A DNA stretch of 64,000 nt from Vitrella brassicaformis CCMP3155 (GCA_001179505.1 CDMY01000759.1:203488-267487), one strand, 5' to 3'. Counted from the stretch's first letter, positions 1 to 64,000 are shown. The notes: a model not told the origin generated them from the letters alone. A program made the numbers and translations.

Positions 1-231
1 GAATGGCCTGCATGCATGCCTGTCCCGTTTCTGCGATGCCCGCATCTCTGCTTTAAAGCTCGCAGAGAATGGCGGGGGAGAAGTGAATCGCTCATGTTTT
101 AGAGGTCTGTCTGTGCAGGTACGGTGCAACTGCAACGGATTTCCCCAATGCATCGACCCCTTTGCTCTTGGCTTGGGTGTCACTCTTTCAGGTTCGTTAG
201 CTGCCTGCCTTGGTCAGTGCGCGGCGTCACC

Positions 232-1230
232 ATGGATATCCTGAGGTGCCATTCCGCCATCGGGCGCCTACATAGCGTGTGGCAGACGATGGACGAGGCG
301 CGCGATAAGGTCGACCGCATGTTGGGTGTCCCGCCTGCGATGCAGCCGAGGGCTCCCGGCCGCGACGCGACGCTGCAGGCCCTCGCCAGGAAGCCCATCG
401 AGCAGCAGCATGAGGTGTTGGAGGAGCTGAAGCGTCAGGCGGACACGGGGACGCGTGGTGTGCAGGACATCCAGGCTGGCGTCATACAAGAGGCCACGAG
501 CCGGGGCCCGGCTATTCACATCGAGGCAGTGCCGCTCAAAGGTGCGTCGAAATACGGGTCCGATCGGTCATGTGGTCTGTTTCTTCCATGTCGACAGATA
601 GCTTCAAGCGCTTCCCCCTAATCATGCACCCGTATGACACCGTCGCCAGCGTGTGGGCCAAGATCCAGGCTGCTGAGGGCCGTCCCATCCCCAGTGGCTG
701 GCGGCTCCTGTCACCTGACGGCGAGTGCATGGGCGACTGGCAGACTCTGGCAGACCACAATGTCGAAGACGGTGACGTACTGTTTGTGGCGCCGGTGCAG
801 CAGGGCGGTATGTTCCACTACACATCCGGCCGCTATGGCTTCTCGGTGTCCGCCGGCATCCCGGGCGGTGAGCCTGTCGAGAAGGCCAACAAGCGCATCG
901 AGAGGGCCGAGGACTTGCTCATCCGCATGGGCGTGACGCCCACTCAGGAGACGGTCGAGTACGCACTCGAGAACTATGATAGGCTGACCATCGCCGAGAA
1001 GCTGCCATATTCGGGTAAGCAATCAAAGGGCACTCGAGCGAAGGGCTCCGCTCTTGTCACGTGTGTGTATGCGTGTGTGTGTGTTTGTATGCGTATGTGC
1101 AGGTGAGTTGGTGGGCACGTGGGCGTCGCACGGTGGTGTTCTGGAGGTGGCCAGCTCCCTGGCGGACTCAATCGAGCACATGGCCACCGCCAGTGACACA
1201 CTGGTGCGGCTCTTGCCCCACGCCTCATGA
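232..1230 (+). CDS. Ubiquitin-like domain protein, 3 coding exons (232-541, 598-1014, 1103-1230)
   Basis: Exon 2 encodes DTVASVWAKIQAAEG..P...RL...G....D.QTLADHNVEDGDVL...QQGG, a ubiquitin-fold pattern, followed by MFHYTSGR. GT-AG introns 542-597 and 1015-1102 join in frame; TGA at 1228-1230. Confidence 0.8.
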
Positions 1231-1665
1231 GCGGAGAAGGTGAGATAATCAGCTGCGAAGGAAGGCTCGATGCCCGCACACTAACCGTTCCCTCGTGTGT
1301 GTGTGGGTGTGTGGGTGTGTGTGTGTCGTGCAGGTAGCAGCATAGACAAAGCAGCATAGATGGCTGGCTGGCCGCCCGGATGGCAAGAAGGGGCGCCTAA
1401 TGGCTGGATGTTGATATCTATCAGCCCTTCTCTGCCTGCCTTACTTATCTGGCCATGGCCTCTCATCTTTCCTTGTGGTCAGACCTTGCTGGGGTCGGGT
1501 CGGGTCGGGTCGGCACAGGTATCTGTCTATGCATGTATGTATGTATGTGTATATTCTTCTGTTGCTGACTCGGTGGTGTGTGTGGTGTTTTGCATTGCAT
1601 TATGGATGGGACGACTCATTGTCAATACGTGTCGACTTCATAGGACTGTTTCTCTCTACTGACAG

Positions 1666-3460
1666 CGGAGAAGCCCATCAAGCTCGTCGGCGTCTGTCTG
1701 TCTGTCTGTCTGTGTTTGTTGTGTATGCAGAGCCTTTGGCGGCATTGACTCGTTATCGTCAGCAGCACCGCAAGACCATCGACGGTCGTTTGTGCGCTGC
1801 GGCGTTTGCGCAGGACGGCCTGACCTACACGGACTGCACCGACGCCACCAACCCGGACGGGGCCACCGGACGAGAGTGGTACGCACATCATGACCACACA
1901 TCCATGTCTCGGTCTGTCTGTCTGTCTTTGCTTAGCTGACTGCAGCGGTGCGTGTGGCGTGACGTCTCCGAGTGGCCACTGCGACTTCTACGTGACGATT
2001 GTCGGCCCGCAGCCAAAGGGCTTCAGCAAGGGCGTCTCGCGTCGCGAGGTGTCGTCGCTTCGCCACGGCCCGTCGGGCTATGCACTGGCCTTTCAATCGC
2101 TCACGCCGCCGCCCTCCTTCCAGCCCGCCGCAGGCATGCAGGTAGATGTCAGAGTGGCCAACGGCACCTGGGCGGCCGCAGAGATCGCCGCCGTGTCGAC
2201 GCTGCCCAACCAGCAAAAGGAAATCCTCGTCAAACTCACTCANNNNNNNNNNNNNNNNNNNNNNNNNNNNNNNNNNNNNNNNNNNNNNNNNNNNNNNNNN
2301 NNNNNNNNNNNNNNNNNNNNNNNNNNNNNNNNNNNNNNNNNNNNNNNNNNNNNNNNNNNNNNNNNNNNNNNNNNNNNNNNNNNNNNNNNNNNNNNNNNNN
2401 NNNNNNNNNNNNNNNNNNNNNNNNNNNNNNNNNNNNNNNNNNNNNNNNNNNNNNNNNNNNNNNNNNNNNNNNNNNNNNNNNNNNNNNNNNNNNNNNNNNN
2501 NNNNNNNNNNNNNNNNNNNNNNNNNNNNNNNNNNNNNNNNNNGCGGTGCTCAAGTACGAGTGGCCGAGTGCCGCCCCCTCGTGTGTGCTGCCGTGCGGCA
2601 GTCGGGTGCCGGGGCGCGCGTGTATCAAGACGGCACAGCAAAAGGGCGCCATCAGCTTCGCCTTCTCGTTCCAGCCCAGCGGCGTCCCCACTCCCGCCGG
2701 CTTCATCGCCGACAACGGCCAGGAGCGGTCCACCAAAGCTGAAGTCGGCACGCCAGTCTTCGGCTGGACAAGAGACGCCCACAGAAACATCGTGCACTGC
2801 CCCCACAAGTCGGCAGCGGCGACCGACCCCCTCAACAGTTATGGAATTTCCTTCCCGCCGGCCCCCGAGACGCAGGAGTGCCGCGAGCAGCGAGTCGACT
2901 GCACGCCCAACAGCTGGACCGTGGCCGGGCTGCCGACCGGACGATACCTCGTGCAGGCCCAGATCGGCAGCCCGTGCGCCACTGTGGCACCGCAACACAC
3001 ACACAAGGAGGGCGGCACCACCAAACAGTCATTCGACCTCCAGGTGAGTCATTCATTCATTGAGTCAGTGAGGACGGCACCATGGGCAGCCTGTCGATCG
3101 ATGTGTGGATGGGTGCGTGTGTGTTTGTGTGCAGGTGAACGGCGTGTCGTTTGTCAAGCACAAGAAGCTCGCCGCAGGACAAATCTACTGGGTCAGCCCA
3201 CCCACCCACAACACAACACAACACAACACAACACATGGATGGATGGATGGATGGACGACACACATGTGCGGCTGTTGTGAGTGATGTGTGTGCAGGCGAG
3301 TGGTGAGGTGACAGTGGACGACAAGAGCATATCGGTGACGGCAGAGTGCATGGCGAGCGGCGCGTCGCGCGAGAGTGTGTGTGGCCACAGCCACACCACA
3401 CTCATGGCGCTCACCATCCAGCGAGCCGCACAGCCCACACCAGACAACGATGACCCATGA
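1666..3460 (+). CDS. CCp/FNPA-like adhesive protein (truncated FN2-like module plus C-terminal galactose-binding-like beta domain); 5' end unresolved, spans a gap
   Basis: Exon 1731-1878 RKTIDGRLCAAAFAQDGLTYTDCTDATNPDGATGRE(W) resembles the FN2-like module of apicomplexan CCp5/FNPA proteins. Exons after the gap (FSFQPSG..G..ADNG..FGW..W.VAGLPTGRY.V..QIG..VNGV) splice in frame to TGA 3458-3460. Confidence 0.55.
2243..2542. other. Assembly gap (300 N)
   Basis: Run of N; all five gaps in the window are exactly 300 nt, so the size is a placeholder. Confidence 0.99.
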
Positions 3461-4055
3461 GACACAGACAGCCAGAGAACTAACTGAGTGGATGACTAAC
3501 TGAGTGGATGGACTAACATCGTGATGCATATGTATGTATTTGATCCATGAGTTGATCGACGGTGAATGGATGGATCGAAGGATGAGTTGGCTTGAGTGAG
3601 CATTAATTGCACACTTCGATCATGCATTCGATCATGCATGGTGCATGGTCCCTTTCACGCATCCACACGTACGTACATCCACCCAATTTGATATATATGC
3701 ACACACCATCCACACGCGTACGGTACACGAAGGCAGTGGCGTCCAACTTCCCCGTTGACCCCACTGCCCGTCGACCTGGGCAGTGAATTGCACAAGCACG
3801 ATCGAAGGGACGCTACTCACACAAACATACTTGTGTGCCCTGACTTTCCATCCATCCATCCATCCGTCCATCCAGCTGCAGCTAGGCAGGCAGATGTCTT
3901 TTGTGTCTTTCCTCTCTTTCAATCGGTACATCGGCCTCTGTCTGTCCCCCCATGACCACAGCCACCAAGAACGATCGAAGGCACACTCTTGCACGAGCTG
4001 GCAGTCGGCCGTCAATGGCTGCTGGAGCATAGGGGAACGAAGGCCGAGGTGCTCA

Positions 4056-7000
4056 TCAACAAAACAGACTGGACAAGTGAGTGAGTGAGTGAGTCATCGC
4101 GTGATCTTCTTCCTTGCTTGCTTGCTTGCTTGCTTGCTCACCCACAACACACACACATACGCGACACCAGGCAGGCATCGTTCCCTTCCCGTGCACACAG
4201 ATGGATACACACAGACAGCACGCCAGGTACCCCCCACCCCCGCTGCACCGCAGACTAGGTAGGCTATTCAGGTCTGATGCGCTGCATGCGGCCTCCAACG
4301 CGTTCCCACTGCTTCTCGTATTCCCTCCTCGCCCTTCACCGCCGTCCACCTGCTGCTGCAGCTGCTGCCGGGGCACCGCTGGGTGGGGGTGGTGGTTGTG
4401 GTTGTGCTTGCGCTTCTTCCGCGCGCAGAGGTGCTCTGTGTCCGACTCGGTGTCGTCTTTGGGCGCACCTCTGCAACATAACACACACACACAGAGTCCA
4501 TCAGGTGCTTGGCTGTGACTGTGGGCGTGTGTGTATATGTGTGTGTGTATGTGTGTGTCTGCCAACGTACCGCTTGCGGCCGCCGCCCACATTGCCATGA
4601 GCATCAGGCATCAGCTCGTCACCGTGGCCAGCTCCTGCAGCAGCAGCCGCAGCAGCTCTCGAGGCCTTCGATGGCACCACATGAGCCAACCCTGCGGAAC
4701 AGGGACAGAATGGATGGATGGAACTCACATATGCACATTTGTGCAGGGTTTCCTCACTCGCTCAGTCACTCACTCACTCACCGTCGTCAATGTCCATATT
4801 GTCACCTCGGTCTTCCTGGAGGGAGCGGCCGGGTGGCCTGAAGAGCTTGCCGGCCAACTCTGCACCAACATCCACAGACGAGAATGGTCACTTTTCGCTG
4901 CATGGCCCATGCCGTCTGCCTTTCCTTCCATGTGTGTGTATTCACCTCCAGCCTCTTCATGTGCGGCAAACTCTTCCATATCGGTCAACATGCCCACACG
5001 ACGGCCGCGCGGGGCCGGGGGACGGGGAGGGGGAGGCATGTCCACGCCGCTCTCGCCCATCGCCTCGCCATCACGCGAGGCCCTGCCATTCTGGCCACCA
5101 GCAGCAGCAGCGGCGCCTGCGCGAAAAGGGAGAGAGGCACAGATGGATTGACGTGTGTGCATTGTGGTTGGTTGGATGCGGACGTCCCTCCCTGCACACC
5201 CACTCACCGTCATTGATCTCCATGTGTTCGTCTGGGTCTCGGAGGAGCGGCTCGCCCAAGAAGCCGAGGCGACGGCGAGGGGGTTGTGGCGGCTCACGGG
5301 AGTTGCAGTCCATTCCTGAATTGACACACGCATACGAAGGGGGAGAGGCGGGGTCAGTTTGGCTGTCTGTGTGTACAGGCCTTGCGTGTGCGTGTGTTTG
5401 CATACCAGCAGCAGCGTCGTCCCCCCTGTAGTTGTCCATCTCAGCCTCAAGGTCCAGACGCATGGGACGCCCGTGTGGAGGGGGCGGGGGGAGTGGGGGA
5501 GGCACTGACAGACAGACAGACAGACAGAGGCAGACGGCCAACCGGCGTCGGCGAATGAGAGGTATGTGTGTGTGACCGATGGGTGTGTGTGCGTATGTGC
5601 TTACTCAGGTCATTCTCCTCAGCCATCTCGTGCCTGTCCGCAAACAACTTCATGGCCCTTCCGCCACGGGGGGGCGGGGGCGGAACACGGGCAAAGGCGG
5701 CACCTGACGGAGGGAGACATACAAATGAGGGTGAGGAGGAAACACACTTCGAGTGCCTGCCTGCCTGCCTGCCTGCACACGCACCTTCAGCCATCTTGCT
5801 ACACCATTGTCTGCCCGCTTCCGTCAGGCCGATGTTGGGGGCGATAGATCGGTACTCGCGGATCTGCACCAGGCAGGCAGGCAGCAGCCAAGCAGAGCAT
5901 GAGACAGTAAATGTGTGGAGTGTGCAGCGATCCGATCCACACCTCGCTGTATGCCATATCGAACAGGTTCCTGCCCTGCCCATCGTCCACAGCAGCAGCC
6001 GCGGCGGCAGCGGCACTGGCGGAGCCTCGGTTCTGCGTGTATATTTTCTTCTTCAACGCAGCGACCACACACGAGGCTATGCAGCCTGTCCGGGAGACGC
6101 CTGTATGGGCAGCAAACAGACATGCAGACAAGGACACATGTGTGTGTGTGCGTGGGGCGGTGTGTGAATCTGACTGTCCAGTCGGCTGTTAGTTGGTGCA
6201 GCCAGTGATGGGCTCTCACTGACTCAAGTGACTCACTCACTCACCCGCACGGCAGTGTATTAGCAGGGTGGTGTCGGGATCCTGGAGGGCACCGAGGCAG
6301 TAGTCGATGGCTGCGACTCCAGCTGTCGCGAAGTTGTGCACCGCGTCCTCACTGCCATCCTGCACACACACAGAGAATGAGATATCGACTGCCCGTCCTT
6401 CTGCGTGTGTGTGTGTCTGTGTGGTGTTTGTCCGCCCACCTTCATATCTTTGACGTCATAGAAGGTCACGTGCGGCAGGTCGTCGCGCCTCGACTTGCAC
6501 ACATAGTCGCCCCCCGACGTGTCCGCTGCCGCCAAGTTGCACACATGGGTGACCGTAGCCGACTTGAGAAACTGACAGATGGACAGACAAGCAAAGACAG
6601 GAATGTGTCACCACAGATGCCGATATCGCCCTCAGCACACAGGGGTGCGTGAATTACCTACCTCAGTGTCATGCGCGGCCTCCTTGCTCCCTATGAGGAG
6701 CCTCCCCTTGGCCATGCCCAGATCATAGATCCGCACGACGTTCCTCCTAGAGCAGACACACATAGAGAAGGATGATTTGTATGGTCGTCTGCTGCCGTCC
6801 CCATTGCTAACGCATCGCACGTACTCTTGCTTGTGATCGAATATGGTGTTGGTCAGCGGGTCCGTGCGGTCCATCTTGTTGGTGCGGTTGCCCTTGGGCG
6901 ACGGGCGACTCTCTTCTAGAAGAAAGAAGAGTCCGTTCGGTTCGTTCCCTCCCCCTCGCCCATTCACTCACTCACCAGCCGGTGCGTCAACGTCTGCATC

Positions 7001-7254
7001 CGTATCGATACACAACCCCAACCCTCCCACTCGACGACGGCATGGCGGGTCTACAGTCGGTCAACGAAGGACAGACAAGAAGCCCACAGCCAGCAATCAT
7101 CCCGCCTCCCGCATGCATGACTGGCTTGAACCTCACCAGGTCTCTTGGGTGAGTCCTGTCGGCCCAGTCGGGGTGGGCTCCTTGGCGGGCTCCTGGGCCG
7201 GCTCCTGTGCCTGCTGCTGGGCGGTGTGTCAATGGCTAGGGAAGGCCGCTTCAT
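4056..7254 (-). CDS. Dual-specificity protein phosphatase with long low-complexity C-terminal tail (about 15 exons)
   Basis: Catalytic motif LLIHCRAG|VSRT is assembled across the intron between about 6243 and 6100. IREYRSIAPNIG matches the DSP R..i.PN.G motif; upstream THVCNLA matches the 'thIlN' strand. Splice phases are consistent from ATG 7254 to TGA 4056. Confidence 0.85.
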
Positions 7255-7795
7255 CCTCACTGCCAGGAGCTGCATATGCAACAGCCAAAACACCGCTCAG
7301 CAGATACGTTTGCATGCGTCACGAAGCACTGTCATACACAAGGAATGCAGTGTCGGCGACCACTCACCGATGCTGTCCGTGGCTGCCGCTTGCCTGTCAG
7401 TCCTCCTTGCGCGTTGTGCTCCCTTCTTCTGCGAGAGGGTGACAAGGCGAGCGCTCCGAGCGGCGCAAGCAACACTGCCAGCGCAACGCAGCGAGATTGA
7501 GGCCTACTGCCTGTCTTCCAGACACGGGCAGCTACTAGGACCACACTCGCGCACACAGAACTCCAGCAGAAATTGCTGTGAAACAAACATGAATCCTAAA
7601 GCCGAATACAAGCTCGCAGAGTTTGTGACGATGGTGACAATAGCGCACTGTTCTCTGCTGCGCACATACCCTTTCTCGAGTCGTTTGCAGCGATCGCGGA
7701 TCACCTGTGTTGCCGGATGGGTGAATCGTAGTGTACACAACGCGATGGAGTGAGTGGACATCGAAGACAGCCTCCCAGGCCTCTTGTCCGCCGCA

Positions 7796-10700
7796 ATGGA
7801 GGGAGCAGAAGGTGCATCTGCAGCGGCCCATCCATCAGATGCCGACGGCGTCCATGATCAGCCGATGCCGCCGCAACACGAGCCGGAGCCGACAGAAGAG
7901 CAGAAGCCAGCAGCAGTAGAGGAGGAGGAGGAGCAGCAGCAGCCACACGACCAGCCCGCACACCCTTCATCGGGTGACGCTGACGTCATGATGGATCTCA
8001 CCGACGACCAAGATGCCGCACATGCACCAGCACAGGCACCGGCACCAGCACCAGCAGCCGACAAGGCGCCGCACACGGGCCGTCAGAGGACCATCAATGA
8101 GATGCTTGGCTGGCCTGAGAGCAAGACAGACGACCAGGAGGGAGGGAAGAAGCGAGCGGCTGACGGCGATGTGGTCGACGGGAAGCCCAAGAAGCGCAAG
8201 AAGGCGGCGGGCAAGCAGAAGGGTGGAGAGGCCAAACCCAAGGGGGCCAAGGGGGCGGCCAAGGGCAAGCCCTCCCCATCGGCAGACCAGCCACCATCGC
8301 ATGCTGCCGCCGATGACGGTCCCCAGCCATCCCAGCCAGCCGACCCACCACAGGCGGCTACTGCGGCTGCAGGGTCGTCATCGTTCCAACCGGCGGCTGC
8401 CAAGCCACACCCCTTCTTCGATCCGTCCCACTATCAGAGCGCTGAGGTGCAGGCGGAGATGCGCAAGGGCGGCAAGAAGGACAACAAGAAGAAGAAGGAC
8501 AAGGACGATGGCCCTCCAGAGGGCAAAGGGGGCGGCGAGGGGGGTGGTGCCGGCGAGAAGAAGGACAAGAAGGCCAAGAAGGCCAAGGCGGCCCCCAAGA
8601 GGAAGAAAGCAGCCAAGGCCAAAGACAAAGCGGCCGATGACAACAAGAAGAAGAGGAAACAGGCGCCGACCCTGTCCACGGCCAAGAAGGCCACCGACGA
8701 AACAAGCGCCGACGCTCCAGTCCTACCAGCGCCCCCAGCAGCAGCTGCAGCAGCGGCAGAGCAGCCGATCCTGATCGAGTCGCCAGCCAAAGGAGAGCAG
8801 CCGAGGCTGCCCTTCTTCTCACTATCGGTCAAGCGCGGCGACGGGGGGCAGATGCAGCTGGGCGGCATGATGCAGACGATCGGCCACACCGTCAAGAGCA
8901 CCATGCCCGTCACAGACCCGCCAGAGTGGCCGACCCACATACGGCCGAGTGCCCAAGACAACGAGGCGCAGAGCGGAGCCATCGCAGCCATGGCTGAGGG
9001 GCGGGTGCCGTCGCTCCCCGGCACTGGCAAAAAGGGGCCCATGTCAGAGCGCCTCCTCTCCTTCCCCCCAGCTCAAGACGACGACCACGCCACCGCTTCC
9101 CAGCAGCCGGCATCAGCAGATGAGAGCCTTCTCTCTTCTCGTTTTGCCACCATCTTGGCGCAGGTGCGGCAGGAGGAGCAGATCGACATCACCGACAGCC
9201 CGCCGTCGCAGCCACAGCCGGTGGAGCAGGAGCAGCCGTCAGCAGGGGAGCTGTCGGACGACGCCAAGAGGGCCATTGGCGAGGTGGTTGCGCGCATTGT
9301 GCGGGGCAGTGGTGTTGGGATGGATACGGGCGCAAGGATGGGTGACGGCGGTGGCGGTGGCGGTGGTAGTGAGGGAGGTGATAGTGCGGGAGATGGTGAG
9401 GTAGCGTGGGCCATGCGGCTGGTGGAGCGGCTGTGCAAGCGGAGGGCCGCCGCCGCCGCCGCCGCTGCTGGTGGATCAGCATCGGGGACACCGCTGTGGA
9501 GTGCTGTGTACAGGTAGGTAGGTGGGTGGGCATGCATGGCAAGAGAGGGAGGGAGGGGAATGTGTATGTGGGTATGTGTGTTCTATAGTGTGGAGGAAGT
9601 GGACGATTGGTTAGGTGACCCCGACAGCGTCGCGACCCTCCTGCAGTTCTTCAACGACTGCAAAGACCGTATCACCGACGCGCAGGAGGCAGCACGTGAG
9701 CGACACTCGCCATTATCGGCCACCACACATCCACAACCACCGACCACCTCGTCCATATCGAGTAGCCACCTGCTGTGCCCTTGTTGTGACAGAGCTGCGT
9801 CGTCACGAGTCGTACGATTGGTTGGATGACGGCGACTTCGTGCCTGAGGAGCCGCTGCGCGGGCGGCGTGGGCCGCCTCCCTCGGTGCTCTACGTTCATG
9901 GCCCCCCTGGCTGCGGCAAGACCGCCCTGGTGCAGCTGTGCGCAAAGATAGCTGGCTTCCAGGTAAACAAAAGGAGTCATGTCACCTCATGAGTGGGTAC
10001 ATGGGTGTGGCAAGTGCGGTGTGTGGTGTGGCTGATCAGGTCGATAGTGTAGATCCTTCTGAGTTGGTGGATTCCTCCGTTTTGACGAAGCGCTTCGAGG
10101 CGGCCAAATGCCAAGACATACGACGGGTAGGCAGGGCACACACACACAGGCACCATGCAGGCAAAGCACCCCACCACATCTCTCCTGTCGCCCTTGTTTC
10201 GTTGCAGCAGCCCCCACCAAGGCCATCCGCCGCTGCCCTCCTCTTCCCCCCTCCTGGCCCCCCTCGCCGGCCCCCCCGCCCCGCTCGCCCGGCTCGAACA
10301 CGCAACAGCCCCCTGATATCCATCGACGAGGAGCCGGAGGACCTCGACGGCCACGATGGGCCCGACATCGACATGGCCCCCCGTCGGCGGAAGCGGGGCA
10401 AGAACAAGAAGAAGCCAGCCGACAGCAGTGACGATGAGTGGGTGGGCGAGGGAGATGGAGATGGAGATGAGAGTGAATATGGCCATGACGACGAGGCGCC
10501 AAAGGCCCGCGCCAAGGGCAAGGGCAAGGGGAGAGGGAAGAGCAAGGCGAAGGCCAAGCCCAAGGGGCAGCTGGGCATCCTGGGCTTCCTCAAGATGCCA
10601 CAAAAGAAGGAACCTCAGAGAGGGGGAGAGGAGGGTGAGGGAGAGGGCAAGAGTGAGGGGGCGGGTGCGCCGGTGGTGGCCATCAAGGAGGCCTCAGATG

Positions 10701-13227
10701 AGGGCGACGACGAGCAGCTGCCCGCCAAGAAGAAGAAGAGACGACGGCTCAAAAGGCAGGGTAAACACCTGAGCACCAGCAAGCATCTCGTCTCTTCACT
10801 CTCTATGTCTGGTATCCCATGGATCGATGTATGCAGTGTCTGATTCGGATCACCACGATGCTGCCGAGGATCGCGACCAAGAGCAAAAGCACCAGCAGGC
10901 CGCAGCAGCTGAAATCGCATCCGATGCAGCCCGCTCCCAGCAGCCATCGTCGCCCTCATTCCGGCTGCTTCTGGTGGACGACACGGATACCCTCTCCCCC
11001 AAGAACCTCCCCGCCCTCCACAGGCTCACCCAGCACAACCCCACCGTGCCGGTGGTGCTCATCGGCGGCGGCCAGCCGTCCATCATCCCCCCCGCTTTCA
11101 GCTCCTTCACGTCATTCCGCGTCCCTCCGCCGTCTCCCCGTCTCGCCGCTGCGTTGCTGGCCGCTCTCGTGCTCATTGAGAAGACACGCACCGAGGGAAC
11201 ACCGCACAGCGATCTGGCGCAGTGGCCGCCTGTGGCGCGATTCCTGGCTGCCCCGTTCAAGGGCGACGTGCGGCGGCTCCTGAACCAGACGCACCTGGCC
11301 ATGGCGCAGAGCAGCGGGATGAGCGTGGAGCGCATTGTCGACGTGATCACGGCTCTCCCCTTCTCGACTCTTGCTGGCGCGTTGAGGAGTGGAGGTGGGG
11401 TGTCGGAGGGATCGCGTGACGAGCAGATGTGGTGGGCCGTCGAGGAGATCCGCGCCGCCGAGGCCATCCCTGTGTCGACTGACGATGACATGCCCCCACT
11501 GCCCTTCAGCCCTTCCCCTGCCTTCATCTCACCCCCGATCGACGAGCCCGCGACGCACACCACAGACGCAGTGCGGCCCCGAGGTGGCATGGAGCCGCTC
11601 TGGGTGGGGGCACCATCACCAGCTGACATCGACAGTGACACGCTGGAAGCAATGACGTCCTGTGCTGACATGTGGGTGCACATCGATGTGTGCGAGTCTC
11701 GGCTGCGGCGTGCGTACGGTGGTGAGGGGTGGGTGGGGGGAGTGGCGGAGGGCGATAGGGACAAGAGCCCCAATGGGGGTGGGGCTGGGGGTGTCGCGCA
11801 ACTCGATGAGGAGCAGGAGACGGAGTTGGACACCGAGAAGGCGGCCAATGCGGCCCTGCAGAGGGGGCGGTGGCAGCTGGTGTACTCGAGACACGACTAC
11901 CTCCGCAACATGGCAGAGACCCCGGCGGCACATGGTAGGCAAGCAGCCACTGGGGGAAATGTCACACATACACACATGTGTTGTCATTCTTCCTATTTGC
12001 TGTTTGTGCAGCGTCTTGGCGCATAGAGGAGTGGAGCGCAGCGATGCAGTTGTCGATAATGAGCACGCTCTCCACACCCTCAGCCCAACAGGAGGACAAG
12101 GAGGGAGGGGGGCAGACCGACCCCGCCACTCTGTGGCTGCCTCGCCTGCAGACACTGCCGCCGTCGCCCGGGCACCTCCCAGGTGCGTCCATAGCACAGA
12201 ACACGACACAACGAGCTCCATCCACTGCATGTCTGTCTGTCCTCATGTCGCCTTTCCTCATGTAGTAGCGGCCAACCCCCTGCACCATCTCTCCGTGGGC
12301 ATCCTGTGCCCCCCCTCCCGCTCGCCCAAACCCGTCCCCTCCAGCAGCGCCTTCTTCGACGCCTTCACGTCCTACCTCCCACTCATGGCCGGCATCGCCC
12401 GTCTGGACTCTGAGCCACACGCAAAGGAGCGGCAGTTCATGACCCAGTGGCTGAGCGCCTTCAGAAAGCCGGACAATGAGGACGGGTTTGACGACGAGGG
12501 GAGCGAGGAGGGAGGGGTGCGGACCAGGGCCATGAAGGAGAGAGATCGAGACCGGGGCAACGGCAATGGGCGGCCGGACGGAGAGGCCATGCGGTGAGAA
12601 GGGAGGGAGGGAGAGAGGGAGGATGTCTCGCTGCGATTGTGGCTTTTGGTTGATTTTTCTCCCTGTTTGTCTCTCTCTATCCTGTCGTGGTCATCATTCA
12701 TTCATTCATTCGTTCATTGCAGCAAGCAGACGAGCGCTCTGGCGAGGAAAGTAGCAACAAAGCAGCAGAAGAGCCATGCGGTACGCGAACGGCACAACAC
12801 ATAACATATATACAACACATTCACACAATAGTACCGACCGACCCTTTGTTCTTCCTTTCATCTGCAGCTAGAGCTTGGCCACCTGATGGCCCACCTCGAC
12901 ACCCGCTTCCCCCGCGCCGCCCGAGCCATCAGCACTACCGATGCTGGCAGGAGAGACCGAGACCGAGCAGATGTGGTCATGACGCCCAGCCAAGACGACG
13001 CGTCGGGGCTGAGCGGAGGGGAGGGGGAGAGCGAGATCCCCTCACACCACCACGACGCGAGTGAGAATGACGCCCCGATCGCTCCTGTAGATGTGGCGCA
13101 GCTGTCGAGCGACGCGCAGATGCTGTTCGGGCCTGACATAGAGCGCGAGAATCAGGCGCTGAGGGAGGGGGGGCAGCAGGCTGGTGCCGAGGGAAGGGAG
13201 CGAGGAGGAGGGGAGGGGGCGGGGTGA
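7796..13227 (+). CDS. RFC-family AAA+ clamp loader/unloader subunit, most like ELG1/ATAD5, with a long disordered Lys/acidic N-terminus
   Basis: Walker A LYVHGPPGCGKTALVQLCAKIAGFQ (about 9890-9960), Walker B-like LLLVDDTDTL (about 10965-10995) and helical-lid KGDVRRLLNQ. A GT donor at 12594 extends the frame through exons 12721-12780 and 12868-13227. Confidence 0.7.
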
Positions 13228-13398
13228 TCGGACATGTTGCATTGCAGAATGGACGGACGGTAGATGCTTCAATGAATAGCGCTTGTGTGACCTCAAAAGG
13301 CGTCGAACAACCACGCCAAGTGCATCTTTGCGCGCTTGGCGTTGGCTCGAACGCTTTGCGGTCGACAAGAAAACGCCTTGCCCCTTGAGCTGAGTCCA

Positions 13399-14022
13399 AT
13401 GGCATTCCTCAGAGCCGTTTTCTGTCTTCTGGCGCTCTCCGTCGCCACCCTTGCTGCGCCCTCGGCCGACCCCTCGGCGGACGTGCTGGAGGTTAGCGTT
13501 CGCGAGACTTCGGCTGGCAAGTACATGATCGGTGTGACGCTGGAAACGTCTGACGTGGACTGCACACACTACGCCAACTGGTGAGCCAGGAGAAAACAGA
13601 CCAACCGAGCAGCTGTGCTGCCGCCGGTAACCTCTCCCTCTGCCTCTCTGTTCGCTTCAGGTGGGAGGTGCTCAGTGAGGACGGTAAGGCAGCACACCGA
13701 CCACACCAGAATAGGCACACCCTACGGCCTCCCCTCCCCCTTTGCGCGTGCTGCAGGCGAGCTGCTGTACCGTCGCATCCTTCGTCACAGCCACGCCGCC
13801 ACCCAGCCCTTCACCCGCTACTCCGAGGACGACGTGTCGCTCGAGGAGGACCAGGAGATCATCGTGCGTGCCCACATGCACGTGGACGGCAAGGAGCTCT
13901 ACCCCGACAGTCAGGTCCTCAAGGGCAGCGCCAAGGCGGGGTTCGCAAAAGCCACGCTGGAGAAGAACTTTGCTGCCGCTGTGGAGAAGGAGGGGCCGCA
14001 GGCCGAGGGCTGCCTGTATTGA
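13399..14022 (+). CDS. Small secreted protein of a bacterial-type uncharacterised family, 3 exons (13399-13580, 13661-13683, 13757-14022)
   Basis: Signal peptide MAFLRAVFCLLALSVATLA; mature part [30 protein letters not shown]...QPFTR...IIVRAHMH...GCLY*. Two GT-AG introns join in frame. Confidence 0.85.
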
Positions 14023-14618
14023 TGATTACGCGTCGGGAGTCTGAGGCCAGCCAGAAGAAGGCTTCCGAAGTGGAGCTATCTATAGTTGCATTGCACACAG
14101 TCATGGTTTTTGCGTCTGGTTTTCGCCACGGAGGGATGTGTACAGAGGTTAGCAAAGAGCATCTTATTGGGTGGGGTGGTGCAAATGCACGTACTTAGAG
14201 GCAGGCGGGGGTGGGTGGGGGTCTGAGAGGGTGTGGCTGGCTGGCTGGCTGGTGCCACTCGCTGTCTTGCTGGATCGTTCTATTCTGGTCTGTCTGTTTG
14301 CGATGCTATGCGGCTGTGTCGATAGGTAAGACGTGCACATCGATAAGTGTTTCGTTGCTCTCTCCTGCTCCGACCCGACACACTTGGCTTGGCTTACATT
14401 ACATTCAATGCATTGTGTGTGTCTGGAAATTATATGGCTGGTCATATCAATGTCAGCGCATCACTGACGGCGAGAACTGATAAGTCCGACTCAGATCTGA
14501 CCATTCATTTGACCACACAGACCCCCATTGCAGCGGGGTTCACAAAACGTAAACAGAACTTGAAGGGCGAGGAGAAGGGGAGGTAGAGAACGTCGTGAGG
14601 CACCTGTCTGTCTACAAA

Positions 14619-16578
14619 ATGGATGGCTCTCGTCCGACTGAAGGAGATCAGGCCGACGAACTGGCGCCCTCGTCTGGTGCGGCAAGTGGCGCTGCAGCCG
14701 ACGCCTGTCTGTCTGGGGTTGTGCCTTCGCTTTCGCCGTCCACAGCGCATCACACAGATCCCGCTGGTTTCGGTGGAGGCAGCTCCTCCTCGTCTTTGTA
14801 CATTGCCTTGTTGCGCGAGTGGCGGTTCTTTCTCTGTGGGCTCACCAGTGGAGTGGCGCAAGCGGCGGCCTTCACGCCTGTTGATAGAGGTGGGTATGTT
14901 GGTCAGCCTGTGCGTGCACTAGATGGCCACCAGATCTGTGTTGTCCAACTCTCTATGTGTATGTGCAGCATTGTATCTTTCGGTGAGGGATCGGCGGCCG
15001 TTTCTGCATCGGCAGAACTGGGTTGACCCATACCAGGGCTTCCTGCAGACCATTGTGCACAGAGCCGTCAGTGGAGGCCTCTACTTCCCACTCGGTGACC
15101 AGCAGGGCGGCATGACAGGCACCACTATTGGCCACTCATTCATCAGTCGAGTGTCTATGTGTGTGTGTGCAGAGAGTCTGTTCAAGCCGGTCGTTGAGGA
15201 GCTGTTGAGGTCGCAGGATGACGATCGGCCGCTTGGGGCGTGCGCGTACTTCCTCGCGGTGAGGATGTTCATGCACACATAAAGGCATTAGCACATGGAT
15301 GCGATGCGTTGCGTTGATGAACCTACAGGGAAACGCTGCTGGAGTGACCAATGCGCTTCTGCTACACCCCTTGGCAACGGTCAAGTACGCGTGTTGGGGC
15401 CAGCCAGCGGAGGGCGGGCGGTTCTGGCCGGTGGTGCGGCACATCTACTCGGAGGGCGGGGTGCGGCCCTTCCTCAGAGGCGCATTAGCCACTGTCATGC
15501 GAGATCTCACCTTCGGGGTCAGTCAGAGAATGAAATGCACACCAAATCATCACGAGAAAACATGCCTGCCTCCGGTCGTCACGTGTCGTGTCTGTCATTC
15601 ACTACCTAGGGTCTGTTTGCGGCCATTCGCCATCCGATGACCCGGTTCGCTTTGCGGACGGAGCGGGAGATCAAGGAGCGCATCATCCGAGCACGCAGCT
15701 CATCTCCAACAGCGGCAGCCGTCTTCCCCTCCCTCTCCCTCCCCCCAACAACACACACACACGCCCCCGCATCATCCCAGCCAGCAGCTGCTGCATCCCT
15801 CACAGACCTGTCCATCGGTGACCGTCCCCATTCTCCTGCGGACGGGGGCATGGCTGCCCCCTTGCTGCCGTCACCTGTTTCTGCGCGCCATCACAGCCCT
15901 GTGACGAGGAGTGGTCTTGAGGAGGACCGGCCGGTGGACCATCAGCACGGCAAGGAGCTCGATTGGCGGAGGAAGAGGGAGAGGGAGAGGGAGCACCCCC
16001 AACACCAACACCACCATCATCATCACCACAGGCATGGCAGGGGCGGAGCGGGCGACGAGAAGCCTGGCCTGACATTCTTCGTCATCAACTCGTTCGCGGC
16101 CATGATTGCTGTGGCCGCCAGCAGCCCGTTCAACTACATCCGGTAGGTGGGCGACCACAGACAGACAGGCAGGCAGACACCAACGAGGGTGTCCGTCCAT
16201 CTACCTCTCTCTTGTCGTGCCTGCCCTGCCCTGCACAGGAACATCAAGTTCGCGATCCCGCCAGGACAGCCCACACCGTCGGGCCCAGCCATCCTGAGAG
16301 AGTTATGGCGCGAATCCATCGAGGAGGGCGCCAAACTCGCCGCGGAGCGCAGGCAGCTGATCCAGGACATGGGGAGTCGGCCGCCGCCCTCCCTGCCGGT
16401 CTTCATGAAAGTGTTGGCCCAGCACCCGATACGCGTGGAGGTGTCGCGGATGCGTGGCTTCTGCCGGCACATGGGGACGCGCCTGCGGCTGGGGTGGGGA
16501 AGCTCACGTGTGGCTGTGGGGATGGCCTTCGCCGCTGTGGTGTACCAGTACTGCATCGATTGGACCGCCTGTGAGTGA
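14619..16578 (+). CDS. Mitochondrial carrier family (SLC25-like) protein with large insertion
   Basis: Three repeats with odd-helix prolines (FTPVDRALY, LHPLATVKY, SSPFNYIRN) and even-helix motifs (PYQGF..R, PFLRG..ATVMRD, LRLGWGSSRVAVG); in-frame introns; TGA 16576-16578. Confidence 0.8.
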
Positions 16579-17004
16579 GAGAGTGAGGGCGGGATGGGAG
16601 GGAGAGGAATGGGTATTTTTTCAGCTGAATAGCTGAAGAAGGAGCAGGAGAAGAAACGAGAAGAGATTTCGCTCTTGCGAATGAGAAAGGGATGCTGTTT
16701 CCCATTTGTGGGGGATGGGGGATTGAGGGTTTACGGCGCGTCTGCACAGAGGAGCCTCCGTATAGCAGGCAGGTGATGGCGCGTTCAGTCAGCCAGACAT
16801 GGCATGTGCTCGCGTGGTGGGTGTATCGGTGGGCGGGTGGGTGGACATGGTCTGCATTGACTGACTGACTGACAGATACTCATACTGGCATTTTGCCTGT
16901 CTTTTCAATCATTTTGTCGTCCCTCAATCGCATCCACACACACGTCAAAAGTCTCGTGTCACTGTCACACGATCCATGCACAAGGACACTCACACGCAAG
17001 CCCC

Positions 17005-18540
17005 CTACTTCTTCCTCCTTGGCCGTCTCGCATTGGCCCTTCTCTTCCTGCCGGTCCCTTTGCCCCCTCCTGCAGATGGTGCCCCGCCCCCACCATCAGC
17101 CGTCACCAGCTCAAACATGCTGTCGCCTCCCCCGCCCTTGCTGGCCGCCTGCTGCTGCTTTTGGCCCTTGGTCATCTCAGCGAGCATTTTCCTGCTCTGC
17201 TCCTCGATCAGCCGCTTCTCGGCCGCCTCCTTCTCCGCCCTCTCCCTCATCAAAGCGCCCATTCTCTCTTCCAGAAGACGTGCCTGCTGGGGATTGTAGC
17301 CGAACAATGCGTCGACATAGTTCTCGGCATCGAAGTCTCGGAGGTCCTCCAGCTTCTCCCCCACACCCACGAGCTTGACGGGCAGGTTCAGGTCCCGAAC
17401 CACCGACACGACAAAGCCCGCGCGAGCAGTGCCGTCGAGTTTGGTGACCACCAGGCCGGTCACCCCGATGTCCTCCTGCCATATGCGGGCCTGCTCCACC
17501 GCATTGCGGCCGATGGACGCGTCAACCACCAGGAGGATCTCTGCGGGGGCGGCAGGGAGTCTCTTGGACGTCACTTTGACCATCTTCTCGAGCTCCTCAT
17601 TCAGATCGACGTTGTTGGCCAGCCGGCCGGCGGTGTCGACAATCATAACGTCGTAAGGCAGCCTGCCGGACTCGTCTGGGAGAGGAGTCAGCGCCTCGTC
17701 CAGGGCGGCCTCGACCACCTTCCATGGCTCCGTTTCCCCCTCCTGCGGCCTGTGGATGTCCACTTGGGCGCGGTTGGCCCACTCCTCCAGCTGGTCGACT
17801 GCTGCTGCGCGAAAGGTGTCGCAGGCGGCGACGAGCACACGCTTGCCCTCACCCCGCAGCCGAGCCGCCAGCTTGCCGATGGTGGTGGTCTTGCCCATCC
17901 CGTTGGCACCCATGACCATCCACACAGTCAGCCCGTCAGGGCTGTACCGGAGCGCACTTGGCGACTCGGTGGTCTCGCCCTTGTCTGTCCCCATGCGCAG
18001 CACCTCCAGTATCTTGCCTCGCAGGACCATCTTGATGTCTTCAGGGTCGATCTTCTCGCCCCTCGCCGTCGCCCGCAGATCGGTCAGGATGTCGGCTGTG
18101 GTGGCCGTGCCGATATCTGCTGACAACAGGATCTCCTCGAGCTGCTCGAGCGCCTCCTCCAACTCGAGGTTTACCATCCCGAAGAGGCCGGAGAGGCTCG
18201 CCAGCAGCCGGTCTCGCGACTTGCTGAGCCCCTCTTGGAACTTCTGCAGGTTCTCGCCCACCTTGGAAAGCTTGTCAATGTCCTCCTGGGCCTTGCGCTG
18301 GATGAAGTCGAGAATCATCGATGGCTGGTGGTGGGTCGGCCGCCGGGCGTAAGGGCGGGTGGCACGCCGTCGTGGCAATGGGTTGTGCCGGGTGTGCCAT
18401 CCGCGATATGAGGGCAGCGGGGCGATGAAAGATGGAAGGTGGGATGAAAGGGTGTAGAGGGAGCTCACTGCTGATATGGCTGATGCCACTGCTGCTGTCC
18501 AGAGGAGGAGCAGGACGCTCGAGAAAGGCAGCATCGCCAT
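17005..18540 (-). CDS. ftsY: Plastid SRP receptor cpFtsY, intronless, with bipartite signal plus transit leader
   Basis: SRP-GTPase motifs GANGMGKTTTIGKLA, DTFRAAA, DTAGRL, TKLDGTARAG and GVGEKLEDLRDF; N-terminal hydrophobic signal (MAMLPFSSVLLLLWTAAVASA) followed by a Ser/Arg-rich segment. Confidence 0.95.
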   Translation of the reverse strand: MAMLPFSSVLLLLWTAAVASAISAVSSLYTLSSHLPSFIAPLPSYRGWHTRHNPLPRRRATRPYARRPTHHQPSMILDFIQRKAQEDIDKLSKVGENLQKFQEGLSKSRDRLLASLSGLFGMVNLELEEALEQLEEILLSADIGTATTADILTDLRATARGEKIDPEDIKMVLRGKILEVLRMGTDKGETTESPSALRYSPDGLTVWMVMGANGMGKTTTIGKLAARLRGEGKRVLVAACDTFRAAAVDQLEEWANRAQVDIHRPQEGETEPWKVVEAALDEALTPLPDESGRLPYDVMIVDTAGRLANNVDLNEELEKMVKVTSKRLPAAPAEILLVVDASIGRNAVEQARIWQEDIGVTGLVVTKLDGTARAGFVVSVVRDLNLPVKLVGVGEKLEDLRDFDAENYVDALFGYNPQQARLLEERMGALMRERAEKEAAEKRLIEEQSRKMLAEMTKGQKQQQAASKGGGGDSMFELVTADGGGGAPSAGGGKGTGRKRRANARRPRRKK

Positions 18541-18799
18541 GGGATGCTGTCGAATGCACATGCTGCGAACGAAACTATACCACCAAATCGCTGTTTCACC
18601 TCTTGCTGCTCACAGCGCTCTCTTCATATGCAGTCCAGCGACGTCTGCTGAAGCTTTTGCAGATCTGCCAGCTCGTGCGGCGTCGGGGAGATCGTGAAAC
18701 CGAAGCAGGTCAATTGCGAGCTTAGATGTTACAACGCTGCGGCTGCGTCCATAAAAGCGTCGGTCAACGCAGCAGGGAGCATTCGTTCAGATCCTATCG
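18541..18799. promoter_or_regulatory. Probable bidirectional promoter between ftsY and KRR1
   Basis: 259 bp between divergent start codons; inferred from position only. Confidence 0.5.
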
Positions 18800-20943
<2,144 letters not shown>

Positions 20944-21329
20944 ACAGACACTGTGTGTTGTGTGTCTGGCCGTGCCGTGACGGGAGGAGGGGGGAGGCTG
21001 GTTGCCGCGTCAGGCAGACATATCGGCTTGTGTATATCGATGGGCACGTGTCGGTCGGGGCTTTTTCGTCGAGAGAATGGCAATGAGAGAGTGGAGACTG
21101 GACTGCTCGATTGTGTTGACAAGGTCACCTTGTCAAGAGGACATCTCTCTCCTTCTGTCGGTCTGTCTGGGCTGCATTCATACTTCATTCATCCATCCAC
21201 TCATTTACCGCCGTACCCACACATTAGCCATGAATGCGATCTCGCTGGGGCGACTGAACACACACAGACATACCAACAAAGTACAGAAGAGCACAGGCCA
21301 AGCGAACACGTGTGCCGCGCTCCTCTCTC

Positions 21330-22541
21330 TCACCTGCTGTGTGCGAGAGTGTCAATCAGGTCGCCACGAGCCGTTCGAATGAAAGATGTCCTCAGCTGTG
21401 TGGCCCCCGGCCCGATGGTTGTCGACGGCCGAACCCTGGTCGCTGTCTTGTCTGTCCCCAGCGGAACAGACACCGTCTTCTGCGTGTCTGATGCCGGCGC
21501 CTTGTGCTGCTGCTGGTCGTCTTTGTTGAACGCCTCTGCCAGCACCTCCTGAGTGCCCTTCTCCTTCTGTTCGTCTTTGTCTTTGTCTTGGGGTGGCTGA
21601 GAGACTTTGGGAAGCACGGGTACAGTGGATATGCGATGGCGGGGGTGTGATGTGTGGGCCCTTCCTGGCTCCGCCGGGATGGCCACTGTGAGCGTCCGCA
21701 TCGACATGTAGGCCGCCTCCTTGCCATCGTACTTGTGCTGCACAGAGAGAGAGTCGCTCGCTCGTGAAAGGGCCATATGGTACTGTATGGATGTGTGGCA
21801 GTGTGTGTCTCGCCTTCTTACCGCCAGCGTGTTGAAAAAATTGATCTTCTCGCCGGACTTCAAGGCGGGCCTGACCCATCCAGCCATCCAACCATCCAAG
21901 AGTCGATGCTTCCCATGGCGTCTCTCTGTCGGTGTCTCAGTCGCTGACTCACTCACTCACTCACCGCCAATTTGGTTTCTTGAATGTCTCCAAGAGCCGT
22001 CCAATGGCTGGCGGGACGCCCTTCTTACTGCGGAGTCTGTATTCCTTCGTTCGCCAGAAGAGGCCGGGGCACATGGTCGACTGAACCGCAGAACTGAGAG
22101 ACGACAAACAGACATGGGCAGCAGACGCAGACGCAGGCAGAGTGGGAGTTGGGGGAAGGCGTCTCCCGCACAGTTTCTACCTACCTGTCTGCGAAAGGTC
22201 TTGCACTGTGTGCCATACTAAAGAGACAAACAGGCAAGCGACAGTCTGGGCGGGAAGGTCCTGTCAAGCCATACTCTTTCTACCTACCTGTAAGCGGCGA
22301 AGTCCAGCGGCTCCTTGCCGGCCTGCAGTTTCGCTCTGCTGTAGAGGTCCATCTGCAGTGCAAACAGACACAAATCGGTGTGAGCACAGGAGGGATGAAG
22401 TTATGTGGCATTGCAGCGTGGCATTCTGCATTGCAAGCGCCCCCTGTTTGTGCCGCTTCCTCTCCGTGCCTGCTTGGTGCGGTGCTCCCTCTCGCCATCG
22501 GACCACTGTGCAATGGGGTCGGCAGCTAGCAGAAACGCCAT
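21330..22541 (-). CDS. Hypothetical multi-exon protein
   Basis: Short exons splice in consistent phase (..MDLYSRAKLQAGKEPLDFAAYR|SMAHSARPFADR|SSAVQSTMCPGLFWRTKEY..KPNWR|PALKSGEKINFFNTLA|HKYDGKEAAY..). No family recognised; first and last introns uncertain. Confidence 0.45.
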
Positions 22542-22797
22542 GGTGAGGGGCTACGTCTTATTTTCTTCTCCTTCTGCAGATCGGGGTGGGGACCGAAGGG
22601 AGGCCAAGTGATTTGGGGACAACGCTGGCGTCTTTGGCGACGTTCTCGAGTGGCCGTCCCGGTGTGATGGTTCACGTGGAAGACCTTGCAGACATCAGCA
22701 GAGGCTAGAGGGTCATTCCGTTTACGCTCATTGGCTAAGCTCGCAGGCTGGATCTGGCTGTGAAGCAGGCTCTGCAAGGCACCTTGTGGATAGCAGA

Positions 22798-23789
22798 ATG
22801 AAGGTCGTGGCCCTTCTCGCCTTGACGGCCGCCACGGCCGCCACCGGCTTCGTCCCTGCCCCACTCTCAAGGTGAGCTAATGCAGCCAGCGCCCTGATAA
22901 GCCATTCTGTCGCTCATTCGTCCCTGTGTGTGTCATCTGATTGTTCTGCAGGTCTCCTTTGCGGAGCCTGAAGGGCGGCATCGCTCCGGCGTCAGAGACC
23001 GCGACCAATGCCGTGCCTCGCGTGATGATAGACCAGGAGCACCCCAGCGACCACCTGCAGGGCAACATCCTGGTCAACTCTGACATCACGCAGGCCCTCA
23101 TGTCCACCATCCCGTGCTACCGCAAGGGCCTCCCGCCCGGATGGGCAGGTCTCGAGATCGGGATGGCACATGGGTACTTCCTCTATGGGCCCTTCGCGTA
23201 CGGCGGCCCCTTCAGGAACGCCGACAACTTCAGGGAGATCGGCATCGCCAGTGCGAGCGCACTCATCTTCTTCATCGGCTTCCTCCTGCTGGCCTACGGC
23301 GGCGCGCAGAACAACGCCTACCTGATGAACCCGGGCGACGCGTGGGTCACCAAGGGAGCGGTAAGCGACGCGGAAACAGCTGTTCCTGTGGTTGCTTTGG
23401 CTTCGTTGATTCCTTCCTTGCCGTGGGTGTGGTTTATGTGCAGGACGGCAAGATCACGTGGAACCAGGAGGCGTCAGGGTGCAGTGGCGTGGGCAAGCTG
23501 CTGATCAAGCAGTCCGACAAGACCGGCGGCCTCTTCTTCACCGACCCTGCTGACCCCAAGCAGCTGGAGAAGGTACGCACACACAGCAAGGTCTCTGCAA
23601 ATCTGTCGATCATGTGTGTGTGCGTGTATGTGTGTGTGTGACTGTGATGCGTGCTATCAGGACTGGCGCAAGTTCTGCTCCTGGTTCACGATTGGTGCCC
23701 TCGGCGCGGCCTCGTTCGCCTACTTCGTGTCGAGCCAGGGTGCAGGCTATGACTTGAGCGCTGGTTCCGGCTTCCCGTTTGCGAGCTGA
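22798..23789 (+). CDS. psaL: Photosystem I subunit XI (PsaL), nucleus-encoded, 4 exons, bipartite plastid leader
   Basis: IPCYRKGLPPGWAGLEIGMAHGYFLYGPFAYGGPFRN and DWRKFCSWFTIGALGAASFAYF match PsaL. Leader MKVVALLALTAATAATG|FVPAP. Introns 22872-22951, 23361-23443 and 23573-23660. Confidence 0.9.
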
Positions 23790-24286
23790 ATGGATGCAAG
23801 GACGAACAAGCAAACAGCCAGCCAGGCAGCCCGTGTGATGTGCAGTAGACTTCCGGTGAGTCAGCGTGCTCACTGTTTTTCGTCTTTTGAGAGGACCAGG
23901 GAGCGTGTGATGTGATGTGAAATATAAGGGGGTGACGAGAGCGTTACGTGGAAGAGAGGGCGACAGAGGTGTCGGAGCGGTGCGCTGCCGGCTTTTCAAC
24001 TGGCTGTGACCGCTGCGACACCTCTGTTGTCCTCGCTTCTGTATATACGCTTGAGCCCTGTGAAGTGAGGCTGGTGTGACTACTCTAGACTACGACCCAC
24101 TATGAAGGAATTTTTGCCGAAAGTGCGTGCCTCTCATCATATCCGATCATGTACCCGTCAAACCAGTCACACATTCAAGTCCGACACACCACACGCACGG
24201 CACGCTGCAGAAGGTCCACCCATCCCTGACTATCCCTCGATCGGTCAAAGCACACAACACCACAGCACAGCATAGGAGGGGCAGCG

Positions 24287-25588
24287 TCATAACTCGTCAT
24301 CGAATATCTCGCTGAGAGAGAAGAATGGGATGGGGAACGATCCCTCGCTGGGCGGCCGGAGCTTCCGCGTGAACCAGTTCAGTCCCCTGTAGAGCGGGAT
24401 GCTGAGCCGCTGATATTCCAGCACGCCAAGCGTCAGCAGTGCGCCCCAGATGGCCAGTGCGTAGAGCCCCCTGCCGGCCGCCACACCCAGAGCTGCTGCC
24501 ACCCATATGCCTGGTGGACACCAGCATGACATGACATGACAAGACATGGCAACACATCACAGCAACAGGGGACAAGCAAGCGCTTTCTCTTCCCCCGTGT
24601 ATTTCGCATTGATCCATTCACCCACAAACTTACCTGCGGCAGTGGTGATGCCCCTGAGAGCGATCTTTCCCCCCGGCTCGACGTTCCAAGAGCCATCAAT
24701 GATGCCGGCACCGATGAACCCCACACCCGACGCTACTTGTGCTGCTATCCGTGCCGGGTCGCCCCCCACTGAGGCGAAGCTCAGACTCGCCAGCGTGAAG
24801 ACGGCCGCGCCGACGGACACCAGTGTGGTGGTGCGAATGCCCGCCGGCCGCTTGGACGAGAATCGCCGCTCGATGCCAATCACAGCCCCGACAGCTCCCG
24901 CCACGGACAGGCGGCATGTCATCTCCAGCTCGCGCCTCCAGTCGATGAACATGGTCGGCTCGAGGAAGCGGAACAGCAGAGAGAAGATAAGGGAGCTGGT
25001 CGACAGCATCGCTATCAGCACGATCTGGGAGAAGTTGTCGAACCGCGAGCGCTCCTTCTCCCTCATGGCGTCCATGGCCTGGGCTGCCGCGCCGTAAGGG
25101 CCGAGCGCCTTGTAGTCTGGGGGAGAGTGAGGTGGAGGCTTCACGCTGTTGGCCGTGCCTTTGCTCTTGGGGGCTTTCAGCTCCTCCACTGCCTCGCTCG
25201 GCACGTTGTCCAGCAGACTTGTGCTGTGACAGCGGGTCATTGCGGACCGTCGTAGAGGCCGAGGTGGAAAGAGTAGAGGTGAGCCGTCACGTTGCGGCCG
25301 TGCCTGGTGGTCCCCAAACAGACCTCCTCTCCGTGGCCGCCTCGCCGTGAGTGCATCATCATCACTGGACAGACTCATCAGTGGCCGTGTCGGTCTGTTG
25401 CGATGGGTCCTTGCCTGGATCTCTCGTGGGTGTCGGCGCAACGGCGCGACGAAGGACGGCGGCCTCGCTTCATGGATGAGTCTTGCTGTTCTGTCTGGAT
25501 GCAAGCACGGGCCTCCAGACGATGAAGCAACCGGGCTTGCCTGCAGCAGTAGTGGCTGGTACAGCGTCATGGATGCCGTCATGCTCAT
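24287..25588 (-). CDS. mgtC: MgtC/SapB-family membrane protein with about 190-aa N-terminal extension, one intron (24633-24511)
   Basis: VIGIERR..KRPAGIRTTTLVSVGAAVFT...DPARIAAQVASGVGFIGAGII...GITTAAG|IWVAAALGVAAG is the MgtC signature series. Confidence 0.9.
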
Positions 25589-25816
25589 CGGAGGGCGAGC
25601 TTAGCTTGGCTGCGAGCTTAGAGTGAGCGAACAAAACCACGACTGCTTGGTGAATCAGAGAGCCAAGCAGTGCACGCAGCAAAAGGTGATCGACAGGAAG
25701 GATGGAAGAGTGAACTATTGATTTTTCGTTCGACGCGTACGTACCACCAAGTGGCGATGGTGTTCTGACACGTGGAGCCCTGTGTCTGTTTGTCACCACC
25801 TGAGCTGTGAGATAAG

Positions 25817-28800
25817 ATGGCCAACACGATCGTGGATTTCGCCTCCCGCGTGTGGAAGCACCTGCTGAACCGCGGCTTTGACTTCTTCACGGCTCCCGAG
25901 CTGGAGCACAACGTGGCCTGGCTGGTGCAGAAGGCGCTGGACGCCGCCACCCTGGTGCAGGAGTCGGGGTGGCAGTGGCAGACCATCACACTCACTCTCG
26001 TGACGCTCGTCGTCGTGAGCATCCTCTTTGCTCTGGTCTTCTGGCGGCACCGGGCGCTGTACTATAACCAGTTCTGGGGACTTGCCAGGGCCGTCCATCA
26101 GTGGAAGTAAATAGTACGCACACACACACACACACCCCTGCTCACATAGAGGGAGAATCGGTGTGTGTGACTGTCTGGCGCCTTGTTGGTTGTGTTGTGT
26201 CATGGTCCTTCCTTGCTGCAGCGTGTTCTCAACGTCGTCTCAGCCCAAGTACTGCAATGTTTGCCGCCGGCTGATCAGCGGCTTCTGGATCTTCCGCAAC
26301 ACCGGCTGGGAGTGCCAAGTCTGCGGACGGTGCGCACACCACAACTGCATCGCTGGTACACACGCACACACAACCACGTGGGGGCACACTCAACCCAGCC
26401 GCCCACCCCAGCCATGCACTCACTGCATTGTGTCTGTCTGTTCTGTAGACTGCGAGAAGTTCCACTGCAAGACGCCCTGTCTGCACACGCCTCTCCGCCA
26501 CGTGTGGGTGGAGGGCAACCTCGCCACCGACAGCGTCTGTGCCGTGTGCGGCATCATCTGCTCGTCGAGCTTTGCGCTGAGGGGCCTGCGGTGCCTGTGG
26601 TGCAACAGGACCATTCACGAGGAGTGCAAGGGACAGGCCGACGAGTACTGTGACCTCGGGAGGTTCTGGCGCATCATGCTGCCCCCAAATGCCGTCCGCT
26701 TGGCGCCCAGTACGAGCAGCAGTGCCAGGATGTCTGGGGCGCTCGAGAGCTCGTCAAAGTGAGCTGAGCTTTGCCTTTGAACCTTCAGGCAGACACACAC
26801 ACTTACACACGCACACGTGGGGCGTATACAGAGGATGGATCATGCAGAATGGCTGGCTGACGTGTGTGTCGTGTGTGTTATGTGTAGGTATATGGAGAAG
26901 ATGGGGACGCAGCTGAAGGAGAGCCTGAAGGAGGTGCAGGAGGCCATGAGCACCGGGCTCAAGGAAGGCATCAAAGAGGTGTGTACTTTCTCCGTGCAGA
27001 CGGACAGAGGGAGGGAGGGAAGGGGAGTGAAACACCACACCCACAACCGTGTGTGTGTGTGCATTCATTTGTGTGTGCAATCAGGTGTCCCAGGGGATGA
27101 AGCGCATCAACGAGGCCATCAGGAAGCGGTTCAAGCGGAAGCAGAAGAAAGGCCGAATACGAGACGGCAACAACCAGAACGTCCCCACACCGCCATCCGG
27201 GTGGGTAGTGAGCACACTTACACACACATCCAGGCCAGGTGTCTATTCTATGCGATGTCCAATCCACCTCTCTCGTGTGTCCATGTGATGTGTGTTGATT
27301 TGATCTCCCTGTGGCCCCACAGTGACAGCCCCCTGATGCCGACCGCCGAGAGCGGCGACTCCTCCCCCACCAGCAGCACCATCAGACAGAGATCTCAGTC
27401 CATTCCCTCTGGGTGGATACTGTCCACACCCACAATGCACCGTACCCGCCATCCACACACACTCACTCATGTGTGTGTGTCATTATCCGTCAGCATGCCG
27501 TCCGATGACGACCCCTCGCGCATCGCCAGGCGGCCCTCGAGCGACGCTGCCGCGCTCATCACCGACTCCACAGCCACTGGAGCGTCGCGCCCACGAGCCG
27601 CCACAACCAACAGCACCGAAAGAGGCGGCGGCGGCAAAGGTACCTGACCTGAATGCCCACGATGAGCACGGGAAGGCCAGATAGAAGTGTGTGTGTGCAG
27701 GTGGTGGTCGGCCGTCGTCCGTGTTGAAGGGCACCCCCAGCCGGCCGGCAGAGGGGTCGGGTGCCGTGGGCTGGTTCGCTCAAGGGAAGAGCGGGGCGCC
27801 CAGGGAAAGAGACAAAGACAGACAGAGGGAGGACCACGACGTCGAGACCACCACTGGTAGGTACCCACACACCCACTCGCCCAGACACCCATCCCTCTCT
27901 CTCTCTCTCTCTGCCCGTGTCTGTCTGTTTCTCTGTGTGCCCACCACCAGGTCACTCCAACAGCTCTGGCAGCCCAGCATGGAGCACAGAGGAGCCGAGG
28001 GAGGCCACGTCGGCCACACAGCCACACCCGGCACAGCAGCACCGGCCCCCACCGGTGAGCATCAGCAGTGGGGCTGGGCAGCCCGACCAAGAGCAGCGTG
28101 GCAAGGGCTCGAGCGAGCCGACGACACCTTCTGTGCCTCCATCACAGACGCAGCAACGAGGTGCGCACTCGGTGGTGTGTGTCTGTCTGTCTGCAGCACA
28201 TGTGTGTGCGTGTGTACAGCTTCGTGTATGTGTGTGTGTGTGTGCGGTTAGCTGCGGGTGCGTCCGAGCCTGTGTCGGCATCGTCAAGCAGTGTAGAGAC
28301 CAAGAAGAAGAAACAAAAGATGATCGAGCTCGCCAAGAGCCTACCGGTGAGTCAGTCAGTCAGTGAGGCAATGCGGTGTTTTGTTTTTTTGTCTGTTGAT
28401 GGGATGGCTCTGTGTGTGTGTGTGTCTGTCGGTCAGGCCAAGGCCAACGTGTGGGAGATCGACGCGAGCGCCGTGCCGCCCTCTGTCACACCTGTGCTCG
28501 TGTTTGTCAACGCGAAAAGGTCAACACACACACACACACTTACACACAGAGCAATCAGACAGATAGCCATGTGTGCGTGCGTGTGTGTGTGTGTGCGCAT
28601 GCAGTGGTGGCCAGCTGGGCGCGTCGCTGCTCAGCGAATTTTTCCGGCTCCTCAACCCAGTCCAGGTAGCTACACACACACACGCACACCCTTGCACACT
28701 GTGCATGTGTGTGTTTGGCTGTCGGTGTGTCTGTCTCTCTCTCGGTGTGGATGGCTGCGGTGCAGGTGGTCGACATCCAGGCGGAGCGCGGCCCGCAGCG

Positions 28801-30531
28801 GGCACTGCTGCAGTTCAAGCCGCTGGCCGACGCCAACCAGCTCAAGATCATTGTCTGTGGGTACGTCGGTCGGGACACAGGCGTCAAAGTGTGCTTGTGT
28901 GCATGTGTGTATGTGTGTATGTGTGTATGTGTGTGTGGGGGGGTGCCTTGAGCGATGCAGTGGTGACGGGACGATTGGCTGGGTGATGGACGAGATGCTC
29001 AAGCTCTACGGCAACTCGCCCGAGAGGCACGTCCCCGTCGCGGTGCTGCCTCTGGTATGGTTGGCAGACGCTCATCATGCACAGTCTGACACACACGCTC
29101 ATACTCATGTGTGTGTGTTTGTGTGTGTGGGGGGGGGNNNNNNNNNNNNNNNNNNNNNNNNNNNNNNNNNNNNNNNNNNNNNNNNNNNNNNNNNNNNNNN
29201 NNNNNNNNNNNNNNNNNNNNNNNNNNNNNNNNNNNNNNNNNNNNNNNNNNNNNNNNNNNNNNNNNNNNNNNNNNNNNNNNNNNNNNNNNNNNNNNNNNNN
29301 NNNNNNNNNNNNNNNNNNNNNNNNNNNNNNNNNNNNNNNNNNNNNNNNNNNNNNNNNNNNNNNNNNNNNNNNNNNNNNNNNNNNNNNNNNNNNNNNNNNN
29401 NNNNNNNNNNNNNNNNNNNNNNNNNNNNNNNNNNNNNGGGGGTGGATATCTGTTTGTTGCCCTGCGCAGGGCACTGGCAACGACCTGGCGCGTGTGTTGG
29501 GCTGGGGGGCCTCGTTTGACGGCGACATCGAGAAGATGCTCGAGAAAGTCCTGACGTCGCGGCTCACAGTGCTCGACAGATGGGAGGTCACCGGTGCGCG
29601 TTCATCGACACAGATACACACGCTGCGGCGGTGTGTTGGTTCGTATGCACGTTGTTGATGTGTGGCTGTGGGTGTGGGTGTGGTTGTGCAGCGTATGACG
29701 ACAAGGAGCGTGAGCTGTTCTCGACGACGTTCAACAACTACATGGACGTTGGCATCGCCGCAAGAGTCGCCCTCAAGTTCCACCAACTCAGAGAGGGACA
29801 CCCGAACCTTTTCCAAACACGGGTACGTCACGCCCATCCCACATATCCCCCTCGCACACACGTGTTCCTCCGTCCGTCATCAGTTCGGCAACAAGCTGAT
29901 CTACGCGCAAGTGGGTTTCCAGGACGTGTTCATCGACAAGCTGGTGGACCTGCGGTCGGTCAAGATCGTGTGCGACGGGGAGGAGGTCATCTTCCCCGAG
30001 GCCCACCTGGAGGGCATCATCCTCGTCAACATCCCTTTCTTCGCCGGCGGCGTCCCCATGTGGCGAACCACACAGTCGCCCACCGACACACACGGACCTC
30101 CCGGCCCTGAACACCTCACAGGTACGTACGGTGGTCCCCTCTCTCTCTCCCATCCCATGATGTGTGTGTGGATGGATGGATGGATGGATGGGTGCAGGGA
30201 TGGGCCGCCGGTCTGTGTCGTGGTCGTCGGGTCTTGCGCAGGCGGGGGGTGGCGAGCATGGCCTGGCGCACACGCAGCATGGCAGCGGTGCCGACGTCAT
30301 GGGCGGGTCGCGGCCGTCGCCCTTCCCCAATGCGCCCAGGGCGTCACAGCAGGGCTGGCAGAGTACGTCTGACAGAAAGATGGACAGACACACGGGGGGT
30401 GGTGCAGACACGTGTGTGTGTGTGTGTGTGTGTGCAGATGAGCGTGGTCTGCACGTGAGGCCCTCTGTGGTTGAGGAAGAGTCCGACATCGACTTTGACG
30501 ACGTACACACACACACATACGCACACATACG

Positions 30532-30571
<40 letters not shown>

Positions 30572-31642
30572 TGTATACCGACTGTCTGTATGTCTGTCTG
30601 TCTGTCCACCTGTGTCTCTCTTCCTTTGCGTGTGTGTGTCAGTATGGCGACAGCGACTCTGTCTTCCAATCCCACTCTCGGCGGGCGACCCACCTGGGCA
30701 ACCACCACCACCAGCACCCCCACCACCACCCCCACACACAGACGGCCTCCCACGCGTCAGATGACGCCTACGACGCCATGCTCACCCCGCCGCCCACATC
30801 CGTCCTCTCTCGGTGCGCAAACCGCCGGACGACAGACCATCATCAAGAGGCCCACGCGGCGGCCTCTCCCTCTCCCTCTCCCCTGCCCATGACAAGGGAA
30901 ACCAGCGACGGCCTCCCCAACCACAACAATCACCATCCACACACCCACCACCACCACCACCACTATATACAGGAGGGCGACAGCCACTGGTTCCAGGGGC
31001 GGCGGTGGCGCAACCAGTCGATGAAGGACCAGGTGATCGAGGTGGTGGCGCTGCGGAGCCTCGTCCACTTCTCCCAATGCCATGTGAGGGTCCACACACA
31101 CACACGCACACACACACACACACACATGCCCCCCCCGACCTAAGGATGCGCACGCACACGTGTGTGTGCAGGTTGGGATGAACGACCCCGTCAGAGTGTG
31201 CCAGGGCCGCGACATCAAGATCCACATACCCAGAGAGGTGGGGTACCGTACCACCCACACACCCCTTGATGACCACACGCATACTCCTGCGCCCATCACA
31301 CCAATGATTGCAATCACGATTTATCTATCAGATGGCGTTCCAAGTGGACGGCGAGCCCCGCATGGTGAAGGCGGGCGTGCTGCACATCAAACCCAAGTGC
31401 GAGTCCTTCATGCTCAGCCCCGCGGAGCCCCTCTCGCCCTCTCTCCAGGACTCATTCAAAGTCGTCAACCAGGTGCTCTCTTCCCCCTCCCCCATCCACC
31501 CTCCCACACACGACGATGGATCGGTGTGTGTGGTGTGTGTATGTCTGTGTGTGTGAAGGTGTTGGACTGGGCTGTGCACGAGAGCGTCATCTCCCACGGG
31601 CAGCGGAACACGCTGCTGAGGGAGTTCTCCAGGAAGATGTGA
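25817..31642 (+). CDS. DGK: Diacylglycerol kinase (N-terminal TM, two C1 domains, catalytic and accessory domains)
   Basis: C1 domains HQW..C..C...C..C...H..C and HVWVEGNL..C..C...C..C...H..C; VLVFVNAK|SGGQLG, CG|GDGTIGWV, LPL|GTGNDLARVLGWG, FNNYMDVGIAA, VNIPFFAGG, FQVDGEP; TGA 31640-31642. Confidence 0.93.
29138..29437. other. Assembly gap (300 N) inside a DGK intron, flanked by G runs
   Basis: N run; the exons on either side give contiguous VAVLPL|GTGNDL, so no coding sequence is missing. Confidence 0.99.
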
Positions 31643-32761
31643 CGGCACGTGATGTGACATCACGTGTACACACGTGATACAGACACACGGATGATATTCG
31701 GCTGCTGGTGGTGTTTGCTGTGGGAGAGGGTGCGGAGGGAGAAGAGGGAGGGTGGGTGAGGGAGGCATTTTCTGTCTAGCCATGCCATGCGATTCCATGC
31801 GATGATGCCTTTATGCCTCGCGCTCGCCGCTGCTGCTGCTGTTGGGTTGGGTGTGGTGTGTACTATCCATGTACAGCTAGCTGGACGGCCATGGCCTGCA
31901 GACGTGCGTGTATCTTATCGATTGGCGCGTGAGTGTGTGTGTGTGATGAGACAAACGCGTCGCTCATTCGTCCGTCCCTCCCTGTCTGTCTGTGTGTATT
32001 TGTTAGATGGAAGGAAAGACGGATTGATGGCTGGCTGGCTGGCTGGGATGGATGGATGGATGAGTGAATGCATGATTCATTGACTCACTCATTCAACGGC
32101 AGGCGGCAGAAAGGAAAGGAAGATGCACCCACCCTCCCTCCCGCCCGCCCATCTGTTCATCTGTTCATCACTCGAGCGTCGTCACGTCGGTCGGTGTCAG
32201 CACCCTAGTCCCTACTCATCTTACCTTACCTAGAGGATCAGCAGTACGTCTGGCCGTCCAACCCCCCTCAGCAGCATCACTCCATTACTCACGCAGGCAA
32301 CACGCAGGCAGGCAGAAACTAGCGAACGAGGCGAAAGGAAAGTCACGCAGGCAAGAATGCATGCATGTGGGTGCACGGAGATCCGGGGCCCGCCCCCAAA
32401 ATAATCGAGGTGGTGGCTAGGTGGCACCTCGTGTGTGTGTGTGTGTGTGTGTGTCTTCGCATCTCCCCCACCACCCACGCCACACCACCCCGGCGCAAGA
32501 GATGTCGATCCTCGAGCAGGGGCGGTGACGACGTGGAGACAAAATGCGAAAATACAACACGCGTGGTGGTTGTGGTCGCCTGGCTGGCTGGCTGGCTGGC
32601 TGACGGATGACTGTGCGTCTGCGCGTACCTCCCCTCCCCCCTCCCCTTAACCCTTCCCCCGGTCGGTTTTGCTTCCATTCCTTCTTCTTCGTAGTATATT
32701 TAATTTACACACCCGCTTCCTTCTGTGTGTGGTCGACCCCCTCCCCCCCTCCCCCCCCCCC

Positions 32762-33061
32762 NNNNNNNNNNNNNNNNNNNNNNNNNNNNNNNNNNNNNNN
32801 NNNNNNNNNNNNNNNNNNNNNNNNNNNNNNNNNNNNNNNNNNNNNNNNNNNNNNNNNNNNNNNNNNNNNNNNNNNNNNNNNNNNNNNNNNNNNNNNNNNN
32901 NNNNNNNNNNNNNNNNNNNNNNNNNNNNNNNNNNNNNNNNNNNNNNNNNNNNNNNNNNNNNNNNNNNNNNNNNNNNNNNNNNNNNNNNNNNNNNNNNNNN
33001 NNNNNNNNNNNNNNNNNNNNNNNNNNNNNNNNNNNNNNNNNNNNNNNNNNNNNNNNNNNNN
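32762..33061. other. Assembly gap (300 N) flanked by C runs
   Basis: N run between poly-C tracts in intergenic DNA. Confidence 0.99.
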
Positions 33062-34583
33062 CCCCCGTTGCCCTTTACTGGGACAGTTATGTGTGTGTGT
33101 ATGTATGTGTGTATGAGTGGAAAGGCAAGACAAGAATGTGTGTGTCTTAAGAAGACAGGGCAAAACAGCAACACAACAGCAACGAAACACAGAAAGCAAG
33201 AAAGCAGCAAGGCAAAGTTAGGGAGTGGGAGTTAGTGAGTGAGTTAGTTGGCTGCAGGCAGGTGAGGGGAAACATATCTGCTGCACACGCACGCACGCAC
33301 GCACGCACGCAGGGAGGGAGGTTAAGGTTCACTTCACGCAGCACCCATTGCATGCATTGTGTACGCGTGTACGCACATCACATGCACACCACCTACCAAT
33401 CTGTCCACTCCACGCACTCACACTCGAGCACCGGACTCACACCCGAGCAGAGCACCGGACCGGTATTAAGAGTAGTAGAGAAGTTTTCCCTCTATGTATG
33501 GGTGTACTGTGTGGGTGTGTGTGGCTGTGTTGTGGGTGGTTGGGTGGATGCACCAGGTAGCGTAGCGTGTGTGGGTGTTGTGTGGTGTGGGTGTGGTGTA
33601 TACGGTAGGTAGGCAGGTAGGCAGTGAGTGAGTAACGGCTATACAAGGGGCTGTCAACATGCATTGTATGTATTGTGTGTGTTGTTATGAATCAATCAAT
33701 CGTGCAGACATTAACTTGACAAAAAGCTGTCTGTCTGTCTGTCTGTCTGCCACCCAGCCAGTCAGCGATTGTCGTCCTACGTGCGCAGCGTAATAAAAAT
33801 CATCCACACCACACACTCCTGCCCTCCCCCACTCAGAAAGGCGCCCACATAAAGGCAAGTAGGTACTCTGTCGACAACTTGATTGACCTGTTCCCCCACC
33901 CATTCCCCCAGCCACCCATCCTTTCTCGGACACGACTAAGAGAAAATGGTGTCCTCTTCCTTCTGTGGTGGGTGGGGGGGGGAGGGGAGGGGCCTGCCTG
34001 CTTGTTTGTCGTCCTTTCCCTCCCTCTCTCTCTGTCTGTCAACTTTCAATTAGATAGACGGACGAGCGCACCTCTGTCTGTCTGACTTTCTGTCTGTCTC
34101 ACAGGCTACACACGCGAAAATCAAGGCACTTGCTGGACTGGACATGAACCCAAACTCATCCACCCCCCCACCCACCCCCACCGGTCACACCGGTCCCTTG
34201 AGGCAGCCAAACGAAAAGAGGGAGGCCTCTCCCTCACTCACTGATTCGTCCATTCCTTCGTTGCTTCATTGCTGCTGCGCTGCCAGCCGAAGCCGGCTAA
34301 ATGATCACAACCACAGCATGAGCACTCGCATCCATCAGGCAGGAAAGGGCAGGAAAGGGCAGGGCAGGGCAAGGCAGTCAGTCAGGCACCGAGACAAGCG
34401 TACGCAACGTTGTACGTACATAGCATACACACACAGAGAGAGAGAGAGATGTGGGAGGGAGGGCATCGGTCGGTCAGGATGGATGGATGGATGGCATGAC
34501 GCATCAATCAATCAATCAACCATGGCACGCAGCGCAGCACCCACAACACGAAGGAACAAGCCAGCCTCCAGCCTCCCTCGCGC

Positions 34584-36315
34584 TCATTTGTTCTTGTTGA
34601 GCTCAACGGACATCCTGACACACACCAAGACAGACAGACAGACAGACAGAGAGGGAGGTGTGTGTCGGTCCTCTTGTTGTTGCAACCCTTCACTGTATGT
34701 GTCTGTCTGTGGCGACCTGAGTATTTTGAGGCATGTGTAGAACTTGTCCCTTGAGTAGGTGTCCTTGAACCAAAAGTACAGCCGCGTCGCGCCCTCCTTG
34801 TCGACCTCTAGCCCTACCACCGCACACACACACACACACACGATAAGTGCGTTGACCACATGCAGCACAGACAACAAAGGCATCCGTCTGTCCCTACCGA
34901 CGGTGTGCAGCGCGACGTCTTCTGGCAGCGATGAGACCTTCTTGTACACGTCAGCACCTTTGAAGATCGAACCAATCTGCACACACACACATAGTGCCCG
35001 TGTCCCCTGGCCGCTGGTGCGTGCGCGCGTGTGTGTGTGTGTGGGGGGGGGGGGGGGNNNNNNNNNNNNNNNNNNNNNNNNNNNNNNNNNNNNNNNNNNN
35101 NNNNNNNNNNNNNNNNNNNNNNNNNNNNNNNNNNNNNNNNNNNNNNNNNNNNNNNNNNNNNNNNNNNNNNNNNNNNNNNNNNNNNNNNNNNNNNNNNNNN
35201 NNNNNNNNNNNNNNNNNNNNNNNNNNNNNNNNNNNNNNNNNNNNNNNNNNNNNNNNNNNNNNNNNNNNNNNNNNNNNNNNNNNNNNNNNNNNNNNNNNNN
35301 NNNNNNNNNNNNNNNNNNNNNNNNNNNNNNNNNNNNNNNNNNNNNNNNNNNNNNNNNGGGGGGGGGGGGGGGGCACTTACGTCCCTCATGAGATACTCGA
35401 CAGCGGACTCCTCATCGCCATCCATCGACGGGTTGAGCTTCAACTTCTGCACACACACAGTGGGTGGAACACAGAGTGGCGGACGCTCTCCGTGTGTGTG
35501 TGCGAAGAGGCGGACCGATAGGTAGCGGTCCATGTAGAGGTGCTGGGGGGTCTTCTCGCCTGTGTGGGGGTTGAGGAGGGTGCACTTCATGCCAGCCACG
35601 GCCTCCTTGGCGAAATCCTTGACCAACTTCTGCAGACGCGCCTTCTCCCTCTCCTACTCAAACACACCACAGACACAACAAAGCCAACAATACGACCACA
35701 CACATGATGTTTTTGTGCGTGTCTGTGTGGGTGGCGATACTTTCTCCTCTGGCGTCAGGGATGATGCTCTTGATGTGGTCGACCGTGCGCTGGCGGCTCG
35801 GCCCTCGGCCTCAGACTCAACACCCTCTGCACACACACACACACACACAGAGCCACACGACCACACACAGAGTTACACATATAGTAAACAGATCACACCC
35901 AGAGGTTGAGTGCGCGTGTGCGCACCGTCATTATGGCTCGAAAGCATACCCCGATTGGACACCGCCGACTGCCCGAGCGCACCCTCGCTGAAGTGAGAAG
36001 CTGACCAACCGACACACACACACACACATCGATGTTGTGTTGAGCGTTAACACACCCCCGCCCGCTCCCTCATTTGTGTCTGTCTGTCTCTAGTTTGGCG
36101 TGTGTGTCAGCCTCACTGGTGCCCTCCGGCAGGTTGCTCTGTCCATGTGGCTGTTGGCTGGCCTGCTGGCTCTCGATGAGGCGTTTCTTCATGAGCGCAT
36201 TGTTATTGAACTCGTCCGTGTGCAGCCCCACCGTGGGCAGCGCCGCCTTGAAGGGCTCCTCGTGGACGCCCCACGACTGCTCGCAGCAGCCGCAAAAAAT
36301 GTTGCGGAAGGCCAT
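34584..36315 (-). CDS. IMC sub-compartment protein (ISP family, PH-like fold), about 7 exons
   Basis: EEK|ARLQKLVKDFAKEAVAGMKCTLLNPHTGE...RLYFWFKDTYSRDKFYTCLKILR matches the apicomplexan ISP core; N-terminus MAFRNIFCGCC carries a Cys cluster. Confidence 0.85.
35058..35357. other. Assembly gap (300 N) inside an ISP intron, flanked by G runs
   Basis: N run; exons EYLMRD|IGSIFKG join in phase 0 across it. Confidence 0.99.
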
Positions 36316-36520
36316 CGACCCGGACGGTGCTGCCTCTTCTCCCTCTGCTCTCTCGCAGAGACGAACACAAAAGGGTGGGAAACCGATTTCCACCGGGCTG
36401 CTATCGGCCTGCCACAACTCCTCTATGCTGGCGACTCAGTTGCTTCGCTCTTGGCTCACGGCGTTAGAATGCCAAGCTCGCAAAGGAGGAAACGGGCGAA
36501 GGGGGAGGGAGGCAGGAACT

Positions 36521-36819
36521 TTCTGAAGACACACGCCCACACTGGTACATAAAGAAGGGATGAATCATCCCTCTTGCTCTGCCTGCAAATGCATTCTGCG
36601 TGTGTCTGTGTCCCTTGCTGTTGCGTCGTGCAGCCGTCGAAGGTCGGTGTCGGTGAGCCCTTCCTGACACGTCCTATCGACTTCAACAAACCAGGGCCCT
36701 TCAGACGGTGAGCCACAAAGCCGCCACCAACAATCAAGGAGGATGAAACCCGTTCATTCACTCATTCGTTTCTCTGTCTGTCTGCCTTCTGATGCAGTCT
36801 GTATCTGAAGAAGTACTAG
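36521..36819 (+). pseudogene. Inverted, diverged copy of the 3' end of the uS15m gene (exon end, intron, exon, intron, exon start)
   Basis: Reverse complement of about 43320-43622, including exon PSKVGVGEPFLT.PIDFNKPGPFR and both splice sites. It ends at a new TAG (36817-36819) where similarity stops. Confidence 0.85.
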
Positions 36820-36849
36820 CAGTCGTCTTCTCGCGAACTCCCTCCCGCC

Positions 36850-37740
36850 ATGGGAGCCTACTGCAGTTGCTGTCCCTCGGCGCCGACCATTGGCCCGTCG
36901 CGCGCCGTTGCTTCGCTTTTTGACGAGAGCGGAGAGCGTCCGTCCGCATGTGGACGCTTTACGGCTGTCCGCCTGTGCTCTGCCAAGCACCCCCACTTCG
37001 CTGCTGCCGCGGAGACGCTGGCTCGCGCCTTTTGCGGCAGCGAGAAGACCAACCCGGACCCAGCGACCGGCTGGGTATACAGCGGAACGTGTGATTCCCT
37101 GTTGGCTCCCCTTCCCGGCCCGCCGTCGGAGAAGCGTTTGCAGTGGTTCCGCTGGCTCACCAGGATGGCCATGCACTGGGCTCTGCAGAGAGGCGGTGCC
37201 TATGCGCTGCTGGACCGGGCGGAAGGAGTCGTCGTTGCCGTCACTCTTGTGAGTCCGCCGGGTGCGCCCTCGGTCGATGAGCTCGGGTTCTGTGGGGAGC
37301 TGGGTCTCATTTGCAAGGCCGGGCTTCCGCCGTTTTCGACGGATAGCGAGCGTACGGGAGCGGAGTTCGGCAGCTGTATGGATCGCATGCGGACATTGGA
37401 GACGACGCTGGTCAAGGCGCACAACGAACTAGAGGCTGAAGCGGCAGGGTCTGGCAAGAGCGGCGACCTTCACGTCGCCATGGTGGCCGCCGACCCACAG
37501 AGGCAGGGACAAGGCGTCGGCTCCGCTCTGCTCCAGCTCGTCTCGGATATCGCCGATGCCGATGCGGTGTCTGCGCACCTCGAGACGCTTGGAGAGCGCA
37601 ACGAAGGCTTTTATGCCAAGAAGGGGGGGTATCGGCTGGCAAAGAGGGTGGTCGTGCAGCATAAGAACTGTAGGCTGGATCTCGACGGCGGCATTGCGTT
37701 GATGGTGAGGCCGGCGAAGTGCCGAGCCGAGTCTAGCTAG
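36850..37740 (+). CDS. GNAT-family acetyltransferase, copy A, intronless, N-terminal MGAYCSCC
   Basis: Acetyl-CoA motif A VAADPQRQGQGVGSALL, motif B HLETLGERNEGFYAKKGGY, and HVAMV strand. Confidence 0.88.
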   Translation: MGAYCSCCPSAPTIGPSRAVASLFDESGERPSACGRFTAVRLCSAKHPHFAAAAETLARAFCGSEKTNPDPATGWVYSGTCDSLLAPLPGPPSEKRLQWFRWLTRMAMHWALQRGGAYALLDRAEGVVVAVTLVSPPGAPSVDELGFCGELGLICKAGLPPFSTDSERTGAEFGSCMDRMRTLETTLVKAHNELEAEAAGSGKSGDLHVAMVAADPQRQGQGVGSALLQLVSDIADADAVSAHLETLGERNEGFYAKKGGYRLAKRVVVQHKNCRLDLDGGIALMVRPAKCRAESS

Positions 37741-37774
37741 CTGCCATCCCATTACACTGCCGAGGGCGTCGACG

Positions 37775-37868
37775 GCAGGTCAGCCAATCTGAGTGATACA
37801 TCGTTGGTGGAGGCCAGGAATGCAGCCTCGCTCCAGCATTCATGAGTCACTCAGATTGGCTGACCTGC
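37775..37868. mobile_element. 94-bp element with perfect 22-bp terminal inverted repeats (MITE-like or RNA hairpin), copy A
   Basis: GCAGGTCAGCCAATCTGAGTGA (37775-37796) is the exact reverse complement of 37847-37868; ACG flanks both ends. Confidence 0.55.
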
Positions 37869-38550
37869 ACGCGTCTAGCTGCTCATTCCTTCGTCATGCT
37901 TCATGAGGACCGACAACGTATCGTTCTTGAAGGACGATTCATCGCTGTCGTTGCTTACGCCTGGACAATTGTGATGGACGAGCCAAGGGTGTCTGCTGTA
38001 GACCAGCCACTCGGCAAAGGAGGTGCCGCCCATGATCGAGTTCTGCGCGAAGGCAATGTATTCAGAGGTATGAAGCACGGTGCATCATCATGGTTCCGGG
38101 CAATAGGGTGGGGTAGTTTACACAAAGAAAGGGGCGCCCCGTCCACAGACACATAGCGACAGGGGTGAAAAAAGGGCTCATCCAGGCAGGCAGGCACACT
38201 GAATGGCTGCATGGCATGCAGAACACGCACACACGGTCGCTCATGACAAAAACGAGGGCATCGAGTTTGTGCCGCCTCGCAGGAGACAGAGGTGGAGACA
38301 TACAGAGAGAGAGAGAGAGACCTCATGCACACCCACACCACACCCACACACACATACGCGCCGCACCCACCCCGACACAGACACCTCGCACCACACACCA
38401 CACACAGAGGTCCTCACATCAAACTGACTGACTGACTGTCGCATACCATGATGTGTTCCGCATACACCCAGGTCACCTCACCTCGACGTCTAAAGGTGTG
38501 CCTCACCTCACTCACTCAGTGCATACAGCACCCCGCCCCATCCCCCTCAC

Positions 38551-39751
38551 TCACCACACCCTGCATCTGTGTGGCTGTTTGCCCTTGAGCATGGCGTGGG
38601 TCTTGGCCTGACAGAAGGCCTCGTCGAAGGGCTCAAAGTTATCCAGTGAGCCCTTGACACGGAACTCGCCGGGCGAATGGGGGTCGTTCTCCACTCGCCT
38701 GTTTCAGACACACACACACACACACAGAGGGAGAGGGAGAGGGAGAGAGATGGTGTGTGTCGGGGGCGCAGTGGTGTGGTGTGCTGTGGTGTGTGTTGAC
38801 CAGAGAGTGAGTGCACTCGCTGACGCACCTACCTTCTGAGTGTCTCGGGTGTCTGCTTTGAGCACCATAGCTGTGCGAATGAGAGGAAGAATAGCTGCTG
38901 CGCCGTGTAGGGCAGCCCGGGAAGGGGCCGGTGCGACAACGCCTCCTCGCCCTCCGCCTTCAACAAAGCTCTGCAGTGCACCACCACACACACACACACC
39001 ACAGCCCACACAGCAAACCACACGCGCCTGGTGCACATCCGGGTGTCTGTGTCTGTGTCGGTGTGTGAGCGTGCCTGTATGCGAGTCGCAGTCCGCCGTT
39101 GTCGGCGATGTTTTCGCCGAGCGTGAGGTTGCCGTTGAGATGGATGCCGCCGGGGATGGCGAAACTCCCATACTGAGACGCCACACAATGGGTCGACGCC
39201 CGAAACTTATCCTGAGCGGTGAGAGTTACCACACACAGCACAGAGACGGAGGCGTGGCGTGGTGTCTCGGGGGTCAGTCACTTGATGACACACAAGGAAA
39301 TCTCTGACTCACTGACCTTTGACGTCTGAGACCACCAGGACACGAGCTTCCCCTGCCCGTCGAAAGACGACCCCGAGTCGTCAAACGCATGGGTCAGCTC
39401 GTGGCCAATCACCGCACCCAACGCGCCATAGTTCACAGCCTGGCCATGCACACAATACACCACACACACGACCATTCACACCAACCACAGACACACAGCT
39501 TGCAGCCCTTTGTCTCTCCCCCAAGAAGCCACCCACCCTGAGGGCGCGGATTTCGTTTCTCCTGGCTGTGTCGCTGTTTTCGTTGCCGACGTTGAGGAAA
39601 GGCGGCTGCAGAATGGAGGCGGGGAAGACGATCTCGTTGAGGTCGGGCGAGTAGTAGGCGTTGACGTCGATGGGCGTCATCCCCCACAGAGAACGGTCCT
39701 CGGGCCGGTGCAGCTTCGAGTAGCTGAACCGATGCTGTTGGCACGCGCACA

Positions 39752-39785
<34 letters not shown>

Positions 39786-41789
39786 TGACAAGAGGGTGGG
39801 TGTGGGTGTGGGTGGTGGGTGGTGGGTGCGGTGCGTACAGATTGTTTGTTGAGGTGGGCGGTTCCGCTGAGAAGGCTTTTGAGTTTGGCCGGCTGTGGGT
39901 TGCCGTAGAATCGCGCGAAGTAGAGGTGCTCGTCCTTGCTGAGCAGCCAGTCGGGGTAGCCCACCTTGGCCGTGATCTCGCTCTCCTTGTCCAAAGCCTT
40001 CTGTCTGCAGACAAGGGGAATACCCACACACACCACAGACAGACAGACAGACAGACAGAGTGAGAGAGGTCGAAGGAGGGATGCACGCGACCCTGCGCGT
40101 GTCTCTCTCTCTCTCTGTTTGTTTGTTCGTTTACTTGGTGTCTTTGTCCATCCACTCTATCTCCGCCAAGTTCTCGCGGAAGGCCTCGCGGATGCCGCTC
40201 ATTATCTCCAACGCGAGCGTCTGCACAGTACAGCCACCCGAACAGCACAATGAGTCCATCCATCCATCCCATCCTTGGACTGGATGCACACACACACACA
40301 CTCATTCTCATTCTCACCTTCCTCAGGGGATTGAAGTGGTGCCGGATGAAGTTGCGACTCAATATCTGACAATCCCTCCCCACACCCACCACCCAATGGT
40401 ACTCGCTCGTCGGTCTCTCTCTCTCTCTCTCTCTCTCCATCTCTATCTCTATCTCACCCATCCGACGGCGTCTGCTGTGGCGGACAGGCAAGTGCGCCAT
40501 CTCGGGGGCGGGTCGGAGCCCGTCAGGATCTTCCGAAACGAGTGGAACTCCTTCCGCCACTCAGCCGACAACGAGCCGCCATACCTGCACACACACACAC
40601 CAAACACCGTTTCTCCATCTCGTCGTGTGTTGTGTGTGCTGAGCCAATGGATGGCATACGCGCGCAGAGTGCGTGCGAGGAAGTAGTAGTGCAGGGTGGG
40701 CCTCTTGCGTCTGTCGCTGAGGTACTTATGGAGGAGGGCGTTAAGTTTGGTGAGATGGGGGCGGCTCTGGATGAGCACCTCGGCGTCGGGCGTAAAGGCC
40801 TCGGCGAGCTCCTCGTCGCTCAGGGAGAGGTCATCCTTGTCCGCAAACACCTTGTAATACGCTAAACAGACACACACACAGAGATCGATCTCTCCCTCTC
40901 TCTCTCTCTGGGGGGGGAGGTTTCATGGTCCCTCGCTGACCATTCCAATCGAAGACGGGCATCCACTCCTGTATTGCTGACAGGTTGCTCGAGAAAGTGG
41001 TGTTCCAGGGGTCCCTCTGCTGCTCGGGCGACAGATGGATCCCATGCAGCTGCCTCTCGAACTCCACCACACCCTCAGCTACGCGCGTGTAGTTGACCTC
41101 CGAAGCGCTGTCCTCCCCCCGACGCACCCTCTCGTCGATGGTGGCGTAGGTGTCATTGGTCGTGTCGATGAGAGAAGCGGCCGGCGGCTGCTGTGTCGGG
41201 AGAGAGAAGGGGGAGGGGAGGGAGGCATTGTGGGCGGAGGGGAGGGCCTCGAAGAAGAGTCGGAAGAGGGTGGCGAGGTGGCGCGTGTAGGCAGCAAGGA
41301 TGTCTGGCTGGAAGTAGTGGGAGTAGCTGAGCCCCAGGCCGCCCTGCGCCACGCCGAGGGTGTTGTTGTGCGAGGGGTGGAGGTTGTTGTAGGTCACCCC
41401 GGCTGTCAGCACCCCCTCCACCCCCCACCGATGAAGGTGCGCCATCCGCACACTCAGCCCCTGCCCCTCCCCCTCTCTCCCTCTCACCATGCCCTCGTCC
41501 GCCTCGATCTCGCCCGGCCACAGCAGCAGAAACCCCAGTTCGGGCTGCTTGCTGAGGAAGTTCAGCAGGGGGGCCGCCCCGAGAGAGTCAAGCTTGTCGG
41601 TGTCCATGCAGGCCTGGTAGTAGCAGTGGAGCATCCCGTCCCAGCCGTCAGTCGCGTAGTGGGTGGCGGCGGCGCTTTTGGCTTTGATGACCGTCGTGCT
41701 GGTCTTGCCACCGCCGCTGGGAGAGGGGCTGTGCGAAGGGCTGGTGGTGGTGCCGCTGCTGCTGCACTGGCCGGACTCTAACAGATCCT
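38551..41789 (-). CDS. M13 (neprilysin/ECE-like) zinc metallopeptidase, middle and 3' part; 5' end cut by the gap
   Basis: [42 protein letters not shown] (HExxH at 39389-39403), [22 protein letters not shown] and C-terminal RCRVW* (stop 38551). Confidence 0.9.
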
Positions 41790-42089
41790 NNNNNNNNNNN
41801 NNNNNNNNNNNNNNNNNNNNNNNNNNNNNNNNNNNNNNNNNNNNNNNNNNNNNNNNNNNNNNNNNNNNNNNNNNNNNNNNNNNNNNNNNNNNNNNNNNNN
41901 NNNNNNNNNNNNNNNNNNNNNNNNNNNNNNNNNNNNNNNNNNNNNNNNNNNNNNNNNNNNNNNNNNNNNNNNNNNNNNNNNNNNNNNNNNNNNNNNNNNN
42001 NNNNNNNNNNNNNNNNNNNNNNNNNNNNNNNNNNNNNNNNNNNNNNNNNNNNNNNNNNNNNNNNNNNNNNNNNNNNNNNNNNNNNNNNN
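41790..42089. other. Assembly gap (300 N) joining two unrelated, truncated genes
   Basis: The left side ends inside an M13 exon; the right side starts inside a GNAT CDS. Confidence 0.99.
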
Positions 42090-42841
42090 ACCCCCACTTC
42101 GCTGCTGCCGCGGAGACGCTGGCTCGCGCCTTTTGCGGCAGCGAGAAGACCAACCCGGACCCAGCGACAGGGTGGGTATACAGCGGAACGTGTGATTCCC
42201 TGTTGGCTCCCCTTCCCGGCCCGCCGTCGGAGAAGCGTTTGCAGTGGTTCCGCTGGCTCACTAAGATGGCCATGCACTGGGCTCTGCAGAGAGGCGGTGC
42301 CTATGCGCTGCTGGACCGGGCGGAACGAGTCGTCGTCGCCGTCACTCTTGTGAGTCCGCCGGGTGCGCCCTCGGTCGATGAGCTCGGGTTCTGTGGGGAG
42401 CTGGGTCTCATTTGCAAGGCCGGGCTTCCGCCGTTTTCGACGGATAGCGAGCGTACGGGAGCGGAGTTCGGCAGTTGTATGGATCGCATGCGGACATTGG
42501 AGACGACGCTGGTCAAGGCGCACAAGGAACTAGAGGCGGAAGCGGCAGGGTCTGGCAAGACTGGCGACCTTCACGTCGCCATGGTGGCCGCCGACCCACA
42601 GAGGCAGGGACAAGGCGTCGGCTCCGCTCTGCTCCAGCTCGTCTCGGATATCGCCGATGCCGATGCGGTGTCTGCGCACCTCGAGACGCTTGGAGAGCGC
42701 AACGAAGGCTTTTATGCCAAGAAGGGGGGGTATCGGCTGGCAAAGAGGGTGGTCGTGCAGCATAAGAACTGTAGGCTGGATCTCGACGGCGGCATTGCGT
42801 TGATGGTGAGGCCGGCGAAGTGCCGAGTCGAGCCTGTTTAG
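42090..42841 (+). CDS. GNAT-family acetyltransferase, copy B (5' end in the gap)
   Basis: Near-identical to 36989-37740 with a few substitutions (R to K, G to R, N to K, S to T) and C-terminus VEPV* instead of AESS*. Confidence 0.85.
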
Positions 42842-42879
42842 CTAGCTGCCATCCCATTACACTGCCGAGGGCGTCGACG

Positions 42880-42973
42880 GCAGGTCAGCCAATCTGAGTG
42901 ATACATCGTTGGTGGAGGCCACGGATGCAGCCTCGCTCCACCAGTCACGAGTCACTCACATTGGCTGACCTGC
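42880..42973. mobile_element. Second copy of the 94-bp inverted-repeat element
   Basis: Same arms as 37775-37868 with one mismatch in the right arm; ACG flanks retained. Confidence 0.55.
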
Positions 42974-43294
42974 ACGAGTATGCCCATGCACTGCCGTCTG
43001 CTCATTCATGCTTCATGAGGACCGACAACGTATCGTTCTTAAAGGACTGCATCTACGTGGCTATGTCGCGGCTATGTGTAAGCACGCATTGTTCGGTCGC
43101 ACGCGAACGCGAACGCAAACAACCTGTCAGTAGTAGGCAGAGACATTGTTTCCCTGCTCATCAATTGTGCGTTGAGATGCATGTGCCTGTCTGGCATCAG
43201 TGCGAGTATGGTTGATCGATCATACACGAGCGTGTGTCATGTCGAGTCAGTCAGTCCACGCCATCACTCATCAGTCTGCTGCTCTGCTGTTGGT

Positions 43295-44820
43295 TCACTT
43301 GAAGAGTTTTGGGTACCGGTAGTACTTCTTCAGATACAGCCTGCATCAGAGGACAGACAGACAGACAGACAGACAGAACGAGTGAATAAATGGTCTTCCT
43401 CTTCCTTGGTTGGTGGCGGCTTTGTGGCTCACATTCTGAAGGGCCCTGGTTTGTTGAAGTCGATAGGGTGTGTCAGGAAGGGCTCACCGACGCCGACCTT
43501 CGACGGCTGCACGACGTAATGACAGCAAAGGACAGACACACACAGAAATGCATTTGCAGGCAGAGCGAGAGGCATGATTCATCTCTTGTTTATGTACCAG
43601 TGAAGGCGTGTCGTCTTCGAACGCAATGCGACGCACATTCACCTCTCGTGGAGGAAATGGGTCTAGAGAGACATCAGGCAGACAGCCGCACGCACACACA
43701 GCAACCAACTGAAATGGATGATTGAATGTCTGTCTCTCTCACCTTCGTCTGAGTGCTCGAGGTAGAAGTCGGTTCGTCGCTCATTCTCGAGCGGGATCTT
43801 CTTCTGCCCAGAGAGACCGTACAAGGGGTAATAGAAAGGCGTCCTGACACACACACGGCACCACAGAGAAACACAGTGAGAGAGGAACACAGTCAGGACT
43901 GACTCGACTCACTCACCAGATGCCCTTCTTGTCTTGCAGGTTTCGGATGCCCTTGGCCAGCCTCTCGCGCGTCCTCAGTTGTGAGCGAGGGCTCTTGGGT
44001 GTGAGCGAGGAACACTCACAGGCCAACAGCAGCAGGCACAGCAACACGTGCACAGAGATAGACAGCTTCATCATCCTGTGCAGGTGTCTTGTCCCTCTGA
44101 TTGACTGATGGCTGTCTGTTTCGCGATCCGATCGCCAACGACAATCTGTATGTGTACATGTCTCAAGTCGTCTCGGTGTATACACACACGCTTACAAACG
44201 AAACTCACACATCAATCAATGGTCAACAAGGCCAAATGGCTGACTGTGGGTCAATACAGCATCGGCACGGGACAGTAGCCCACTCCTGGCTCAGTCGGGT
44301 TGTATATCACATAGTCGCCGCGCAATCGCTCCTCACGAACACCTGCACACACACACAGACAGACAGACAGACAGGCAGGAAGACAGGAAGACACACAGGA
44401 CGTCACAAATTCTCTCCCTTCTGCGTGCTCTCACTCAGTCACTCACCGTACGGCCACTGTCTCGACACGACAGGAGGGTGCGGCCTCGCCTCTGCAAACA
44501 CGCAGTCATGGTTGGCATCTTGAAGCTCGCCTTGTCTGGGTATGGTGCGTCTGTGTGTCTTACTGTTCCAGTCGAGTGGCGGTTCCTCCATCGGATGACG
44601 AGTGTACCTGGCCCACACATGCGGCAACAGAGAGGAGAACTCCCTTTCCTCCTTACGCCAACTGGCAAGTGTGTGGGTGGGTGGGTGGCTGGGCTGGCTG
44701 ACCGTATCTCCTTGCCGTCGGCGACTCTGATAGCTCTGGGTCTGTTTCGGCTCTTCCACAGCTTCATCCGGATGAGGAACTTACACCGATCGCCATCCAT
44801 CCCGATCTGGCTGATGCACT

Positions 44821-44855
<35 letters not shown>

Positions 44856-45707
44856 TGGATGCAGCAAATCAGCCACACATGTACGCAGTGCTGTGTGAAT
44901 TGTTGTGTGCCCACCCTCTGTCTGTCTCTTGAGTCAGGCGTCGCAAACCGCACGGGCGTCACCTCTGCACACACCATACAATGCAGGCAGGCATCGTGTC
45001 GATCGACCCTCCCGCGTGTGTGGCCGTCTGTGTGCTCACTGAGGTCTGCGCAGACTTGTTTGTAGAGTTCGAAGTCCTTCTTGTAGAGGCACTTCATGAC
45101 TCGGGCGCGGCGGTTGAGGAACTTGGACATCGACCGCTTCTTGATGTGGTCCTTCGGGTTCTGGATAATATGGCGACGCAGATTCAGAATCTTCTCCGTC
45201 AAGAAACACACTGCAGACGGCACGGGAGAAAGAGCGATGAGTTGGTCAGCCAGACCACAAACAATCATTCTCTGCTTGTGTGCTGGGTGCTGCCTCACGT
45301 GACACAGCGGGGCTGTTGATGTCTGTAGGTCCCCTCTGATACTTGCGCGCCATCGCCCACTTGCGCCAGGTGGCCACATCCATCCGCTTGGCGCACTTGA
45401 GGTGCAGACTCTGCCGCATCTCGGGGCTCAGACTGCCGATGTCGGCCGGTGTCAGCCGCTTGATGTACCCATCGGGGATCCTCGCACGCTCATCGAGGAA
45501 CTCTCTCTCGGCCTGCAGGTACCACTGGGTCTTCGGCACGTGCGTCTTCCGAGCAACAACGCCAGTGAACTTAAAGGCCTTCGTGCGGGCGATAAATCGA
45601 CGGGCCTCGAGCCGATAGCGGGCTTCTGCTGGCTGCGTGAGCGGCTGGAGGCTGTTTCGGCACAGAGGAGAGCCGGACCAGAGATGCTCCACTGTCCTCA
45701 GCATCAT
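43295..45707 (-). CDS. MRPS15: Mitochondrial ribosomal protein uS15m with long lineage-specific extensions
   Basis: DINSPAV|..FLTEKILNLRRHIIQNPKDHIKKRSMSKFLNRRARVMKCLYKKDFELYKQVCADL fits the S15 helix pattern; basic N-terminal presequence; in-phase exons to ..YYRYPKLFK* (43295). Confidence 0.8.
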
Positions 45708-45912
45708 GGGCCAAAACCCAGATCTTCACTCATCGGACAAAGATCCACATCAGGCACCTCCACAACAGTGCATTTCTGCACCTGAGCAGCGGTTTCTGCA
45801 TTTTTCTCCCGCTTGGCGAGCTTGAAAACGATCCACTTTGGAGCACTGCAAGCTGGGAGAAGAAGTTCTGAGCCCCAAATGTGCGCGTTGTACACGATTT
45901 GTCGCTGAGGAA
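45708..45912. promoter_or_regulatory. Probable bidirectional promoter between uS15m and the prefoldin-like gene
   Basis: 205 bp between divergent start codons; inferred from position only. Confidence 0.5.
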
Positions 45913-47254
45913 ATGAGCGGTGCGGCGAAAGGCAAGAAGCAGCTGCGCAAGGAGAAGGAGCGCAAGAGGGAGCAGAAGGAGGCCGAGGCCGCAGAGGCCA
46001 TCGCACAAGAGAACCAAGCGGTCAGTATAGGTTGAGTCAGTGACCTGACAACTCACCCATTGCTGCATGTTTCTGTGTATGTTTTTTGTGGCACTGTCAG
46101 ATAGCCGACTACAGCTTCAAGTACAACGACTATGGCGAGAGGCTGCATGAGATGCGGGCCAGGGTCGCAGAGGCGGAATACGATATCGGGCGCCTCAACA
46201 TCACACTCGAATACGTATGTCACTCTTGCACAGTGTGTCCTCGTGGATGTGTGTGTGTGTGTGTGTGCAGCTGAATCAGAATGTGCCCAATGGGACGCCG
46301 CTGTACAGAAAGGCCGGCCACATGTGCGTGTGGATGCCCGAGAGGAAAACACACACGATGGCGCACACACGGATGAATATGGCCCTTCCTCTGTTCTCTT
46401 TCTGGTCAGTTTCGTGTTGTCCAGCAAGAAGGGCATCTGTCGGCACATCAACAACCAGATGGTCAAGCAAAGCAACGAGCTGCCGCCGCTCAAGGTGAGC
46501 TGCACACCCACTCACTCACCCACCTGGATACTTGCAGCCCATACGGATGTGTGTGTCTGTGTGTGTGTCAGATGGGTGTGGCTCAGGTGGAGGCGCAGCG
46601 CCGCGAGGCCCTCAGCAACATACAGGAGATCGTGTACAATCGACAGAAACGATACCAAAAGGTCAGTCGGCCACAATGCCGCCTATGCACAGAGAGAGAG
46701 GGCACGACGATGCAACCGTTCCCAGTCTCTCGCCTCTCCCCCTCTGCGCGTCCATGTGTGTGTGTGTGTGTGTTTGTGTTTCAGGTAGCCAAGCACATGG
46801 ATACCAAATCGTTGCTGGCGCCCCCGCCGCCCAACCCCACCATATCCAAGACCGATGCCTCCAAACTGTCGTACAAGACACTCGAACACAAAATGACCAA
46901 AGTGCGCGCGGATGTGTGTGTGTCCCACGCGCACACACAGTGTACACACCTACACGTGAATGCCTATGCCTGCATCCGTGTTCGTGTGTGCAGGCTGACG
47001 GTGTGGTGCGCCCTCTGGTTGGAAGTGAGCAGCGTGATGCTGACGCTGCTGCTGCTCCTGACGCTGGTGCGGCGGAGGGGCCAAGGCCGGCAGATGGGGC
47101 CGATAGAAATGACGGAAAGGCGGCGGAGGAGCGCCCCATTGATGGCAATGGTGATCGTGATGGTGCTGATGAGTTGGGTGGAGGCGACAGCGAGTGGGTG
47201 GACGACCCGGACCCCGACGACGATGGAGATGAGGACGGCAACGACATGGAGTGA
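45913..47254 (+). CDS. Prefoldin beta-type (PFDN1-like) coiled-coil protein with acidic C-terminal extension
   Basis: Coiled coil, then TPLYRKAGHM|FVLSSKK (compare prefoldin beta 'Y..vGrMFvl'), then a second coiled coil; 7 in-phase exons; TGA 47252-47254. Confidence 0.6.
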
Positions 47255-48044
47255 TTGTGTCCACCTCATTCTGAGTTCTCGTAGTCCATCTCTCCATCCT
47301 CGTGGGGCCCAGTCGTCCACCAGACGTGTGTGTGTGCTATGCGGCTTTCTCTTTCGTGTCGTGTCGTGTCGTGTGTGTGGTCCTGTCAGTGTGTCCGTGC
47401 GTGCATAGGTGGGTAGCGTGCGTCTGTCTGTATGTCTGTAGATGTGTGTGTGTGTCTGTCTATATGCTATACACACGCATACGTACACACCTACATGCAT
47501 GTACATGTGCGTGATACACTCACACGTACGTATGGAGGGCGGTCCGATCATGCGCATGGACATTGTGAACACGCTAAGCGCTGCGTCAACCATGAGGCTC
47601 AGCGGCACCCCGTCTCCATAAATTGCCGAGATAACACGGCAACAACTGCCAACTGCGCGCGCGCGCCGCGGGAAGTTTCCCATTGCAACGCGTGCGTAAC
47701 GCGCTGTGTCTGCCGGTGGACTCCTGGATCCATTCGCGGTGATGGAGGATGCATCAGTGTGGCAGAGAAGAATGGTGAGACAGGAGACAAATCAAACCCC
47801 GCAAACCCTACAGAACACACAAAAAAAGGCGTACGTAGGCACCTAACTCGAGAGTGCCGTGTTTGCCCGAGTGCCGTGTGCCACCCAGCATCGGTCGCCT
47901 AGGGAGGCCGGCTCCTGGAGCTTCGAGCGTCTTCTCTGACCCACCGAAGGTCTTTGTTTGCCCCTGAGGCCATCCCGCCCATCCTTTTTCGCCCTTCCCC
48001 TCCCTCTATTGCGTGCTGCTGTGAAAAAGGGCATCACGGCCAGC

Positions 48045-50120
48045 ATGGCGCAGCCCTATCCTGGTGTTGACCGCCTCAAGTGGAAGAACCGTTCCCTCAA
48101 GAGGTGCATCGCGAGGCTCGAGCGAGAGGCGGCGGAAAACGAGGCCAAGTTGGCCAGCACGGAGGCCCAGCTGGAGGCCCAGAAAGATCATGGCAAATGA
48201 AGCACAAGAAGGGCGGCGTTAAGCTCCTCGAGGTCGCCAAGGACAAGACCCACTGGGCGCACAGTGCAGGAGTCTGCGGCTGGCTTCTCGTGCGCCGTCT
48301 TCTCTAAGGCCTATGCAGAGGTCAGTGGCTCTAGCGGCGGTGACTGGATGGGCGAATGGATGGGCGATCACTGTGTTTCTGTGTGCATGTATTTAGGTGT
48401 GTGTTGCTGTGTATTCCAGGACGACTCGTTTGGCTTCAAGGACAAAGAACGCCAAGCACTGGAAGAACTCCGAGACCAACTCATTGTTCGGAGCCTTCTT
48501 CTTGGCATTGTTTGGCTCTTTCATCACCGGCACCGCCAACTCGATCGTAAGCGTCCGAAAAAAGACAGCGGATACAGATGTGTGTGCACTGCGTGATCTG
48601 CGACCTGTTCACCACGGGAGACAGATTCGGCCTGCAGCGGGTAGGTGAGATGATCACCGACGGCGGCTGGACCGTGAAGACCCTGCAGATCACCCCCCAC
48701 ACGCCCGACCTCAATGTGACCCTCACACTCCCGGCGCCCCCCCGCACCCGGTGGCCTCCCTCATCGGACGGCCATCCCTCCCACACCATCACCTTGTACA
48801 AAGATATTGGGAAGACAGAGATCGACAGGCAATTCTCTGCGGCCAAGATCAAGAGAGCGGCTTCTCTTGCCTCTACCGTGGCGTCTATACCGGCAAGAAC
48901 GGGGAGACCCATGAAGCCGCCTTCAAGGTCGTGGAGCGGGCCTACCTCGCCCAGTGTCTGGACTGGAAATGTTTTAAAGCAGCAGCCGCGCTGCTGACTG
49001 AAGAAGAAGCTGCCAGCACCTTGTCCCCCCACTGGCATTCCGCAACAGCAAGATGGGGACGACAATCGCAGAGGCAGGGGCGCAAGCAGGCGAGGAGCAG
49101 GACTGTTTCATCCTCGTGCTGCCGTGGCTTAGCAGTAAGAGACACCGATCTGAAAGACGTCTAGCCTGCTTCATCTGATTCTCTGTCTGCAGTTGGTCTC
49201 CCCCAGTCCCAGTCGACGTACATCGATATATACTACCACGTGCACGAGTACAACTTTGGCGAGATCTCACGCCGCCACCTCTTCCACTCTCTCCCACAGC
49301 CATTTCATCGATCAAGGAGGAGGTCATTGTTGGCCTGCCAGGCCTCTTCTATTTTGCTCTGGCCCACCTCTCGGCGGCCAAGTCGATGAAAAGGCTGGGA
49401 CTGGACAACCTTGTCAACGATGTATTGCTCAAGAGAGAGGAACTAATGCAAGGTCTCAAGCAGCCGAGCCGCAACACTATACCCCCACTGGCACCCTCGC
49501 CCATCCCCTCCCCCCCTTCCCCCCCTCCTGCCTTGCAAGGGCGCCATCTTCATCGACTGTGGCAACATGCTGTTGGGAGAGGTCCACGAGGGGAAGACGG
49601 TCGTCCAGCTGCCACTTGACTCTGAAACGCGGATTAAGACTGGCAAGATCCCTGCCTACGCGTGGGGGTGCATCTTGCCTGAAATGGCAGTCACGTATTT
49701 CCACGGACTCGAAGACGACGACACGTTTTGGGAGGACCTTGGCCTGAGCCCCTCGGGCACAGCAGCGGAGAGGGAGGAGACCGAAAGGCTCAAGAAGCTG
49801 TACTGGGCAACTATAGGGCAGCTCGCGGACAGGGGACTGGTGGAGAAAGAAGAGGAAACCGGAAAGCCGTGTACTCTCTGCCTGGGAGACACAGCGATCA
49901 GCTTCGCCGGAGGCGAGCTGATCCGCCACGTTGTCTCCGGCGCTCGAAGCGACGACCTGTCCATCGAGAAGACAGAAGATTGGTCCGCCGCGCTGGACCC
50001 GGTCGTGGCAACCAGACACACGAGGGCAGGTGAGTACTCAAGTAGGGAGCATTGTGTCTCTGCACTTATGTCTGCTGTCGTGGGTGCAGATCGCTGCCTA
50101 CATTTTATATTCTGATGGCC
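48045..50120 (+). pseudogene. Degenerate coiled-coil plus protein-kinase-like sequence
   Basis: Coiled-coil ORF stops at 48198-48200, overlapping an ATG in another frame. Fragments SGFSCLYRGVYTGKNGETHEAAFKVV, YHVHEYNFGE and IFIDCGNMLL loosely resemble kinase subdomains I-II, V and VIb, but no continuous frame can be built. Confidence 0.4.
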
Positions 50121-50385
50121 TGGTGACAAGACTTCTGCGTCCGAGAAGCTCTTTTGCTCGAGCGTGGCGGCCGCCCGTGCATTTGTGTGGGGCCGTCAGT
50201 GTCGACGGCCCCAAGTGGTGCATCCAGTGACCATGTGGGGGGGAGAGAGTTGAGGAGCACAAGGCCAGCATCGCCGGCGCATGGTAGCCATGGACGGGGG
50301 GAAACCAAACGAGAAAGGCAGTAGGCAGCACATCTGTATGCGTGTGCATCTGTGTGTGCGTGTTTTTGTGCATCGCATCAATCAG

Positions 50386-51860
50386 GGTGACCTACGGGAT
50401 GCCGTTGGAGGGCCGCTTCAACACCGGCACCAAGAAGGAGCAGTACGTGAACACCGCCTGCGTCAAGTGCGGCTGCCTCGCCATCTATGAGCTGCGTAAG
50501 TGTGCCTCGAGGGAAGGCAATGAATGCACACACGCCTCGCACACGTGTGTGTGTATGGTGACCTGCCTGTGTGTGTATATGTGTGTGTCTTCTGTTCTGT
50601 GTGTGTGCAGCCCGCCACAAGGTGCGGCTGTGCTCAGAGTGCGCGGACGTAAGGACACGCAGAGCGTTGAGGGCCACAAGGACACATGCAACATGCAACA
50701 TGCATTGCAGCGCCGCAGGCGTCTCAAGCGCCGCGTGGCTCGCCCGCAGCCGCACGACGGGTGAGTGAATCCATCTATCCATCCATCCATGCATGCGGCA
50801 ATGGATCCATTCATGCGTTCCTTCATGCACACATCGGCTGTGTGATGTTTGTGTCTGTTTTCTTGGTGTAGGGTGCCCGACGTTGAGATGGCTGACGCAC
50901 CGCAGCAGCAGCCACCCTACTGGGAGCGACCCTTGGCCTATCGCCAGGTACAAGGGCTCTGGGCCGGCAGACTCTGGGCGCGCCGATGAGTGTGTGAAGC
51001 GACTCGGGACTATCTTCTTGCTCTGGGTGCCATGCTGGCGGACGTTGACGTGTTTGATTCCAAATGCGTCTGGCCCCCTTGCTATTTGGGTGAAGCGTGC
51101 AACAACGCGGCAGACTCCCAAGGCGTCAAGACGACCTTGCTCAAACAACTACTAGAGGACAAGGCTTCTGGAAAACAATGGGAGGGTGTCAGCGCTGCGG
51201 CGGTCCTCCTCCGACTGGATGCTGCGTTTGAATGGGTACACCACGCCCTGCGGTGTCTCTCAATATGCGTGTGTGTCTCGTATGTATGCACGTGTGCCCC
51301 GTATGTATGTGTGTATGTAGCCATCCCGCTCCCCCCCTCCCCCTCCCCCGCAGCTGCCGCCCGAGGTGCTCACCTGCATCATGCAGTTCATGCCTAGTGG
51401 GGCTGACATAGGGCGGATTGAGAGAGTCTGCAGCGCCTGGTGCGAAGTCTCCCACGCCGGCAAGGACATGGTGTGGAAGCGCCACGTGCAGGACCAAAAG
51501 GCCAAACTCGTGGCAGCCAGGTGAGTGAGGTCCGCAGATGTCTTGCATGCATGAGTCCGCGGACCTCTGTATGTTGTCCTGTCTGTATGTTGTCCGTCAA
51601 CGAGGGGGAAAGTGAGAGCTTCTTCTTCCCGCCGGCCTCGACGACTGCATAATCGGCCAGAAGGCCGCCAAGGAGGCCGTGGCGATCTGCCTCCGTAAGG
51701 CACGTACACGATGCGATCGATGTGTGTGTCTCTCCATCGCATGTATCTATTGGTGTTTGCAGAGGGCCTTCGCCAGCATGTACCTGACGATGGCCTCCGC
51801 AAGACCACAAAGCCAAGCCACGTCCTGCTGACAGGGCCAACAGGGAGCGGCAAGACAGAG
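50386..51860 (+). pseudogene. Decayed multi-exon gene: C4 zinc-finger-like motif, F-box, and N-terminal part of an HslU/ClpX-type AAA+ ATPase
   Basis: CVKC..(11)..CSEC over two exons; F-box LPPEVLTCIMQFMPSGADIGRIERVCSAW (exon 51354-51520); LDDCIIGQKAAKEAVAICL|Q...KPSHVLLTGPTGSGKTE (51636-51694, 51763-51860). In-frame TGA at 50987; acceptor before 51636 reads GG rather than AG. Confidence 0.65.
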
Positions 51861-52822
51861 GTGAGAAGTGCCGTCGAGCCATCAGACAGCAACTTGCCGT
51901 CGGGTCCTGTGTGCAGCTGAGTATCGCATTCGGGGGGTGTGCCGCTCAGTCTTCCTCGATGTCTGCCTACATTATATATATACTCTGGTTGTCCTATGTG
52001 TTGCTGACGACGCTCTATGCACATGTCTCGCCCGTGTGGCCTACGCCCCAAGCTCAGTGGACCAGATCATCGCCATCGGCTTTACTTTCGGTTTCATCTT
52101 TTGCACAACGAGAGCGGTGCAAAAACTGGCGGCGCCTGATCGGGTGGGTGGGGGCTATCACTGCCTACATTTTATATGTGGTGATTGGTGTTGTAGATTC
52201 ATCCCTTGCCAGGGAGGGACGGGCTGATGTGGATGGATGTTGGTCGTTTACATTACACAGAGAGACTTACGGGAGGGACACATTGAAAGCCAAGTCGTTT
52301 CACCCTTCCTGGCCATCCCATACATCCAGTGAGTGGATCGGATCGAGGGGTCAGTGTGTGAGGGCCTGTTGGCGCACAGCCAAGGAGGATCACCGCGGAA
52401 CAGAGCACACAGGCACATAGTAAGGCACATGCCATTCATGTCAGCGAACGAACTCACAAAGGGGGAGAGACAGAGAGAGACAGGCAGTCGTCGTGTGGTG
52501 TGTGAGTGTGTATATGGCTGGCTGGCTTGCTGTGTCGTATAGTACCACATCGATCGCATCACATCACGGGGCACACGACAGCACGACACGACACCCACCG
52601 CATGCATCATGATGGCATGCACCTCTGCACGCTTGCATCAACCAAAGCGACGGACGGACGATAGATACTCCCTACCTATACTTAGACACACATCCATACA
52701 AACAAGACTCACTAAGGAACGGCCAAAAGAGGCTGGCTGGCTCCACCGTCATCACATCGATGCTGGCTGGCTCCGCTAATTCGACACTAAGGCAGGCAGG
52801 CAGGCAGGCAGGCCGCCATCCC

Positions 52823-55800
52823 TCACCCAGCCACCACTGCCCCTGACGATGTCTCGTCAGCTGCACCATCGTCAGCTGCACCATCGAGCTCGATTTCCCA
52901 CAGGTTGACGCGGCCCTCCTCGCCCACCACAGCGTGGCCACCACCACCACCCAGCGACGTGTCTGTCTTCTCGCGAGTGAGGGTGGTGGTGGTCGGCTGG
53001 CCATCGGCAACAGCGGCAGCAGCCTGGTCGGTGGCTTGTGTCTGGAGGGGCGGTTGTGGGGCGGGAGGGTGTTTCTTCTTGCGGCCTCTGCCGCCGCCGT
53101 GTGTCGTGGGGACTTTGTCGTTGGCTGATGGGTCCCACTCGACGACCACCGACTCCCACAGATCGCCGGACAAGTCGACCTGACACGACGGACCCATGAG
53201 AACACACACATCGGATCGGTGGATTGGATGGATGGGGGGGTGCCTACCTTTCTGACGGTGCCCCCATACACGATGGGCTGTCCGTGCAGGTTTTTCCAGG
53301 CCATGCGGAAGCGACGCTGAATACACACAGATACACACACACACACCCCAAGGATGATTAACGTGACGTGACGCCTCACACATTTCTCTCCTGCAGTCCA
53401 CTCACCCCTGGCATGCAGCCTTTCGACAGAGCCTTCAGCACCCTGACGCACACACACACACACACACACACCCCTTCATACGGCCCTGCACAAATGCATG
53501 TGGGTGTTTGTGTCCGTCCTGCTACCTTTTTCTGGGTACAATAAAGTCGGGCATGTGGCTGTGCAGCGGCACGCACACCATGGCGTACCGGCTCTCACTC
53601 ATCTGCGGCCCCTCGCACACAGGACCCGACACACCACGAACCGAGCTGCCCGGCCCACCCACACCACCACATGCACCATACGGCCCTCGGCGTTTCCTCT
53701 TGCCCCTCTCCACACCCACACCCTTTTCGTTGTCCTCTTCCACCATGGCAGACTCTTGCTTGACGGCGGGAGGGGCCATCATCATCTCAGTGTCGGTCTC
53801 TTCTTTCTTGACATCTACCTTGACACACGGGTGTGGGTGGTGCCGCGCCGCGCCGCTGACCGCCATTTGCAGCTGCACCGATTCGGGGGAAGGGTCGGGA
53901 GCCTCGCTCGTGACCTCAGATTTGACGGGTGGCGGTGGTTGGTCGATCAGCATCATGGTGTCTTGCGGCTGCTGTGAAGGCGAGCTTGTATCGGCCATGG
54001 CCGTGGCGTGGTTGACCACCTCTCTCTCGCTGGCGTCCTCCATGACGGCATCTCCATCCTCAATGTCGTCACCAGCGGAGGCGAGCACCAGCTGCCCCCG
54101 TGTCGACCGTCTTGACGGCGGCAACCTCTCCCTCTCCCTCTCTGTGTGGTGTGTGGGCGACTCGCTGTGGTCCATTATTGCCATCCGGTGGTGCAGCATC
54201 CTGTCCGTCATGGTCGACCGCCGCTTGCTCCGACGCCGGCCGTCAGCGTCGACCATCAACGAGTCGCTCGACGCGTTGGCGAGACTGCTCAGCCCGCTCT
54301 CCAGCCTGTCGGGGAGACCTCGCGGCTTGTATGCGCGCCGTCGGCCTTCCTGAGGCGGGGGCGGTGGGATGACGTTGTCGGGAGAGGGGGAGGGGCAGGA
54401 GGATGGCACGGATGGCTGTGGCTGGGGCTGTGATGGAGAGGGGGAGGGGGATTGGGCGGGGGTCTCCTCTGTGTGAGGGGGCAGCGTGAGCGGCTGAGAT
54501 AGCGACGACAGAGACGAAGCGACCGCATCGGCCTGGCTGGGGTGGCTCCTGACGCATTGCATTCATTCATACACGCACACATACAGCGTGAGACGGCGAG
54601 TCTCACAGCAGACAGACAGACACCTGTGCTCGGTCGACAAACTCACTCACCGTGGGTTGAATCTGAGCCATATCCTGACATAAGGAATCGGCTGGGAGGC
54701 CGGCTTGCCCGCATCCTCACTCTCGAGCGGCTGCAGCGACGCCAGCCGAGCCCTCAACGACATCAGACCCTCGAACGGCGTCCTGCTGTGCCCATACTGC
54801 GCACCAAACAGCGCCGCCAACCGCTCGGTCTCACTGTCCTCCTCCCCCCTCGCCCGCGGCACCAAGCCGGTCACCCCGGGATGGTAAAACACCTTGACGA
54901 CCTCCGCCTCTTCGATGTGGCCGGAGTGGTGAGGCACTGAGTGCTCGATGGGGTATGGCGGGGCGTGGTGGGCGTGCGAGCGTCTGTGGTAGTGCTTGTG
55001 GGTGAAGTGGGTGATCTGCATGGCGTGGCCGCTCCTGAAGTAGAAGACGCGGGTGTCCTCTGTGGGGATTTCGACGAAGGGGGCGGCGGCCAAGGAGAGG
55101 GTGGGGAGGGGGAAGAGCAGCGCCGTCTCGCGGCAGTGCTGATAGCCCGTCCTATCGGTCACGTTGATCAGGTTCCTCAGCTTCACATCGTCGAGCGCCA
55201 GTGTGTGCCACGCAGATGCAATCACCCCGACATGGTCAAGCGCCTCCCATCCCTCCGAAGCCTCCCCCACACCCTCCTCCACACGGCGTGAAGGCGCGTC
55301 AGCGAGTATCAGTCGGCTGGTGTCGTTGAGGAGCTGCAGCCACGCCTGTGGTCGGAATGGCGGCCATGGGGATGTGGGTGTGGATGCGGCGGTGCGGTGT
55401 GTGCTGCGCAGGGACGAGAGGTAGGGGTGGGTGTCGAAGAGGTTGTTGAGGTAGACCAGACAGGTGCGAGTGGGCGCCTGACAGACAGACAGACAGACAG
55501 GCACAGAGAGACTGACTGATGGATGCAGGCATCTCTCTGTGTGTCTGTGTGTGTGTGTGTGTGTGAATGCACTCATACCATGACTTGTTGTGGTGTGATG
55601 CCTTGCTGCTCGTAGACGGGCCATCTGGCGACCCACTCACACATGTCGCGAATCGGCTGCAGCCACTCGTCCTACACGCAGACACACGAAAGGAGCGCCA
55701 CTCTCATGACATTTTTCGCCGTTCCCCATCGTCCCGACCCCACCAAGAACTGCCTGACGGCTTCATCCATCGTCTTCTTCTCCTCCCGTTGGTTGTCCAG

Positions 55801-58800
55801 TGCGTCGGCTGCCTCCCTCCACAGGTCATAGCACATCGGCACCAGCACCAGCTTCTCCACCTCGAGCAGATGGTGCACCACCGCCATTACACGCAACACC
55901 CACCACGGACGAGCCGCCTCAACATGATCGCGGTGACGATGGTGACCCACCCTCCGTGTGGCCAGTGGTGCGATGGGCTCGGGGGTGTGTGTGCTGTCCG
56001 CCACACCGTTGGCCTTTTCCTTGCCGTTGTTGTCTTCTGGGGGCCTGGGTGTGGGGACGTCGGCAGTGGCTGACGAGTGGGTGTGGGAGGGGGGGTGCGA
56101 GGGGGGGCGCTTCCGCCGCTGAAGCGTGGCCTCTTGGACGGTCGTCAGGGCCTTCTTAAGAGCAGACTCTCTGCACGCAAAAAGGAAAGTAAGACAATAA
56201 GACAACAAGACAACACGCACGCACACGCGGACACGACACGGCCGCTGTGTATCTGTGGACAAACGTCGCTTCTCCCCCCTGCTCACCGTTTTGTGACGCT
56301 CGATAGCGATGCAATGAGCTGCTGCAGCCGCCCCATGCCCCCATCCTCATCGAGATCGATGTACCCCCAGCACCCGCCATACGCCTCGCTCGCACTCGCG
56401 CTCTCGCCGCCCTCGTGCGCCCCCAGCGGCCCCCTCACAAACCGCTCTCTCTCGCCGTCACGCACGGCCGATGAGATGCCTCTCCGAGAGTCGAAAATGC
56501 GGCCTCTCTGACCGAGACGGCCGACGGGCTCTTTTGACGAGGGTGAGGGGGATCTGCTTGTGGGTTGCTGCTCGGTGGTGGTGGTGGTGGCGGTGGTGTC
56601 GTCTTCGGTGCTGTTGGGCATGAGCTTCTTGCGGAGGATTCTGATGAGGGCGTCGGTGTCTTGCATATCGTCGCGGCGCCACTCTGTGCCTGAAGGTCGG
56701 TCCAGCTCCACCCAGACCCGGCTGCAGCCCATCTCAGCACCGAAGTAGAAGTACCTGCAAGTGAGAGCATCCAGCCATCGATGCAGGCGTCTTCTGTGTG
56801 TCTGTTGCTGCTCACCGATTGAGGTATCTGTCCTGGCCGATCGGCTCGGCCCGCACAGCGAGGTCAGGGGCGTGGCTCAGCACCCGCAGCACCGGGTGGT
56901 CTTCCGTCGGAGCCTCCTCGATGTTGTCCTTCTCCTTGTCCTTGTCGGCCTCTCCCTTCTTGGCCTTTCCCTTGCTGAGATCAAGGAAGGGTATCCAGCC
57001 ATGGCGACTGCCCACGCCGTTCCACGCCTCCTCGGCCATCGACCCACCAGCTATCTGACCAATGACGCGCTCCCCCTCCTCCCCCAAAGCTGCGAGCAGA
57101 TCCGCCCGCTTCATGTGGCCGCTGGGCGCTTTGGGCGGCGGGATGATGTCATCCTCGTCTCTGGTGTCCTGATGGGGCGGGGGAGGGGGCGTGAGGAGGC
57201 TCTCTGGCGGGGGAGGGATGGTCAGTGTGGCTTGGTCGCTGAGGACGCCGTTCGGCTGCGCCTCGCTCGTCTTCGGTGACGTGTCGGTCTCCATGGCAAC
57301 GGGCGACTCGTCCAGCAAGGAGGATCTGCTCCGCCCACGACCTGCCTTCGGCTTGGCCTTGGCCCGCCCTCTCTTGGTTGTGCCGGCCGGCTTGCCTCGT
57401 TTGGCGCTCTGGCTGCCTCTGTTGACTGATGGGGATGCCTGTGGTGTGGAGGTGGCGCGCTGCAGCTGAGGACTGGGGGTGGGCGGCTGAGAGGGGGCGT
57501 CCGACGCGGCGGGCTGGTTGGTGTCACCACCCTTGTCAGCCCCACCACCACCGGCAGCTGCAGCTGTGGTGTCTTTGTCTTTGTCCTTTTTGTCCCGGTC
57601 CCTTTGCTGCTTGGGGAAGATGAGCTTCTGGATGTCCAGTTGGAGGTCGGTGCGAAGGCGGAGGTAGTCCTTGTAGAGAGGGAGGGAGGGGGAGCCGCAG
57701 GCCACCTCGTCCAGCAGCCACTGGAAGGTCAGAAGACGGTCCACCACACTCAGAGAGGAATAGCCACCACAGCTGGCGACCAGAGAGAGAGAGAGAGAGA
57801 GAGAGACATCCATGCGTGTATGTGTGCGTGTGTGGGGCTGTGTGCGTGTGGGTGTGGGTGGCGTACTTGAGCTTGACGAGAATGTTGTGGTATCTCTGTG
57901 GCGGGTCGAGCCCTTTGCTGATGGCCTTATCCTCGTCAAACTCGAAGTGGTACTCACGATCGCCCTCCTCCTTCAGCCCCCCGACAGCCCTCGTCTCTCT
58001 CACTGCCGCCGTGGCCGTCTCATCCCCCTCCCTCTCTCTCTCCCTCTCCCTCTCCCTCTCGCCCTCCTGCTGCTCGTCAATGCTGTTAGTCTCTTCCTCC
58101 ATCATCACATCGCCATCTGGGTCGTCAGAGCGCTCTCTCTTGCCTCTGTCCGCTCCACCCCCACCGCCCCCCACTGCCCTTGGCGTGTACATGGCGTCGA
58201 AGAGCACCCCCTGCAGCACCGCTGGCCACGTCAGCTCGCTCAGCCAGTGCTGCCACCCGTCCGCACGAGCGAAGAACCAGTGACTCAGGAGCCGCTTGGT
58301 GAAGGTGTGCAGGGGTCCCGTGTTGATGGTGCTGTCGGCCCCCTTCTCCTGCTGCCGCTGCAGGAGCTCGCGAGAGAGCATCCACGACCGGATCGGCGCT
58401 TGGGAGATGCGCAGGAACGGCGGGATGGCACCGCTGGCAAGGCTTGTTGTTTTCCTCTTCTCTCTCCTCTCCTTGTCTGCGGCGGCCTTGTTGACCTTCC
58501 CTCCGCCCTCCTTGCTCCTCCCCTCAGCGGCAGCAGCATCTTCCTGCGGGGAGATGCTCCACAGGTAGAGGTTGAGCAGCCGACAAGCCAGCTGATCCAA
58601 TAAAGGCGGCCGCAGGTGCGCGACCAGCATCACGTCAATGGGCGTGTCCTTGGTGACGCCGGGCGTCGACACACCAGCAGCAGGAGCATGAGGGGGGAGG
58701 GGTGTGTCGACAAGGGCTGTCTGGAAGTCTTGCAGAGAGAGGGGTGGGTGTGAGGGGGGCGAGAGGATGAGTGCCTGTGGTGGTGGTGGTGAGGTGGCGG

Positions 58801-61511
58801 AGGTCGGCTCTCTGGAGGGGTCGGGGATGAAGGCATTCAGTTGGAAGTCTAACATGCCCCGGAAGGTCCGGCAAAACTCCCTGTGAGTGACATCAAATCA
58901 AAGGCAAAACCGAGACAGCCAGTGTCAGTGGGTGCATCTGTCTGTTGGGGTGTGCTGACTGGAAGACTGACCAGATCCCGATGAGTGGCGTGTGGGGGTA
59001 GATCTTCACAGGCAGCTTTAGCGCCATAGGAAACGACTGTCGGTCGTTGAGCGATATCTCGAGCTCGTCCCCCTCCTCCTTGCCAGGCATCCGGCGAACC
59101 CTCCGAGCGCTGCCGCTGGTGCTGGTGGTTGCTGCCGCCTTCCCACTGGTTGTGGCGGTTGCTCTCTTGCGCCCCTTGGTCACCCACTTCTCGCTCCGCG
59201 TGTGGAGCGTCTGCGCAAAAGCCGTGCCCGCCAACGTAGCCGCCATGGTGGCTCCCGCATCCGCGGGAGGAGCATCGTTCCCATCTGGGCCTGCCGGCTT
59301 TCCGCTCTCCTGTGTGGGTATGGGCGCCTCGATGTCTTTCAGCTGGCTGTGCAGGAAGTCGCTCATCTCGTAGATGTCCTCTTCACTCTGCAGGCCGGAC
59401 ACATAGAGCGGCTCCCCCCACCCAGTCATATTGGGGTCGGCCTGGCCGCCGGAAGAAGACGACTGAGAGGGCTGCTGGTGGTGGATCGGTGCGGGGGTGG
59501 TGAGCTTGCCGACGAGGTGGCGGTAGGTGACGTTGGGCCTGTGCAGGAGGGCTTTGACGATGCGCGTGACGACGGCGAACTTGAGCTTGGCTGACTGGAA
59601 GGTGGGGCCGTAGTCGGGGTGGACGAGGCCGCTGTCGATGCGGTACCATGTGTCGCTGTCGGACACCAGCCACAGAGACGGCTCGTCCTTCCAAGACAGG
59701 CCGTAGTCGATGCACCTGAGTGTACCACACACGCACGTGGAGAGAGGGAGAGAGGGCATGTGTGTGGCGGTATTCTCTGCTTGTACATTCATTGTGTGAA
59801 GTTACCAGTCCGCGATGCGCGCCTTGACAGGTATCCACGGCATCAGTGGTGGCGAGGTCGGCGGCTGGCCCGCACCGGCACCGCCACCACCATCACCATC
59901 CTTGCCCTTGTTGTGGTCATCTCCGCCGCCCTCTGCCTGCTCTCTCTGCCCCGGCTTGTCTTTGTCTTTCTCTCCGCCAATCTCACCCTCGACACCTATG
60001 TCCCTGGTTGCTGTTGCTGCTACACCACCCTCTTGCTGCTGCTGCTGCTGCTGCTGGTTGTCAGGTTTGGTGTAGTTGAAGGGCACCAGATGGGCGTACA
60101 ACCACAGCTTGCCCTTCTGCTCTGCGTCATCCTACATTAACACATCAACACACACAGAGGAGATGAAACGCGCCAAGTGTGTTGGCCCCACTCACCCTAC
60201 CTACCAGGGACTCGATCGGGGCGAACTGGCCCGCCTCGTCCCGCACACAGAAGTTGCTGACAAGCCTGGTCAGGTTGCCGTCAGGCGTCCTCATGCTGTA
60301 TTGCCACGCCAAGCCATCACCCACCTCGCCCTCGGCACGGTATACCACGCCCTTGCCGTCCGAGAGGGGCAGGAAAGGTGGCAGGAGGCCCTTGCGCCGC
60401 TTCCACACAGGCGAGTCGGAGGACACGCGCACACCATTGCTCTGATTCTGATCCTGGTCGTTGTCTCGCTTGCTCTTGCTGCCGCCGACTCCGCCTTTTC
60501 CTCTCGTGGCCTTTCTCTTGCCCCCGGCAGCCACCGAATACGACTCATCAGACGCGCTGCCGCTGCCAGCCCCTCCACCACCAGCACCATCCTGGCTCGA
60601 ATGACCACCACCTCCATCGCTTTGCCCGTCGCCACCCTGCCTCTGCCGCTTTCCCTCGCCCATTGGTTCATCCTCGGCCGCCCTGTCCTTGATGAGACGC
60701 GCGGGCGGGTGCGATGTCCGGAACGACCGACCGTTGGGGTCCCTGCCCCTCGGACGCTGCAGCTGGCCGCTCAAATGCAGTGGCGACGACTCACGTGAGC
60801 TCGTGTCGCCGACATCTGCCTCCTGCTGCCGCCGTGGCGGGGGCCGCTTGGGTTGCGGCCGGTCCATCGCGGGTCTGGATGGGGGTCGGTGAGTGGCCGA
60901 CCCGCGACCTCTCCCCGCCGCCCGTGGCTTGCTCGATGCCTTTGTTGATGCCTTGCTCGACGCCTTGTTGCTTGGCGGCTTCCGCGGGGGCGGCGGGGGG
61001 GAACGGAGCATCGTGGGCAGACGAATGGCGCGGAACGATGGCCTGACACATCACATCACACCAATGCATTTTTGTACACACGTCGTTTCGCCCCCCAATC
61101 ACAAAAACAATCTCCCTCTGACTGACTGACTGACTGACTGACCGACCTTCCAAAAGTGACGAACGTCGCGGGCAGCGGCCGCATCGATGCCGTCGTGGCA
61201 GTGGGCGGCCGCATCGCTGGCGCTGTCGCTGTCGCCGGTGGCCGCAATGTCGGTGCTGCTCCTACTGCTGCTGTCGTCGATGCCATCATGGGGAAGGGGT
61301 GGAATGGCGATGGGTACATGAATGGCTGGGCGAACATCTGCGGTGGGACGAGGGGAGGACGCATGGGCGGCCGGCCAGAGCCAGAACCAGGACCAGAACC
61401 AGCCAGAGAGGGAGAAGGGGATGGTGCGGGGGGCCGGGGAGGAGCACCACCAGATGCATCACCGCTCGCAGCAGGAGGGCGGTTGAAGGAAGAGGGGCTC
61501 GGGTGATGCAT
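52823..61511 (-). CDS. Large chromatin protein: RFTS (DNMT1 replication-foci) domain, DDT, WHIM1, WHIM2/3 (WSD), and BRWD/PHIP-type C-terminal domain; extra 5' exons possible
   Basis: RFTS: TRLVSNFCVRDEAGQFAPIESL...IADW|CIDYG...LVSDSDTWYRI...DYGPTF. DDT: LIGIW|EFCRTFRGML..SLQDFQTAL, then ELTWPAVL. WHIM1: YSSLSVVDRLLTFQWLLDEV. WSD: PIGQDRYLNR|YFYF..RVWVE and WGY..LQQLIASL..R|ESALKKAL. C-terminus PDFIV..W..G.RFRM..WESVVVEWD..RVNLWEIE; TGA 52823. Confidence 0.8.
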
Positions 61512-62212
61512 ACTCAGTCAGCGATGCGGACGGGGAGCCAACACACACACCTGAACCGAACCAGTCAGGGGAACAGACAGACACATAACATTCACACAGA
61601 CAGTCATGCACTCCATCTGCAATTGAGTGGGTGCACTGCAAACACCCTTATTGCATTGCAACCTGCCTCTCCGCTCACCGTCGGGCGGCCGCACAGCAAG
61701 ATCAGCACCTTCGCAGCAGCACAAGACGTCTGGTCCTCCACGCCCCCCACTGCAGTGTACTGTCCCGAATCGGTCCCGTTTGCCGTCCTCAAGTGATGAT
61801 GGCACCCCTCCCGACGAGCACAGCGCCGCGAGAGAGACACTACGGTGTATGCGCCTCGCCTCGCCGTCCGGCCGTCGATTCGCGGCGGCAGGCAGATCAG
61901 CTGCACTCGAGGATGGGCGTCAGTAGCTGGTGAGCTCAAACTGGCAGGGAGTCGGGGAAGGGGAGAAGGGCGAAGCAGATGAGACGCGCTGGACGGCCGA
62001 TGGGCGACAGATTGGCTCGCATGACGATGGAACTCTTGAGCTGATATGCAATGCTGGACACACTCGTGGGATGAGGCTGACGAACGACACCGCAACAGCA
62101 GCGGGACTTCCCTGCCCACCGATTTGCGAGCTTAGCTGCGAGTGCGAGCTTGGGATGGATCGCGCAAGAAACAAACGAAAAAGACTAGGGAGGCAAGCGC
62201 GATGCTCTGGTG

Positions 62213-64000
62213 ATGTTGCGAGAAGTGGCAGAGGATCAATCGCCATCAGGTGAGGACGACGCGAGCGCGCTGCTGAGAGGCGACCTGCAGCCGGCCAAAG
62301 CCACCGTCGCCGGCAGGAGGTCCGAGCGCGTCCTCGAGATGGCCGACGCAAGATACACCGACGCAGGTGGGTCAGTCAGAAACACGCACTGATGCATGGC
62401 GTGGCTTTGATTCAATGATCCGCGTGGCGCGGTTTGTTTGTCGATATGTGTCAGACGGCAAGTCAGCCCACCACCGCAGCCGAGTTCCCACAGAGGTGCC
62501 GTCGAGCGACCCGCACTCGCAGGAGGCGGACGAGTACGAGGTGGGGGGGGACCACAGGGGCGGCGACTGGAGTCGGGGGTACAGAAACACCCACTACCAG
62601 GCCAGCCAGCACCACACGGGCCACGAGGAGCACGTCCCCCTCAATGCTCGTCTGGGCGGGCACTATGACGTCGGACACGGCCATGCCTACGGGCCGCCAG
62701 CCAATAGCGCGGCGGCCAACTATAAGACCCGAGTGCTCATTTGGTACGTCCTTGTCTGTCTGTTGAGTGACTCACCTCACCGACACACTGACTGACTGAC
62801 GCGCTGCTCTCTCTTTCCCTCTCTCTCTTTCCCTCTCTCTCCCTCTCTCTCTCTGTTTGCCTGCGTCGGTGCAGGTGCATAACGGGGCTGTTTTTCTTTT
62901 TTCTGGCGCTGCTGGTGGTGGTAGTGGTGCTCAAGTCGCCCAACAACCTGGACGGCGCGCAGCTGCCGCACACGACGTCATCCAACGAGCCTTACGCCTC
63001 GTTCGGCCGGGGGGGCTGGGGGAGGTACCCCTGCGTGACGCCCACGTGCACTGTGGCTGCTGGGATTGCACTCATGACCATCAATGAGACGGAGGACCCT
63101 TGCAACGTGAGAAAGAAAGAGAGGCAGGGGAGGGGAGAGGAGGGAGACGAAGACACTGCTGTCGGTTTGTGTGTGTGTGTGTGTGTGTGTGTAGGATCCT
63201 TATGAGTGGGCGTGTGGGCATTGGCTGAAGACGTTCGATTTGCCCCCTGACTATGCCGCGTGGACCAAGTCGTTCACGAGTGTGTACAAGGAGAACCAGT
63301 AAGCACCACCCACCCACCCACCCACACACACACACGAGACCCCAGATCGCAGTGATCCATCCATCCCTCCATTCCCCTGTCTGTTTGCTGCACACAGACA
63401 CATGCTCAAGGATCTGTTAGAGTCCGGCCAGTGCAGCAGCAGCGGCACCACCACCAGCCCTTCGCACAGCCCCTCTCCCAGCGGCGGTGGCAAGACCAGC
63501 ACGACGGTCATCAAAGCCAAAAGCGCCGCCGCCACCCACTACGCGACTGACGGCTGGGACGGGATGCTCCACTGCTACTACCAGGCCTGCATGGACACCG
63601 ACAAGCTTGACTCTCTCGGGGCGGCCCCCCTGCTGAACTTCCTCAGCAAGCAGCCCGAACTGGGGTTTCTGCTGCTGTGGCCGGGCGAGATCGAGGCGGA
63701 CGAGGGCATGGTGAGAGGGAGAGAGGGGGAGGGGCAGGGGCTGAGTGTGCGGATGGCGCACCTTCATCGGTGGGGGGTGGAGGGGGTGCTGACAGCCGGG
63801 GTGACCTACAACAACCTCCACCCCTCGCACAACAACACCCTCGGCGTGGCGCAGGGCGGCCTGGGGCTCAGCTACTCCCACTACTTCCAGCCAGACATCC
63901 TTGCTGCCTACACGCGCCACCTCGCCACCCTCTTCCGACTCTTCTTCGAGGCCCTCCCCTCCGCCCACAATGCCTCCCTCCCCTCCCCCTTCTCTCTCCC
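62213..64000 (+). CDS. M13 peptidase, 5' part (type II membrane: cytosolic tail, TM helix, ectodomain start); runs off the window
   Basis: TM helix LFFFFLALLVVVVVL; PCVTPTCTVAAG..EDPCN|DPYEWACGHW is the neprilysin DPC.DFy.faCG.W motif; continues into the exon shared with 41198-41789. Confidence 0.88.
63409..64000. repeat. Inverted duplicate of 41198-41789 (M13 exon)
   Basis: No differences found by eye over 592 bp of reverse complement; translations are identical. Confidence 0.92.

What the first reader, a model, noticed from the sequence alone, without database searches (positions are those of the whole stretch)
52823..61511. RFTS domain fused to an ISWI-partner DDT-WHIM module and a BRWD-type domain, with no methyltransferase
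Seen: one spliced minus-strand frame carries, in order, an RFTS-like domain (about 59330-60290), a DDT-like domain (about 58600-59040), WHIM1 (about 57690-57760), WHIM2/3 (about 56150-56900) and a BRWD/PHIP-like C-terminal domain (about 52900-53540). No C5-methyltransferase, PHD or bromodomain motif was found. Established: RFTS belongs to DNMT1/MET1 and fungal Raf2, and in DNMT1 reads ubiquitylated H3 at replication foci. DDT-WHIM proteins (ACF1/BAZ1A, WSTF, Itc1) are ISWI remodeller subunits. Inference: this lineage may use a replication-foci or ubiquitin-histone reader to recruit ISWI nucleosome spacing to new chromatin, without DNA methylation. I do not know a described protein with this architecture.
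Basis: partly seen in the sequence, partly recalled or inferred. Interest (0 to 1): 0.85.

Follow-up and report, generated by a model that had tools for sequence, protein, structure and literature searches.

The report
Vitrella ortholog of ISWI scaffold TgRFTS
A real, spliced 14-exon gene encodes a 2,514-residue chromatin protein that joins a DNMT1-type RFTS domain to the DDT-WHIM module of ISWI remodeller partners. The same protein is already known in Toxoplasma (TgRFTS, an ISWI scaffold) and Plasmodium, so this is a relative's copy, not a new design.

Summary
One minus-strand gene runs from the ATG at 61511 to the stop at 52823-52825: 14 exons, 13 GT-AG introns, 2514 aa. RNA contigs confirm six introns and put the RFTS and DDT exons on one spliced contig. 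The protein carries, in order, an RFTS/RFD domain, DDT, WHIM1, WSD (WHIM2/3) and a C-terminal ARF/BRWD-type ancillary module. No methyltransferase, PHD or bromodomain was found.

The novelty claim fails. Homologues with the same block order are Toxoplasma/Hammondia 228120 (UniRef name "RFTS domain-containing protein") and the Plasmodium "chloroquine resistance marker protein". A 2014 paper already reported RFD plus Auxin_resp in these proteins. Later papers cite Pachano et al. 2025 for a TgSNF2h (ISWI)-AP2VIII-2-TgRFTS complex in Toxoplasma.

The replication-foci or ubiquitin-H3 reading is untested.

What is new is modest. Earlier scan notes, which I did not verify, assign this genome to the free-living alga Vitrella brassicaformis. 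If so, the architecture predates parasitism.

Direct Pfam hits on the window fail because introns split every domain. The evidence is transitive, through orthologs. Seven of the 13 introns are predicted only.

The parts
52823..61511 (-). Whole coding region: 14 exons, 2514 aa. Exons: 61511-61147, 61042-60205, 60131-59806, 59715-58972, 58880-57867, 57772-56816, 56754-56287, 56170-55744, 55671-55579, 55477-54651, 54548-53526, 53442-53406, 53316-53248, 53179-52823.
   Evidence: The spliced ORF has no internal stop. Six introns come from RNA contigs and seven are predicted. Three of the predicted junctions (exons 11/12, 12/13, 13/14) are bridged by contiguous alignment to the Hammondia ortholog.
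61512..61551 (-). 5' UTR of the first coding exon. An in-frame TGA lies at 61520-61518 and a likely acceptor AG at 61552-61551. More 5' UTR lies upstream.
   Evidence: Sequence. Contigs of X6 and X1 both end at 61551, and the X6 record has 435 further letters upstream.
59481..60324 (-). RFTS / DNMT1-RFD domain, aa 362-588, spread over exons 2-4, with a low-complexity insert of about 80 aa in exon 3.
   Evidence: Exon 4 alone found 12 protein clusters among 1.84 billion (best E=1.4e-11), and all 12 pass the Pfam PF12047 gathering score. An HMM built from homologues only scores the spliced protein at 103 bits, E=7.7e-29. The family profile hits only DNMT1 RFTS chains in the PDB, best E=0.0017. 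Direct Pfam on one exon gives E=0.18.
58559..59012 (-). DDT-like domain, aa 745-865. Helix 1 is split by the RNA-confirmed intron 58971-58881, and there are two proline-rich inserts.
   Evidence: The motif LIGIWEFCRTFRGML aligns with LLEVQDFCRVFIEML of the T. gondii ortholog, and that stretch passes the Pfam DDT gathering score (23.6 bits). The ortholog-only HMM gives 6.7 bits at aa 749-769, against at most 3.2 bits in 500 shuffles. ESM Atlas nearest named clusters are DDT/WHIM1 at 0.84, a lead only. Direct Pfam gives no hit.
57610..58306 (-). WHIM1-like region, aa 950-994 and 1086-1150, across intron 57866-57773, with an acidic insert.
   Evidence: LTWPAVLQGVLFDAMYTPR aligns with LTWPLVLQRMLFDCLYSPR of Hammondia and LTWPLYLKKCLF of P. 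knowlesi. The ortholog-only HMM gives 11.0 bits, against at most 0.1 bits in shuffles. No Pfam WHIM1 hit in the window or in the orthologs.
56083..56856 (-). WSD (WHIM2/WHIM3), aa 1402-1600, split by introns 56815-56755 and 56286-56171.
   Evidence: The ortholog-only HMM gives 34.7 bits, E=6.4e-8, at aa 1402-1432 (motif GQDRYLNRYFYF). The aligned positions of P0010, P0011, P0012 and P0017 pass the Pfam PF15613 gathering score.
54845..55072 (-). Conserved block upstream of the ancillary domain, aa 1880-1955 (TRVFYFRSGH ... VKVFYHPGV). Probably the first half of an ARF/BRWD-type beta module.
   Evidence: phmmer against Hammondia gives E=5e-4 at Z=1e5. The ortholog-only HMM gives 22.6 bits. No Pfam hit. 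The likeness to the ARF N-terminal VYFPQGH motif is from my own knowledge.
52868..53623 (-). ARF/BRWD-type ancillary (Tudor-like) domain, aa 2329-2500, over exons 11-14, with an insert of about 55 aa before RVNLWEIE.
   Evidence: The ortholog-only HMM gives 19.2 and 15.7 bits. The region aligns to the stretch of T. gondii P0017 that passes the PF06507 ARF_AD gathering score (28.7 bits; alignment).

Best explanation
This is the ortholog of the apicomplexan RFTS-DDT-WHIM-ancillary-domain protein (Toxoplasma/Hammondia 228120; Plasmodium PF14_0463, 'CRMP'). Earlier scan notes assign this genome to Vitrella brassicaformis.

It most likely works as the large non-catalytic scaffold of an ISWI (SNF2h-type) nucleosome remodelling complex. 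The DDT-WHIM1-WSD module would bind the HAND-SANT-SLIDE part of the ATPase and linker DNA, as in ACF1, Itc1 and Ioc3. The N-terminal RFTS domain and the C-terminal Tudor-like ancillary module would be chromatin- or partner-binding surfaces that direct the remodeller.

Shown: the gene, its splicing over six introns, the RFTS domain, and the colinear orthology. Inferred: ISWI binding, by transfer from Toxoplasma. Unknown: what the RFTS and ancillary domains bind.
For: - One spliced ORF, with the RFTS and DDT exons on one RNA contig.
- Exon 4 finds only RFD-bearing proteins. The three long ones also carry WSD, and Hammondia adds sub-threshold DDT and ARF_AD hits.
- The T. gondii ortholog passes Pfam gathering scores for RFD, DDT, WSD and ARF_AD.
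- Six blocks of the window protein match ortholog-only HMMs in the same order, each above all 500 local shuffles (alignments).
- The RFD profile hits only DNMT1 RFTS chains in the PDB.
- V. brassicaformis is reported to keep a SNF2h-like ISWI (bioRxiv 10.1101/2025.09.03.673926).
Against: - No Pfam family reaches significance on the window's own exon pieces.
- The DDT match in the window is weak (6.7 bits).
- AlphaFold2 of the DDT-WHIM1 exon was unusable (pLDDT 44).
- That TgRFTS is TGME49_228120 is my inference, from the UniRef name and PMC5963570. The primary paper is not held.
- Plasmodium is reported to have lost SNF2h yet keeps this protein, so the partner is not fixed across the family.
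- Seven introns, including intron 1 and all those 3' of 56000, have no RNA support here.
- I did not verify the organism.
Confidence: 0.7

Rival explanations
1. It is a remnant of a DNMT1 gene that lost its catalytic part, as PMC5963570 proposed for TGME49_228120. On this view the RFTS is a relic with no link to ISWI.
For: The RFD is a true homologue of the DNMT1 RFTS. No methyltransferase domain is present. PMC5963570 suggests this reading.
Against: The RFD is followed by DDT, WHIM1, WSD and an ancillary module, in the same order in the window, in coccidia and in part in Plasmodium. No BAH, CXXC or methyltransferase traces were found. The long ORF and conserved blocks argue for selection on the whole protein. 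TgRFTS is reported as an ISWI subunit.
Confidence: 0.05
2. It is a chromatin reader or transcription-factor-like scaffold that acts without ISWI in this organism. It might work through its ARF-type ancillary domain, as PMC4046975 suggested for PF14_0463, or with another remodeller.
For: PMC4046975 proposes transcription-factor-like activity. Plasmodium keeps the protein although SNF2h is reported lost there. The DDT of the window protein is very divergent.
Against: DDT-WHIM-WSD modules are known only as ISWI-binding modules (established knowledge of ACF1/BAZ, Itc1, Ioc3 and plant DDT proteins). The Toxoplasma protein is reported in a core complex with TgSNF2h. Vitrella is reported to keep a SNF2h-like gene.
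Confidence: 0.2
3. It is a gene-model artefact: two neighbouring genes, one RFTS and one DDT-WHIM, joined by reading through.
For: No single RNA contig covers the whole gene. Two X6 contigs meet inside exon 5 with only about 9 bases of overlap. The 3' third has no RNA evidence here.
Against: One X6 contig runs from exon 2 through the RFTS exons across intron 58971-58881 into the DDT exon, with at least 255 letters on each side. The frame stays open across all 13 junctions. Orthologs have the same order in single proteins, including an uninterrupted 2606-aa ORF on a Logan contig.
Confidence: 0.03

Closest known systems
Toxoplasma gondii TgRFTS (inferred to be TGME49_228120 / TGGT1_228120; Hammondia HHA_228120)
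   Same: Same six blocks in the same order: RFD, DDT, WHIM1, WSD, pre-ancillary block, ARF-type ancillary domain. No methyltransferase, PHD or bromodomain. Reported as the scaffold of the ISWI TgSNF2h complex.
   Different: The window protein has 2514 aa against about 3946 aa. Identity outside the RFD is low: only short motifs are shared, and the RFD C-half is about 39% identical. The host is said to be a free-living alga rather than a parasite. The gene has 13 introns.
Plasmodium 'chloroquine resistance marker protein' (PF14_0463; P. knowlesi P0010/P0015)
   Same: RFD (50% identity over 72 aa) and WSD at colinear positions. RFD plus Auxin_resp is reported for PF14_0463 (PMC4046975).
   Different: My block HMMs did not find the DDT or ancillary blocks in the P. 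knowlesi protein. Plasmodium is reported to lack SNF2h.
ACF1/BAZ1A, WSTF/BAZ1B, yeast Itc1 and Ioc3, plant DDT proteins (ISWI accessory subunits)
   Same: DDT - WHIM1 - WSD order. Presumed role in binding the ISWI HAND-SANT-SLIDE part and linker DNA.
   Different: No WAC, PHD, bromodomain or homeodomain. The ends carry an RFTS and an ARF/BRWD-type ancillary module instead. The DDT and WHIM1 are too divergent for Pfam in the window.
DNMT1/MET1 RFTS domain and S. pombe Raf2
   Same: Homologous RFD. All 12 homologues pass PF12047, and the family profile hits only DNMT1 RFTS chains in the PDB.
   Different: No CXXC, BAH or C5-methyltransferase. I saw no CxxC zinc motif N-terminal to the domain (reading of the sequence; the DNMT1 zinc site is from my own knowledge). 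There is an 80-aa low-complexity insert inside the domain.
ARF DNA-binding-domain ancillary domain / BRWD-PHIP ancillary (cryptic Tudor) domain
   Same: Motifs of the type RFRM...Y.GT(V/I)..V......W.S..V.WD...RV..WEIE. The aligned T. gondii stretch passes PF06507.
   Different: No B3, WD40 or bromodomains. Long inserts. Only the first third of the Pfam model is matched in the ortholog.

Membership tests
Apicomplexan RFTS-DDT-WHIM scaffold (TgRFTS / 228120 / PF14_0463) | N-terminal DNMT1-type RFD | tested here: met
   103 bits, E=7.7e-29 against an ortholog-only HMM. All homologues pass the PF12047 gathering score.
Apicomplexan RFTS-DDT-WHIM scaffold (TgRFTS / 228120 / PF14_0463) | Colinear DDT, WHIM1, WSD, pre-ancillary and ancillary blocks after the RFD | tested here: met
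   Six blocks in the same order, each above 500 local shuffles. Pairwise alignments. The DDT block is weak (6.7 bits).
Apicomplexan RFTS-DDT-WHIM scaffold (TgRFTS / 228120 / PF14_0463) | Physical association with an ISWI ATPase (SNF2h type) | not testable with these tools
   Known only for Toxoplasma, and only through papers that cite Pachano 2025.
DDT-WHIM ISWI accessory subunits (BAZ/ACF1/Itc1/Ioc3) | DDT domain (PF02791) | tested here: inconclusive
   No Pfam hit on the window pieces; the domain is split by intron 58971-58881. The aligned T. gondii stretch passes the gathering score at 23.6 bits. ESM lead at 0.84.
DDT-WHIM ISWI accessory subunits (BAZ/ACF1/Itc1/Ioc3) | WHIM1 (PF15612) | tested here: inconclusive
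   Only a conserved LTWP.VLQ..LFD motif shared with orthologs. No Pfam WHIM1 hit in the window or orthologs.
DDT-WHIM ISWI accessory subunits (BAZ/ACF1/Itc1/Ioc3) | WSD / WHIM2-3 (PF15613) | tested here: met
   Met through orthologs. 34.7 bits, E=6.4e-8 against an ortholog-only HMM whose members pass the PF15613 gathering score at the aligned site. A direct Pfam scan of the window pieces fails because of the intron split.
BAZ family proper (BAZ1A/1B/2A/2B) | C-terminal PHD finger and bromodomain | tested here: not met
   No PHD or bromodomain hit at E<=1 in any open frame of the gene.
DNMT1/MET1 | BAH domains and C5-cytosine methyltransferase domain | tested here: not met
   No such Pfam hits in the window frames or in the orthologs.
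BRWD/PHIP | WD40 repeats and tandem bromodomains next to the ancillary domain | tested here: not met
   None found. Only the ancillary-type module is shared, and the Pfam family matched by the ortholog is ARF_AD PF06507.

The most novel reading that the evidence does not exclude
The RFTS domain of this scaffold still reads a replication-coupled mark, as DNMT1's RFTS does with ubiquitylated H3 or a PAF15-like protein. ISWI spacing would then be delivered behind replication forks. The free-living alga, which by earlier scan notes also has DNMT-like genes without an RFTS, would show the ancestral state in which RFTS-based targeting belongs to a remodeller rather than to the maintenance methyltransferase.
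Probability: 0.12. Interest if true: 0.6.

Novelty: new member of a known kind. Interest (0 to 1): 0.27.

Why it matters
It places the RFTS-DDT-WHIM-ancillary scaffold, characterised so far only in parasites (Toxoplasma TgRFTS), in their free-living photosynthetic relative. That means the fusion arose before parasitism and before the loss of cytosine methylation in Apicomplexa. It also argues against reading the parasite RFTS as a decayed DNMT1.

It gives a complete, partly RNA-verified gene model that can be used for comparative work on ISWI targeting. It is not a new architecture.

Tried and rejected
- **Pfam on stop-to-stop frames and exact exons**. Only PF12047 at E=0.18. Introns split every domain, and a spliced protein cannot be given to the tools by reference, so I ran no hmmscan or HHpred on the full protein.
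- **AlphaFold2 of exon 5 (DDT-WHIM1) with a 5-sequence alignment.** pLDDT 44, pTM 0.22. Not used for fold search.
- **ESM Atlas.** Exon 4 gave no usable hit. Exon 5 gave DDT/WHIM1 clusters at 0.84, a lead only.
- **Word-based homologue search with P0011 residues 320-520.** It found only T. gondii 228120.
- **Exon 1 to exon 2 junction.** I looked for an acceptor that would explain the RNA contig ending at 61155 and found none. The end is probably the tool's repeat skipping at the (GTCA)n run. Intron 61146-61043 is therefore a frame-based prediction.
- **Primary paper.** Pachano et al. 2025 is not held, and no held paper gives the gene ID of TgRFTS.
- **Self-match.** The 1.84-billion representative library returned no self-match. 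I cannot say whether a public gene model for this locus exists.
- **Paper search.** One search was badly framed and gave nothing.
- **PF3D7_1448500.** I guessed from memory that this is PF14_0463. I could not confirm it and do not use it.


Full report
**Gene model**

The region is GC-rich (about 60%) eukaryotic DNA with many short open frames on the minus strand. I laid public runs on 56000-61600.
- Contigs of run X6 skip six segments whose ends are CT..AC on the plus strand, which is GT..AG on the minus strand. Contigs of X2 and X3 keep those segments. So X6 is cDNA-derived and the others are genomic.
- After adjusting each cut to GT-AG, the confirmed introns are 60204-60132, 59805-59716, 58971-58881, 57866-57773, 56815-56755 and 56286-56171.
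- One X6 contig covers exon 2 (from 60792), exon 3 and exon 4, and crosses the 58971-58881 joint with at least 255 letters on each side. From the record positions, it reaches about 58554. A second X6 contig covers 58562-56000 with three introns removed.
- The RFTS exons and the start of the DDT are therefore on one spliced RNA contig. The two contigs overlap by only about 9 bases inside exon 5, where the frame is open.

The frame is continuous from the ATG at 61511 through all confirmed junctions. I predicted the remaining introns from frame and from GT-AG sites with the local intron style. They are 61146-61043, 55743-55672, 55578-55478, 54650-54549, 53525-53443, 53405-53317 and 53247-53180.

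The full model has 14 exons, a 7545-nt CDS and 2514 aa, with the stop at 52823-52825. An in-frame TGA at 61520-61518 fixes the start codon, and the 5' UTR continues upstream through at least one intron.

**RFTS domain**

Pfam on single frames gave only PF12047 at E=0.18, covering the C-terminal half of the model, because the domain lies on three exons.
- I searched exon 4 (247 aa) with HMMER against 1.84 billion representative proteins. It found 12 proteins, best E=1.4e-11, and all matched its first 80 residues or so.
- All 12 pass the PF12047 gathering score.
- The spliced protein aligns over the whole domain: aa 362-588 against P0002 residues 450-657, E=2.8e-21 at Z=1e5.
- It scores 103 bits against an HMM built from homologues only.
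- A profile of the family hits only DNMT1 RFTS chains among 177,635 PDB sequences: 6PZV, 3AV4, 5WVO, 5YDR and 3EPZ, best E=0.0017.
- The RFTS call is sound. The domain carries an 80-aa low-complexity insert.

**The rest of the architecture**

Three of the 12 homologues are long.
- P. knowlesi "chloroquine resistance marker protein" (2795 aa): RFD plus WSD.
- A Logan ORF (2606 aa): RFD plus WSD.
- Hammondia HHA_228120 (3944 aa): RFD and WSD, plus sub-threshold DDT and ARF_AD hits.

T. gondii TGGT1_228120 (UniRef name "RFTS domain-containing protein") has precomputed RFD and WSD. When scanned in sub-ranges it also passes the gathering scores for DDT (23.6 bits) and ARF_AD (28.7 bits).

The window protein matches these proteins in the same order. 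The block HMMs below were built without the window sequence, and each real score exceeds all 500 locally shuffled copies (alignments; coordinates).

| Block | Residues (aa) | Score |
|---|---|---|
| RFD | 369-585 | 103 bits |
| DDT core | 749-769 | 6.7 bits (weak) |
| WHIM1 (LTWPAVLQGVLFDAMY) | 974-994 | 11 bits |
| WSD (GQDRYLNRYFYF) | 1402-1432 | 34.7 bits, E=6.4e-8 |
| Block before the ancillary domain | 1880-1955 | 22.6 bits |
| Ancillary domain | 2329-2425 | 19.2 + 15.7 bits |

The alignment of the ancillary domain to Hammondia runs without a break across three predicted exon junctions, which supports those splice sites.

No methyltransferase, BAH, CXXC, PHD, bromodomain or WD40 hit appeared in any frame.

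Two adjustments:
- The C-terminal module starts further upstream, at about 55072.
- The Pfam family that the ortholog matches is ARF_AD. It is of the same ancillary-domain type as BRWD/PHIP (my own knowledge).

**What is already known**

- PMC4046975 (2014) reported that PF14_0463 ("CRMP") has DNMT1-RFD plus Auxin_resp, and that Toxoplasma and Neospora proteins share both.
- PMC5963570 (2018) noted the RFTS annotation of TGME49_228120 and proposed a DNMT1 remnant.
- PMC12589591 and bioRxiv 10.1101/2025.07.16.665172 cite Pachano et al., Nat Microbiol 2025. [quoted passage not shown]
- I could not read the primary paper. That TgRFTS is 228120 is my inference from the names.
- bioRxiv 10.1101/2025.09.03.673926 states that V. 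brassicaformis has both a SNF2h-like and a SNF2L-like ISWI, and that Plasmodium lost SNF2h.

**Mechanism**

The best-supported reading is that the protein is the large scaffold of a SNF2h-type ISWI complex. The DDT-WHIM1-WSD part would hold the ATPase's C-terminal module and linker DNA, as in ACF1, Itc1 and Ioc3 (established knowledge of those families). The RFTS and the Tudor-like C-terminal module would supply targeting. ISWI binding is transferred from Toxoplasma and not shown here.

**Organism and novelty**

Several earlier follow-up notes of this scan call this genome Vitrella brassicaformis. I did not verify this. My own data show only that all relatives are apicomplexan.

If the assignment is right, the fusion predates parasitism and the DNMT1-remnant idea loses force.

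The representative library returned no self-match, so I cannot say whether a public model of this gene exists.

Overall this is a correct observation of a known protein family in a further lineage. Interest is modest.

**Limits**

- Seven introns lack RNA support here.
- The DDT and WHIM1 calls in the window are at motif level.
- The structure prediction failed.
- No tool could take the spliced protein.

Noticed in passing
window 55478-55578 and 53443-53525 (introns): Introns begin with (CA)n/(GA)n after the donor and end with (TC)n/(TG)n or (CTGT)n before the acceptor. This is the hairpin-like intron style that another note of this scan describes (s1-226988).
   Followed up: partly
window 61120-61146: A (GTCA)n tandem run starts just inside the predicted donor of intron 1. 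The reads tool cut its alignments there, so the exon 1 to exon 2 junction could not be confirmed.
   Followed up: partly
window 61551-61552 and upstream: RNA contigs of two runs stop at 61551, next to an AG. One of them carries 435 more letters upstream. The gene therefore has at least one 5' UTR intron and an untranslated first exon beyond 61551.
   Followed up: no
P0002 (Hylaeus volcanicus LOC128884138, 1341 aa): This 'bee' protein has an RFD 70-78% identical to those of Gregarina sp. Poly1 and several Logan contigs. It probably comes from a gregarine contaminant scaffold in the bee assembly.
   Followed up: no
P0010/P0015 (P. knowlesi CRMP): Plasmodium keeps the RFD-WSD protein, although a preprint reports that Plasmodium lost the SNF2h-type ISWI. 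Its partner there may be SNF2L or something else.
   Followed up: no
window 58974-59714 (exon 4) against the representative library: The HMMER search of 1.84 billion representatives gave no near-identical hit (best 43-50% identity). The public protein set may lack a correct model of this gene.
   Followed up: no
window aa 605-640 of the model, about 59430-59325: A motif after the Pfam RFD (GWGEPLYVSG...MSDFLHSQLKDIE) is shared with the gregarine-type homologue P0002. It may be the helical C-lobe of the RFTS, which the Pfam model does not cover.
   Followed up: no
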